This document shows positions 1 to 64,000 of a DNA stretch of 64,000 nt, piece by piece. The stretch is taken from contig OY970192.1 in assembly GCA_963708135.1 (NCBI GenBank), forward strand, positions 3,392,001 to 3,456,000. Direction: 5' to 3'. Under the pieces are notes generated by a model, which had not been told where the DNA came from, did no database searches, and saw only the letters and a program-made list of their open reading frames with translations. How positions within the stretch are numbered: the stretch's first letter is position 1; each line of letters starts with the position of its first letter. Origin of the DNA: an uncultured Gemmatimonadales bacterium. GTDB taxonomy: Bacteria > Gemmatimonadota > Gemmatimonadetes > Longimicrobiales > RSA9. The position numbers and the translations under genes were made by a program.

Positions 1-141
1 ACCTCGGGACCCTGGGGCCGCAGCCGCGGCCGGATTCCCGAGTCCAGCAACTGGCCGCCCACCGGAGGCCAGGGCAGGATCACGCGTTCTTGAGATCGAC
101 GGAAGATGCGGGGCGCGCCAACACCCGGCGCCCACCTCACC

Positions 142-166
142 TGTCCACGAAACCGGGTCAGGCCCA
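142..166. mobile_element. Possible IS3-family terminal inverted repeat remnant
   Basis: TGTCCACGAAACCGGGTCAGGCCCA ends in CA and resembles IS3-type IR ends; no transposase seen in 1-140. Confidence 0.3.
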
Positions 167-240
167 CCAAAACCAAAACCAAACCAAAACCAAAACCAAA
201 CCAAAACCAAACCAAAACGCCCACCCAAACCCCAACCCCG
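167..240. repeat. Degenerate (AAACCA)n to (ACCCCA)n hexamer tract
   Basis: Visible tandem repeat just downstream of the dehydrogenase stop. Confidence 0.9.
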
Positions 241-265
241 GCCACCGGCCCCCTGGCTCAGGACC

Positions 266-1282
266 CTACCGAACCGCCCGCGCCACCGCCTCCCCGAACC
301 CCCCCGTCGTCCCCTTTCCCCCCAGGTCCGGCGTGGTCGCCTCGCCGGCGAGGATGGCGTCCTCGAGGGCGCGGCGGATGCGGCGGGCGGCGTCGCCCTG
401 CCCGATGTGGTCGAGCATCATGCAGGCGGCCAGCATCATGGCGCCGGGGTTGGCGATGTCCCTTCCTGCGATGTCCGGCGCGGAGCCGTGGACGGGCTCG
501 AAGATGGCGGCATCCTTGCCGATGTTGCCGCCGGGGGCGAGGCCGAGGCCGCCGACGAGGCCGGCCATGAGGTCGCTCAGGATGTCGCCGAACATGTTCT
601 CCATGACGAGGACATCGAAGCGGTAGGGGTTCAGCACGAGGTTCATGGCGGCGGCATCGACGATCATGTCCTCGAAGGCGACGCGGCCCTCGTACTCCTT
701 CGCGACGCCGCGTCCAACGTCGAGGAAGAGCCCCTGGGTGAACTTGAGGATGTTGGCCTTGTGGACCAGGGTGACCTTCTCGCGGCCGTGCTTCTCGGCG
801 TAGTCGAAGGCGTACCGGACGGCGCGCTCGGCGCCGTAGCGGGTGATGATCATGACCGACTCGGCCGCCGCGTGCGCGTCCTCGCCCACCCCGATGTAGT
901 GCTCGACCCCGACGTAGAGGCCCTCCGTGTTCTCGCGGATCAGCACGAGATCGATGTCCTCGTAGCGGCCGCCCGGCACCAGCGTGCGCGCGGGCCGCAC
1001 GTTGGCGTAGAGGTCGAACTCCTTCCTGAGCGCCACGTTGATCGAGCGGAACCCGACGCCGATGGGGGTGGTCAGCGGGCCCTTGAGCGCGACGCGCGTG
1101 CGCCGGACCGAGTCCATGGTCTCCTGCGGCAGCGGCGAGCTCTTCTCTTCGAGCGCCGCCATGCCGGCCAGCTTCCGGTCCCACGCGATGTCGGCGCCGG
1201 CGGCCTCCAGCACGTGGACGGTGGCCTCCGTGATGGCGGGGCCAATGCCATCGCCGGGGATCAGGGTGACGGGCGTGGGCAT
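266..1282 (-). CDS. NAD-dependent isocitrate/isopropylmalate dehydrogenase family protein
   Basis: [54 protein letters not shown] motifs. Confidence 0.92.
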
Positions 1283-1340
1283 GATCGGCGCTCTCCGGGG
1301 ATGCGGTGGAGCCGGTGCGCGGCCGGCCGGGCTCTCGGCG

Positions 1341-2000
1341 TCAGTGGCGCGCGGAGGCGGGCAGCAGCGCGCGTGCCAGCGCGCGGGCGGCGGTGGCGAC
1401 GGCGCGCCCGTCCGGCTCCGGGCGCACCTCGCCGGCGACGACCGCGTACCAGAGCACATCGCCGCCGAAGGTGTCGATGAGCGCGGCCGTGGCCTCGAGG
1501 CGGCCGTGGGCGGAGTCCACCGGAACGAAGGCGATGCGCACGGGCACGAGCGCCAGCCGGGCGTCCACGAGGGCCGCCATGCGGCGCAGGTCGCCGAAGA
1601 GCGGGTCGCCTATGCTGCGCAGGCGCATCCGGGCGAAGTCGCCGACGGCAAGGGCGTGCGGGTCGATGGCCAGGGCGGGGTTGCGGGCGAGCGCCGCCTC
1701 GACCTTCGCGGCGCCGACCCAGTGCACGTTCGGCGCGGCATCCACGAGCCAGTCGGCGGCCTCGGCGTCGAAGTCGGCGGCGAGGCGGCGGCCGCCGCCC
1801 CCGGCCCCGCTCTGCGCGGGCACGATCATCACCGTGGCGCCGGAGAGGTCGGGGGCGGGGGGCGGCGCATCGGAGGCGGAGGGCGGTCGGGCGGTCCGGG
1901 GCGCACACGCCGCGAGGGCGGCGGCCAGCGCGGCGGCCGCCGCGAGGCGGGCCGGCCGCGCGCGAGGGCGGCGGCGGGAGCGTCGCCTGGATGAGCTCAG
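1341..2000 (-). CDS. Hypothetical lipoprotein (start uncertain)
   Basis: Arg-rich N-terminus, AAALAAALAAC lipobox, globular-looking C-terminus. Confidence 0.6.
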   Translation of the reverse strand: MSSSRRRSRRRPRARPARLAAAAALAAALAACAPRTARPPSASDAPPPAPDLSGATVMIVPAQSGAGGGGRRLAADFDAEAADWLVDAAPNVHWVGAAKVEAALARNPALAIDPHALAVGDFARMRLRSIGDPLFGDLRRMAALVDARLALVPVRIAFVPVDSAHGRLEATAALIDTFGGDVLWYAVVAGEVRPEPDGRAVATAARALARALLPASARH

Positions 2001-2764
2001 CGGTTCTTCCACTCGGGCGTGCGCTCCTCGCGCCAGGCGGCCAGCCCCTCCTGCGCGTCCTCGAGCTCGAGCAGCTGCCGCAGGAAGAGGGACTTCACCC
2101 TGGGCAGCGCCTCGTCGTAGGAGGCGTAGTAGGCGGCGTACTGCGCCTGCTTGGCGAGCTGGAGCACGGGCCCGCTCTTGCTCGTGATCTCGCGCACGAA
2201 CGCGTCGAGGTCCTCGTCGAAGCGGCCGGGCGCGAAGATGCGGTTGGCCAGCCCGTAGCCGAGCAGCTCGCGCGCGCCCACCTCGCAGCCGGTGAGGATC
2301 CACTCCATGGCCTTGCGGCGGGGCGCGACGCGCGGCAGCACGGTCGTGGCGATGGTGGGGAAGATGCCGTGCGTGATCTCGGGCAGCTGGAACGTGGCGT
2401 TCTCGGCGGCGACGATCAGGTTGCAGCCGAGCGCGAGCTCCCAGCCGGCGCCCGCGGCGCGACCCTCCACGGCGGCGATGGAGACCAGGTCCATCATCCG
2501 CAGCGACTCGAACACCCGGTGGTAGAGCCCGAGCAGCCGGCGCACGCGGGCCTTCCCGAACTCCCCCAGGTCCAGCCCGTCGCTGAAGGTGTCGCGCGCG
2601 CCGCGCAGCACGAGCACCTCGAGCTCCACATTGTCGCGTATCTCGTCGAGCGCGCGGTTGATCTCCTGCACCATCGCGCCCGTCAGCATGTTGCGGGGCT
2701 CGTGGTCCAGCGTGAGCACCGCGTGTCTTTCGGCAATGGCCAGCTCCAGCAGCTTGTAGCCCAT
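1997..2764 (-). CDS. Enoyl-CoA hydratase/isomerase (crotonase) family
   Basis: FSDGLDL, AAGAGWELALGC, FQLPEITHGIFP motifs. Confidence 0.9.
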   Translation of the reverse strand: MGYKLLELAIAERHAVLTLDHEPRNMLTGAMVQEINRALDEIRDNVELEVLVLRGARDTFSDGLDLGEFGKARVRRLLGLYHRVFESLRMMDLVSIAAVEGRAAGAGWELALGCNLIVAAENATFQLPEITHGIFPTIATTVLPRVAPRRKAMEWILTGCEVGARELLGYGLANRIFAPGRFDEDLDAFVREITSKSGPVLQLAKQAQYAAYYASYDEALPRVKSLFLRQLLELEDAQEGLAAWREERTPEWKNR

Positions 2765-2798
2765 ATCCGTCGCACCGATCGTCTTTCGGGAATCTCCA

Positions 2799-3596
2799 CT
2801 ACAGCAGGTGCCCGCCATCCACGGGAATGACCGCCCCGGTGATGTGGCGCGCCCGCTCCGAGCACAGGAACACCACCACGTCCGCCACGTCCTGCGGGTC
2901 GCCCAGCCGGCCGAGCACGCTCCGGTCCCGCGCCCGATCGAGCACCTCCGGCGAGACGCCCGCCGTCAGACGGGTGGTCCGGATGTAGCCGGGCGCCACC
3001 GCGTTGACGTTCACGTTCGACGGCCCGAGCTCCACCGCCGCCGAGCGCGTGAGCCCGAGGATCCCCGCCTTCGACGCCGCGTAGTTGGCCAGCCCGAACT
3101 CGCTGCGCAGCCCGTGCACCGAGCTGACGTTCACGATCTTGCCGAACTGCTGCGCCCGGAAGAGCGGCGCCACCGCCCGGATCATGTGGAACGTGCCGGT
3201 GAGGTTGGTGTCCACCACGTCGCTCCACTGCGCATCCGTCATCCGCCAAAGCGCCCGGTCCTGTGCCACGCCCGCGTTGTTGACCAGAATCTGGACCCCG
3301 CCGAGCGCCGTCTTCGCGTCGGCGACGAAGGCCTCCACGCGCCCCGCGTCGCGCACGTCGCACTCGCGGCAGAACACCGCCACCTCGAGCCGCCTCAGCT
3401 CCGCGGCCGTGCGCTCGGCCTCCTCCTCCGTGCGCCCGTCCCGGTCATCGATGTAGTTGAAGGCGACGTGCACGCCCTGGCGCGCGAGCTCCAGCGCGAT
3501 CGCGCGGCCGATCCCGGTCGCGCCGCCGGTCACGATCGCGCACAGCCCGCGCATCCCACCCTGCCCCTGCGCGGGCTGTGGCCGCGTCTCGACCAT
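2799..3596 (-). CDS. SDR family oxidoreductase (FabG-like; may start at 3554)
   Basis: TGGATGIG, NNAG, YAASK motifs. Confidence 0.9.
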   Translation of the reverse strand: MVETRPQPAQGQGGMRGLCAIVTGGATGIGRAIALELARQGVHVAFNYIDDRDGRTEEEAERTAAELRRLEVAVFCRECDVRDAGRVEAFVADAKTALGGVQILVNNAGVAQDRALWRMTDAQWSDVVDTNLTGTFHMIRAVAPLFRAQQFGKIVNVSSVHGLRSEFGLANYAASKAGILGLTRSAAVELGPSNVNVNAVAPGYIRTTRLTAGVSPEVLDRARDRSVLGRLGDPQDVADVVVFLCSERARHITGAVIPVDGGHLL

Positions 3597-3758
3597 CTCG
3601 GCCAGGAACTGCTCCACGGCGGGGTCCGCAACCTCCGAGACCGTGCCGTTGCCGCCGTCCTCGCCGCCTTCCCGCCGGCCGTGTGGCGTCAAGTCCGCTC
3701 CCCCTCGAAAGGCCTGGCCCCCACCGCCGGCGGCGGGGGTAACCCGGGACAGCATTCG

Positions 3759-3787
3759 AGGATGCCGCCTGGCCATGGCCCTGTCAA
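3759..3787 (-). promoter_or_regulatory. sigma70-like promoter TTGACA-N17-CATCCT
   Basis: Perfect -35 with 17-bp spacer upstream of the SDR. Confidence 0.5.
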
Positions 3788-4076
3788 GCAACCGCGAGCC
3801 GGGTAGCGTCCCAGGACATTATCCGACCGGCATGCTGCGGGTGGGGGTGCCGCCTGGATCCCGCGATCGTCGCGTCCTGGGACCGTGCACGACCCGCCGC
3901 TCGCCTGCGCGCCGGAAGCGAGAATCGGATCGTGCACGCCGGGCGGTCCCAAGGCGCCGCTCGATCAGGCCGGGGAGAACGAGTGGCGAGTTGGGCCGGG
4001 ATCGCGAGCAGGAGTCGCCACTCGCGCGCCGGAGCAGGGCGAGCGGCGCGTCGTGCAGCCCGAGCGGGCCGCGGTT

Positions 4077-4784
4077 CTACTCCTGCGGCTCTTCCGGGGA
4101 CGCGGCTTCGGCCTCGCGCTGCTCGGAGCGGTGCTTGATGGTGCGGCCCTCGACGAGGAAGACCACGTCCTCGGCGATGTTGGTGGCGAGGTCGGCGATG
4201 CGCTCGAGGTTGCGGGAGGCCAGGAACCAGTCCATGCCGGCGGTGATCTTGCGCGGGTCCTCCATCATGTGGGTGAGGAGGATGCGGAATACGTTGTCGT
4301 GCAGCTCGTCGACGCGGTCGTCGCGGCGGCCGATGTCGCGGGCGAGTTCGCTGTCGAGGCGGATGAAGCTATCGAGCGAGTCGGCGAGCATCTCGGTGGC
4401 GAGGCGGACCATCTCCTCGATCTCGGGGAGCGGCGGGAAGGGGGCCGCGCCGGCGATGTACTCGACCTCCTCGGCGATGTTGACGGCGTGGTCGCCGACG
4501 CGCTCGAGGTCGTTGGCGATCTTCATGGCCATGGTGATGAAGCGGAGGTCGCGGGCCATCGGCTGCTGGAGGGCGAGCAGCTGGATGGCGAGCTCCTCGA
4601 CCTCGACCTCGAGGGCGTCCACGGCCCGGTCGCGGCGCATCGCCTCGGCGGCCAGCTCGGGGTCGCGGTCGAGCAGCGCGCGGACGGCCAGCTTGACCAT
4701 CTCCTCGGCCAGCCCCGCCATCCCCACGAGGCGGGACTGGAGCTTGTCCAGCTCGACGTGGAAGTGCCGCTGCGCCTGTGGCAT
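4077..4784 (-). CDS. phoU: Phosphate signalling complex protein PhoU
   Basis: QQPMARDLR, NDLERVGDHAVNIAE, NLERIADLATNIAEDV repeats. Confidence 0.95.
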   Translation of the reverse strand: MPQAQRHFHVELDKLQSRLVGMAGLAEEMVKLAVRALLDRDPELAAEAMRRDRAVDALEVEVEELAIQLLALQQPMARDLRFITMAMKIANDLERVGDHAVNIAEEVEYIAGAAPFPPLPEIEEMVRLATEMLADSLDSFIRLDSELARDIGRRDDRVDELHDNVFRILLTHMMEDPRKITAGMDWFLASRNLERIADLATNIAEDVVFLVEGRTIKHRSEQREAEAASPEEPQE

Positions 4785-5560
4785 TATCCGAACCTCCCGG
4801 TGATGTACGCCTCGGTGCGGGGCTCGCGCGGGTTCGTGAACAGCGCCTCGGTGGCGCCGTACTCGACGAGGTCGCCCAGGTAGAGGAACGCCGTCAGCTC
4901 CGAGACCCGGGCGGCCTGCTGCATGTTGTGCGTGACGATGACGACGGTGTACTCCTGCTTCAGCTCGAAGATGAGGTCCTCGATCTTCTGCGTGGCGATC
5001 GGATCGAGCGCGGAGGCGGGCTCGTCCATGAGGATCACCTCCGGCTCGACCGCGAGCGCACGCGCGATGCAGAGGCGCTGCTGCTGCCCGCCGGACAGCG
5101 AGAACGCGCTCTGGCCGAGCCGGTCCTTCACCTCGTCCCAGAGCGCGGCGCGCTCGAGCGAGCGCTGCACCACCGCATCGAGGTCCACGCGCATCCGGTT
5201 CACGCGCGGCCCGAACGCCACGTTCTCGTAGATCGAGCGCGGGAACGGGTTCGGCTTCTGGAAGACCATGCCGATGCGGCGCCGCACCTCGACGGGGTCC
5301 ACCGCGGGGTCGTAGAGATCGACGTCGTCGAAGCGGATGCTCCCCTCCACCCGCGCGCCCGGGATCAGGTCGTTCATGCGGTTGAAGGAGCGCAGCAGCG
5401 TGCTCTTGCCGCACCCGGACGGCCCGATGAACGCCACCACCCGGCGCTCCGGGATGGCGATGGAGACGGACTTCACCGCCTGCGTGCTGCCGTAATATAC
5501 GGAGAGGTCGATCGCCTCGAGCGCGGTCGGCCCCGTGTCGTCGTCCTGCCGCGTCGCCAC
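4784..5560 (-). CDS. pstB: Phosphate ABC transporter ATPase PstB
   Basis: [41 protein letters not shown] start after a GGAGGAG RBS. Confidence 0.95.
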
Positions 5561-5759
5561 CCTGTGCTCCTCCCCTCGATCGAATGCCGCGGCCGCGACG
5601 GGATCGGCTCCCGCCGCCGCCGTCCGAAGCCCCGGAGGCTGACGATCACGTGCGCCCCGCGCAAGACTCCATCGACTGGCGCTCGGCGGACCGGTCCTCG
5701 TCCCGTCCTCGTCGTCTGGCGATGAATGGCGGAACGGCGGCGGCGCCGCAAGCCGCGCC

Positions 5760-6137
5760 TCAGTGCCGGCTGGCCGGGAGCTCGAAGGAGAGGGCGAGGT
5801 CGGGGTCCGTGAAGAGGGCGTCGTCGGGGTCGCAGAAGGCTCGCAGCGGGTGGCGGCGCAGCAGCCGCAGGAAGGCCGCGGCGAGGCCGTGGATCTCCAC
5901 CTGCGCGCCCTCGGCCTGCTCGCGCTCGAGCGCGCTGGAGAGCATCTGCGCGCCGACCGGGTCGATCCCGTCGAGGCCGGACGCATCGAGCAGTACCCGC
6001 CGCACGCCCCTGCGGCGGCGCAGCAGCCCGGCGACCGAGCCGGCCAGCCCGGCGTCGAGGCGGCCGGAGATCCGGGCGGCCAGGGTGCCTCCGGAGAGGG
6101 CCACGACGGTGCAGACGGTGGGGTGCGAGCGCTTCAC
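5760..6137 (-). CDS. STAS-like (anti-sigma antagonist-like) small protein
   Basis: ISGRLDA...[15 protein letters not shown] pattern of STAS domains. Confidence 0.55.
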
Positions 6138-6215
6138 GGGGCGGAACCTCCTGCAAGGGATCGGGTCACGCCCGGAATCTGGGGCGGCTCCGTCACGTCG
6201 GGAGCCGGAGGTTCG

Positions 6216-7736
6216 TCACGCGTGTGTCACGGCCTCGGCGGGCGGAGCGGGCGCGGGCAGCCGCAGGCGGATGGTGGTGCCGCGCCCGAGCTGGCTCTCG
6301 GCGCCCACCTCGCCGCCCATGCTCTCGACCATGTGCCTCACGATCGAGAGCCCGAGCCCGGTGCCGCCCTCGGCACGCGAGCGGGCGGGATCCACGCGGT
6401 AGAAGCGCTCGAAGATGCGCGGCAGCGCGTCGCCGGGGATGCCGGAGCCGGTATCAGCGACCTCGAGCACCACGCACGCCGCGCCGGCGGCCACGCCACT
6501 CGCGGGCGCCGCGGCGCGCGCGGCGCGGCGGGCGGCGAGCAGGGTGGCGTCGCCGAAATCGCGCGAGACGCGCACCTCGATCCGCCCGCCGGGGGGCGTG
6601 TGCCGGAGCGCGTTGTCGAAGAGGTTGGTGAAGATCTGGCCTAGCCCGCGCGCATCGGCGAGCACGCGGGCGGGCGCGGCGGGCACGATGACCTCGACGT
6701 CTGCCTGCGCGGCCCGCTCGCGGAACGGCGCCCACGCGTCGCGCGCGATGTGCATGGCGTCCACCGGCTCGAGCTCCGGCCGCCAGCCGCCGGATTCCAG
6801 CCGGGAGAGGTCGAGCAGGTCGTCCACGATCTGCTGGAGCCGGCCCGCGTTGCGCGCGATGGTGTCGAGGAAGCGCAGGCGCGTCTCGGCCGGCAGCGCG
6901 TCATCCTCCATGAGCGTCTCGGCGTAGCCGCGGATCGAGGTGAGCGGCGTCTTCAGCTCGTGGCTCGCGTTGGCGACGAAGTCGCGCCGCACGCCCTCCA
7001 GCCGGCGCAGCTCCGTGAGGTCCACGATCACGACGGCGGTGCCGCCCGCCTGCGGCGCCGCCGCCGCGAGCGGCCGCGCCAGCACGAGCAGGCGGCGGGC
7101 GTCCCAGGCCACCTCGCGCGCCTCTGCGGCGCCGGTCCGGACCGCGTGCTCGAGCACCTCGCGCAGCTCCGCGTGCCGCACCAGCGACGCGATCGGCTGG
7201 CGCTCCGCCCTCGGGGGAAAGCTGAGCAGCGCTCGCGCCGCCGCGTTCGCGCGCACCACGCGCCCGTCCGGGCCGAGCTGCACGATCCCCTCCCCCACCG
7301 CGTCCACCAGCGACGCCATCTCCTCGCGCTGCCGGTCCGCCAGCGCGAGCCGCGCCCGCAGGTCGCCCGCCACCAGGGAGGCCGCGCGCGCGAGCGCGTT
7401 CAGCTCCGCGATCGAGGAGAGCACGGTCTCCGGGTGCCCCGCCCGGGCGCCGCCGTGCAGCGCCGCCCGCATCCGCAGCACCGTGCGCGAGAAGCGGCCG
7501 CCCAGGAACACGGCGGCCGCGACCGCGAGCGCTCCCCCCACGGCGGCGCCGATCAGCATGGCGCCCCGGGTCGCGGCGACCATGTCCGCGATGGCGCGCG
7601 GCGAGAGGTCGAGCTGCGACAGGCTCGCGCGCAGCGCGATCCCCGCCGTGACCAGCGCGGCCCCCGTCGCCGCCGCCCCGGCGAGGATCGTCCCCAGGAC
7701 GAAGACGGTGCGCGCCCGCAGCGTGCGCGGCCTCAT
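6216..7736 (-). CDS. phoR: PhoR-type sensor histidine kinase
   Basis: 2 TM, PAS, FVANASHELKTPLTSI H-box, FERFYRVD, GGTGLGLSI; ATGA overlap with phoB. Confidence 0.92.
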   Translation of the reverse strand: MRPRTLRARTVFVLGTILAGAAATGAALVTAGIALRASLSQLDLSPRAIADMVAATRGAMLIGAAVGGALAVAAAVFLGGRFSRTVLRMRAALHGGARAGHPETVLSSIAELNALARAASLVAGDLRARLALADRQREEMASLVDAVGEGIVQLGPDGRVVRANAAARALLSFPPRAERQPIASLVRHAELREVLEHAVRTGAAEAREVAWDARRLLVLARPLAAAAPQAGGTAVVIVDLTELRRLEGVRRDFVANASHELKTPLTSIRGYAETLMEDDALPAETRLRFLDTIARNAGRLQQIVDDLLDLSRLESGGWRPELEPVDAMHIARDAWAPFRERAAQADVEVIVPAAPARVLADARGLGQIFTNLFDNALRHTPPGGRIEVRVSRDFGDATLLAARRAARAAAPASGVAAGAACVVLEVADTGSGIPGDALPRIFERFYRVDPARSRAEGGTGLGLSIVRHMVESMGGEVGAESQLGRGTTIRLRLPAPAPPAEAVTHA

Positions 7737-8449
7737 GCCCCGTCGCCTGGCGGGCGAAAGCGGTAGCCGAAGCCGCGCACCGTCTCGATCAGGGCGGCGC
7801 TCTCCCCGAGCTTCGAGCGGAGCCGTTGCACGTGCATGTCGACCGTCCGTGTCTCGATCCTGGCGTGGATGTCCCACGCCGACTCCAGCAGCTGCTGCCG
7901 GCTCTGCACCCTGCCACGCCGCTCCATCAGCGTGACCAGCAGCCGGAACTCCGTCGGCGTCAGGTCGAGCTCCCTGCCCGCCACCGTGGCGCGCATCGCG
8001 TTCAGGTCCACCGCCACCGCGCCCGCGCGGAGCACCCGCCCCGAGCCCGGGACCGGCGGCGCCTGCGCCCGCCGGAGCACCGCCGCCACCCGCAGCACCA
8101 GCTCGCGCGGGCTGAACGGCTTGGTCAGATAGTCGTCCGCGCCGAGCTCCAGCCCCCTGATCCGGTCCGCCTCGTCGCGCCGCGCCGTCAGCACCACCAC
8201 CGGCACCTCCGCGCTCTCAGAGCGCCGCCGCAGCTCCGTCAGCACCTCGAACCCGCCGAACCCCGGCAGCATGAGGTCCAGCAGGATCAGGTCCGGCCGC
8301 TCGTGGGACACCGCCTCCAGCGCCTCCGCACCGCCCCCGGCCGTCCGTACCCGGTACCCTTCCTTCGTCAGGTGGAAGGCGACGAGGGCCGCGATGTCCC
8401 GCTCGTCCTCGACCACCAGCACCTTCGGCGACTTCGCCCCGGTTTCCAT
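7733..8449 (-). CDS. phoB: PhoB-type OmpR-family response regulator
   Basis: REC (LLDLMLP, KPFS) plus wHTH (TRTVDMHVQRLRSKL, ETVRGFGY). Confidence 0.92.
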   Translation of the reverse strand: METGAKSPKVLVVEDERDIAALVAFHLTKEGYRVRTAGGGAEALEAVSHERPDLILLDLMLPGFGGFEVLTELRRRSESAEVPVVVLTARRDEADRIRGLELGADDYLTKPFSPRELVLRVAAVLRRAQAPPVPGSGRVLRAGAVAVDLNAMRATVAGRELDLTPTEFRLLVTLMERRGRVQSRQQLLESAWDIHARIETRTVDMHVQRLRSKLGESAALIETVRGFGYRFRPPGDGA

Positions 8450-8545
8450 TTTCGCTCCTGAGTACCCTCCAGTCCGCCGCCCGCTCCCCCCCGGCCCGCC
8501 GCGCGCGTACACCGACTTCCGTACGGTGGAAGCATTACCGCGCCG

Positions 8546-8587
8546 GCGTCAAGCATTCGTCATGACGAGGTAACGGTTGGATCACGG
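8546..8587 (+). promoter_or_regulatory. Pho-box-like array of four 11-bp direct repeats
   Basis: GTCAA 8548, GTCAT 8559, GTAAC 8570, ATCAC 8581, each exactly 11 bp apart. Confidence 0.65.
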
Positions 8588-8597
8588 AGGACGACGG

Positions 8598-8790
8598 ACG
8601 GGCACGGGCACGGGCAGGGGCACGTTCATGTCCACGTTGACGGGCACGGGCACGGGCACGGGGGCGGGCATCAACTGAAGGCAGACACGGAAGGCAGGGG
8701 GCAGGTTCAAGGGCAGGTTCAAGGGCAGGTTCAAGGGCAGGTTCAAGGGCAGGTTCAAGGGCAGGTTCAAAGGCACGTTCAGGTTTACGG
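8598..8790. repeat. (GGCACG)n tracts and 12-bp tandem repeat (GGGCAGGTTCAA) x about 6
   Basis: Visible; 12-mer array at about 8699-8782. Confidence 0.95.
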
Positions 8791-8888
8791 GCAGGGATGG
8801 CGTGGCGTTACGGGGAATTTACGGGGGCGTCGCGGGGGAGTTGCGGGAGCGGGCGAGGTTTCCGGTGGACCCGGATGGAGGCGACCGG

Positions 8889-9404
8889 ATGATGACCCTG
8901 CTCCTGTTCCTCGGCGCCCACGACGAACGCGCACTGCACGCCCTGGTGCTGCGGCGGCGGCCCTGGCTCGACCGCGTGGTGCGCGCCGGGACCCACCTGG
9001 GGGACGCCGCCGTTACGATCCCGGCGGCGCTCGCGCTGCTTGCCAACCCGGCATGGCGCGCCGCGGGCGTGCCGGCGGCGCTCGCGCTCGCCGTTTCCCA
9101 CGCGCTGGTGCAACTCCTCAAGCGCACGGTCACGCGCCCCCGCCCCCGCCTCCCCGTCGGCATCGCCTCGCTGATCGAGCCGCCGGACCGCTTCAGCTTC
9201 CCCTCCGGCCACGCGGCCGCCGCCCTCTCGCTCGCCCTCCCCCTGGCCGCCCGGCTGCCGCTCCCCGCCGCCGTCGCCGTCCTCGTGCTCGGCCTGGCCG
9301 TCGGCCTCTCGCGCTGCTACCTCGGCGTCCACTATCCCGGCGACGTCCTCGCCGGATGGCTCCTCTCCGCCGCCGCCCTCCTCGCCGGCTCCCTGCTCCA
9401 CTGA
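8889..9404 (+). CDS. PAP2-family lipid phosphatase
   Basis: KRTVTRPRP, FPSGH, SRCYLGVHYPGD; all three motifs intact. Confidence 0.92.
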   Translation: MMTLLLFLGAHDERALHALVLRRRPWLDRVVRAGTHLGDAAVTIPAALALLANPAWRAAGVPAALALAVSHALVQLLKRTVTRPRPRLPVGIASLIEPPDRFSFPSGHAAAALSLALPLAARLPLPAAVAVLVLGLAVGLSRCYLGVHYPGDVLAGWLLSAAALLAGSLLH

Positions 9405-9444
9405 TCCAGCCCCGAGTCCCGAACGCCGAGCCCGGAGCCCGCCC

Positions 9445-18527: not shown

Positions 18528-19397
18528 ATGGCGGCGCGCCGGCGGGGCGTCAATCGAGCGGCGGAGGCACGAATGGCGCGCGCGACGGCGCACGAGGTCT
18601 TCAACAGCGTGATGGCGTCCGCCCGCGCGGAGCTCGACCGCTCCTCGCTCGGCCTCGCCTTCTCCGGGCTGTCCGCGGGGCTCAACATCGGCTTCAGCTT
18701 CGTGGCGGTCGCCGCCGTGCTCGGCATCGCGGGCGCCGGCGGCTCCGGCGCGCTGCTCGCCGCCGTTGCGTATCCCGTGGGATTCATCATCATCATCCTC
18801 GCCCGGGCACAGCTCTTCACGGAGAACACGCTGACGCCCGTGCTCCTGGTGCTCGACGAGTTCACGCGCGAGAACCTGCTGAACACGCTGCGTCTCTGGG
18901 GCGTCGTGCTCGCATCGAACCTGCTCGGCGCGTTCCTCTTCTCGCTGCTGCTGGCGGAGTTCAGGATCGCGCCGCACATCGAGCTGGGCTGGCTGGTCGC
19001 GGCGGCGCGCGCGGCGTACGAGGGAGCCTGGGGCGAGCAGTTCGTGCGCGGACTGCTGGGCGGCTGGCTCATCGCGATCATGGTCTGGACGCTGCACGTC
19101 GGCGAGAGCGCGCTGGCGGAGATCGTCCTCGTCTGGATCGCGGCGTTCCTCATCCAGCTCGCCGGCTTCAGCCACAGCATCGCCGGCGCCGTGGAGGTGC
19201 TCTTTCTCGCGCACCAGGGGGTCATCACCTACCTTGACTGGTTACTGCGGTTCCAGATCCCGGTCACGCTCGGCAACATCGCCGGCGGCGTCGTCTTCGT
19301 GAGCCTCGTCAACTACGCCCAGGTGGTCGGCGCGGGACACGACGTCGAGGTCGCGGAGCGGCGTGAGGAGCTGGAGGCCGCGAAGGGAGAATCATGA
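18528..19397 (+). CDS. Formate/nitrite transporter family protein
   Basis: QLFTENT, SNLLGA, FSHSIAG, TLGNIAGG. Confidence 0.9.
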   Translation: MAARRRGVNRAAEARMARATAHEVFNSVMASARAELDRSSLGLAFSGLSAGLNIGFSFVAVAAVLGIAGAGGSGALLAAVAYPVGFIIIILARAQLFTENTLTPVLLVLDEFTRENLLNTLRLWGVVLASNLLGAFLFSLLLAEFRIAPHIELGWLVAAARAAYEGAWGEQFVRGLLGGWLIAIMVWTLHVGESALAEIVLVWIAAFLIQLAGFSHSIAGAVEVLFLAHQGVITYLDWLLRFQIPVTLGNIAGGVVFVSLVNYAQVVGAGHDVEVAERREELEAAKGES

Positions 19398-20131
19398 GGA
19401 GACACGCTTTCATCGTCCTGGCGCTCGCCCTCTCCGGCGGCGGCGCCGGCGCCGCGGCCCAGCAGCCGGGCGCGGGCGCGGCCGCCGCCCGGCGCCCGCC
19501 GCGCACCGTCACGGTCAGCGCGACCGCGAGCGTCCAGCGCCAGCCCGACCAGGCGGCCGTCTCGCTGGCCGTCGAGACCCACGCCGCCACCGCCAAGGCC
19601 GCCGTCCAGCAGAACGCCGAGCGCATGAACGCGCTCATGGCCACGCTCCGGAAACAGGGGCTCGCGGAGAAGGACATCCGCACGGTCGGCTACGACCTCT
19701 CCCCCGAATACGAGCAGCGCACCGGGCCGCAGACCACCCCGCCCAGGATCGTCGGCTACCGCGCGCAGAACACGGTGCGCGTGGTGGTCTCCGGCGTCGA
19801 GAAGGTCGGCCCGCTCCTGGACGCCGTCGTCGCGAGCGGCGCGAACCGCGTCATGGGGATCGACTTCCAGCTCGCGGATCCGCTGGCGGCGCGCACCGAC
19901 GCGCTCAAGGCCGCCGTGGCGCAGGCGCGCCGCGAGGCCGAGGCCGTTGCCGGCGCCGCGGGCCAGCGGCTGGGAGAGCTGCTCGATCTCTCCACGGGCG
20001 GCGCGGCGCCCCCGCCGCGGCCCATGTTCGCCGCCCGCGCCGAGATGGCAGCACCCACGCCGATATTGCCCGGTGAGCTCGAGGTCACGGCCTCCGTCAC
20101 GGCCGTCTACGCCCTGGAGCCGGCGGGGTGA
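19394..20131 (+). CDS. SIMPL (DUF541) periplasmic protein
   Basis: Signal peptide; TVTVSA..PDQA, GYRAQNTV, GANRV, AVAQARREAE. Confidence 0.88.
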   Translation: MRRHAFIVLALALSGGGAGAAAQQPGAGAAAARRPPRTVTVSATASVQRQPDQAAVSLAVETHAATAKAAVQQNAERMNALMATLRKQGLAEKDIRTVGYDLSPEYEQRTGPQTTPPRIVGYRAQNTVRVVVSGVEKVGPLLDAVVASGANRVMGIDFQLADPLAARTDALKAAVAQARREAEAVAGAAGQRLGELLDLSTGGAAPPPRPMFAARAEMAAPTPILPGELEVTASVTAVYALEPAG

Positions 20132-20661
20132 GCCTCCCCGCGCCGTGGCGCGGCCTTACGGAAAACGCCGCCCGGACCGAGGCGGCCTCCCCCGATCCGC
20201 GGCTCCGCGGGCGCACCTACGCCATTCCCTTCGAGCGCGTCTGGCGCGCCGCGCTGGCGCTGGCGGCCGAGCCGCCCGGCTGGCGCGTCGTCGGCGCCGA
20301 CGACCTCGAGGGAGTCATCCGGGCGGAGACCACCAGCCGCCTGTTCCACCGTCTGGCCGACGTGCAGATCCGCGTCACCCTCGACGAGAACGCGCAGACG
20401 CGCGTGGACGCCCGCTCCGCCTCCCGCACGGCGCGGGCCGACCTGGGCGCCAACGCCCGCCGCCTGCGCCGCTTCTTCCGCCGCCTCGACCGCGCGCTCG
20501 CCCGCGGCGCGGCAAGCTCCGGCTCCAGCTCCGGCACCGCTCCCGCCACCCCGCCGCCGCCCTCCGCCCCGCCGGCGCCGGTGCGGCGGACGGGCGAGGC
20601 AGGGACCGGCGCGACCGCTTCGGCCTCCGCGGCGCGCAATCCGGTGGCGGACCGCGCCTGA
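20128..20661 (+). CDS. DUF1499-like protein
   Basis: RVDARSASRTARADLGANARR motif. Confidence 0.75.
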   Translation: MSLPAPWRGLTENAARTEAASPDPRLRGRTYAIPFERVWRAALALAAEPPGWRVVGADDLEGVIRAETTSRLFHRLADVQIRVTLDENAQTRVDARSASRTARADLGANARRLRRFFRRLDRALARGAASSGSSSGTAPATPPPPSAPPAPVRRTGEAGTGATASASAARNPVADRA

Positions 20662-20666
20662 GCCGC

Positions 20667-21524
20667 ATGGACGTCATCGACTTCCACACGCACCCCTACC
20701 GCCCCGAGGACCTCGCGCCGGGCACGCGCGCATTCATCCGCGGCGTCTCGCGCGCGCTGGCCGAGCATGGCGATCGCCTGCGCGAGCCCGCCTACACCGC
20801 CGAGCTGCTGCGCGGGCAGGGGATCTCCCGCGCGGTCGTGCTGCCGGAGCACTGCCCCGCCACCTCGGGCAACGTCCGCACCGAGCGCGTGCTCGAGTAC
20901 TGCGCCGAGGTGCCCGAGTTCTTCCTCCCGTTCGCCTCGGTCGATCCGGTGACCGACCCCGAGCCCGCGCGGCTGCTGCGCGACTACGCGGCCGCGGGCG
21001 CCGTCGGGCTCAAGCTCTACCCGTCCTACCAGTTCTTCTACCCGAACGACCCGGCCCTCTACCCGATCTACGAGGCCTGCCAGGAGCTGCGGCTCCCGCT
21101 GCTCCTCCACATCGGCAGCTCCGTCATCCCCGGCACGCGCATGAAGTACTGCGACCCGATCCACCTCGATGACGTGGCCGTGGACTTCCCCGACCTCGCC
21201 ATCGTCATGGCCCACGGCGGCCGCGGCCTGTGGACGGACGCCTGCGGCTTCCTGGCCGCGCACCACTCGAACGTCTACATCGACGTGACCGGCCTCGTCC
21301 CCGAGCGGCTGCTCCAGCTCTTCCCCCGCCTCGAGCGGATCGCGCACAAGGTGGTCTTCGGCAGCGATTTCCCCGCCATGCCCCGCTCGCCCGGCGAGAA
21401 CGTCCGCACCATCGCCGGGCTCGGCCTCGCGCCCGACGCCCTGCGCCGGATCCTGCGCGGCACCGCCGCCCGCCTGCTCCGCCTGGACGGCGACGCACCC
21501 GCCGACGACCCCGGTGATGCCTGA
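20667..21524 (+). CDS. Amidohydrolase_2 family protein
   Basis: IDFHTH, GLKLYP, LLHIG, MAHGG, FGSDFP. Confidence 0.9.
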   Translation: MDVIDFHTHPYRPEDLAPGTRAFIRGVSRALAEHGDRLREPAYTAELLRGQGISRAVVLPEHCPATSGNVRTERVLEYCAEVPEFFLPFASVDPVTDPEPARLLRDYAAAGAVGLKLYPSYQFFYPNDPALYPIYEACQELRLPLLLHIGSSVIPGTRMKYCDPIHLDDVAVDFPDLAIVMAHGGRGLWTDACGFLAAHHSNVYIDVTGLVPERLLQLFPRLERIAHKVVFGSDFPAMPRSPGENVRTIAGLGLAPDALRRILRGTAARLLRLDGDAPADDPGDA

Positions 21525-22836
21525 GCTTCCCGGCACCGCCCTGTCCCCTGCGGTCGCCCGGCTCGAGGGGGCGCTCGTCGTCGCCTGCGACGACGCCGGC
21601 ACGATCGCGCCGCTCACGGTCGTCGTGGTGGGCGAGCGCATCGCGGCCGTGGGCGAGCCCGACGCGATGCGTGCGCGCTTCCCCGCCGCCGACGCCATCG
21701 ACTGCACCGGCCGGGTGCTCCTGCCGGGACTCGTGAACGCGCACCTGCACGCCGAGCTGCACGTGCTCAAGGGGGCCGTCGAGGAGCTGGGGCTGCACGA
21801 CTGGGAGGAGGCGGACGCCTTCGACGGCGCGCTGGGCGTGCTCTCCGCGACGGATGGCCGGTGGATCCAGCGCGCGGCGATCCGCGCCGCGCTGGCGGAC
21901 TCGCTGCTCTCCGGCACCACCGGCGTCGGCACCTACGGCGTGACGCTCGGCGCGGACGAGGTGGCCCGCGAGGAGATCCCCGCGCTCGGCCTGCGCGGGC
22001 TGGTCACGATCCGCGATCCCGGGTTCGGGGCCCGCGCCTACGACCCCGTCGTGCCGCACGTCTACCGGCTGCACGCGGAGGAGGCGCTCACGGAGGCGGA
22101 GCTCGCCGCGGCCGCGATCGCCCACGCGCGCGGCGATCGGCTGGTCATGCACGCCGCGGAGACCGAGCACCGCATCTCTCTGGCGCGAGAGCGCTTCGGC
22201 GCGAGCACGATCCGGCTGCTCGAGGCGCGCGGGCTGCTGTCCCCGCGCATGCTGCTGTCCCACGCCGTCCACGTTGACGAGGAGGAGCGCGCGCTCGTCG
22301 CCGCGCGCGGGGCACCGGTCCTCAGCTCGCCCGCGGCGGAGCTCAAGCTCGCCGACGGCATCGCCCCGGTGGCGGACTACCTGCAGCGCGGCGCGACCGT
22401 CGCGCTCGGCACGGATGCGGCCGTGTGCAACAACGGCAACGACATGTTCCTGGAGATGCGCCAGCTCGGCCTCGTGCAGAAGCTCCGCTGGGGCGCGGCG
22501 GCCATGCCGGCGGAGCAGATCTTGCGCATGGCGACCCGGCACGGCGCGCGCGTGCTGTACGGCTCCGGGCGCGCCGGGATGATCGCCGAAGGCAGGCTGG
22601 CGGACCTGGTCCTGGTCAACCTCGGCACGCTGCGAATGCAGCCGGCGGTGCACCGCGACGGCCACTCCAACGTGGCCGCGAACCTCGTCTACGCCGCCAC
22701 CGGCCAGGACGTTACGGACGTGATGATCGGCGGGCGCTGGATCGTGCGGGGGCGGCGCCTCCGGACCGCGGAGGAAGACGCGGTGGTGGAGGCGCTCGCG
22801 CGCGCGGCCACCGCCCTCTACGACCGGATCCCCTGA
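21517..22836 (+). CDS. Amidohydrolase (MTA/SAH deaminase-like)
   Basis: PGLVNAHLH, HAAET, SHAVH, LGTD. Confidence 0.85.
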   Translation: MPELPGTALSPAVARLEGALVVACDDAGTIAPLTVVVVGERIAAVGEPDAMRARFPAADAIDCTGRVLLPGLVNAHLHAELHVLKGAVEELGLHDWEEADAFDGALGVLSATDGRWIQRAAIRAALADSLLSGTTGVGTYGVTLGADEVAREEIPALGLRGLVTIRDPGFGARAYDPVVPHVYRLHAEEALTEAELAAAAIAHARGDRLVMHAAETEHRISLARERFGASTIRLLEARGLLSPRMLLSHAVHVDEEERALVAARGAPVLSSPAAELKLADGIAPVADYLQRGATVALGTDAAVCNNGNDMFLEMRQLGLVQKLRWGAAAMPAEQILRMATRHGARVLYGSGRAGMIAEGRLADLVLVNLGTLRMQPAVHRDGHSNVAANLVYAATGQDVTDVMIGGRWIVRGRRLRTAEEDAVVEALARAATALYDRIP

Positions 22837-22839
22837 GCG

Positions 22840-25338
22840 ATGACGAAACCCACCAGACTCCCAGAGCTTCCCCGCCGCCTCCCGGTCCTGCCGCTGCGCA
22901 GCACCGTCGTCTTCCCGATGGGCGCGGTCGGCGTGCAGATCGGCATGTCGAGCTCCCTCGAAATGCTCTCCGCCCACCCCGCCGACCCGCTGCTCCTCGC
23001 CCTCGTCGTGGCGCCCGGCGGGCCGGACGACCCGATCGAGGCCAGGGGGCTGCGCAAGATCGGCATGGCCGCCCGCCTCTCGGACCGGCTGAACCTCCCC
23101 GGCGGCACCGTGCAGGGCACCCTTCAGGGGCTGCAGCGGATCCGGCTCAGCGGCGTCGCCGAGACGGAGGGCTATTTCATGGCCCGCGTCGAGGCGGCAC
23201 GGGAGGAGCCCGCGCCGGAGGGGACGGCGGAGACGCACATCGCGCGCATCCTCATCACCCTCGAGGCGCTCTCCGCCGAGGTGGAGCGGATCCCCCGCGA
23301 GGTGCCGCGCATCCTGCGCATGAACGTGGCCGATCCGGGCCGCTTCGCGGACCTGGTCGCGAACCTGGCCAACTTCAGCGTCGCCGGGAAGGAGGAGGTG
23401 CTGCGCCGCCTCTCCGTGGAGGACCGGCTCCGCTACATCGAGGACGAGCTCGAGCGGCAGCTCGAGAAGGTCCACCGCATCCAGGAGCAGCAGAACGCCG
23501 CGGCCGCCGCCGCGGAGGCGGCGCCGGAGACGCCCGAGCCGCGGGCGCGCCCCGCGGACCGCGCGGAGGAGCTCCGCCTCGAGATCCACCGGCTCCAGGC
23601 GGAGCTCGGGCAGGTCAACCCGGTCGAGCGCGAGGCCATCGAGGTGCTCCGCCGGATCGAGACGGCCGATCTGCCCGCGCGCGTGGCCGCGGACGCCCGC
23701 ATCGAGGTCGAGCACCTGCGCGGCGCCGGCTCGAGCGCGGAGGCCACGGACAGCCGCAACGCCATCGAATGGCTGCTACGCATGCCCTGGCGCTCGCACG
23801 CCGCCGGCGACGCGTCCGGCCTCTCGCTCAAGCGCGTGAAGGAGGAGCTGGACCGCGAGCTGCTCGGCCTCGAAGAGCCCAAGGACCGGCTGCTCGACTA
23901 CCTCGCCGTCGCCAAGCTGCGAGGCGACCTGCGCGGGCCGATCCCCTGCATCGTGGGGCCGCCGGACTGCGGCAAGAACTCGCTCGTGCGCGCCCTGGCC
24001 CGCGGCCTCGGCCGCCCGCTCGCGACCCTCGAGCTCGGCAACCGCGGCGAGGCCCAGCTCATCGGCCAGCGCCGCACCCGCCCCGGCGCGCAGCCCGGCA
24101 AGATCGCGCAGGCCCTGCGTGACGCCGCCGTGCGCGATCCCGTGCTGCTGCTCCACGAGATGGACGAGATCGGCCTCGGCAAGGTCGAGGGCGACCCGAT
24201 CGAGGCCATGGAAGAGGTGCTCACCTGGGACGGCCGCGAGACCTTCACCGACCGCTATCTCGACCTGCCTTTCGACCTGAGCGACGTCCTCTTCATCGCC
24301 ACCGCGCACGACTTCTACCGCATCCCGCGCGAGCTGCGCGAGCTCATGGTCGAGATCCGCCTCGCCGGCTACACCCCCGAGGAGAAGGTCGACATCACGG
24401 AGCGGCGCCTGCTCGGCCGCCTGATCGAGGAGCACGGGCTCCAGGAAGGCGACGTCGCCTTCTCCGAGCCCGTCCTCTTCTTCCTCGCCCGCGGCTACGC
24501 CCGCGATGCCGGCCTCGGCGCCATGCGGCGCGCCCTCTCCACCCTGCTCCGCACCCGCGCCCGCGCGAAGGCGCAGGGCGAGATGGGCACCTGGGAGTTC
24601 GACCCCGACCGCGTAGAGAAGATCCTCGGCCTGCCCCGCTACGTCGCCACTCCCGCCGAGAGCGCCCCCGAGATCGGCGTCGTCACCGGCCTCGCGTGGA
24701 CCGCCGCCGGCGGCGAGCTCATGTTCATCGAGGCGCTCCGCATGCCCGGCTCCGGCCGCCTCATCATCACCGGCCTGCTCGGCGACGTCATGCGCGAGTC
24801 CGTCAACGCCGCCTACTCCTACGTCCGCAGCCGCGGCGATGCGCTCGGCATCAGCGAGGAGATCTTCACCGACCACGACGTGCACGTCCACTTCCCCGTG
24901 GGCGCCATCCCCAAGGACGGCCCCTCGGCCGGCATCGCCGTCACCCTCGCCATCGCCTCCAGCCTGGCCAACCGCCCCGTCCGCCACGACATCGCCATGA
25001 CCGGCGAGGTCACGCTGCGCGGCAAGGTGCTCGAGATCGGCGGCGTCAAGGAGAAGGTCCTCGCCGCCTACCGCGCCGGGCTCCGCGAGATCATCCTGCC
25101 GCGCAACAACGAGCGCGACCTGCGCGATGTCCCCGACGACGTGCGCGACAAGATCGAGTTCCACTACGTCAACCGCATGGACGACGTGGTGAAGCTCGCG
25201 CTGCTCCCCGCCATCGCGTCCTCGCGCGGCGGGAAGAAGGGCCGCCGCCCCGAGCCCAAGGAGCGGCGCGACGAGGAGGAGCCCCACCGCCGCCCGCGCA
25301 CCACGCCGCGGGCGGCCCGGAGCGGCGAGCGCGACTAG
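22840..25338 (+). CDS. lon: Lon (LonA-type) protease paralogue with degenerate AAA+ module
   Basis: LON_N domain, AAA-like region, intact PKDGPSAG and IGGVKEK Ser-Lys dyad. Confidence 0.9.
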
Positions 25339-25469
25339 AGGCGAGCCCGGGCGGGTGCGCGGCCGCCTCTCGATTCACGGGCGGGCCCGTGGTACCTTTC
25401 GCCCGCCCGTGCGCGGGACGGACCCCGCGCGCCGGACCCGATCCCGAGTCCGAGTCCCGAGTCCCGAGT

Positions 25470-27035
25470 ATGGTCTCCACGGCGCAGACCGCCGTCTCGA
25501 TCCTCTTCGGCGCCATCGCCGGCGGCGTGACGAACGCCGTCGCCGTGTGGATGCTGTTCCACCCGTACGAGCCGCCGAACGTCTTCGGCCGGCCGTTCCG
25601 GCTGTTCCAGGGCGCCATCCCGAAGAACAAGGCGCGCCTCGCCGCGGCCGTCGGCCGCACCGTCGGCACGCAGCTCCTGACCTCCGAGGACCTGGCCCGC
25701 ACGGTCGGGCAGCCGGGCTTTCGCGAGGCCTTCGACGAGCGGCTGTCCGCCTTCCTCGAGGGCGTCCTGGAACGCGAGTGGGGCTCGCTCTCGGAGCTGC
25801 TCCCGGCTCCGCTCCTCGCCGAGCTGCGTGTCGTGCTGGATGGCGCGGCCGAGGGGCTGCTCGAGCGGCTGGACGAATACCTCGCGGACGAGGAGTTCCG
25901 GGGCGCGGCGCACCGCTGGGCGCGGGATCTCGCGGACGAGCTGCGGGACCGGCCGCTCGCGCAGCTGCTCACCCCCGAGCGGCAGGCGGACCTCGCGGCG
26001 CGCGCGGACGGCTGGGTCGCCGACGTGCTCGGCGGCGACGGCTTCCAGCGCGCCATCCAGGACTACCTCGACCGCAGCGCCGAACGCCTGCTGCGGCCGG
26101 GGCGCACCTTCCAGGACCTCCTGCCGCAGGGCCTCGTCTCCGCCGTCGAGCGCGCCATCGGCGGCTACCTGCCGCTCGCGCTCGAGCGGCTGGGCGGGAT
26201 GCTCGAGCGGCCGGAGGTCCACGAGCGCCTCGAGCGCGTGCTGCACGAGATCCTCAACCGGTTCATGCGCGACCTGCGCTTCCACCAGCGCCTCGTCGCT
26301 TCCCTCGTCATCACCCCCGAGACCATCGACAAGGTGCTCGCGGCCATCGAGCGCGACGGCGCGGGCAAGATCTCCGAGCTCCTCCAGGAGCCCGAGATGC
26401 GCGACGCCACCGCCCGCAGCGTCAACGACGCCATCGTCGACTTCCTGCGCCGGCCCGTCAACGCCACCCTCGGCCGCCCCGGCGAGCCGAGCGTCGAGGA
26501 GGCCAAGGACACCGTCTCCGGCTGGGTCCTCGGCGTGGCGCGCGACGAGCACACGCGCGCCTTCCTCATCGAGCGCCTGAAGGCGACGCTGGCGTCCGCC
26601 GAGCACCGGACCTGGGGCGACCTCTTCCGCCACGTCCCGCCCGACCGCATCGCCGACGCGCTTGTCTCCGCCGCCCGCTCCGAGCGCGCGCGCCAGGTCT
26701 ACCGCGAGACCACGGGCCGCCTGCTCGACCGCGCCCTCGACCGCCGCATCGGCCGCCCCATCGACCTGCTCGGCGAGGACGCGGCCCTGCGCATCGAGCG
26801 ATCCCTCGCCGAGCCGCTCTGGGGATGGCTCCAGGCGCAGGTCCCCGCCGTCGCCGGCAGGGTCGACATCGCCGGCAAGGTCGAGGAGCGCATCCTCGCC
26901 TTCCCCACCGCCAAGCTCGAGGCCCTCATCCGCAACGTCACCGAAAAGGAGCTCCGCCTCATCGTCCACCTCGGCTACCTCCTCGGCGCCATGATCGGCC
27001 TGCTGTCCGCGCTGACGGGGTATCTGTTCCGGTGA
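25470..27035 (+). CDS. DUF445 family membrane protein
   Basis: GGVTNAVAVWMLFHP, QGAIPKNK, EKELRLIVHLGYLLG. Confidence 0.88.
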   Translation: MVSTAQTAVSILFGAIAGGVTNAVAVWMLFHPYEPPNVFGRPFRLFQGAIPKNKARLAAAVGRTVGTQLLTSEDLARTVGQPGFREAFDERLSAFLEGVLEREWGSLSELLPAPLLAELRVVLDGAAEGLLERLDEYLADEEFRGAAHRWARDLADELRDRPLAQLLTPERQADLAARADGWVADVLGGDGFQRAIQDYLDRSAERLLRPGRTFQDLLPQGLVSAVERAIGGYLPLALERLGGMLERPEVHERLERVLHEILNRFMRDLRFHQRLVASLVITPETIDKVLAAIERDGAGKISELLQEPEMRDATARSVNDAIVDFLRRPVNATLGRPGEPSVEEAKDTVSGWVLGVARDEHTRAFLIERLKATLASAEHRTWGDLFRHVPPDRIADALVSAARSERARQVYRETTGRLLDRALDRRIGRPIDLLGEDAALRIERSLAEPLWGWLQAQVPAVAGRVDIAGKVEERILAFPTAKLEALIRNVTEKELRLIVHLGYLLGAMIGLLSALTGYLFR

Positions 27036-27425
27036 TGCGGCGGCGCGGGGCGGTCCAGCTGGCGCAGGAGACAGCGTCTCCCCCGGCTTGGCGGTCGTCG
27101 TCCACGTGATCTTCAAAGGCGTTCCGTTCGCAGACGCTATGAACGCCGCCATCAAGTCCGTGGCGTGCTCATTAGCACGTACCGGCGCGTTGGCTCGCTG
27201 CCGGCCGCACCCTGGTGCATTGGCGCGCGGTTTCGCCAGGGCATCTCGTTTCACTCGCTCCCGGCTTACCTTGGGCGTTAGGTGACCACCGTCCCCTCTG
27301 GGGACGCAGGCGAAATGAAAACCGGGAGCGCACACGTGGAGACCGCTATCGCACAGCCACCGAAGCACTGGGCGCGGCGATCAGCATTGACCTACCTGAA
27401 GGCAGACATCGCAGTGGAGCGCCCA

Positions 27426-28415
27426 ATGAAGCTTCGCGTCCTGTGGTCGGTGGTTCCGATGGCGCTGCTCGTGCTCTCGACGGCTGCCGGATGCGTCTCG
27501 AAGGCGCACCCGCCGCAGGGGGAGGCGGCAAGTCCTGCGCGGCTGATGACACCCGGCGAACTCCAAGCGCTGCCGAGCTTGCCGCCGGACGAGCGAGTCG
27601 CGTACGGCAGTGACTCGAGTCAATTCGGCGAATTGCGCGTGCCGGCCGGTCCGGGCCCGCATCCGGTGGTGGTCCTCATTCACGGCGGCTGCTTCGAGGC
27701 GGCCTACGCGACCGCCCGCGACCTGGCAGCCATGGGCGATGCGCTCAAGGCGGACGGCATCGCGACCTGGAACATCGAGTATCGCCGGCTCGGCCAACCC
27801 GGCGGTGGGTGGCCGGGGACGTACCTGGACGTAGGACATGCCGTCGATCACCTGCGTGTGCTCGCCGCCGAGCACGCGCTGGACCTCAGCCGTGTTGTCA
27901 TTGTCGGGCATTCGGCTGGCGGACACCTGGCCATGTGGGCGGCGGCGCGCGCACGCGTGCCGACGGGGAGCCCCATTTCCACGGCAAGCCCTCTCCCGGT
28001 GCGCGGTGTCATCGACCTCGCCGGACCCGTCAACATGACGGCGAACATCCCACGATACCAGGCCCTCTGCCGGGACACGGTCATCACCGGCTTGCTCGGC
28101 GGCACGCCCGCGACGGTGCCGGAGCGCTACGCGCAGACCTCGCCGATCAAGCTGCTCCCGCTCGGGATCCCGCAGGTACTCGTCATTGGCGAACACGAGG
28201 AGTTCGTGCCCCGGCCGCTCGTGGAGGCCTATGCGCAGGCGGCCGCGAACGCCGGCGATCCGGTGCGCCTGATCGTCATCCCGCGCGTCGGCCACTTCGA
28301 GATCGCCAGCCCACGCGCCACCCCGTGGCCGCAGGTCGAGTCGGCAATCCGGGCCTTGCTGGATGGCAAGTTGCCTTCGGACGGCACGGTGCGCGGCGAC
28401 GGCCCACCGCGGTAG
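27426..28415 (+). CDS. Alpha/beta hydrolase (esterase), probable lipoprotein
   Basis: HGGC, GHSAGG nucleophile elbow, GHF; AAGC lipobox. Confidence 0.88.
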   Translation: MKLRVLWSVVPMALLVLSTAAGCVSKAHPPQGEAASPARLMTPGELQALPSLPPDERVAYGSDSSQFGELRVPAGPGPHPVVVLIHGGCFEAAYATARDLAAMGDALKADGIATWNIEYRRLGQPGGGWPGTYLDVGHAVDHLRVLAAEHALDLSRVVIVGHSAGGHLAMWAAARARVPTGSPISTASPLPVRGVIDLAGPVNMTANIPRYQALCRDTVITGLLGGTPATVPERYAQTSPIKLLPLGIPQVLVIGEHEEFVPRPLVEAYAQAAANAGDPVRLIVIPRVGHFEIASPRATPWPQVESAIRALLDGKLPSDGTVRGDGPPR

Positions 28416-28582
28416 GCCGCTAGCATGCAATCGACCGGAACCAGCGCGGTGCGCGACGTACCCTGGCAGCCACCCGCGTTACCGTAGCCGCCTGTGCTCG
28501 TCGGCGAAGTGCGCCGCCTGCGTCGCTGCTACGTCGCTCGCCCGCAGCCTATCACGACGTTGGACGGCGCTGGACGGAGCCG

Positions 28583-29314
28583 ATGACACGACCATTCCTC
28601 ACGGCACGCTGGGAGAGCCTGCTACTCCTGAACTACGATTGCCCGATCGAGTTGCTGACCCCGCTCGTTCCGGCGGGGACCGAGCTGGATTGCTGGGATG
28701 GGCAGCATGTCGTCAGCCTCGTCGGATTCCGGTTCCTCGACACGCGCGTCGGAGGGGTGCCGATCCTGGGTCACCGCAACTTCACCGAGGTGAACCTCCG
28801 TTTCTACGTTCGGCGTCGCCGGCCTGGCGGCGAGGTTCGTCGCGCGGTGGTGTTCGTCCGCGAAGTGGTGCCTCGACGCGCGATCGCCTGGGCCGCACGC
28901 CTGATCTACAACGAGCCCTACTCCACCGCTTCAATGTCGCACGTGGTCAGGCTCGATCCCCATTCGGGCGGGGTCCTCTCCTACGCCTGGTCGCTGGAGG
29001 GTGAGTCACACCGGCTGGAGGGAAGGGCGGAGGGCCCGGCGTCCACGTTGGTCCGAGGGTCGGAGGCTGAGTTCATCACGGAGCATTACTGGGGCTACAC
29101 CCGGCAGCGCGACGGCAGCACGCTCGAGTATCGAGTCGTCCATCCATCCTGGCAGGTCTGGCAGGGTCTGGACCCCGTGTATCGTGCTTCTTCCGGTGCT
29201 CTACTCTACGGACCCGGGTTCGCCGAGATCCTCTCCGGCCCACCCCGTTCATGCTTCGTCGCCGTGGGCAGCGAGGTCGAGGTCTATCCGGGGCTCAAAG
29301 CGAGCGCTGGCTGA
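28583..29314 (+). CDS. DUF2071 (YqjF-like) protein
   Basis: FLTARW, FTEVNLRFYV, FITEHYWGY, YRVVHPSW. Confidence 0.85.
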   Translation: MTRPFLTARWESLLLLNYDCPIELLTPLVPAGTELDCWDGQHVVSLVGFRFLDTRVGGVPILGHRNFTEVNLRFYVRRRRPGGEVRRAVVFVREVVPRRAIAWAARLIYNEPYSTASMSHVVRLDPHSGGVLSYAWSLEGESHRLEGRAEGPASTLVRGSEAEFITEHYWGYTRQRDGSTLEYRVVHPSWQVWQGLDPVYRASSGALLYGPGFAEILSGPPRSCFVAVGSEVEVYPGLKASAG

Positions 29315-29344
29315 CGACGCTACGTTGGACGCCGGGGAGGCATC

Positions 29345-29794
29345 ATGACGGTCAAGCGTATGGACAACGTCGGCATCGTGGTGGAAGACCTCGACGCCGC
29401 CATTGAGTTCTTCGCCGAGCTTGGCCTCGAGCTCGAGGGCCGCGCCCGGATCGAAGAAGACTGGGCAGGTCGCGTCACCGGATTGCGCGACATGCGCGTC
29501 GAGATGGCCATGATGCGTACGCCGGACGGTCACGGCCGGCTCGAGCTGTCCCGGTTCCTCGCGCCGCCCGCGGTCGCGGATCACCGCGGCGCCCCGGTGA
29601 ACGCCCTCGGCTACCTGCGCGTCATGTTCGCGGTGGACGACATCGACGATACGCTCGCCCGGCTCGGCAAGCGCGGGGCGGAGCTTGTCGGCGAAGTGGT
29701 CCAGTACGAGGACATGTATCGGCTCTGCTACATCCGCGGTCCCGAAGGAATTCTCATCGGGCTCGCGCAGGAGCTCGGGCGGCAGACTCCTTGA
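29345..29794 (+). CDS. VOC/glyoxalase family protein
   Basis: MDNVGIVVEDLDAA, LELSRF, YIRGPEGI. Confidence 0.9.
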   Translation: MTVKRMDNVGIVVEDLDAAIEFFAELGLELEGRARIEEDWAGRVTGLRDMRVEMAMMRTPDGHGRLELSRFLAPPAVADHRGAPVNALGYLRVMFAVDDIDDTLARLGKRGAELVGEVVQYEDMYRLCYIRGPEGILIGLAQELGRQTP

Positions 29795-29952
29795 TCAGCA
29801 CACGTGACAGCTACACGCTCGCCCCAGGCGAGGAGACGATCGTGCAGGAGCCGATCACCACGGAGTGGCAGCCCGGCGAGTAGCACTCGGCGGCGCCGGC
29901 CGCGCGTTCCGCCGCTGAACCCTGTTCCGTTGGACAGCCTCGGGAGGAAGCA

Positions 29953-30600
29953 ATGCCTCGTGTGCGCGTGCACAACTTTACGATCTCGCTCGACGGATAC
30001 GGCGCCGGCCCACGCCAGACTCGAGAGGAGCCCCTCGGCGTGGGTGGTGAAGCTCTGCACGAGTGGTTCATCCCGACCCGTACGTTCCAGCGCATCAATG
30101 GCAAGACTGGCGGCACCACCGGCGTCGATGACGACATCGCGGCGCGCTTTGGGGAGGGCATTGGCGCGTGGATCATGGGACGCAACATGTTCGGCCCGAT
30201 TCGTGGCCCGTGGCGCGATGACGACTGGCGCGGCTGGTGGGGGAAGAACCCGCCGTACCACGGCCCGGTATTCGTGCTGACGCACCACGGTCGCCCGCCG
30301 ATCCAAATGGAGGGCGGCACGGTCTTCCACTTCATCACGGGCGGTATCGGCGAGGCGCTGGAACGAGCGACGGCGGCAGCTGAGGGAAAGGATGTGGAGA
30401 TCGGCGGCGGTGTGGCGACCATCCGCCAGTACCTCGAGGCGAGGCTCATCGACGAGCTGCACGTGGCGATCGCGCCGAGGCTGCTCGGGTCCGGCGAGCA
30501 TCTCTTTCACGGCCTCGATCTCGTGGCATCGGGCTATGAGTGCACCACCCATGTGCCGACCGCCGCCGCGACGCATGTCGTGCTGACGAGAGCTCGGTGA
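29953..30600 (+). CDS. Dihydrofolate reductase/RibD C-terminal family protein
   Basis: ISLDGY, MGRNMF, VFVLTH, IGGG, IDELH. Confidence 0.88.
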   Translation: MPRVRVHNFTISLDGYGAGPRQTREEPLGVGGEALHEWFIPTRTFQRINGKTGGTTGVDDDIAARFGEGIGAWIMGRNMFGPIRGPWRDDDWRGWWGKNPPYHGPVFVLTHHGRPPIQMEGGTVFHFITGGIGEALERATAAAEGKDVEIGGGVATIRQYLEARLIDELHVAIAPRLLGSGEHLFHGLDLVASGYECTTHVPTAAATHVVLTRAR

Positions 30601-30627
30601 CTCCCGGCCCGACGACGCGTCGTTCAC

Positions 30628-30700
30628 GCGACTCCTGCTCGACGGCGGCGCCGACCCGAACGTCCGGGCCTCACTCGAGGCGCGTGGCGGCCGCCCCTGA
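30628..30700 (+). pseudogene. Ankyrin-repeat gene fragment
   Basis: RLLLDGGADPNVRASL...stop, with no start or rest of gene. Confidence 0.45.
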
Positions 30701-30753
30701 CCCACGCTCGTGTTCAGCCGCACCCTGCACCTTCGCCGCCGACACGGACCCCC

Positions 30754-32193
30754 ATGCAAGAATACGACGCTCTCGATGACCTGCGCGCCGCCGGCCACGC
30801 CTTCGTGGACGAGGCGCTCCGCCACATCTCGCGGCCGCTCGACTCGCCCGTGCAGACGCGTCGCCGCCCCAGCGAGCTGGCCGCCCTGTTCGGCCCGCCC
30901 CCCGAGGAGGGCCGCCCCTGGCCCGAGATGCTCGCGGACCTGCGCGAGAACGTCGTCGACCAGAGTCTGCGCCTCGCGCACCCGATGTACATGGCGCAGC
31001 AGGTCGCGCCACCGCTGCCGCTGCCCGCCCTCGCGGATGCGCTCGTCTCGATGCTCAACCAGTCGCAGGCGGTGTGGGAGATGTCCCCCGCCGCGACGCC
31101 GCTCGAGCACGCCCTCATCCGCTGGTTCGCCGCCCTCGCCGGCTTCGGCGAGGCAGCGGCGGGGTCGTTCGTGTCGGGCGGCAGCGCGGGCAACCTTACC
31201 GGCCTCCTCGCGGCCCGCGCCCGGGTGTTCCCCGACGCCTGGACACACGGAATGCCGCCCGGCGCGCTCCTCATCACGGGCAGCCAGGCGCACTACTCGG
31301 TGGCGCGCGCCGCGGGCATTCTCGGGCTGGGCGCCGGCAACGTCGTGGCCGTGCGGACCACGGCGCAGGGGGCCACGGACCCGGCCGCGATCGAGGCGGC
31401 GCTCCGCGACGCGGACGCGGCAGGACGGACGGTGCTCGCCGTCGTCGCCACGGCGGGCTCCACGGCCATGGGCTCCTTCGATGACCTGGAGGCGCTCGCG
31501 GACCTGTGCGGCGGGCACGGCGTCTGGCTGCACGTGGACGGCGCGCACGGCGCCTCGGCGCTCCTCTCTCGCGAGGCCGCCCACCGCGCGCGGCTGGCGG
31601 GGCTCGCGCGCGCCGACTCCCTCGCGTGGGACCCGCATAAGATGATGTTCCAGCCGATGAGCACCTCGGTCGTCCTCGTGCGAGAGCCGCAGTGGCTGCT
31701 CGGGGCCTTCCGGCAGGACGCGCCGTACCTCTTCCACCGCGAGGCGGGCGGCGAGCCGCCTCCGGACATGGGCGGCTACACGCTCCAGTGCTCGCGACGC
31801 TCGGACGCGGTGCGGCTCTGGATCGCGCTGGAGCACTACGGGACGCGTCGCCTGGGGGAGCTCTACGACCACACGTGCGGACTGGCGACGCACCTCTTCG
31901 AGCGGCTTGAGGACGCGCCGGACTTCGAGGCGCTCCACCGCCCCGAATCGAACATCCTGTGCTTCCGCTGGAGGCCGTCCGGCATGGAGGAAGGGGAAGA
32001 GCTGGACCGGCTGCAGGACGCGCTACGGGGTCGTTACATCGCGGCCGGGCGCGGCTTCATTGCGGCCACGACGCTCGCCGGCCGGCGCACGCTCCGGGTC
32101 ACGCTCATCAACCCGCGCACCACGACGGTCAACGTCGACCGCATGCTCGACGGGCTCCGGGCGGAGGCCGCCGCGCTTCTCGCGGAAGGATAG
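30754..32193 (+). CDS. Group II PLP-dependent decarboxylase
   Basis: SGGSAGN, AHYS, HVDGAHG, WDPHK. Confidence 0.9.
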   Translation: MQEYDALDDLRAAGHAFVDEALRHISRPLDSPVQTRRRPSELAALFGPPPEEGRPWPEMLADLRENVVDQSLRLAHPMYMAQQVAPPLPLPALADALVSMLNQSQAVWEMSPAATPLEHALIRWFAALAGFGEAAAGSFVSGGSAGNLTGLLAARARVFPDAWTHGMPPGALLITGSQAHYSVARAAGILGLGAGNVVAVRTTAQGATDPAAIEAALRDADAAGRTVLAVVATAGSTAMGSFDDLEALADLCGGHGVWLHVDGAHGASALLSREAAHRARLAGLARADSLAWDPHKMMFQPMSTSVVLVREPQWLLGAFRQDAPYLFHREAGGEPPPDMGGYTLQCSRRSDAVRLWIALEHYGTRRLGELYDHTCGLATHLFERLEDAPDFEALHRPESNILCFRWRPSGMEEGEELDRLQDALRGRYIAAGRGFIAATTLAGRRTLRVTLINPRTTTVNVDRMLDGLRAEAAALLAEG

Positions 32194-32196
32194 CGC

Positions 32197-33315
32197 CTAC
32201 GCCGACCGCGGCATCGAATCGCGGTCCTCGGCCGCCAGCGCGAGCGCCTCGCCGGCCTCGCGGAGCTCCGTCTCGAGCCACGCTACCCGCTCCTCCATGC
32301 GCGCCAGCTCCGCCTCCGCCTCCCGCCGGTCGCCCAGGTCGTAGAGAACCACCAGCGCGCCGCCGGGGCCGCCGAGCTCCGGCGCGAGCTGTGCGCTCCA
32401 TGCCGCCACGTCGATCATGACGCCGTCTCGCCGCTCCAGCCGCACGCGCCGCGCACCCGCACGCACCGGATCGTCCGCGCTGCCCGCCACCTGCCCGAAG
32501 AGCAGATAACCGGAAGCGCCCCGCAGGCACGGGACCGTCCGACCGAGCACCTCGTCCGCCTTCCAGCCCAGGATCCGCGCCGCCGCGTCGTTCCAGAGCG
32601 ACACGTAGCCATCGCCATCCACGGCGGCCACGCCCAGCGGCAGCGTTCCCACGAGCGCCTCCAGCACGGATTCCGCGCTCCGCTGCGCGCGCGCGCACCG
32701 CTGCTCCGCGGTCGCGTCGGTCAGCACGCCCCGGAGACGGGAGCGCCCGTCGGCGCAATCCGTCACCACACGCACGCTCTCGTGCACCCACAGGGGGTCG
32801 CCGTCGGAGTTCCGCGCGCGGAACGCGTGCCGCACCGCTTCCGTGCCGCCGGCCGCGTGCGCGCGCGCCTCGTGGACGCGGCGGAGGTCGTAGGGATCGA
32901 CCAGCCACTCCCACGGGTCAACGGCCGCGTCCCAGTCCTTCAGCGGATAGCCGAAGAGCGTGGCCGCCTCGGGCGAAACGTACAGGATCGTGCCGCTCTC
33001 CGCGTCGGCCTCCCAGAGAACCGCTCCCGTCACCGCCAGCGCCTCGCGCCACGCCTCCGCGCCCGGCTCTGCCAGCGCGCCCGACACATACTCCACCAGC
33101 GGCCCCGGGCCGCTCGCCGCGATCGCCAGTCCCGCCATCCCGACGGAGCCCAGCACCGTCAGCACCGTTCGGGGCTCGGCCACCGGACTGCCCAGGACCA
33201 GCTGCATGCCGATCAGGATCAGCGCACCCGCGCCGGCGCCCGCCAGGAAGCCCAGCACACACGTCTTCAGGATTCCGGGGTGGACCGTTCCGTCCCCCCG
33301 TCTGTCGTCAGTCAT
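32197..33315 (-). CDS. Membrane-anchored tandem PAS/PAC protein with no output domain
   Basis: 2 TM; YVSPEAATLFGY; WNDAAARILGW; short coiled coil then stop. Confidence 0.7.
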   Translation of the reverse strand: MTDDRRGDGTVHPGILKTCVLGFLAGAGAGALILIGMQLVLGSPVAEPRTVLTVLGSVGMAGLAIAASGPGPLVEYVSGALAEPGAEAWREALAVTGAVLWEADAESGTILYVSPEAATLFGYPLKDWDAAVDPWEWLVDPYDLRRVHEARAHAAGGTEAVRHAFRARNSDGDPLWVHESVRVVTDCADGRSRLRGVLTDATAEQRCARAQRSAESVLEALVGTLPLGVAAVDGDGYVSLWNDAAARILGWKADEVLGRTVPCLRGASGYLLFGQVAGSADDPVRAGARRVRLERRDGVMIDVAAWSAQLAPELGGPGGALVVLYDLGDRREAEAELARMEERVAWLETELREAGEALALAAEDRDSMPRSA

Positions 33316-33656
33316 GGATCCGTCTCGGACCGGCGCGCGTCCGGGATCGTGTCCGGGCCTTCGCCGCGCCCCGACTGCGGGCGCCGCGCCACCCCAGGCT
33401 CGCGCGTTTCGTCGAATTCGCACCAGACGCGGGAGCAACTTCCGAACCCCATCCGCCCGCGCCGCCATCCGCACCCAACTGCTCCCGTATCTGATTTTAT
33501 GACAACTAATTACAACCGCTACCGCCACGTCGGCCGACGCCGGCATGGCGCCGGCGAGGCGAGCGTGGACGGCAATTGTTTCGGGAGGACAGACCTTTTT
33601 GCGCCGGGATCCGGGCGCCCGGCCGGGCGGCAGGAAACGTCTGAGGAGAAGCCGGC

Positions 33657-34130
33657 TCAGGGGCCGGATTCGCCCGCTGGAGGAGCCGGCACGCTGTCCG
33701 GAACGGCCATCCCGCCCGGGGCTCCGGCTTCGAACTCGAGGAGTCGTGAGCGCAGCTCCCCCGGCACCGGCTTCGAGCCGCCGAGCGCGTAGTCGAACAT
33801 CACCTGGACGGTGCGGCCCGAGCTGACCAGCGTGCCGTCGGCGCGCCTCGCCTCGTATTCCATGGTGAAGCTGCGCCCGCTCACGTGGGCTGTGCGCACG
33901 CCGACCCGCAGGCGGCCCGGGAAGAGGGTGCGCGCGTGGTAGCGCACCAGCACCTCGCCAAGAACGAAGTCGATCGACTCGGCGACGCCGCCCGCCACCT
34001 CGCGCCAGTAGGCCGTCCGTGCCTCCTCGAAGTAGATCAGGGCGAGGGAATGGTGCGCGTGACCCATCGGATCCAGGTCCCGGAAGCGGACCTCCACGTC
34101 ATGGTGGAAGCGGAACGTCTCGCCGCTCAT
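33657..34130 (-). CDS. Acyl-CoA thioesterase (4HBT-like)
   Basis: VRFRDLDPMGH, YFEEART. Confidence 0.85.
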   Translation of the reverse strand: MSGETFRFHHDVEVRFRDLDPMGHAHHSLALIYFEEARTAYWREVAGGVAESIDFVLGEVLVRYHARTLFPGRLRVGVRTAHVSGRSFTMEYEARRADGTLVSSGRTVQVMFDYALGGSKPVPGELRSRLLEFEAGAPGGMAVPDSVPAPPAGESGP

Positions 34131-34351
34131 TGGCCCTCCTCCGCCTCGACCGCCTCGTCCGCGGCCGGCACGAACGCCAGGGCGACCCCCGCCGCCGCGA
34201 GCACCACGAGCGAGAACGCCGCAAGATAGATCCCCGCCAGCAGCACCCCCGGAACCAGCACCCCGAGGATCCAGAGCGCCATTCCGACCACGAGCAGGAG
34301 CACCCCCACCCGGAGCGCCACGCGCGCGCCCGAGCTCGCGTTCCACGACAT
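34127..34351 (-). CDS. Small two-TM membrane protein
   Basis: Overlapping start/stop coupling on both sides; hydrophobic. Confidence 0.65.
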   Translation of the reverse strand: MSWNASSGARVALRVGVLLLVVGMALWILGVLVPGVLLAGIYLAAFSLVVLAAAGVALAFVPAADEAVEAEEGQ

Positions 34352-35373
34352 CACGCCTCCTCCTCGTCGAGTCCCGGATGGAGCGGGTCGCTCCGCCGCT
34401 CGGAGAGCCGCGCCGGCGGCGGCATCTCGCCCACCGCCCGCAGCACCGCTGCGTGCAGGTCGCCGTTCGTGGCCAGGATCCCGTAAACCCGGGGATCGCG
34501 CTGGTTGTAGCGGAGCGGCTCGCCCCGCAGGTCCGTTGCGCGGCCGCCCGCCTCCGCGACGATCAGCCCGCCCGCGCACACATCCCACTCGCTCTTCGGT
34601 CCGCGGCTCACGAACGCGTCGCCCTCCCCCGCCCCCACCAGGGCCAGCTTGTAGGCCGTGCTCCCCAGCGGCACCAGCCGCCACCCCTCCCGGAACGGAT
34701 CGAACTCCCCCGCCCCGATCTCGCTCCGCGACGCCAGCATGACCCTCCCCTCGCCGGCCGTCACCCTCACCCGCCGCACGCCCCCCAACCCCGCCGCCAC
34801 CCCCGCCTTCCCCCCCGGGCTCGAGACCTCACCCTCACCCGGACCCTCACCCTCACCCTCACCCTGACCCTCACCCGGACCCTCACCCTCACCCTCACCC
34901 TTTGCCTGTCCCATACCCTTACCCTTACCCCCACCCTGTTTCTGCACCACCGCCCTCCCCGCCCACGCTCCTTCCCCGGCCAGTGCCCAGTAGACCTCCC
35001 CCGTCGCCGGGTTGTAGACCACCCCCAGCACCGCCGCCCCGTCCTCCACCAGCCCGACCGAGACGCTGAACTCCGGCTCCCCCGCGATAAACGACTTCGT
35101 CCCGTCCACCGGGTCCACGATCCACACGCGCCGGCGGTCCAGCCGCTCGGGCGCGTCCGCGGTTTCCTCGGACAGCCAGCCGTACTCCGGCCGCGCCCCC
35201 ACGAGCCTCGTGCGTAGGACCCGGTTCGCCTCCAGGTCCGCCTCCGTGAGCGGCTGGTCGGGGCCCTTGTGCCGGACCTCGAGCGCGCCGCCGAACCACG
35301 CGGCCGCCGCGCGCCCCGCGGCCAGCGCCGCCTCGAGCGCCAGCTCCAGGTCGTCGTACAGATCTTCGTGCAT
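34351..35373 (-). CDS. Inositol monophosphatase/CysQ family phosphatase with a Gly-Glu insertion
   Basis: TEAD, SEE, IVDPVDGT, EWDVCAG. Confidence 0.88.
   Translation of the reverse strand: MHEDLYDDLELALEAALAAGRAAAAWFGGALEVRHKGPDQPLTEADLEANRVLRTRLVGARPEYGWLSEETADAPERLDRRRVWIVDPVDGTKSFIAGEPEFSVSVGLVEDGAAVLGVVYNPATGEVYWALAGEGAWAGRAVVQKQGGGKGKGMGQAKGEGEGEGPGEGQGEGEGEGPGEGEVSSPGGKAGVAAGLGGVRRVRVTAGEGRVMLASRSEIGAGEFDPFREGWRLVPLGSTAYKLALVGAGEGDAFVSRGPKSEWDVCAGGLIVAEAGGRATDLRGEPLRYNQRDPRVYGILATNGDLHAAVLRAVGEMPPPARLSERRSDPLHPGLDEEEA
34824..34934. repeat. (ACCCTC)n hexamer tract inside the CysQ-like CDS
   Basis: Encodes GKGKGMGQAKGEGEGEGPGEGQGEGEGEGPGEGE. Confidence 0.9.
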
Positions 35374-35477
35374 TCCCGCTCCCGTTCCGTGTCCGTTCGC
35401 CGGCGCTCCCTGCCGCGCCGCGCCACCGCCCGCGCCCACGGCACCGCGCCGCGGCGCTCAGCTTCACTCCCGCCTCC

Positions 35478-37187
35478 TCAGCCGGCCAGCGCCTCGATCT
35501 TCGCCGCCGCCGCGCGCAGCGGCAGCACCACCACGAGTGCCGAGACGGCGAGGGCGAGCGCGAGAGCCGTGCCGAGCGCGGCCCATTCGTGGGACGGCGG
35601 GGCTCGGCCGACGGCGCGTGCGCGCAGCACGGCGTGGACCGGCCACGCCTCGAGCACCACCACCATCGCGAGATAGCCGGTCGCCACCATCATGAACAGC
35701 AGCCCGCCGAATCCCGTCGAGATCTCGGCCGCGTTGTCGCTCTCGAGGCGGGGGAAGAGCGCTCCGAAGCCGAGCGCGAGGGACGCGATCGCGAACGTCA
35801 TGAGCGCCACCGTCGCCAGCGAGAGGATCATCATGAAGGCGCCGACCCCGAGGATGGCGTTGGTGGCGGCGGTCAGCGCGAGCGCGAGCACCAGCAGGGG
35901 CGTGACGCCCACCCAGAACTTCGTCCACAGCAGCGTGCGCAGCTCCAGCGGCGAGGAGCGAAGCAGCCATAGCGTTCGGCCCTCCAGGCTGACGGCCGGG
36001 AACAGGAAGCGTGCGGCGATCGCCGCGAGCACGAAGCCCACCAGCCCCAGGTTCAGGAACGACACCAGGTTCACGAGAAGGAAGCCCACGGCGACGCCCG
36101 TCCTGAGCGGCAGCACCCTCACGTTGTAGACGTAGATCGCGACCAGCACCGCCAGCAGGATGAGCTGCGACCACTGCGTGGTGTCGCGGAAGAACGTGCG
36201 GATGTCCTTGGCCACGAGCGAGCGGGCGGACGGGCCGAGCCCGATCAGCATCCGCTCGAGCCGCGGCCCCCTGCCGCCCGCTCGCTGGCGCAGCACGGCG
36301 CCCTCCTGCGCCCGGCTGAACCCCTCAAGGTAGAGCCGCTGGTGCAGCCACGCGCCCAGGACGAGGACGGCGGCGGCCGTCGAAGCGAGCAGCAGCAGCG
36401 GGAAGAGATCGCCCGCGGCCGCGCCCACGCCGAGCGGCGCGAGGATCGCGTCCGCCGCCCACTGGCTGGGCAGCCACACCGAGCGCGGCGTCTGCATTGC
36501 CGCGATGAAGTCGACCAGGTTTCGGAAGCCCTCCGGCCGCGCGAGCTGCTCCGGCCGCACCAGCCGCACCAGCAGCACCGCGGCTGCGGCGCCGAACAGC
36601 CCCAGCAGCGCGAGCAGATCGCGCGCCCGCCGCGCCGGGAAGACGTTCACGAGAACGAGCGTCACCGCCGCGCCGAGCACCGCCGGGATCAGGAAGAAGG
36701 CCGCGAGGACCGCCGCGCACACCGCGACGTAGGCCGCGCCACCGTGGTAGCTGCGCCCGTACGCGGCCAGGATCGGCACCAGCACGAGCGCGACCATCCA
36801 GGACGAGTGGACGGCCGATTCGGCGAGCCGCGAGAGGTAGACCCGGACGCCGTCCAGCGGCGCGGCCGCGATCAGCTCCAGGTCGCGCGCCAGAAAGAAC
36901 GAGGACAGCGCGCTGATCACGTTCGAGATCACCAGGATCGAAAGGAAGCCGAGCAGGATCAGCCCGAGCAGCTTCGCCGCCAGCACCTCACCCAGCCCCG
37001 CGGCGCCGCGGAAGTACTGGAGCAGGCGGAACACCAGCGCGAAGAGCAGCGTCCAGAAGAGGAAGCCGACGGTGCCCAGCACGAGCACGCGCGCGAGCGT
37101 CGCCGACTCGCGGATGCGCCGCCTGGCCTCCCGCACCTTCGGCGCGACCAGCCCGAGCGTGCCCATGCCCACCGCGCCGCCGCTCAC
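35478..37187 (-). CDS. Putative ABC-2 type transporter permease
   Basis: Many TMs; KDIRTFFRD, SLEGRTLWLLRSSP; GTGA overlap. Confidence 0.85.
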   Translation of the reverse strand: MSGGAVGMGTLGLVAPKVREARRRIRESATLARVLVLGTVGFLFWTLLFALVFRLLQYFRGAAGLGEVLAAKLLGLILLGFLSILVISNVISALSSFFLARDLELIAAAPLDGVRVYLSRLAESAVHSSWMVALVLVPILAAYGRSYHGGAAYVAVCAAVLAAFFLIPAVLGAAVTLVLVNVFPARRARDLLALLGLFGAAAAVLLVRLVRPEQLARPEGFRNLVDFIAAMQTPRSVWLPSQWAADAILAPLGVGAAAGDLFPLLLLASTAAAVLVLGAWLHQRLYLEGFSRAQEGAVLRQRAGGRGPRLERMLIGLGPSARSLVAKDIRTFFRDTTQWSQLILLAVLVAIYVYNVRVLPLRTGVAVGFLLVNLVSFLNLGLVGFVLAAIAARFLFPAVSLEGRTLWLLRSSPLELRTLLWTKFWVGVTPLLVLALALTAATNAILGVGAFMMILSLATVALMTFAIASLALGFGALFPRLESDNAAEISTGFGGLLFMMVATGYLAMVVVLEAWPVHAVLRARAVGRAPPSHEWAALGTALALALAVSALVVVLPLRAAAAKIEALAG

Positions 37188-37957
37188 GCTCCGCCCGCCG
37201 CGGCCCGGAGCGATGCCACCAGCGCCTCCACGCCGTCGCTTTCCGTCAACCTGAGGAAGACCTCCTCGAGCCCCACCGCCCCGGCCGCCGCCTCCGCGCG
37301 CAGCTCGGGCATGCCGCCGATCGCCCGGATGCGGCCCTGGTACAGGATGGCGATCCGGCTGCACAGCGCCTCCGCCACCTCCAGCGTGTGCGTGGACAGG
37401 AACACCGTGCCGCCCTGCTCCGTGAACGCGCGCAGCAGCTCCTTGATCAGCCGCGCCCCGCGCGGATCCAGCCCGACCATCGGCTCATCCACGACGATCA
37501 CGTCCGGCGAGTGCACGAGCGCCGAGCTGATCAGCAGCTTCTGCCGCATGCCGTGGCTGTAGCTCTCGATCGGCGTGTCCCGCCACTCCACCAGCTCGAA
37601 CATGTCGAGCAGCTCCCCCGCCCGCCGCTCCACCGCCGCCCCCGTCCGTCCCCACAGCCCGCTCACGAAGCGCAGGAACTCCAGCCCGGTCAGCTTCTCG
37701 TACAGGAACGGCCGGTCGGGGATGTAGCCGACGTGTTGCCGGGCCGCGATCGGCTCCCTGGCCACATCCCTCCCCGCCACGAGCACGCGCCCCGCCGTGG
37801 GCCGGAGCACGCCCGCGATCATCCGGATCGTCGTCGTCTTCCCCGCACCGTTCGGCCCCAGGAAGGCGAACATCTCGCCGCGCGGCACGTGCAGGTCCAG
37901 CGGATGCACGGCCGTGAAGCCGCCGTAGCGCTTGGTGAGCCCCTCGAGCCGGATCAT
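37184..37957 (-). CDS. ABC transporter ATP-binding protein
   Basis: GPNGAGKTT, YSHGMRQK, VDEP, STH. Confidence 0.93.
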   Translation of the reverse strand: MIRLEGLTKRYGGFTAVHPLDLHVPRGEMFAFLGPNGAGKTTTIRMIAGVLRPTAGRVLVAGRDVAREPIAARQHVGYIPDRPFLYEKLTGLEFLRFVSGLWGRTGAAVERRAGELLDMFELVEWRDTPIESYSHGMRQKLLISSALVHSPDVIVVDEPMVGLDPRGARLIKELLRAFTEQGGTVFLSTHTLEVAEALCSRIAILYQGRIRAIGGMPELRAEAAAGAVGLEEVFLRLTESDGVEALVASLRAAAGGA

Positions 37958-39501
37958 CCGACCACCTCCAGGTGCAGCCGGCCGAGCAGCCGGATCAGCT
38001 CCATCTGTCGCGCCAGCCCCCCCACCAGGAAGCGCAGGTGCGCCGCGTCCGCCGGTGCCTCGCCCAGCGTGGGGTCCATGGCCACCCAGCGGCCCAGCCA
38101 CACCTCCGGCCAGGCGTGGTAGTAGAACCGGCCACGCAGGTACACGAGCCCCACGGCCGTCCGCGCCGGCAGCCCCAGCGAGCGCGCCAGCGCCACGTAC
38201 AGCACCGTGTGCTCGTTGCAGTCGCCGCGGCGCTCCCGGAGCACCTGCACGGCGCTCGGCACGCTCGGCGTGATCTGCTTCGCCAGTGAGCCGTACACCC
38301 AGTGATTCAGCTTCAATGCGACGTCGGCCGGGTCCGCCGAGCCGCGCGCGATCCTCCTCGCCCGCGCGACGATCTCCGGATCCGCCGACTGGATCAGCGG
38401 CGTGGACTCGAGCGCCGCGCCGGGCACGCCCCCGCCGTGGTACGGCAGCGTGTAGCCGGCCCGCAGCTCCGCCGCCGACTCCTGCACCACGAACAGCGTG
38501 TCGCCGTGCAGCCGCTGGCGCCCGCCCGACAGGTCGAAGCCGGTCGGGTCGACGCCCGTGAGCCGGACCGCCAGCCGGCTCGTCGCTCCCGGCGCCCCCA
38601 GGTCCACGTTGCTCGCGATCGCAGTGGACTCGATCAGCGGGCCGTACCCCGCCGCGATCGTGCGGTCCGCCTCCGCCTCGCGCCACTCCTGCCGCGCCAG
38701 CTCGTACGCGGTCCGCTCGATCGTGAAGCCCAGCGGGCTCTCCGCCCGCACGACCCGCCCATCCACGTCCACCCAGCTCGAGACGGACACGCCGCCCATC
38801 TCCTCCTCCACCCGCCACACCGGAACCGTGTCCCACCCCGCGGCGCGCCAGCGCGCCCCCGCGAGCGCCGCGCTGTCCGGCACGACAATGGTGTCCGCCG
38901 CCGTCACGCGCACCGTCGCCTCCCGCACCGCCAGCACGGACGGATCGAAGATGCGCGCCCGGTAGCGGCCGCCGACCGCGAGCCGCCCCGCCGTCGCGAG
39001 GCGCATCGGCAACGCGGCGTCCAGCGTCACCGAGGGATCCAGCCGCAGCACCGAGCGCTGCGGCACCCCCCCGCCGCTGACCGTGACGCTCAGCACGGAA
39101 TCGCGGCGCGTCTCCCCGACGACCGAGAAGCGGCCCATCCCGGAGGTCAGCTCGAAGCCGAAGGCGCGCAAGCGCAGCGAGTGGTCGAGGTCCACGCGCG
39201 TGCGCGCCACCGCGCGCGCGAGCGTGTCGAGGGCGGGCACGTCCAGCGCCAGCAGGTCGTCGAAGCGGAACCCCGTCGCCACCGTGTCCAGCCTCGAGCT
39301 GGCGTAGCCGATCGCGTGCCCGTTCATCCGCACGACGTAGAACTGCGCCCCCGGCGCGAGCGCGCGCGCGCCCTGCGCCAGCACCACGTCCATCGGCCTG
39401 AAGTACTCGCGCCGGATGTGAAAGCCGACGACGGCGCCCCAGGCGAGGAGCACGCCGATGCCGAGCGCCTGACGTCGCGTCGGAGGGGCCATCATCGCCA
39501 T
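37954..39501 (-). CDS. Transglutaminase-like domain protein (N-terminal anchor)
   Basis: GDCNEH, HAWPEV, MDPT catalytic triad. Confidence 0.88.
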   Translation of the reverse strand: MAMMAPPTRRQALGIGVLLAWGAVVGFHIRREYFRPMDVVLAQGARALAPGAQFYVVRMNGHAIGYASSRLDTVATGFRFDDLLALDVPALDTLARAVARTRVDLDHSLRLRAFGFELTSGMGRFSVVGETRRDSVLSVTVSGGGVPQRSVLRLDPSVTLDAALPMRLATAGRLAVGGRYRARIFDPSVLAVREATVRVTAADTIVVPDSAALAGARWRAAGWDTVPVWRVEEEMGGVSVSSWVDVDGRVVRAESPLGFTIERTAYELARQEWREAEADRTIAAGYGPLIESTAIASNVDLGAPGATSRLAVRLTGVDPTGFDLSGGRQRLHGDTLFVVQESAAELRAGYTLPYHGGGVPGAALESTPLIQSADPEIVARARRIARGSADPADVALKLNHWVYGSLAKQITPSVPSAVQVLRERRGDCNEHTVLYVALARSLGLPARTAVGLVYLRGRFYYHAWPEVWLGRWVAMDPTLGEAPADAAHLRFLVGGLARQMELIRLLGRLHLEVVG

Positions 39502-39520
39502 CCCGGAATGTGGGTGAGGC

Positions 39521-40114
39521 TCAGGAAAGGGTCGAATCCACGTCCGAGGGGTCCGGGCGCACGGGAGCCGCCGCGCCCTCCAGGTCGCCCGACGGCCCGC
39601 CCGCCTGCCCGCCCCCCACTACCCGCCGCAGCTCCCGCTCGAACGCCTGCCGCTCGTACTCCGTCTCCACCACGATCACCACCCGCGCCGGCGAGCCCGA
39701 CGCCGCCGCGTGCTCCACCAGGACCGGGACCATTGCCGCGGCGGACTCCTCCGCATCCAGGTTCCCCGCACCGGTCCCGAGCGGCGGCATCGCCACCTCC
39801 GCGATCGCCCACTCCGCGAGCCGCCGGAGCCCGTTGCGCAGCGCCCGCCGCACGCCGGAGACGGTCACCGCCTCCTCCGGGGACCGGATGACCGCGTGCA
39901 CCATGAACTCCGCCGCGAGGCCGCCCGCCGGCGTGATCACCGCCGACCCCACCGGCAGCTCGCCGAGCCGCGCGCATTGCGCCTCCAGCCCCGGCCCCGC
40001 CACCTGCTCCAGCCGCCGCATCGCCGGCGTGGGCGCCGACCAGTCCGCCGACACCGGACGGAGCATCGCCATCGCCTCCGTGGAGGCCAGCTCTCCCAGC
40101 CGGATCTCGATCAC
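39521..40114 (-). CDS. Divergent macro domain protein
   Basis: GSAVITPAGGL..VHAV, MPPLGTGAG. Confidence 0.75.
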   Translation of the reverse strand: MIEIRLGELASTEAMAMLRPVSADWSAPTPAMRRLEQVAGPGLEAQCARLGELPVGSAVITPAGGLAAEFMVHAVIRSPEEAVTVSGVRRALRNGLRRLAEWAIAEVAMPPLGTGAGNLDAEESAAAMVPVLVEHAAASGSPARVVIVVETEYERQAFERELRRVVGGGQAGGPSGDLEGAAAPVRPDPSDVDSTLS

Positions 40115-41061
40115 GCCGCCGTGATCTCCCGCGCCTTCCGGTACATCGCCGCCGCCTGCTGCGGCAGGTGCTTGCGATCGAACAGGATCCCCATCGTGAA
40201 GTACGCCCGCGGGTTGTGCGGGTGGAGCTGTACCGAGCGCTCCAGCATGCGCAGCGCCTCGTCCACCCGCCCGAGCTGGTTCAGGCACTCGCCGCGGTAG
40301 AAGTACGCCGTAGCGTGGCCGGGATCCAGGTCCAGCGCCCGCTTCAGCTCCAGCTCCGCCTGGCCGTACAGCCCCCGCCGGAAGCTCAGGATCCCCATGC
40401 TCGCGTGTACGTCCGCGCGGCCCGGCTCCAGCCGATGCGCCCGCCGCAGCTCCTTCTCCGCCGGGTCGTAGCGCCGCAGCGCCGCCAGTGCCGCGGCAAC
40501 GTTCAGCAGCACGTCCACGTTGTCGGCATCGATGTCCCGCGCCGCCTCGAACTGCTCCAGCGCCAGCGTGTGGTCCCCACGCCGGTCGTAGATGACGCCG
40601 AGATTGTTGCGCGCCTTCAGGTTGCGAGGATCGTCGAAAAGCAGCTCCCGGTACAGCGCGATCGCCGCCCCGAGATCCCCCTCCGATTCCAGCTCGCGCG
40701 CCCGCACGAAGCGCGGATCCTCCGCGGCGAGCCCCACCTCCACCTCCTCGCCGGCCCCGCGCGGCTCCGCGTCCCGGACCCGCTCCCTGCCCCCGGGAGC
40801 CGCGTCCGCCGGCTGCGCCGGCTCCTCCACCGGCGCATCAGCCTCATCCGGATCGTCACCGCCGCGGCCCGTTTCCGCCGTATCGGCGCCCTCCCGGTCA
40901 CGCGACTCGCTGCCGCCGGCAAGCGCATCGAGCTGCTCCGCCGGCACCTCGTTGTGGGCCATTGCCACCTCCGCGTCTCCGTCGCCGGCCCCTTCCGCCG
41001 TCGGCTCGACCACTCCGGCCTTCTCGCGCGCGCTCATCCTCCGCAGCCTCTTCCTCGTCAT
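40111..41061 (-). CDS. TPR protein with acidic disordered N-terminus
   Basis: About 5 TPR repeats (ARNNLGVIY, AYFYRGECL, AYFTMGIL). Confidence 0.85.
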   Translation of the reverse strand: MTRKRLRRMSAREKAGVVEPTAEGAGDGDAEVAMAHNEVPAEQLDALAGGSESRDREGADTAETGRGGDDPDEADAPVEEPAQPADAAPGGRERVRDAEPRGAGEEVEVGLAAEDPRFVRARELESEGDLGAAIALYRELLFDDPRNLKARNNLGVIYDRRGDHTLALEQFEAARDIDADNVDVLLNVAAALAALRRYDPAEKELRRAHRLEPGRADVHASMGILSFRRGLYGQAELELKRALDLDPGHATAYFYRGECLNQLGRVDEALRMLERSVQLHPHNPRAYFTMGILFDRKHLPQQAAAMYRKAREITAA

Positions 41062-41417
41062 TCCTCGGTGTTCCTTCCGATTTCGGGCCCCACGCTCTCG
41101 GCCACCCAGTCCAGGTACGGGGCGTGCCCGGCCGGCACCGGAAGAACCAGCAGCTCCGGCACCTCGTACGGGTGGAGCGCCGCGGCGCGCTCGAGCAGCC
41201 GCACCACCCGTGCCTCGGTCGTCTTCAGCAGGACGAGGACCTCTGCCGCGCGCTCGACCGCACCGCGCCATCGATAGATCGAGAGCACGCCCGGCAGGAT
41301 GTTGCCGCAGGCGACGATACCCTCCTCCACCAGCGCGCGCACCATACCCTCCGCGGTGTCCGCGTCCGGCACCGTCATGAGCGCCAGGCGGACGTTCGTG
41401 CCGGCCGCACCGCTCAC
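41058..41417 (-). CDS. cutA: Divalent-cation tolerance protein CutA
   Basis: ACGNI, SIYRWRG, HPYEVPE. Confidence 0.92.
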   Translation of the reverse strand: MSGAAGTNVRLALMTVPDADTAEGMVRALVEEGIVACGNILPGVLSIYRWRGAVERAAEVLVLLKTTEARVVRLLERAAALHPYEVPELLVLPVPAGHAPYLDWVAESVGPEIGRNTEE

Positions 41418-43258
41418 TCCGTCACCACCGCGGACGCCTGCTCGTAGATCCGCTCGATCAGTGCCGAGAGGTGCTCCTCCACCACTCGCCGCTTCACCTT
41501 CAGCGTCGGCGTCAGCTCGCCCTGCTCGATGCTGAGCTCGTGCTCCAGGATCGCGATCTTCTTCGGCGTCTCGTAGCGCGCCAGCTCGCCGAACCGCTTG
41601 AACACATCCTGCTCGATCAGCGTCTGCACCCGCGGATCCTCCAGCAGCTCGCGATCGGTCCGCGCGCGCACCCCGTTCTGCCTGGCCCACAGGCGGACCG
41701 GGTCCAGCGCCGGAAGCACCAGCAGCACGGGATAGGGGCGGCGGTCCCCGATCATCACCGCCTCGGAGACGTAACGGCTCGCCCTGGCCAGATTCTCCAC
41801 CGGCTGCGGCGCAATGTTCTTGCCGCCCGCGGTGACGATGATCTCCTTCTTGCGGTCGGTGATCCGGAGATAGCCGTCCGCGTCGATCTCGCCAATGTCG
41901 CCCGTGTGGAGCCAGCCCTCCGGATCGATCGCCTCCGCCGTCGCCTCCGGACTCCCGTAGTAGCCCTTCATCACCTGCCGCCCTCGCACCAGGATCTCGC
42001 CATCCTCCGCGATCATGATCTCCGTCCCCGCCACCGGCTTCCCCACCGTGCCGATCCGCAGCGAGTCCGGCGTGTTCACGTTCGTTACCGGCGAGGTCTC
42101 CGTCAGGCCGTAGCCCTCGAGGATCAGCACGCCCGCGGAGTAGAAGAACTTCGCGATCTGCGGCGAGAGCGGCGCCCCGCCGGAGATGAAGTAGCGCAGC
42201 CGTCCGCCGATCCGCTCCCGCAGCTTCGAGAACACCAGCCGGTCCGCCACCGCGTGCCTCAGCCGCGTGGACAGCGAGGGCTTCCGCCCCGACAGCACCG
42301 CCGTGGCCCAGGCATCGCCCACCCGCCGCGCCCAGAGCACCAGCCGTCGGCGGATCCCCGTCGCCGCGAAGACCCGCGCGTAGAACTTCTCGTACACCCG
42401 CGGCGTCGAGACCACGATCGTCGGCCCCACCTCCACGAGCGCCTGCGGCACCAGGTCGAAAGAGCCCACGTACGCGATCGCGCAGCCATGATAGAACAGG
42501 AGATAGTCCACCATCCGCTGCAGCACGTGCGAGAGCGGCAGAAAGCTCAGCGCCACATCCGTCGAACCGATGTCAACCACCGATCCGGTCGCTTCGACGT
42601 TCGAGAACAGGTTGTCGTGCGTCAGCATGACGCCCTTCGGCTCACCGGTCGTGCCCGACGTGTAAATCAGCGTGCAGACCTCGTCCGGGTCCGCCGCCAG
42701 GGCACGCGCCCGGAACTCGGCCGCGGCCGCGCCCCCCTCCCGGCCCTCCGCCTCCAGCGCCGCCAGCGTGAGCACGCCCGGCTCCGCCGTCTCGAGCGCG
42801 TCGAACACGACGATTCGCTCCAGCGCCGGCAGGTCCTGGCGAACCTCCAGGATCTTGGCCAGCTGCGCCCGGCTCGAGACGAACACCAGTCGGGCGCCCG
42901 AGTCCTCGAGGATGTAGGCGATCTGGTGCGGCGGCAGCGTCGCGTAGATCGGCACGTCCAGCGCCCCAATGCACAGGGCGGCGTAGTCCGCCAGCGCCCA
43001 CTCGGGCCGGTTCTCCGAGAGAAGTGCGACACGGTCGCCGCGCTTGATCCCCAGCCCTTCCAGCCCCGCGCCGATCGCCTGCACCCGCGCGAGCACCTCG
43101 GCGTGCGAGATCGCCCGCCATTCCTCGCCCGCGCGCTCGCGGAGCGCATCCGCCCCGTCCCAGGTCTCGACCGCGTGGAAGAACAGCTCTGTCAGTGTGC
43201 CGCGCGGGACCTCCGCGGGATTCGCCGCGTAGCTGCGGCCCGCCGTGCGCGTCGCCAT
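41414..43258 (-). CDS. Long-chain fatty acid-CoA ligase
   Basis: YTSGTTGEPKG, EGYGLTET, TGDIG, TPTLKVKR. Confidence 0.93.
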   Translation of the reverse strand: MATRTAGRSYAANPAEVPRGTLTELFFHAVETWDGADALRERAGEEWRAISHAEVLARVQAIGAGLEGLGIKRGDRVALLSENRPEWALADYAALCIGALDVPIYATLPPHQIAYILEDSGARLVFVSSRAQLAKILEVRQDLPALERIVVFDALETAEPGVLTLAALEAEGREGGAAAAEFRARALAADPDEVCTLIYTSGTTGEPKGVMLTHDNLFSNVEATGSVVDIGSTDVALSFLPLSHVLQRMVDYLLFYHGCAIAYVGSFDLVPQALVEVGPTIVVSTPRVYEKFYARVFAATGIRRRLVLWARRVGDAWATAVLSGRKPSLSTRLRHAVADRLVFSKLRERIGGRLRYFISGGAPLSPQIAKFFYSAGVLILEGYGLTETSPVTNVNTPDSLRIGTVGKPVAGTEIMIAEDGEILVRGRQVMKGYYGSPEATAEAIDPEGWLHTGDIGEIDADGYLRITDRKKEIIVTAGGKNIAPQPVENLARASRYVSEAVMIGDRRPYPVLLVLPALDPVRLWARQNGVRARTDRELLEDPRVQTLIEQDVFKRFGELARYETPKKIAILEHELSIEQGELTPTLKVKRRVVEEHLSALIERIYEQASAVVTE

Positions 43259-43291
43259 GCATCCTCCCGGCTGCCGGTTCGCCCCGCGGAG

Positions 43292-43711
43292 CTACCGCCG
43301 CACGACCTCGATCGTGATCCCGATGTCCGCCCGCAGGGAATGCAGCGCGCTGCAGTACGTCTCGTGGGATAGCGCCACCGCCCGCCGCAGCTTCTCCTCG
43401 TCCGCCGCTGGCAGGCCGCGCGCCTCGTACACGAAACGCAACGCCGTGAAGCGGCGCGGCGGCTCCGCCGCACGGTCCCCCTCCAGCCGCACCGCCAGCC
43501 CCTCGAGCGGCACGCGCATCTTCGTCAGGATCTCCACCGTGTCGGCCGCCGTGCACCCCGCCACCCCGAGCAGGAGCGTCTGCATCGGCGACGGCCCCAG
43601 CCGGGCGCCCCCGCCATCCACCGTGACCACCGGCCCACCCGGCGCTCCGCCCTCGAACGCCAGCCCCGCCCCCGTCCACGTCAGCGCCACGGCCGTGTCC
43701 GCCACCTTCAC
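43292..43711 (-). CDS. OsmC family protein
   Basis: SPMQTLL..VAGC, YCS. Confidence 0.88.
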   Translation of the reverse strand: MKVADTAVALTWTGAGLAFEGGAPGGPVVTVDGGGARLGPSPMQTLLLGVAGCTAADTVEILTKMRVPLEGLAVRLEGDRAAEPPRRFTALRFVYEARGLPAADEEKLRRAVALSHETYCSALHSLRADIGITIEVVRR

Positions 43712-44151
43712 CCGCCGTCCGGTTCGGTCGATGCCTCCGCCGGCCCGCTCGTCAGCTTCTCCAGCGTCTCACGTGCGTGCTCGATGTGGCGCTCCGCGTC
43801 CCCCCCGGCCGGCGCGTTCTCCAGGAACGCGCGCAGATGGTCCACCGCCTCCTCCGGCCGGCCCTCCCGCAGCATCAGGAACGCCAGCCCGTAGTGCGCG
43901 CCAGGGGCGTTCGGCTTCCGGTCCAGCACGCCCCGGTACGTCTTCATCGCCTCGTCCGTCATGCCGATGCGCGTGTACGTGATCGCGATCTGCTGCGCGA
44001 TCGCGTCGTCGCCCGGGGCGTCGCGCTGCGCCAGCCGGAACGACGTCAACGCCTCGTGGTACTTCGACACCTTCAGGAGCTCCATCCCCTCGCGGTAATA
44101 GTCGACGTCTTCCGGGTCACGACCGCCGAAGAGCTTTTTCAGGAAGGCCAT
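43708..44151 (-). CDS. TPR protein
   Basis: YYREGMELL, AHYGLAFL repeats. Confidence 0.82.
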   Translation of the reverse strand: MAFLKKLFGGRDPEDVDYYREGMELLKVSKYHEALTSFRLAQRDAPGDDAIAQQIAITYTRIGMTDEAMKTYRGVLDRKPNAPGAHYGLAFLMLREGRPEEAVDHLRAFLENAPAGGDAERHIEHARETLEKLTSGPAEASTEPDGG

Positions 44152-44265
44152 GGGCAAGTCTGGGGAGGCGGGATGAACGTCGTCCGGGCACGGCCCCGGG
44201 AGCACGCCCCAAGATAGAGCCGTCACCGGCGCGGATGCAACGCGCCGGAAGCCGCCCCGGACCCG

Positions 44266-44901
44266 CTACCGACCACCACCACCGCGCCCCGCCACCACCG
44301 TCTCCCCCTCCCGCGCCAGCACCCCGAGCCCCACCGCTCCGAGCCGCCGCTCCGCGTCCGCCGGCGCACCCGTGAGCACCAGCCGCCCGAGCGGGCCGAG
44401 CACCCGCGCCCCTTCCTCCAGGAGCGTATCCGCCGCCCCCCCTGTCAGTGCCACCCCCGGCAGGCTGCGATCGTGGAACGGGAGCTCCCCGCCCGCCGCG
44501 ATCCGGCTCACCCCCGCCTCCTCCGGCCAGCCCGCAAGCGCCGCGTCCGTGGCCACCACCTCGACCCCCTCCACCAGCGCCGCCACCGCCGGCGCGTGCC
44601 GCGTGCCCTCCCCGGCCAGCAGCCAGAACCCCTTCCCTTCCCGGAGGCCCAGCAGCGCGCCCAGCCGCACCGCCGCCTCGCCGCCCTCCGCCACCGGCGC
44701 CACCACCTCCGACAGCGACGGCGCCGGCGGAGGCCGCAGGTCCGCGAAGCCGCCCCGGATAGGGTACCGCTCCCGGCAGTTCGCGCAGCCGAGCGCCCCC
44801 TCCAGAACCCGGCGCTCGATCACCCGATCCGCCAGCAGAATCAGACCGAACCGCGGCCCGCACCGGGGGCACGTCAGGACATCCGTCAGCACCAGATGCA
44901 T
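44266..44901 (-). CDS. Trm112-like Zn-ribbon fused to a degenerate methyltransferase-like domain
   Basis: LTCPRC..LGCANC..YPIRGG; LPFHDRSL, RVLGPLG. Confidence 0.7.
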   Translation of the reverse strand: MHLVLTDVLTCPRCGPRFGLILLADRVIERRVLEGALGCANCRERYPIRGGFADLRPPPAPSLSEVVAPVAEGGEAAVRLGALLGLREGKGFWLLAGEGTRHAPAVAALVEGVEVVATDAALAGWPEEAGVSRIAAGGELPFHDRSLPGVALTGGAADTLLEEGARVLGPLGRLVLTGAPADAERRLGAVGLGVLAREGETVVAGRGGGGR

Positions 44902-45105
44902 GGCCGCGAACGTAGGCTCGCGCCGCCGGACGGACCAGCCCCGGCGGGACCGGCGCCCGCGTCCGCGCAGGGGCGACCGACGGACTTCGGACGGAAATTT
45001 ATGAATGCCGGTGAAGAAAATGTTGCCGGGTCTCCGCGTCATGCGCCGGCGGCGACAACCAACTAAGAGATGGCCGTACAGTTGGTTAGCGCATTGAGTC
45101 GCCTT

Positions 45106-45121
45106 TGGACCGTCGTCTGCA
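45106..45121 (+). promoter_or_regulatory. Candidate sigma54 promoter TGGACCG-N4-CTGCA
   Basis: GG-N10-GC about 100 bp upstream of the pilin-like gene in an AT-richer region. Confidence 0.45.
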
Positions 45122-45222
45122 TTGTGCGCCGTGCCAAAGTCGAACCGAAAACGCAGAATCGGGGCGATTCGCCCCAGGCGGCGTCGCTGCCGCACCCCCC
45201 TCGTGCCCAGGAGACCAGGACA

Positions 45223-45714
45223 ATGTCCAAGCGGGTCACCACCTTCCTCGCGGCGCTCGTGCTGTTCGGCGCCGGCGCCGCGGCGGCGCAGACGACGGCG
45301 ACCGCCACGTCGAGCATCACCATCGGCCAGGTGCTCTACATCGGGCTCGCCACCGGGAACCCGACGTTCTCCTCGCCGACGGCCGCGGACTTCAACGCGG
45401 GCGAGATCACGTCGAGCACCAGCGCGACGGTGACGCACGCCGGGAACGTCACTCATACGGTCACGATCAAGGCGGACGCCGCGAACATGACGGCATCCGT
45501 GGACCCGGTGAACGACATCAAGCCGGCCAGCGACCTCCAGTGGGATGCGGGAAGCGGCTGGGGGAGCGTGAGCACGTCGGGGGCGGACGTGGTGACGAGC
45601 GCGCCGAAGGGCGTCGGCACGGCCACGGTCAACTACAAGATGCTGCTCGACTACTCGACGGATGCGCCGGATACCTACACCCTGGGCATCACGTACACGG
45701 TCGTGGCAGGCTGA
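45223..45714 (+). CDS. Secreted pilin-like major subunit
   Basis: Signal peptide; Thr/Ser/Ala-rich beta protein; C-terminal PDTYTLGITYTV. Confidence 0.7.
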   Translation: MSKRVTTFLAALVLFGAGAAAAQTTATATSSITIGQVLYIGLATGNPTFSSPTAADFNAGEITSSTSATVTHAGNVTHTVTIKADAANMTASVDPVNDIKPASDLQWDAGSGWGSVSTSGADVVTSAPKGVGTATVNYKMLLDYSTDAPDTYTLGITYTVVAG

Positions 45715-45717
45715 CCG

Positions 45718-45758
45718 CCGGGGCGGCGTCTCCCCCCGGGGGACTCCGCCGCCTCCGG
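45718..45758 (+). terminator. GC-rich hairpin after the major pilin-like gene
   Basis: CCGGGGCGGCG...CCGCCGCCTCCGG inverted repeat; no U tract. Confidence 0.5.
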
Positions 45759-45819
45759 CGCCGGCGGAGCCCGGTGCCGGGCCGACGGAATCGGACTCTC
45801 TCCCCGAACCCACGAGCTG

Positions 45820-46620
45820 ATGATGGCTGCGAAGCGGTATTGCCACGGGACCCGCGGTACCCACCCGGGCCCGGGTGCGGGTGGAGTGCTGACGAGCGTG
45901 CTGGCGCTGTTGCTGCTGGCCGCGCCGGTGCGGGCCCAGTTCTCGGTGGACCCGGTCATCCTGGAGTTCGCGAGCGACACCGCGTCCACGGCGACGGTGC
46001 ACGTGAAGAACCAGGGCAGCGGCGAGATGCAGCTCCGCTTCTACACGGCGGACTTCGACCAGACCCTCTCCGGCGACCACGATTTCCTCCCGATCGGCAG
46101 GCACCCGCGCACGTGCGCGGCCCGGCTGTCGGTCTATCCGGACGGGGCCACGCTGCGGCCCGGAGAGCAGCAGGACATCCGGGTGAGCATGGCCCCGGGG
46201 ACGCGGACCTGCTGGTCGCTCGTGTTCGTGGAGAGCCGTACGCGCGCCCCCACGGGGATGAGCGTCGGCCAGCGGATCGGCGTGAAAGTCTACGGCGTTC
46301 CGCCCACGGCGATGCTGGATGGACAGGTGGACACCGTCTCCGTGGTGCCGGGCGGCAGCGCCCTCACGGTGCATGTGCGGTTCACGAACCGCGGCGAGGC
46401 GCCGCTCCGGCCACAGGGCAGGGTGGAGATCCGGAGCTTTGCCGGAAAGGTTCTCGAGTCCGTGGACGTGGACGCGTTCAGCGTCCTCCCGGAGCACAGC
46501 CGTGAGCTCGCGCTGCCGGTCGGCGGCAGGCTGCCCCCTGGCCAGTACCTGGCTGTCCCGATCCTCGATTTCGGCGCCGACTACCTCGCGGGCGGGCAGG
46601 CGGTCTTCAGGATCCCGTGA
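45820..46620 (+). CDS. PapD-like pilus chaperone (true start probably near 45886)
   Basis: Signal peptide; FSVDPVIL, VKNQG, LRPGEQQDIRV, FTNRGEAPLRP two-Ig pattern. Confidence 0.7.
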   Translation: MMAAKRYCHGTRGTHPGPGAGGVLTSVLALLLLAAPVRAQFSVDPVILEFASDTASTATVHVKNQGSGEMQLRFYTADFDQTLSGDHDFLPIGRHPRTCAARLSVYPDGATLRPGEQQDIRVSMAPGTRTCWSLVFVESRTRAPTGMSVGQRIGVKVYGVPPTAMLDGQVDTVSVVPGGSALTVHVRFTNRGEAPLRPQGRVEIRSFAGKVLESVDVDAFSVLPEHSRELALPVGGRLPPGQYLAVPILDFGADYLAGGQAVFRIP

Positions 46621-47093
46621 TGCGACGCCGCGCGTCCACCCCGCTCGCCGCGGTCCTGCTGCTCCTCGCCGCGACCACGACGCCCGCCGCCGCCCAGTGC
46701 GGCAGCGGCGCCGGGAACGGCGGCTCGTTCGGGGTATCCATCGCGCCGGCGGCGGTCACCTTCCCCTCTCCGACCGCCGCGGACTTCAACCTCGGGTATG
46801 TCGACCAGTCGGGCGTCTCGGTCACCGTTACGCCGCCCAACGGCGGCCGCACCTGGTATCTCTGCGTCCGTGCGGGCACCCCCGACCTGGGCGGCTACGG
46901 GAAGCCCCTCTCGACCCTGCTCTGGCGTCCGAGCACCTCCGCGAGCTGGACGCCGATCACCACGACGGATCAGCTCGTCACCAGTCAGAAGAGCTCGGCG
47001 AGCGTCGTGATCTACTTCCGTGTCGCGCTCGCCTGGGCCGCCGACGTGCCGGGAAGCTACGGCACTCCCGTCCTGTTCACCGCCTCCTTCTGA
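46620..47093 (+). CDS. Secreted pilin-like minor subunit
   Basis: Shares SPTAADFN.G, KP.S.L.W and C-terminal P..Y motifs with the 45223 protein. Confidence 0.65.
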   Translation: MRRRASTPLAAVLLLLAATTTPAAAQCGSGAGNGGSFGVSIAPAAVTFPSPTAADFNLGYVDQSGVSVTVTPPNGGRTWYLCVRAGTPDLGGYGKPLSTLLWRPSTSASWTPITTTDQLVTSQKSSASVVIYFRVALAWAADVPGSYGTPVLFTASF

Positions 47094-47100
47094 GCGGCCC

Positions 47101-49752
47101 GTGCCCCGCCGACGCGCCCTGCCGATGTTGCTCCTCCCGCTGCTGGCAGGCACGCCGATCCGCGCCCAGGAACCGCACGTCGTCCAGCCCGGCTCGATCG
47201 CCACCGGCGCGGTCGCGTTCACTACGGCCGGGGCCGCCGGACGCATCCATTATCACATCGAGCCCGCCGCCGGCGTTCGCCTGGTCGGGCCGGCGGACGG
47301 CGCGCTCGAGGGCGGGACGGATACGCTGCTCGTGCCGATCACGTTCGGCCTGCCGCGCGACCAGCGCGCCGGAGCGCTGCGCGCGGCCCGAGTGTTCCTG
47401 ACCCTGCCGGACGGCGCGGCGGATTCCGCCGACCTCGTCGTGCGCGTGGCCGTGCGCCGCCGGATCGCGGCCGCGCTCGCGGCGGAGCCCGCCGCCACCA
47501 GCCCGGGTGGGCAGATCCGGCTCCGGTACCGCATCCGCAATCTCGGCAACGCGACCGATACTGTCCTGCTGGCCGGGCTTAGCGCGGGCGACTGGGACCC
47601 CCCGCACCTCTCCCCGACCCCGATCGCCATCGCGCCGGGAGAGGAGGCCGAGGGCACCATCGGGCTGCGCGTCCCGCGTCGCGCCACTCCAGGCGATGCC
47701 CGCAACGCCTCCCTCTCCATCCGCACCGGCGGCGCCGAGAGCCACGCCAGCGCGCTCGTGCGCGTGGTCCACCCCGCTGGGCTCCTGCCGGGCTTCGCGC
47801 AGCTCCCGGCTACCCTCTTCGTCGGCTCCGCGCTGGATGGCCGCTCGCCGCTCGCCGGCGGTGCGGCGTTCTCGCTCAGCGGCACGGGGCAGGTCGTGCC
47901 CGGCACCCGCCTGAGCCTCGATCTCCGCCACCTCCCGGAGGAGGGCCAGCCGGCCGCGTTCCGGCAGGTGCTCGCGGGACCGCGCATGCGGCTCGCCGTC
48001 CAGCACGCAGGCTGGGATGCCGCGCTCGGCGACGTCTACGTCCGCGACCGCGTGCTCACCGGAACCTATGCGCAAGGCCGGGGGCTCGACCTGCACCTGG
48101 CAGAAGGCGCCCACACCGCCTCCGTCCTGCTGGCCCGCCCCCTCCTGTTCCAGAGCCCGGCCGGGGGACATCTGGCCGGCCTCTCCGTGGGCACGACCAC
48201 CCCCCTCGGCGGCCTCGACCTGTCCCTCGCCGACATGGCGCGTCCGACCGCCGGGGCGGGGACGGACCGCACCCGCAGCGTCGGCGTCAAGCTCCGGGTG
48301 CCGGAGTCCCCGACCGGGCACCTGACCGCGGAGCTGGCGCTGCAGCGCCTCTCGGATGATCGGGACCACGTCGCCACCGGCCCCGCGCTGAATCTCGACT
48401 ACGCGCTCCGCCGCGACGGCTACGGCCTCACGGCGCGCCTGCGCCATACACCCGCCGCCCTGCCCGGCGCGGGCGGCCTCGGCAACGAGGCCTACCTCTC
48501 CGGCATGGCGAGCGTGGACGGGCCCCTCGCCGTGCAGGGCTGGGTCTTCTCGAGCTCCACGCCCCTGCTCGGCATCCCGCAGGACCCGCGCTCCCGCGGC
48601 GGCTCGCTCGGGCTGCGCGTGAACGGCAGCGACGGACAGCTCGACCTGCTCGGCAACTACCGGCGCACGCAGGGTCTCGGACTCTTCCGCGCCACCGACA
48701 GGCGCACCCTGAGCGCCTTCGCCTCTCGCGGCCTCGGCGCATTCCGCCTCGACGGCACCGCCGAGGTCGGACAGCTCATCGCGGACGGCGCCCCGCGTCC
48801 GCTCCAGAACTACCGGGCCGACGCCTACCTCTACACGTCTCGCGCGTGGGGCTGGCTGGCCCTGACCCACAACGACGAGTTCGGCGCGCCCCTCACCCGC
48901 CTGGACGTGGGCGGCTCCCTCACGCTCGCCCACCTCGACCTCGAGGCCGGAACCGGGACACGGCTCGACATGCCCGTGAGTCGGTCCTTCAGCTTCTGGA
49001 GCGGCACCACCATTCACGTCGCGGAGGGCACGGGCATCGTCGTCGGCGCCGAGTACCAGCCCTGGCAGCCCGCCGGCTCGCGCTGGCGCACCTCGATCGG
49101 CATCCGCCGCGCACTCCCGCTCCCGCTGCCCGTCCCCGTGGCGCCGCTCGTCGCCGGCAGCGTCTTCGAGGACCGCGACGGCAACGGCCGCCGCGACCCC
49201 GGAGAGCCGACCGTCCCCGGCGTGACGCTCCAGCTCGGGCCCGTCCGCCAGACCACCAATGCCGCCGGCCGTTTCGCCTTTTCCACCGACGTCGGCCGCG
49301 GCCACACACTCGAGATCGATGCCGGCTCGCTGCCCCCCGGCACCATTGTACCGCCCGCGGCCGCGCTCCGTGGCCACGGTCACATCGACATCCCCATCGT
49401 CCCGACCGGCGGGCTCCGCCTCACGCTGTTCCTCGACGAGAACGGCAATGCCGCCCGCGACCCCGCCGAGCCCGCCGCGACCGGGGCGCTCGTCTCGCTG
49501 ATCGACGCCGCCGGCCGCCGCCGTGACGCCGTATCCGACGACGACGGCACGATCGAATTCCGCGCCCTCCCCGTCGGCGTCTACGACGTCCGCATCTCCG
49601 CCCGCCCGAACGGAGGGCGCCCACTCCCGCCGGTGACGCTACACCTGCGGATCGAGACCGGACGGACCCTCCAGCACGAGGTCGCCGCCCCCACCCGCCG
49701 CATCGACATCCGCATGCGGCCGCCGGCGCCGGGCGAAGCCGCCATCCCCTGA
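47101..49752 (+). CDS. Usher-like outer membrane protein with C-terminal SdrD-B/Cna-B-like domains
   Basis: N-terminal Ig (NLGNATDT), amphipathic beta strands, VFEDRDGNGRRDPGE and FLDENGNAARDPAE. Confidence 0.6.
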   Translation: MPRRRALPMLLLPLLAGTPIRAQEPHVVQPGSIATGAVAFTTAGAAGRIHYHIEPAAGVRLVGPADGALEGGTDTLLVPITFGLPRDQRAGALRAARVFLTLPDGAADSADLVVRVAVRRRIAAALAAEPAATSPGGQIRLRYRIRNLGNATDTVLLAGLSAGDWDPPHLSPTPIAIAPGEEAEGTIGLRVPRRATPGDARNASLSIRTGGAESHASALVRVVHPAGLLPGFAQLPATLFVGSALDGRSPLAGGAAFSLSGTGQVVPGTRLSLDLRHLPEEGQPAAFRQVLAGPRMRLAVQHAGWDAALGDVYVRDRVLTGTYAQGRGLDLHLAEGAHTASVLLARPLLFQSPAGGHLAGLSVGTTTPLGGLDLSLADMARPTAGAGTDRTRSVGVKLRVPESPTGHLTAELALQRLSDDRDHVATGPALNLDYALRRDGYGLTARLRHTPAALPGAGGLGNEAYLSGMASVDGPLAVQGWVFSSSTPLLGIPQDPRSRGGSLGLRVNGSDGQLDLLGNYRRTQGLGLFRATDRRTLSAFASRGLGAFRLDGTAEVGQLIADGAPRPLQNYRADAYLYTSRAWGWLALTHNDEFGAPLTRLDVGGSLTLAHLDLEAGTGTRLDMPVSRSFSFWSGTTIHVAEGTGIVVGAEYQPWQPAGSRWRTSIGIRRALPLPLPVPVAPLVAGSVFEDRDGNGRRDPGEPTVPGVTLQLGPVRQTTNAAGRFAFSTDVGRGHTLEIDAGSLPPGTIVPPAAALRGHGHIDIPIVPTGGLRLTLFLDENGNAARDPAEPAATGALVSLIDAAGRRRDAVSDDDGTIEFRALPVGVYDVRISARPNGGRPLPPVTLHLRIETGRTLQHEVAAPTRRIDIRMRPPAPGEAAIP

Positions 49753-49822
49753 CCCGAACGCACAACGGCCCCGCATCTCCACGGAGATCCAGGGCCGGGG
49801 CGACGAGACGCGCCGCTCGGCG

Positions 49823-50314
49823 TCAGTTGGGAAGCAGGGTGTAGGTCAGGCCCACCCCCCGCGGCGCCGCGCCGGCCGGATCGATCACGCGGCGCTCGTC
49901 GATCAGCAGCACGATGTCACGCCCCCGCCGCCCCCGCGCCGCCTCCAGCGGAGCGGGACCCGCCCGCCTGAAGCCCTCCACCACCTCGCTCACCTCACCC
50001 GGAGCCTCGGCCCGCGCCCGCCACGACAGCGAGGCCGCCGCCTCGTCCGGCGATCCCTCCGAAGCCGCGCCCGCGGCCGTCACCATCAGCTTCCAGCGCC
50101 GGTTCGCGCTCACCCGCAGCTCCGTGGCGCCCGCGACCTCCTCGACCCGCGCGCCGCCCGCCACGCTCGTGGTGGGCACTCCCGTACCCGGCAGGACCTG
50201 CAGCCGCAGCACCGGCGGGACCACGATCGTCGCCCTCGCCCGCGCCTCCGTCTGCGCCCCGGCCGGAATTACGCACGCGGCCGAGAGCGCCACCGCCAGT
50301 CCCCAGCTCCGCAT
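49823..50314 (-). CDS. Secreted pilin-like protein
   Basis: Signal peptide; ATIVVPPVLRL, VSANRRWKL, C-terminal LTYTL. Confidence 0.6.
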   Translation of the reverse strand: MRSWGLAVALSAACVIPAGAQTEARARATIVVPPVLRLQVLPGTGVPTTSVAGGARVEEVAGATELRVSANRRWKLMVTAAGAASEGSPDEAAASLSWRARAEAPGEVSEVVEGFRRAGPAPLEAARGRRGRDIVLLIDERRVIDPAGAAPRGVGLTYTLLPN

Positions 50315-50367
50315 CGACTCACCTCCGGCAAGACCGCACTTGCGGGTCGCTCGATCGGCCTCCCTCC

Positions 50368-50384
50368 ATGCGAGCCGCGTGCCT
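50368..50384 (-). promoter_or_regulatory. Candidate sigma54 promoter AGGCACG-N4-TCGCAT
   Basis: Close to TGGCACG-N4-TTGC, 54 bp upstream of the ATG. Confidence 0.55.
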
Positions 50385-50632
50385 GTCCGGACGTGTGGCG
50401 GAACTCCATGTCGTTCCGGAGCTTACGCTCCGCTCCCGGCAACCGGGCCGGAGACCGAGATGTACGGATTCCGGACGGGTGCGGCGCCGATACGCCGCAA
50501 GCCGCTTGGCTACAATGATTTAGGTGGAGTTGTCCGGGATCCGGACATGCCTCGGCGACGGGCCGGACCTCCGACAGGCGGAGGCGTGGAGGCGGAGCGG
50601 CACCTGCGGGGGCGACCTGCGGCCGCCGCGCC

Positions 50633-52570
50633 TCAGGAGGCGGGCGGGCGCAGCTCGACCCAGGTCACCTTCCCGGCGGCCACCGTGACGGTGCGCCAGA
50701 CGATGGCGCCGGCGACCTCGACACCGAGCAGGTAGTTGCCGGCGGGGACGTCGCCGACGGCGAAGTTCTCGTCGTAGGCGGGGTCGGGGTGGGCCTTGTC
50801 CTGGTAGGTCTCGGCGAAGGAGAAGGGCGTCTCCGCGGGCTCGCCGAGGACGAGGCCGTGGACATGCGCCCCCGGTACCGGCCTTCCGGCGGCATCCACC
50901 ACGCGGCCGGCGACGGTGCCGGTGCCGGGCATCGGGTGGATCCAGAGTTGCGGGTTCACGGTGTGGGGCGGGAAGCGCTGCTCCGGGTCGACGACGAGGG
51001 CCGAGTCGGCCGAGGGCGAGACGTGGACCTCGAGGTGCAGGTGGTCGTTGGTGGCGCGCCCGGTGTTGCCGACGTGCGAGACCACCTGCCCGGCCGTGAC
51101 GTGCTGGCCGACGCTGACGTCGAGGCTGGTGTTGTGGTAGTAGACGCTGAAGACGTACTGCCCCTCCCAGCGGCGGTCGTGGCGGATCGCGACGGTGTTG
51201 GCGCCCGCCTCGGCCTTGCCCGCATAGATCACGACGCCGTCGCCGATGGCGTGCACGGGGGTCCCAGCGGGGTTGTTGAACTCGACGCCCTGGTGCTGCT
51301 GAAAGTTGCCGCCCATGGTCGAGCCGTAGCGGTAGGTCTGGTCGATGTAGGGGTTTCCCTCCGCGGGCTCGATGGGCCGGTCGAACCAGTCGTGGCGCGG
51401 CGGGGTGGGCGGCGCGCCTGCCGGTGGCTGGAGCAGGTCCCACGGGCGCGGCCGGATCGGCAGCATCGCGGCGAGGCCGATGTGGGTGGCGCTGATCGGC
51501 AGCAGGTTCCCCTCGAGCCAGACCCCGGCCCAGACGTCGGCCGCGGGGTGGTAGAGGTCGCCGGAGCCCAGGTAGAGATGGTAGGTGCTATCCGGCTGGG
51601 CCACGGCGAGCCCGCGTGATGTGGCCAGCGCCGGCGGGCCGCCGTACGGGTTCTGCGTGAGCGCGCGCACGGCCCCGGGCAGAGCGTCGTAGCCGGGGAC
51701 CTGGAACGGGCTCGGCTCGAACTTCGGCTTGGACATGTCGGCCGCGTAATAGACCTGGTGGGCGCTCGCGGCCCAGACGCTCGAGTCGCGCGCCACGCGC
51801 ACGGCGCGGATCCTCTGCTCCGGCAGCCCTTCGGCGCTCGTGAACGTGTGCCAGCTGCGGCCGCCATCGCGCGACACCGAGAGCCCGCGCAGACTGCCGA
51901 CCCAGAGGGCTCCGTCCGGCCCGACATCGAGCGCGAGCAGGTACTCGGTGGGCAGCGTCGTGAGGCGCTCCGTGCAGCCGTCCTTCGCCGCCGCCTGGCC
52001 GGGGACGGGCGGGCCGGTGATGCAGCGCCAGGTCCGGCCCGCGTCCGAGGTGAGCCTGAGCCCGTCGGCCGTGGCGATGTAGACCGTGTCGCCCGTGGCC
52101 CGCATCCCGTCGGGCGCCACGTACTGCCACTGCGGCCCGAGCTGGTCGAGGGACCAGTTGCGCCAGGTCTTGCCGCCATCCGTGGAGCGGCCCCAGCCGT
52201 TGCCGACCGTGCCGTACCAGACCGCCCCGCCGGCCGGGAAAGCGAAGGAGTTGACGAAGTCCCACGACAGGCTGGTCGAGTCCTTCGCGCGTGCCGTGAT
52301 CTGTTGCCACTGCGTCGCGCCCTTCGGCAGCTCGTAGATCCCCTTGCCGTAGGTGCCGGCCCAGATCGCGGAGTCGCGGCCGCGCCGGACCTCCAGCACC
52401 TGCACCCCCCAGACCGTGGTGTCCGGCAGCGGTGGGAGCTCGGCCGGCGCGGCCCGCTGCGCCGCCCCGGGGCGGCCCGGACCTGGACGCTGCGGGGGAG
52501 GCGAGCCGCCGCAGGCGGCGAGCAGGGCGGCGGCGAGGAGGGGGAGCGCGGCACTCGGGCGCTTTGACAT
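50633..52570 (-). CDS. Lipoprotein: beta-propeller (BNR repeats) plus M23 peptidase plus Cna-B-like domain
   Basis: LLAAC lipobox; STDGGKTW/SDAGRTW/SRDGGRSW; HQGVE, YYH, HLHLEV. Confidence 0.85.
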   Translation of the reverse strand: MSKRPSAALPLLAAALLAACGGSPPPQRPGPGRPGAAQRAAPAELPPLPDTTVWGVQVLEVRRGRDSAIWAGTYGKGIYELPKGATQWQQITARAKDSTSLSWDFVNSFAFPAGGAVWYGTVGNGWGRSTDGGKTWRNWSLDQLGPQWQYVAPDGMRATGDTVYIATADGLRLTSDAGRTWRCITGPPVPGQAAAKDGCTERLTTLPTEYLLALDVGPDGALWVGSLRGLSVSRDGGRSWHTFTSAEGLPEQRIRAVRVARDSSVWAASAHQVYYAADMSKPKFEPSPFQVPGYDALPGAVRALTQNPYGGPPALATSRGLAVAQPDSTYHLYLGSGDLYHPAADVWAGVWLEGNLLPISATHIGLAAMLPIRPRPWDLLQPPAGAPPTPPRHDWFDRPIEPAEGNPYIDQTYRYGSTMGGNFQQHQGVEFNNPAGTPVHAIGDGVVIYAGKAEAGANTVAIRHDRRWEGQYVFSVYYHNTSLDVSVGQHVTAGQVVSHVGNTGRATNDHLHLEVHVSPSADSALVVDPEQRFPPHTVNPQLWIHPMPGTGTVAGRVVDAAGRPVPGAHVHGLVLGEPAETPFSFAETYQDKAHPDPAYDENFAVGDVPAGNYLLGVEVAGAIVWRTVTVAAGKVTWVELRPPAS

Positions 52571-52956
52571 CAGAGGAACAGGGTCCGGTCGGAGTACTGG
52601 GCCCACTGTGTGGGCGTTTCCCACACCCGGGCGTACACCAGCGCGCCGGCCATCGGCTCGGGCAGCCGCCGGCGGAGCTCGTCGAAGAAGTAGCGGGCCT
52701 GGTTCTCCGCCGACGGCTCGAGGTCCGTAAAGGGCTCGAGTTCGTTCAGGTTCTCGTGGTCCAGCCGCTCCGCGAGCGCGCGCAGGTGCTTCTTCACGTC
52801 CACGAAGTCGAAGGCGATCCCCGCCTCGTTGAGCTCCGTCGTGGCGAGCGCCACCTCGACGACGTAGTGGTGCCCGTGCAGCCGCTCGCACTTGCCCTTG
52901 TACTTCCTCAGGAAGTGCGCGCTGTCGTAGCTGGCTTCCACGCTCACGATGAACAT
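52570..52956 (-). CDS. queD: 6-carboxytetrahydropterin synthase (QueD; CExxHGH motif)
   Basis: SAHFL, KCERLHGHHY, LDHENLN, PSAEN, VWET. Confidence 0.88.
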   Translation of the reverse strand: MFIVSVEASYDSAHFLRKYKGKCERLHGHHYVVEVALATTELNEAGIAFDFVDVKKHLRALAERLDHENLNELEPFTDLEPSAENQARYFFDELRRRLPEPMAGALVYARVWETPTQWAQYSDRTLFL

Positions 52957-52965
52957 GTCGGATCC

Positions 52966-53691
52966 TCAGGTGCGCTCGACGACGATCACGCGCAGGTCCA
53001 CCTCCGCCGGCCGGGTCAGCGCGAACAGCACGGCGTCGGCCACGCTCTCCGGACGCAACATCGCCTCCCGCGGCGGCAGGCCCGGGTGCACCCCGGCCTC
53101 CACTCCATCCCATAGCGGCGTGTCGGTGGCCGCCGGCTCCACCAGCGTCGCCCGGACGCCGGTGCCCCGAAGCTCGGCGTCCAGCACCGCATGCAAGCCT
53201 CGAACCCCGAACTTGCTCGCGGCGTACGCGCCATTGTGGGGGAAGCCCTGTCGGCCCGCAACGGAGCCCACGGTCAGCAGGTGCCCGGAGCCGCGCACGA
53301 GCATCGCCGGCAGGAAGGCCCGCGCCAGCAGGAACGGCGCCCGCAGGTTCACGCCGACCTGGCGATCGAAGCTCTCGACGGTCGCCTCGGCCACGGCGGC
53401 GAGCTCGAACGCGCCCGCCGCGTTCACCACGAAGTCCGGCGTGCCTCCGAGCGCCCGCTCGACGAGCCCGGCCAGACGCGCCACGGCACCGGCATCCGCC
53501 ACGTCGGCCGCCGCGGCCGCGGCCCCCAGCCTCGCCGCCTCCGCCTCCAGCCGCGCCCTGCCTCGCGCCACCAGCACCAGACGCGCACCGGCCCCGGCCA
53601 GCACCCGCGCCGCCGCCAGGCCGATCCCGCTCGATCCGCCCGTGATGAGCCCGCCGCGGCCGGCGAGCGGCCCCTCAGCCGACGATGCCAT
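52966..53691 (-). CDS. SDR oxidoreductase (candidate sepiapterin reductase-like)
   Basis: [17 protein letters not shown]; located inside the pterin operon. Confidence 0.85.
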
Positions 53692-54268
53692 TGGCCAGGC
53701 ACAGCCGCAGGAACTCCTCGCGCGTCCGCAGATCCTCCCGGAACACCCCGCGCACGGCGCTCGTCAGCGTCTTCGAGTTCTGCTTCTCCACGCCGCGCAT
53801 CATCATGCACAGGTGGTACGCCTCCGCGATGACCCCCACCCCCTCCGGCTGCAGCACCTCCCAGAGCGCCTGCGCGATCTGCTCCGTCATCCGCTCCTGC
53901 ACCTGCAGCCGGCGCGCGAACACGTCCACGATCCGCGCCACCTTCGACAGCCCCACGATGCGCCCGTTCGGGATATACGCCACGTGCACCTTGCCGAAGA
54001 ACGGCAGCATGTGGTGCTCGCACAGCGAGTACATCTCGATGTCCTTCACGAGCACCATGTTCTGGTGCTCCTCGCGGAAGATCGCGTCCCCCACCACGTC
54101 CTCCACCTTCAGGCCGTGGCCCCGCGTCAGCCACGCCAGGCTCTTCGCCACCCGCTCCGGCGTCCTGCGCAGCCCCTCCCGCCCGGGATCCTCCCCCAGC
54201 CGGCGCAGCATCTCCGCCACCAGCGCCTCGAACGACGCCCCCGAAAGATCCGGCTCGGACTCAGGCAC
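53675..54268 (-). CDS. folE: GTP cyclohydrolase I
   Basis: [34 protein letters not shown]. Confidence 0.96.
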
Positions 54269-54677
54269 CCTCGTACTCCACGTAGTTGCGCGGCGTCTCC
54301 CACAGCACCAGCCGTGCGAGCCGCGCCCGCCCCGGCATCGCTCCCGCCAGCCGACCCCAGATCGCCACCACCAGATTCTCCGTCGTCGGGTTCACGTCCT
54401 CCAGCCAAGGCACGTCCACGTTCAGGTTCCGGTGGTCCAGCGCCTCGATCACCCGCGCTTCCACCAGCTCGCGCACCGCCTTCAGGTCCAGGACGAAGCC
54501 GGTCTCCGGATCGATCTCACCCTCCACCGTCACGTCGAGCTCGTAGTTGTGGCCGTGCCAGTTCGGGCTCGCGCACAGCCCGAACACCTCCCGGTTCCGC
54601 TCCGCCGGCCAGTCCTCGCGACCCAGCCGGTGCGCGGCGCTGAAGTGCAGCCGCCGCGTGATCCGTACACGTGCCAT
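54261..54677 (-). CDS. 6-pyruvoyl-tetrahydropterin synthase (C-x5-HGH, PTPS-II type)
   Basis: [32 protein letters not shown]. Confidence 0.88.
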
Positions 54678-54844
54678 GCACACCTCTCCCTCGCTTCAAC
54701 GGCACCGGAAGGTGAGTGCCCGCCGGGGGGGCCGCAAGGTGCCGCCCGCCGCGCCAGGCCGGCGTTTCCAGCCTCGGCGCCGGCACTCGCAGCCGGCGCG
54801 GCAGGAGCGGAAAGCGGGGCACCGTGAACCATCTGCGGTGCCAC

Positions 54845-54886
54845 AAAACAAGAAGCTGGCCCGGGGGGTTCCCGCGAGCCAGCTCC
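54845..54886 (-). terminator. Intrinsic terminator
   Basis: GGAGCTGGCTC...GGGCCAGCTTC followed by TTGTTTTG. Confidence 0.75.
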
Positions 54887-54888
54887 CT

Positions 54889-55050
54889 TTGACGTACCGG
54901 AGGGTATTTTTTGGAGCCCAGTCGTCACACGACTGGTAACCTCCCCGAGCGTTCCGCCTTCCCCTGACGGGGCATGACGTCCGGCACGGGAGTCGGCTCC
55001 ATCTTTCCTTGCTGTCGGCCCAAAAATGAGCCCTCCAAGCACGTCCAACC
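54889..55050 (-). ncRNA. ssrS: Candidate 6S RNA
   Basis: Long rod: GACGTGC/GTACGTC, GGAGGG/CCCTCC, TTTTTGG/CCAAAAA stems; A-rich central bubble; own promoter and terminator. Confidence 0.65.
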
Positions 55051-55058
55051 TCGCGTCC

Positions 55059-55087
55059 AACCTAGCGGAGCCGGGGCCCGGAGTCAA
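55059..55087 (-). promoter_or_regulatory. sigma70-like promoter TTGACT-N17-TAGGTT
   Basis: Directly upstream of the 6S-like rod. Confidence 0.7.
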
Positions 55088-55123
55088 TGGCGGAACCGGC
55101 CATCCCCGCCCCCTCCGCCGGCC

Positions 55124-55849
55124 TCACGGCACGATGTCGGGAGGGGTGTGGTAGAGGATCTCCACGCTCGCCCGATCCACCGTCGACGGCGCGTCCACGA
55201 CGGGGTTCCCGTACATGAGGTCCGTCGCATCGGGCGAATGGCGGAGCAGGCCGAGCGCGTGGCCCATCTCGTGGGCGAGCGTGCGGCGGGTGCGCGCCGC
55301 GTCCCCGCGCATCGCGGCGGACAGCGTGATGACCATCTCCGTGTGGCCTCCGCCGCCCGCCTTCTGCGGCAGCACGACCAGGTGCGCGCCGTCCGCCGTC
55401 AGGCAGAAGGTCGTTACGCCTTCGCCGCGCAGGTTCGGCGCGCAGTCGCTCACGTCCACGGGCAGCGTCGCATCGGACCACGCCACCACCACGTCCGCCT
55501 GCGCGGCCGATCCCACCTCCGTCCACCGGAACTCCCCATAGAGCGCGGCCGGGTTCCAGAGCTCGATCGCCCCGCCCAGCGCGGCCTCCAAGCCGCCCTC
55601 CCCGGCCTCACCGCCCGAGCTCGTCGCGTATACCCGGATCGTCCGACCCACGGGCCAGTGCAGCACGCGCGGCGGCGGCGACTCCGTCGTGAAGCCGTAG
55701 GCCCGCGTCCGGCCGGGCACCCCCGGCGCATCGCATCCGGCCGCCAGCAGGACGCCGGCCGCCAGCAACACCCCGCCCCGACCGCGCCACGCCCGGGTGC
55801 GCCGCGGGCCAGCCGGCCGCTTCCGCCACCGCCGTCCCCGCCCGCTCAC
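55124..55849 (-). CDS. Matrixin-family (metzincin) metalloprotease lipoprotein
   Basis: LAAGC lipobox; HEMGHALGLLRHS, DLMY Met-turn. Confidence 0.85.
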   Translation of the reverse strand: MSGRGRRWRKRPAGPRRTRAWRGRGGVLLAAGVLLAAGCDAPGVPGRTRAYGFTTESPPPRVLHWPVGRTIRVYATSSGGEAGEGGLEAALGGAIELWNPAALYGEFRWTEVGSAAQADVVVAWSDATLPVDVSDCAPNLRGEGVTTFCLTADGAHLVVLPQKAGGGGHTEMVITLSAAMRGDAARTRRTLAHEMGHALGLLRHSPDATDLMYGNPVVDAPSTVDRASVEILYHTPPDIVP

Positions 55850-56499
55850 CGCCCACCTCCGAGGAGAATGCCCGCCTGGAGGAGACCCCGGAGAACGCCG
55901 CCGCTGCGCTCACCCGCATCCGCGAGCGCCGCCGTATGGAACGGATGCCCCTGGACCGTCAGCTCGAGCGTCAACCGGGAGTCCCCCGCCGGCAGGCGCA
56001 GCCCCGCGCCGGCCTCGAGCATCGGCTCGTAGCTCGGCGCTCCCCTGAACACTCCGCGACTCCAGCCCCGATAGGAGAGAACGCCAGCCCCCGCGCTTGC
56101 GTGCACGCGCGCGCGAGCCTGCCAGCGCGCCGCGACCGCTGCCTGGGCGACGCCCACCGTGCCGAGGCTGTACCCGCCCGCGCCCCCTCCAGCGCGCACC
56201 CGCCCGAAGGTCCACCCCAGCTCCGCCTCGAGCACCACCGGGCGGCGCCTCTCCTGGCGGAACACCAGCGTCACCACGGGCGACGGCACCACCGCGACGC
56301 TCGCGGCCGCAACCTCCCTTCCCGGCGGCAGAAGCGAGTCCACGAGCACGCTGCTCGCGATCGCGTCCCGCACGAGCGGTGTCAACGCCGCCACCCCCAC
56401 GCGCGCCTCCACCGCCACGCCCTGGGCGCGCAGCGGCCCGGCCCACGCCAGGAGCAGCAGCCCCGCCGCCCACACCGGCGCACGACGACCGGGATACAA
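55846..56499 (-). CDS. Hypothetical secreted/outer-membrane beta-barrel protein (start uncertain)
   Basis: Signal peptide, alternating beta strands, GTGA coupling to the matrixin gene. Confidence 0.55.
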   Translation of the reverse strand: MYPGRRAPVWAAGLLLLAWAGPLRAQGVAVEARVGVAALTPLVRDAIASSVLVDSLLPPGREVAAASVAVVPSPVVTLVFRQERRRPVVLEAELGWTFGRVRAGGGAGGYSLGTVGVAQAAVAARWQARARVHASAGAGVLSYRGWSRGVFRGAPSYEPMLEAGAGLRLPAGDSRLTLELTVQGHPFHTAALADAGERSGGVLRGLLQAGILLGGGR

Positions 56500-56594
56500 A
56501 AAAAGACGGGACGGCCATCGACTTCGATGACCGCCCGCCTTTGCCGCGGCGCTCTCCCCGGAGTTCCCGCTCGCCGCGGCGACCGTGTTGTGCC
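56498..56594 (-). ncRNA. Candidate sigma54-dependent small RNA or attenuated leader
   Basis: Hairpin 56543-56580, terminator stem 56505-56539 plus T7, promoter TGGCCCC-N4-CTGCT at 56605-56620. Confidence 0.5.
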
Positions 56595-56741
56595 GGGGCG
56601 TAGAAGCAGGACCGGGGCCAGACCGGCCCGTCTCAGGCAAGTCATTCGACAGCACAGACTTACGATTTTCCACAATTCTCCGGAATGGCGCGCGGGCAGG
56701 AAAATAGTTCGCACTTTCGCGTCTTTGTAGCGAGGCGCGGC

Positions 56742-57599
56742 TCATGGGGCGCGGTACCGGCGCAGGCGGGCGAGGTTGCGCCGGTCAGCGGCCACGGGAT
56801 CGTCGCCTTTCGGGGTCTCGAGCAGCTTCGGCACGTGCAGGAAGCGGACATCGGTCACCAGCCGGCGGAACGGGGTCTCGCCCAGCGCGCCCTCGGCGAT
56901 GCCCGCGTGCCGGTCGCGCCGGCTACCGAGGGCGCCGACGGAGTCGTTGAGGTGGAACAGGCGCAGCGTTTCGAGGCCGAGGACGTCGTCGAACCGGGCG
57001 ACCACGCCGTCGTAGTCGCCGGCCAGGTCATAGCCGGCGGCCCAGACGTGGCAGGTGTCGAGGCAGATCCCGACGCGGTCTCGCAGCTCGGGGCGGATGC
57101 GGTCACGCAGCGCGGCGAGCTCCTCGAAGCTGGCGCCGAGCACGCTGCCGGCGCCGGCGGTCGTCTCGAGGAGGACCTGCGTGCCGCCGCCCACCTCCTC
57201 GAGGGCGCTCTCGATGGCCTCGGCGTTGCGGGCCAGGGCGGCCTGGCGGTCCCCGTCCGTGGCGTTTCCCGGGTGGGTCACGAGATGCTCGATCCCGAGG
57301 GCGACGCAGCGCCGCAGCTCCGAGAGGAAGGAGGTCAGGGAGCGGGCGCGCAGCGCCGCATCGGGGCTGGCAAGGTTGATGAGGTACGAGTCGTGGGCCG
57401 CCACCGCCGCAATGGCGTGGCGTCGGCGCTCCTCCCGGAAGGCGGCCGCGGCATCCTCGTCGAGCTCGGGCTCTGCCCAGCGGTTCGGCTGCTTGGTGAA
57501 GACCTGCATGCGCGCGGCGTCCAGCTCCGCCGCGCGCGCCGGCGCACGCGGCACGCCGCCCGCCGTGGACACGTGCGCCCCCAGCTCGTCGGTGGACAT
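56742..57599 (-). CDS. nfo: Endonuclease IV
   Basis: LGAHVS, HDSYLINL, HPG, LETTAG, CLDTCH, HLNDS, DRH, LETP. Confidence 0.95.
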   Translation of the reverse strand: MSTDELGAHVSTAGGVPRAPARAAELDAARMQVFTKQPNRWAEPELDEDAAAAFREERRRHAIAAVAAHDSYLINLASPDAALRARSLTSFLSELRRCVALGIEHLVTHPGNATDGDRQAALARNAEAIESALEEVGGGTQVLLETTAGAGSVLGASFEELAALRDRIRPELRDRVGICLDTCHVWAAGYDLAGDYDGVVARFDDVLGLETLRLFHLNDSVGALGSRRDRHAGIAEGALGETPFRRLVTDVRFLHVPKLLETPKGDDPVAADRRNLARLRRYRAP

Positions 57600-57714
57600 C
57601 CTGAACCTGGATCTCGTGGCGTGGACCGTGAAGGCGTAGAATACCCGGCCGGCCGGTGCGCCGGCAACGGGCTGCGCCGCACGTCGCGGCCAGCCGGAAT
57701 AACGAGGAGGCGGC

Positions 57715-58278
57715 ATGGCATTCAACCCATGGCACGACCTGCCCGCCGGCACCTCGGTGCCGGACGAGGTCAACGTGATCATCGAGATCCCCCGCGGCAG
57801 CCGCAACAAGTACGAGCTCGACAAGGCCACCGGCCTGTTCCGCTTCGACAGGCTGCTCTACAGCGCCGTCCATTACCCGGGCGACTACGGCTTCATTCCC
57901 CGCTCACTCGCCGACGACGGTGACCCGCTCGACGTCCTCGTGATGACCACCGAGCCCACGTTCACCGGGTGCCTCATCGTCGTCCGCCCGCTCGGCGCCT
58001 TCGAGATGAGCGACGAGAAGGGCCTCGACGAGAAGATCCTCGCCGTTCCCGTGCAGGACCCCCTCTACGGCGAGTATCACGAGCTCGATGACGTCGCCTC
58101 CCACTACCTGCGCGAGGTCGAGCACTTCTTCGCCATCTACAAGGAGCTCGAGGGCGTCCGCACCCGCGCCCTCGGCTGGCGCAGCCGCGAGCGCGCCCAG
58201 GAGTTCGTCGCCGCGTCCTGCGCCCGCTACGACCGCGAGCACCCGACCGACTCCGCCACCACCCCTCCCGTGACGTGA
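57715..58278 (+). CDS. ppa: Inorganic pyrophosphatase (family I)
   Basis: IEIPRGSRNKYE, YGFIP, DDGDPLD, DEKI. Confidence 0.95.
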   Translation: MAFNPWHDLPAGTSVPDEVNVIIEIPRGSRNKYELDKATGLFRFDRLLYSAVHYPGDYGFIPRSLADDGDPLDVLVMTTEPTFTGCLIVVRPLGAFEMSDEKGLDEKILAVPVQDPLYGEYHELDDVASHYLREVEHFFAIYKELEGVRTRALGWRSRERAQEFVAASCARYDREHPTDSATTPPVT

Positions 58279-58314
58279 AAAAAGGACGCGGCGCCCGACC
58301 GCGCGCCGCGTCCT
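58278..58314 (-). terminator. Intrinsic terminator between convergent genes
   Basis: AGGACGCGGCGC/GCGCCGCGTCCT 12-bp stem with T run on the minus strand. Confidence 0.8.
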
Positions 58315-58338
58315 CCAACTGCCGCGCCGTAGCGCCGA

Positions 58339-58527
58339 CTACATGCTGCTCGTCGTGCTGCTCATGTTCATCGTGTCATGCGCCATCGTGTCCATCGGCG
58401 CGGGCGCCGGCGCCGGGGCCGGAGTCGTCTCCACGGCAGGACTCGTCTCCTCCGTGTTCTCCGCCTTCTTCTGGCAGGCCGCAAACGCCAGGGACGCCGC
58501 GACCACGAACAGCAACGAGCGCTTCAT
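58339..58527 (-). CDS. Small disordered lipoprotein
   Basis: MKRSLLFVVAASLAFAAC lipobox; GGAGAGG RBS. Confidence 0.8.
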   Translation of the reverse strand: MKRSLLFVVAASLAFAACQKKAENTEETSPAVETTPAPAPAPAPMDTMAHDTMNMSSTTSSM

Positions 58528-58935
58528 ACCCACCTCTCCGATGAAGGTCGCACAGGAGCCGCAGCGCCTTCGTACTGCGCGCTCCGTGAACCGGCGGCGC
58601 GCCCGCCGATCCAGCTCCCGCCCAGCGGGAGCGACAACAGCCGCGAATGATGTACTTTCCCGCGATGCGTGTCAAGCAATTCCCGCCGGCTACCAGCCGG
58701 AGCCGGGCCGGGAACGGCCAGCGCAGATCATGTCTTTCCCCGATCGCGGCGGAAAACGTAATGAGAAAGACCGGCTTCCACAATACATCGGAAAACTGGC
58801 GCTTTCGCTCCCCGTGCCCACGCCGTTCCGGCGGCCCCGCGCGGGGCGTCGGGGGGCGCGAGCGAGGGCCGGTGGAGGGTATGCTTCTTGCCCCCCTCGA
58901 AGCGTACAACGCTGGCTCTGGAGAGAGTGTAACCG

Positions 58936-64000: not shown

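Follow-up and report, generated by a model that had tools for sequence, protein, structure and literature searches.

The window, the 64,000-nucleotide stretch of DNA that was analysed, encodes a full-length LonA paralogue in which all six AAA+ motifs (Walker A, Walker B, sensor-1, Arg finger, sensor-2 and the pore-loop Tyr) are altered and the Ser-Lys protease site is kept. Judging from the sequence and by analogy with LonC, we consider it probable that this protein is a LonA-derived serine protease that works independently of ATP, in a LonC-like manner but with the N domain kept, and that its AAA+ ring has been turned into a non-hydrolysing scaffold. Lon is the textbook ATP-dependent protease, and LonC, which has a different architecture, is to our knowledge the only ATPase-less relative of Lon described. 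A published description of such a motor-degenerate LonA clade was not found in the literature. In the present case the motor has been lost from a bona fide LonA that retains its N domain, and the protein has then been kept under strong selection in two bacterial families that both possess a normal LonA as well. As a natural experiment, this could show how far a Lon ring with an N domain functions in the absence of ATP hydrolysis, and it provides a stepwise, dated record of the dismantling of an AAA+ motor. The database label 'ATP-dependent Lon protease' carried by proteins of the degenerate clade needs correction.

Architecture and motifs of the Lon paralogue

The coordinates of the gene, its domains and motifs and the flanking genes are given in Table 1. 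No internal stops interrupt the 832-aa frame, and the intact frame and N domain claimed in the preliminary description, which was made from the sequence alone, were both recovered, the latter as a PF02190 match. The paralogue is 36-41% identical to LonAs over its full length and 39% identical to the canonical LonA of the same genome, and the alignment with E. coli LonA (6u5z) extends over residues 13-788 with an E value of 1.8e-150. It scores 575.1 bits against TIGR00763, under the cut-off of 608.05 for this curated equivalog, and 514.7 against NF008053, for which the cut-off is 891; the Pfam AAA match at aa 370-502 reaches just 40 bits. The AF2 model has a mean pLDDT of 89.8, with values above 90 in the AAA+ blocks and below 50 in an Ala/Pro/Glu low-complexity insert at aa 228-236 of the coiled-coil region. 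The best Foldseek matches of this model are full-length LonA structures (6u5z_A, TMt 0.89, rmsd 3.1 over 534 columns). The paralogue has the complete LonA architecture with a confidently predicted LonA fold, and within its AAA+ alpha/beta domain the fold is retained and the catalytic and pore residues are exchanged.

Table 1. Positions in the window of the Lon paralogue, its domains and motifs, and the flanking genes
Feature	Residues (aa)	Positions	Strand	Evidence or state
Amidohydro_1 gene, upstream		21514..22836	+	PF01979 E 3.3e-39; stop 3 nt before lon ATG
Motor-degenerate LonA paralogue, whole gene		22840..25338	+	832 aa plus stop; ORF and translation; full-length match to LonA structures
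LonA N-terminal substrate-binding domain	14-205	22879..23454	+	PF02190 (LON_substr_bdg) E 4.1e-22; pLDDT >90
Long helical / coiled-coil region	206-330	23455..23829	+	helices in AF2 model
AAA+ alpha/beta domain	331-508	23830..24363	+	PF00004; pLDDT >90
Walker A GPPDCGKN	373-380	23956..23979	+	canonical GPPGVGKT; G->D376, T->N380, K379 kept
Pore loop 1 RRTRPG	411-416	24070..24087	+	canonical RRTY(I/V)G; R414 at E. coli Y398 position
Walker B LLLHEMD	436-442	24145..24165	+	canonical LLDE -> LLHE; H439 for E. coli D423, E440 kept
Pre-sensor-1 hairpin base loop and hairpin	462-472	24223..24255	+	[11 protein letters not shown] for canonical DPEQNxxFxDH
Sensor-1 position His490	490	24307..24309	+	canonical Asn, E. 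coli N473
Arg-finger position Leu502	502	24343..24345	+	E. coli R484; LLDRME -> LRELMV
AAA+ lid (small alpha) domain	509-585	24364..24594	+	PF22667 (Lon_lid), Pfam match aa 530-581
Sensor-2 position Gly560, in AAA+ lid	560	24517-24519	+	E. coli R542; GVR -> GLG
Lon S16 protease domain	586-790	24595..25209	+	PF05362 (Lon_C) E 2.4e-84, Pfam match aa 589-788
Protease Ser696, motif PKDGPSAG	696	24925-24927	+	aligned to E. coli S679
Protease Lys739, motif GGVKEK	739	25054-25056	+	aligned to E. coli K722
C-terminal tail, basic and disordered	797-832	25228..25335	+	pLDDT <50; outside all LonA alignments
DUF445 gene, downstream		25470..27035	+	PF04286 E 6.6e-31

Motif states were read from alignments to E. 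coli LonA 6u5z and to the canonical LonA of the same genome, and they were counted in two samples, the 120 closest database homologues and 43 clade members taken from genomes. Every change of an AAA+ motif listed in the preliminary description is present in these alignments, and the same states recur in the homologues. The Walker A Lys is retained in 120/120 homologues and 42/43 clade members, the Walker A Thr/Ser in only 69/120 and 19/43, and a GPPG P-loop is still found in 13 of the 43. Pore-loop-1 Tyr, the residue that grips and pulls the substrate, is replaced throughout the clade, by Arg in 38 members, Gln in 4 and His in 1, and the position is Arg in all 120 homologues. Walker B has lost its Asp in all but 1/120 homologues and 2/43 clade members and keeps its Glu in 106/120 and 39/43. 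At sensor-1, which is replaced in most of the clade, 8/43 members retain Asn, and the states among the homologues include Gln (103), His (7) and Asn (1). Both the trans Arg finger and the cis sensor-2 Arg are missing from all 43 members; Leu, Phe, Met, Tyr, His, Lys or Gln stands at the former position, and Gly prevails at the latter (30 clade members, 116/120 homologues). The pre-sensor-1 base loop is replaced as well, with D462 no longer conserved, N466R in 43/43 and H472R in 41/43. Excerpts of PMC8503904 state that in MtaLonA the substrate is touched by Tyr397, the gamma-phosphate is held in place by Arg484 and Arg541, and the base loop D444/P445/E446 is a trans-ATP group. The motif pattern, which recurs in the 120 closest homologues and the 43 clade members, goes well past what chance or error could produce. 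The Ser-Lys dyad, described from the start as intact, is invariant in both samples (120/120 and 43/43).

It is very unlikely that the protein is still an ATP-dependent protease that relies on non-canonical residues such as Arg500, which lies two residues ahead of the lost finger and would act together with the Walker A Lys and the Walker B Glu. Lys379 in 42/43, Glu440 in 39/43 and Arg500 in 43/43 clade members would be available for this, and relatives are labelled 'ATP-dependent Lon protease' in databases. However, the pore-loop Tyr, the Arg finger and the sensor-2 Arg are absent together in 43/43, and variation is tolerated at the Thr and Asp positions that coordinate Mg. Arg500 was rejected as a shifted Arg finger since it is no novelty, the same Arg being common to the sister clade described below and to many canonical LonAs (LRDRME). 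The loss of an aromatic residue from pore loop 2 was dropped as an argument because the genome's own LonA and the sister clade are also without an aromatic there.

Distribution, descent and selection

The order of soil bacteria to which the window belongs is Longimicrobiales, judging by the labels of relatives. The motor-degenerate paralogue occurs in 60/72 and 61/71 genomes of two of its three families, together 121/143, and in 0/257 genomes of the third. In a FastTree phylogeny of 210 Lon sequences the degenerate proteins branch inside the LonA radiation as a monophyletic clade (support 1.0, stem 0.347), which answers in the affirmative the question, raised in the preliminary description, of whether the substitutions define a clade. 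This clade and its intact sister are joined with support 1.0. The sister clade represents a LonA paralogue carried by a neighbouring family in the same class, is about 50% identical to the degenerate clade, and coexists with canonical LonA in that family. All motor motifs, of the GPPGTGKT / RRTYVG / MIDEID type, are intact in 26/26 of its tree members and 6 further loci, hence in 32/32 examined (loci L014-L038 and L108-L113). Since the sister clade is motor-intact throughout, we conclude from the sequences that the motor was lost once, from an active LonA paralogue. The Arg finger, the sensor-2 Arg, the pore Tyr and the Walker B Asp were probably lost first, and the P-loop Gly and Thr and sensor-1 later.

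From the common ancestor, the path to the sister clade measures 0.48 substitutions per site and those to the degenerate clade 0.86-0.91, so the sister has evolved about half as fast. In the degenerate clade only the AAA+ and coiled-coil regions are accelerated; there its identity to the outgroup is 43% and 32%, respectively, versus 61% and 48% for the sister. Constraint is relaxed exactly at the Walker A Thr and at three Asp positions, those of Walker B, of the base loop and next to the Arg finger. In the degenerate clade dN/dS, estimated by NG86 over 14 pairs that are not independent of each other (dS 0.5-1.1), is 0.083 for the AAA+ domain, 0.149 for the N domain and 0.056 for the protease domain, the lowest of any domain; the sister clade has 0.077, 0.054 and 0.086. 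The AAA+ domain is thus back under purifying selection after the motor loss (dN/dS about 0.08), and the protease domain including the Ser-Lys site, 82% identical within the degenerate clade, is under the strongest purifying selection. A scan for gain of constraint was set aside as evidence, since higher conservation is expected in a clade that is much shallower than the canonical set.

These data uphold the earlier argument for selection rather than decay, which is now carried by a clade with shared substitutions, by the AAA+ dN/dS and by the confident AF2 model; the per-domain dN/dS proposed as a check is well below 1 in every domain. Orthologues with intact motifs, named as the sign of strain-specific change, were not encountered among the 120 homologues and 43 clade members, all of which are altered. 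Decay in a single strain, or an artefact of assembly or sequencing, a reading for which no support was found, is refuted and has practically no probability left: the frame is intact, the genome is a single 5.45-Mb contig, and the same states appear in 120 database homologues and in 121/143 genomes of two families, with dN/dS well below 1 throughout.

A neighbouring, variably degenerate group of the tree includes representatives named Zixibacteria (P0125) and Eisenbacteria (P0133). The residue pattern of P0125 differs, with the pore Tyr and the sensor-2 Arg present. As this group falls outside the clade (support 0.97) that unites the degenerate proteins with their intact sister and f8, the motor losses are independent. 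Together with the Zixibacteria and Eisenbacteria cases, the Longimicrobiales clade suggests that duplicated Lon genes lose their motor repeatedly.

Relation to known systems and proposed mode of action

Like LonA (endopeptidase La; E. coli 6u5z, Thermus 7p6u, Meiothermus MtaLonA 7fd4), the paralogue consists of an N domain, a coiled coil, an AAA+ alpha/beta domain, a lid and an S16 protease domain, in that order and with the same fold, and its Ser-Lys protease motifs (PKDGPSAG, GG.KEK) are identical. Missing from it are the pore-loop-1 Tyr, the Arg finger, both sensor residues (the sensor-1 Asn and the sensor-2 Arg), the Walker B Asp and, in the P-loop, the conserved Gly and Thr. The paralogue therefore has the N domain, the S16 dyad and the descent of the LonA family (TIGR00763 / MEROPS S16 subfamily A) and lacks the functional AAA+ module and the equivalog score. 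It falls outside LonB, the archaeal membrane Lon that has no N domain and carries a membrane anchor in its AAA module, and the LonB model TIGR00764 matches only the protease domain, with 108.7 bits against a cut-off of 516.6.

A degenerate AAA-like module in a Lon-family protease is also found in LonC (Meiothermus taiwanensis MtaLonC; 4fw9/4fwd, 'TTC1975 peptidase'), in which the GK of the P-loop is kept, the Thr is replaced, and the sensors and the Arg finger are lost. According to excerpts of PMC3391209 and PMC13069640, LonC has no ATPase activity, keeps the phosphate-binding GK P-loop and still degrades unfolded substrates, and by analogy it serves as the working model for how the paralogue would act. 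Unlike the paralogue, LonC has no LonA N domain and bears a helical-hairpin insertion in its AAA domain, whereas the AAA+ region of the paralogue is collinear with that of LonA and has no large insertion. LonC chains match the paralogue over the protease domain only (E 3e-07, residues 634-757). The motor loss of the paralogue is LonA-derived and independent of LonC.

The reading as an ATP-independent protease fits because the residues that couple hydrolysis and grip the substrate are lost, the Mg/ATP-contact positions are relaxed and LonC provides a precedent. In such a protein the hand-over-hand ATP cycle could not run, so substrates would be neither unfolded nor translocated. By homology, the paralogue would still assemble its own homo-oligomeric ring through the AAA+ and protease domains, and unfolded proteins or peptides would be cleaved after reaching the chamber by diffusion or via the retained N domain, as in ATPase-less LonC. 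R414, R466 and R472, the Arg residues that have become fixed in the pore loop and the pre-sensor-1 hairpin, suggest that the pore has been remodelled and is static, and the P-loop Lys, invariant among the homologues, may still hold phosphate or nucleotide as a structural or allosteric ligand. Because the Walker A Lys (42/43), the Walker B Glu (39/43), GPPG (13/43) and the sensor-1 Asn (8/43) are kept to these extents, the motor-degenerate Lon may bind nucleotide and even hydrolyse it slowly in a non-canonical way. In LonA the protease site is switched on allosterically by the ATP-bound closed ring, which counts against activity of a motor-dead form.

The P-loop change at D376 has a counterpart in the human AAA ATPase ATAD3A, where G355D is the same GPPG-to-GPPD substitution. 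Unlike the state fixed in the paralogue, it is a single disease mutation in an unrelated AAA protein. Excerpts of PMC5393146 report that it markedly lowers ATPase activity in vitro and is dominant-negative in mixed rings. The latter effect would suit a regulatory pseudo-ATPase subunit that joins the cell's canonical LonA in mixed hexamers and tunes or poisons their ATPase cycle. The same genome does encode a canonical LonA, of 865 aa, and 57/60 paralogue-bearing genomes of family f1 have a second Lon-like match, although two of them, G225 and G302, owe both matches to fragments of the paralogue. Still, we regard such a subunit as unlikely, given that the paralogue is just 39% identical to the genome's own LonA and has its origin in a separate paralogue, an intact LonA that another family carries beside its canonical one, and that a mere regulator would not need a fully conserved protease site. 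We know of no heteromeric Lon. Three draft genomes, G027 (99% complete), G284 (92%) and G380 (75%), yielded the paralogue alone in searches with a LonA protein and the TIGR00763 model, which is weak evidence against obligate co-assembly.

A mainly non-proteolytic role, as a holdase, chaperone or scaffold that relies on its N domain and a static ring and for which proteolysis is of secondary importance, appears quite unlikely. The N domain and the coiled coil are kept, and excerpts of PMC13069640 ascribe a dual function to LonC, with chaperone activity in its heptameric form; against this stand the invariant Ser-Lys dyad and the protease domain as the most constrained part of the protein (dN/dS 0.056; 82% within-clade identity).

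Beyond the ATP-independent protease, a bolder scheme is conceivable that we hold to be doubtful. Within the Fibrobacterota-Chlorobiota-Bacteroidota group of phyla, a single lineage of LonA paralogues would repeatedly have turned motor-less (Longimicrobiales, Zixibacteria, Eisenbacteria), and the Longimicrobiales form would be a new machine, in which R414, R466 and R472 form a static, positively charged Arg gate that selects acidic or polyanion-bound substrates and the protease is opened when the P-loop Lys detects phosphate, polyphosphate or nucleotide, with the neighbouring DUF445 protein as a possible partner or substrate.

Neighbouring genes

A search of positions 19000-27500 found no promoter-like sites and two terminator-like sites, no more than in shuffles. 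Of 19 related loci, 10 have a DUF445 gene downstream, as do 7-8 of 25 loci of the sister clade, which places it in part of both clades. DUF445 is a recurrent neighbour of this Lon lineage, and a functional link between the two is putative. Synteny with SIMPL and amidohydrolase genes was rejected as a functional link: it is limited to the closest subclade, being absent from the two more distant loci L085 and L086, and is therefore taken as inherited gene order. The Amidohydro_1 gene is a variable neighbour, present upstream in 8/19 related loci.

A LonA frame with altered motor motifs

The paralogue has the full LonA architecture in Pfam, and its uninterrupted ORF and LON_substr_bdg domain bear out the preliminary description, which had called the 832-aa frame and the N-domain intact. 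Among solved structures it is closest to full-length LonA (E. coli 6u5z, E 1.8e-150, residues 13-788). Judged from its sequence, the protein is a LonA by descent and architecture; on the features that define LonA function it falls outside, with altered AAA+ motifs and a match to the NCBIfam LonA equivalog TIGR00763 that spans the whole protein and, at 575.1 bits, lies below the cut-off of 608.05. Residue pairs were read by counting along the 6u5z alignment, in which all motif changes listed earlier are present and both protease residues, S696 and K739, are kept.

Coordinates of the paralogue, the canonical LonA of the same genome and neighbouring genes
Feature	Position	Strand	Remarks
Motor-degenerate LonA paralogue	window 22840-25338	+	832 aa
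LON_substr_bdg	residues 14-205		Pfam
AAA	residues 370-502		Pfam, weak match, 40 bits
Lon_lid	residues 530-581		Pfam
Lon_C	residues 589-788		Pfam, E 2.4e-84
C-terminal tail	window 25228-25335, residues 797-832		36 residues, low-complexity, basic and acidic; outside every LonA alignment; pLDDT <50, predicted disordered
SIMPL/DUF541, Amidohydro_2, Amidohydro_1 genes	window 19394-22836		upstream of paralogue; Amidohydro_1 stop 3 nt before its ATG
DUF445 membrane-protein gene	window 25470-27035	+	131 nt past paralogue stop
Canonical LonA (P0271)	G000 (window's genome):C1:4504244-4506715	-	865 aa, all motifs intact

An AlphaFold2 model from a 60-sequence alignment reached a mean pLDDT of 89.8, with AAA+ blocks above 90 and disorder limited to residues 228-236 and the C-terminal tail; its top Foldseek matches are full-length LonA (6u5z_A, TMt 0.89, rmsd 3.1 Å, 534 columns). 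The confident model and these matches indicate that the module is a predicted well-folded AAA+ domain without catalytic equipment.

Descent of the degenerate clade

The 120 closest database proteins share 65-74% identity with the paralogue, and the named ones are labelled as Longimicrobiales or Gemmatimonadota MAGs. Among 1.84 billion representatives searched, very few 50%-identity clusters lay near the query; below these, ordinary LonA graded on continuously from about 40% identity downwards. A tree (FastTree, LG+gamma, 752 columns) was built from 210 sequences: the query, the canonical LonA of its genome, 52 Lon genes extracted from genomes, the 136 representatives out of 150 that are 700-1000 aa long, and every sixth of 119 close homologues. 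In it the degenerate sequences group as a single clade (support 1.0, stem 0.347) and orthologues share the altered states, so the substitutions define a clade and the tree shows a single origin of its motor loss. Public names for its members include "ATP-dependent Lon protease", "endopeptidase La", "S16 family serine protease", "AAA family ATPase" and "LON peptidase substrate-binding domain-containing protein"; the activity asserted by the first two is unlikely to apply to these sequences.

Motor and protease positions in E. coli LonA (6u5z), the paralogue and its relatives
Position	E. coli	Paralogue	120 closest proteins	Kept in 43 degenerate-clade genes from genomes
Walker A, 4th residue	G359	D376	D 80, E 15, G 12	
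Walker A Lys	K362	K379 (kept)	kept 120/120	42/43
Walker A Thr	T363	N380		19/43 (Thr/Ser)
Pore loop 1 Tyr	Y398	R414	Arg 120/120	0/43 (R 38, Q 4, H 1)
Walker B Asp	D423	H439	E 45, H 40, Q 19, D 1	2/43
Walker B Glu	E424	E440 (kept)		39/43
Sensor-1 Asn	N473	H490	Q 103, H 7, N 1	8/43
Arg finger	R484	L502		0/43
Sensor-2 Arg	R542	G560	Gly 116/120	0/43 (G 30, E 7, A 5, L 1)
Protease Ser	S679	S696 (kept)	kept 120/120	43/43
Protease Lys	K722	K739 (kept)	kept 120/120	43/43

The clade comprises the query's subclade (family f1, that of the window) and a 54-59%-identical one from f3, another family of the order. Its sister, at about 50% identity (pair support 1.0), is a LonA paralogue of the neighbouring family f5, with every motor motif retained by all 26 of its tree members and by six further f5 loci; this holds without the one member (L025) from an unpublished genome, G157. 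Because they are found in both subclades, the losses of the pore Tyr, Arg finger, sensor-2 Arg and Walker B Asp are taken as ancestral, as are the changes at K443 and the Tyr of DHYGL and the substitution N466R (43/43; H472R is present in 41/43). The P-loop Gly-to-Asp/Glu, H341L and sensor-1 changes, on the same comparison, arose later and are found mainly within the query's subclade.

A separate, poorly resolved LonA-like group (P0125, P0132-P0136, P0141, P0142, P0174, P0179, P0189, P0196, P0245) has an intact GPSAG/K.K dyad and variably broken motor motifs, for example a pore loop SHLQEG or PRREVG and a Walker B EDID or EGMD; its source names include Zixibacteria (P0125), Eisenbacteria (P0133) and Planctomycetota. 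P0125 and P0133 neighbour the degenerate clade in the tree and differ in residue pattern. Since they lie outside the clade uniting the degenerate sequences with their intact relatives (support 0.97), this region of the LonA tree has seen motor loss at least twice, and duplicated LonA genes appear to undergo motor erosion repeatedly.

Selection and mode of action

Every domain of the degenerate clade is clearly under purifying selection, with dN/dS from 0.056 to 0.149; selection rather than decay, as first argued from the intact frame, is thereby supported, and, with the altered states recurring across the clade, decay or artefact is refuted. Identity to the outgroup f8 served as a relative rate and places the burst of change on the stem in the AAA+ and coiled-coil regions.

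Constraint and relative rates by domain; dN/dS (NG86 on codon alignments) is rough, as the pairs have branches in common and a dS of 0.5-1.1, and uses the 14 closest of 26 degenerate pairs at 78-93% identity (N domain n=8, one locus truncated) and the 14 closest of 186 sister pairs (three with saturated dS)
Domain	dN/dS, degenerate	dN/dS, sister	Identity to f8, degenerate	Identity to f8, sister
N	0.149	0.054	31%	34%
Coiled coil	0.134	0.060	32%	48%
AAA+ (dN/dS: alpha/beta)	0.083	0.077	43%	61%
Lid	0.126	0.107	47%	46%
Protease	0.056	0.086	51%	53%

Some AAA+ positions reach 90% conservation or more across 135 motif-intact LonAs yet fall below 60% in the degenerate clade, among them the Mg/ATP-contacting Walker A Thr380, Walker B Asp439, base-loop Asp462 and Asp501, which adjoins the lost finger; as the reference was picked by motif intactness, this comparison speaks to relaxation on the degenerate side only.

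For Meiothermus LonA, PMC8503904 describes a spiral of contacts between pore-loop-1 Tyr397 and the substrate, placement of the gamma-phosphate by two arginines, Arg484 (trans Arg finger) and Arg541 (cis sensor II), and a trans-ATP-interacting group formed by the pre-sensor-1 base loop (Asp444, Pro445, Glu446). In the paralogue every one of these elements is lost or changed. A GPPG-to-GPPD change identical to that in its P-loop markedly lowered ATPase activity and poisoned mixed rings in the AAA ATPase ATAD3A, according to PMC5393146. An ATPase-less Lon has its experimental precedent in LonC, which by the accounts in PMC3391209 and PMC13069640 keeps GK in a Walker-A-like motif, has lost the sensors and Arg finger, binds phosphate but not nucleotide in its P-loop, degrades unfolded substrates and has chaperone activity. 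By analogy the paralogue would work like LonC but is not a LonC: unlike the paralogue, LonC lacks an N domain and carries an insertion, and the match between them is limited to the protease domain. A full-text search of open-access papers and bioRxiv (including Lon with "pseudo-ATPase" and Lon with Gemmatimonadetes) found no description of such a LonA; the papers listed for motif and paralogue dealt only with LonC, LonBA and canonical Lon.

From the lost motor residues and the ATAD3A and LonC precedents, we therefore infer a hydrolysis-dead, non-translocating LonA ring that would still cut. Such a protein would have lost ATPase activity and assemble as a homo-oligomer, with substrates reaching the chamber by diffusion or via the N domain; its Lys379 may still bind phosphate or nucleotide. 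The proposal of an ATP-independent peptidase thus stands as to the lost motor residues and intact protease; loss of ATPase activity itself is argued by analogy, and some residual, non-canonical activity may persist. The constraint on the protease domain makes a purely non-proteolytic role unlikely. Co-assembly with canonical LonA, also suggested in the preliminary description, appears less likely, with three points against it: the paralogue descends from an independent LonA paralogue, shares only 39% identity with the canonical LonA of its genome, and occurs in three f1 drafts, G027 (99% complete), G284 (92%) and G380 (75%), in which a second Lon was not detected with TIGR00763 or, for G027, also with that LonA as query. 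Absence is not proven in draft MAGs; if real, it would leave these organisms with a motor-dead Lon and no other.

The canonical LonA lies 1.09 Mb from the paralogue on a single 5.45-Mb contig. It gives two adjoining TIGR00763 matches summing to 875 bits, and an inserted Ala/Glu/Pro-rich stretch of about 70 residues separates the helix ahead of its AAA+ core from the Walker A strand.

Distribution and gene neighbourhood

Among 401 genomes of the order, carriers (best E of 1e-160 or lower) number at least 60 of 72 in f1 (plus one ambiguous, G326; at least 56 of 68 without unpublished genomes) and at least 61 of 71 in f3 (61 of 69), these being floors because the order-wide search used a stricter first look. 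None was found among the 257 genomes of f2, the third family (best 4.4e-148, 41% identity), to which none of the listed unpublished genomes belongs. The intact sister occurs in 38/38 f5 genomes of the phylum sample (37/37 without G157), each genome having 2-4 Lon-like matches. In 14 f5 genomes (e.g. G114:C2, G195:C2, G103:C1) its contig also bears a second, canonical-type LonA, 30-53 kb away.

SIMPL is upstream in 15 of 19 related loci, DUF445 downstream in 10 (four of the nine misses have <600 nt of flank), and Amidohydro_2 and Amidohydro_1 are each found in 8; the two loci of this set that fall outside the closest subclade (L085, L086) have none of these. Within the closest subclade, SIMPL/DUF541 and one or two amidohydrolase genes precede the lon paralogue. 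Downstream of the intact sister gene, too, Pfam identifies DUF445 in 7 of 25 loci (one of the seven from G157), and tblastn adds another. Shared by both clades, the Lon-DUF445 adjacency is older than motor loss. DUF445 follows Lon on the same strand in loci L018, L020, L025, L030, L032, L033, L034, L036, L071, L074-L076 and L078-L083.
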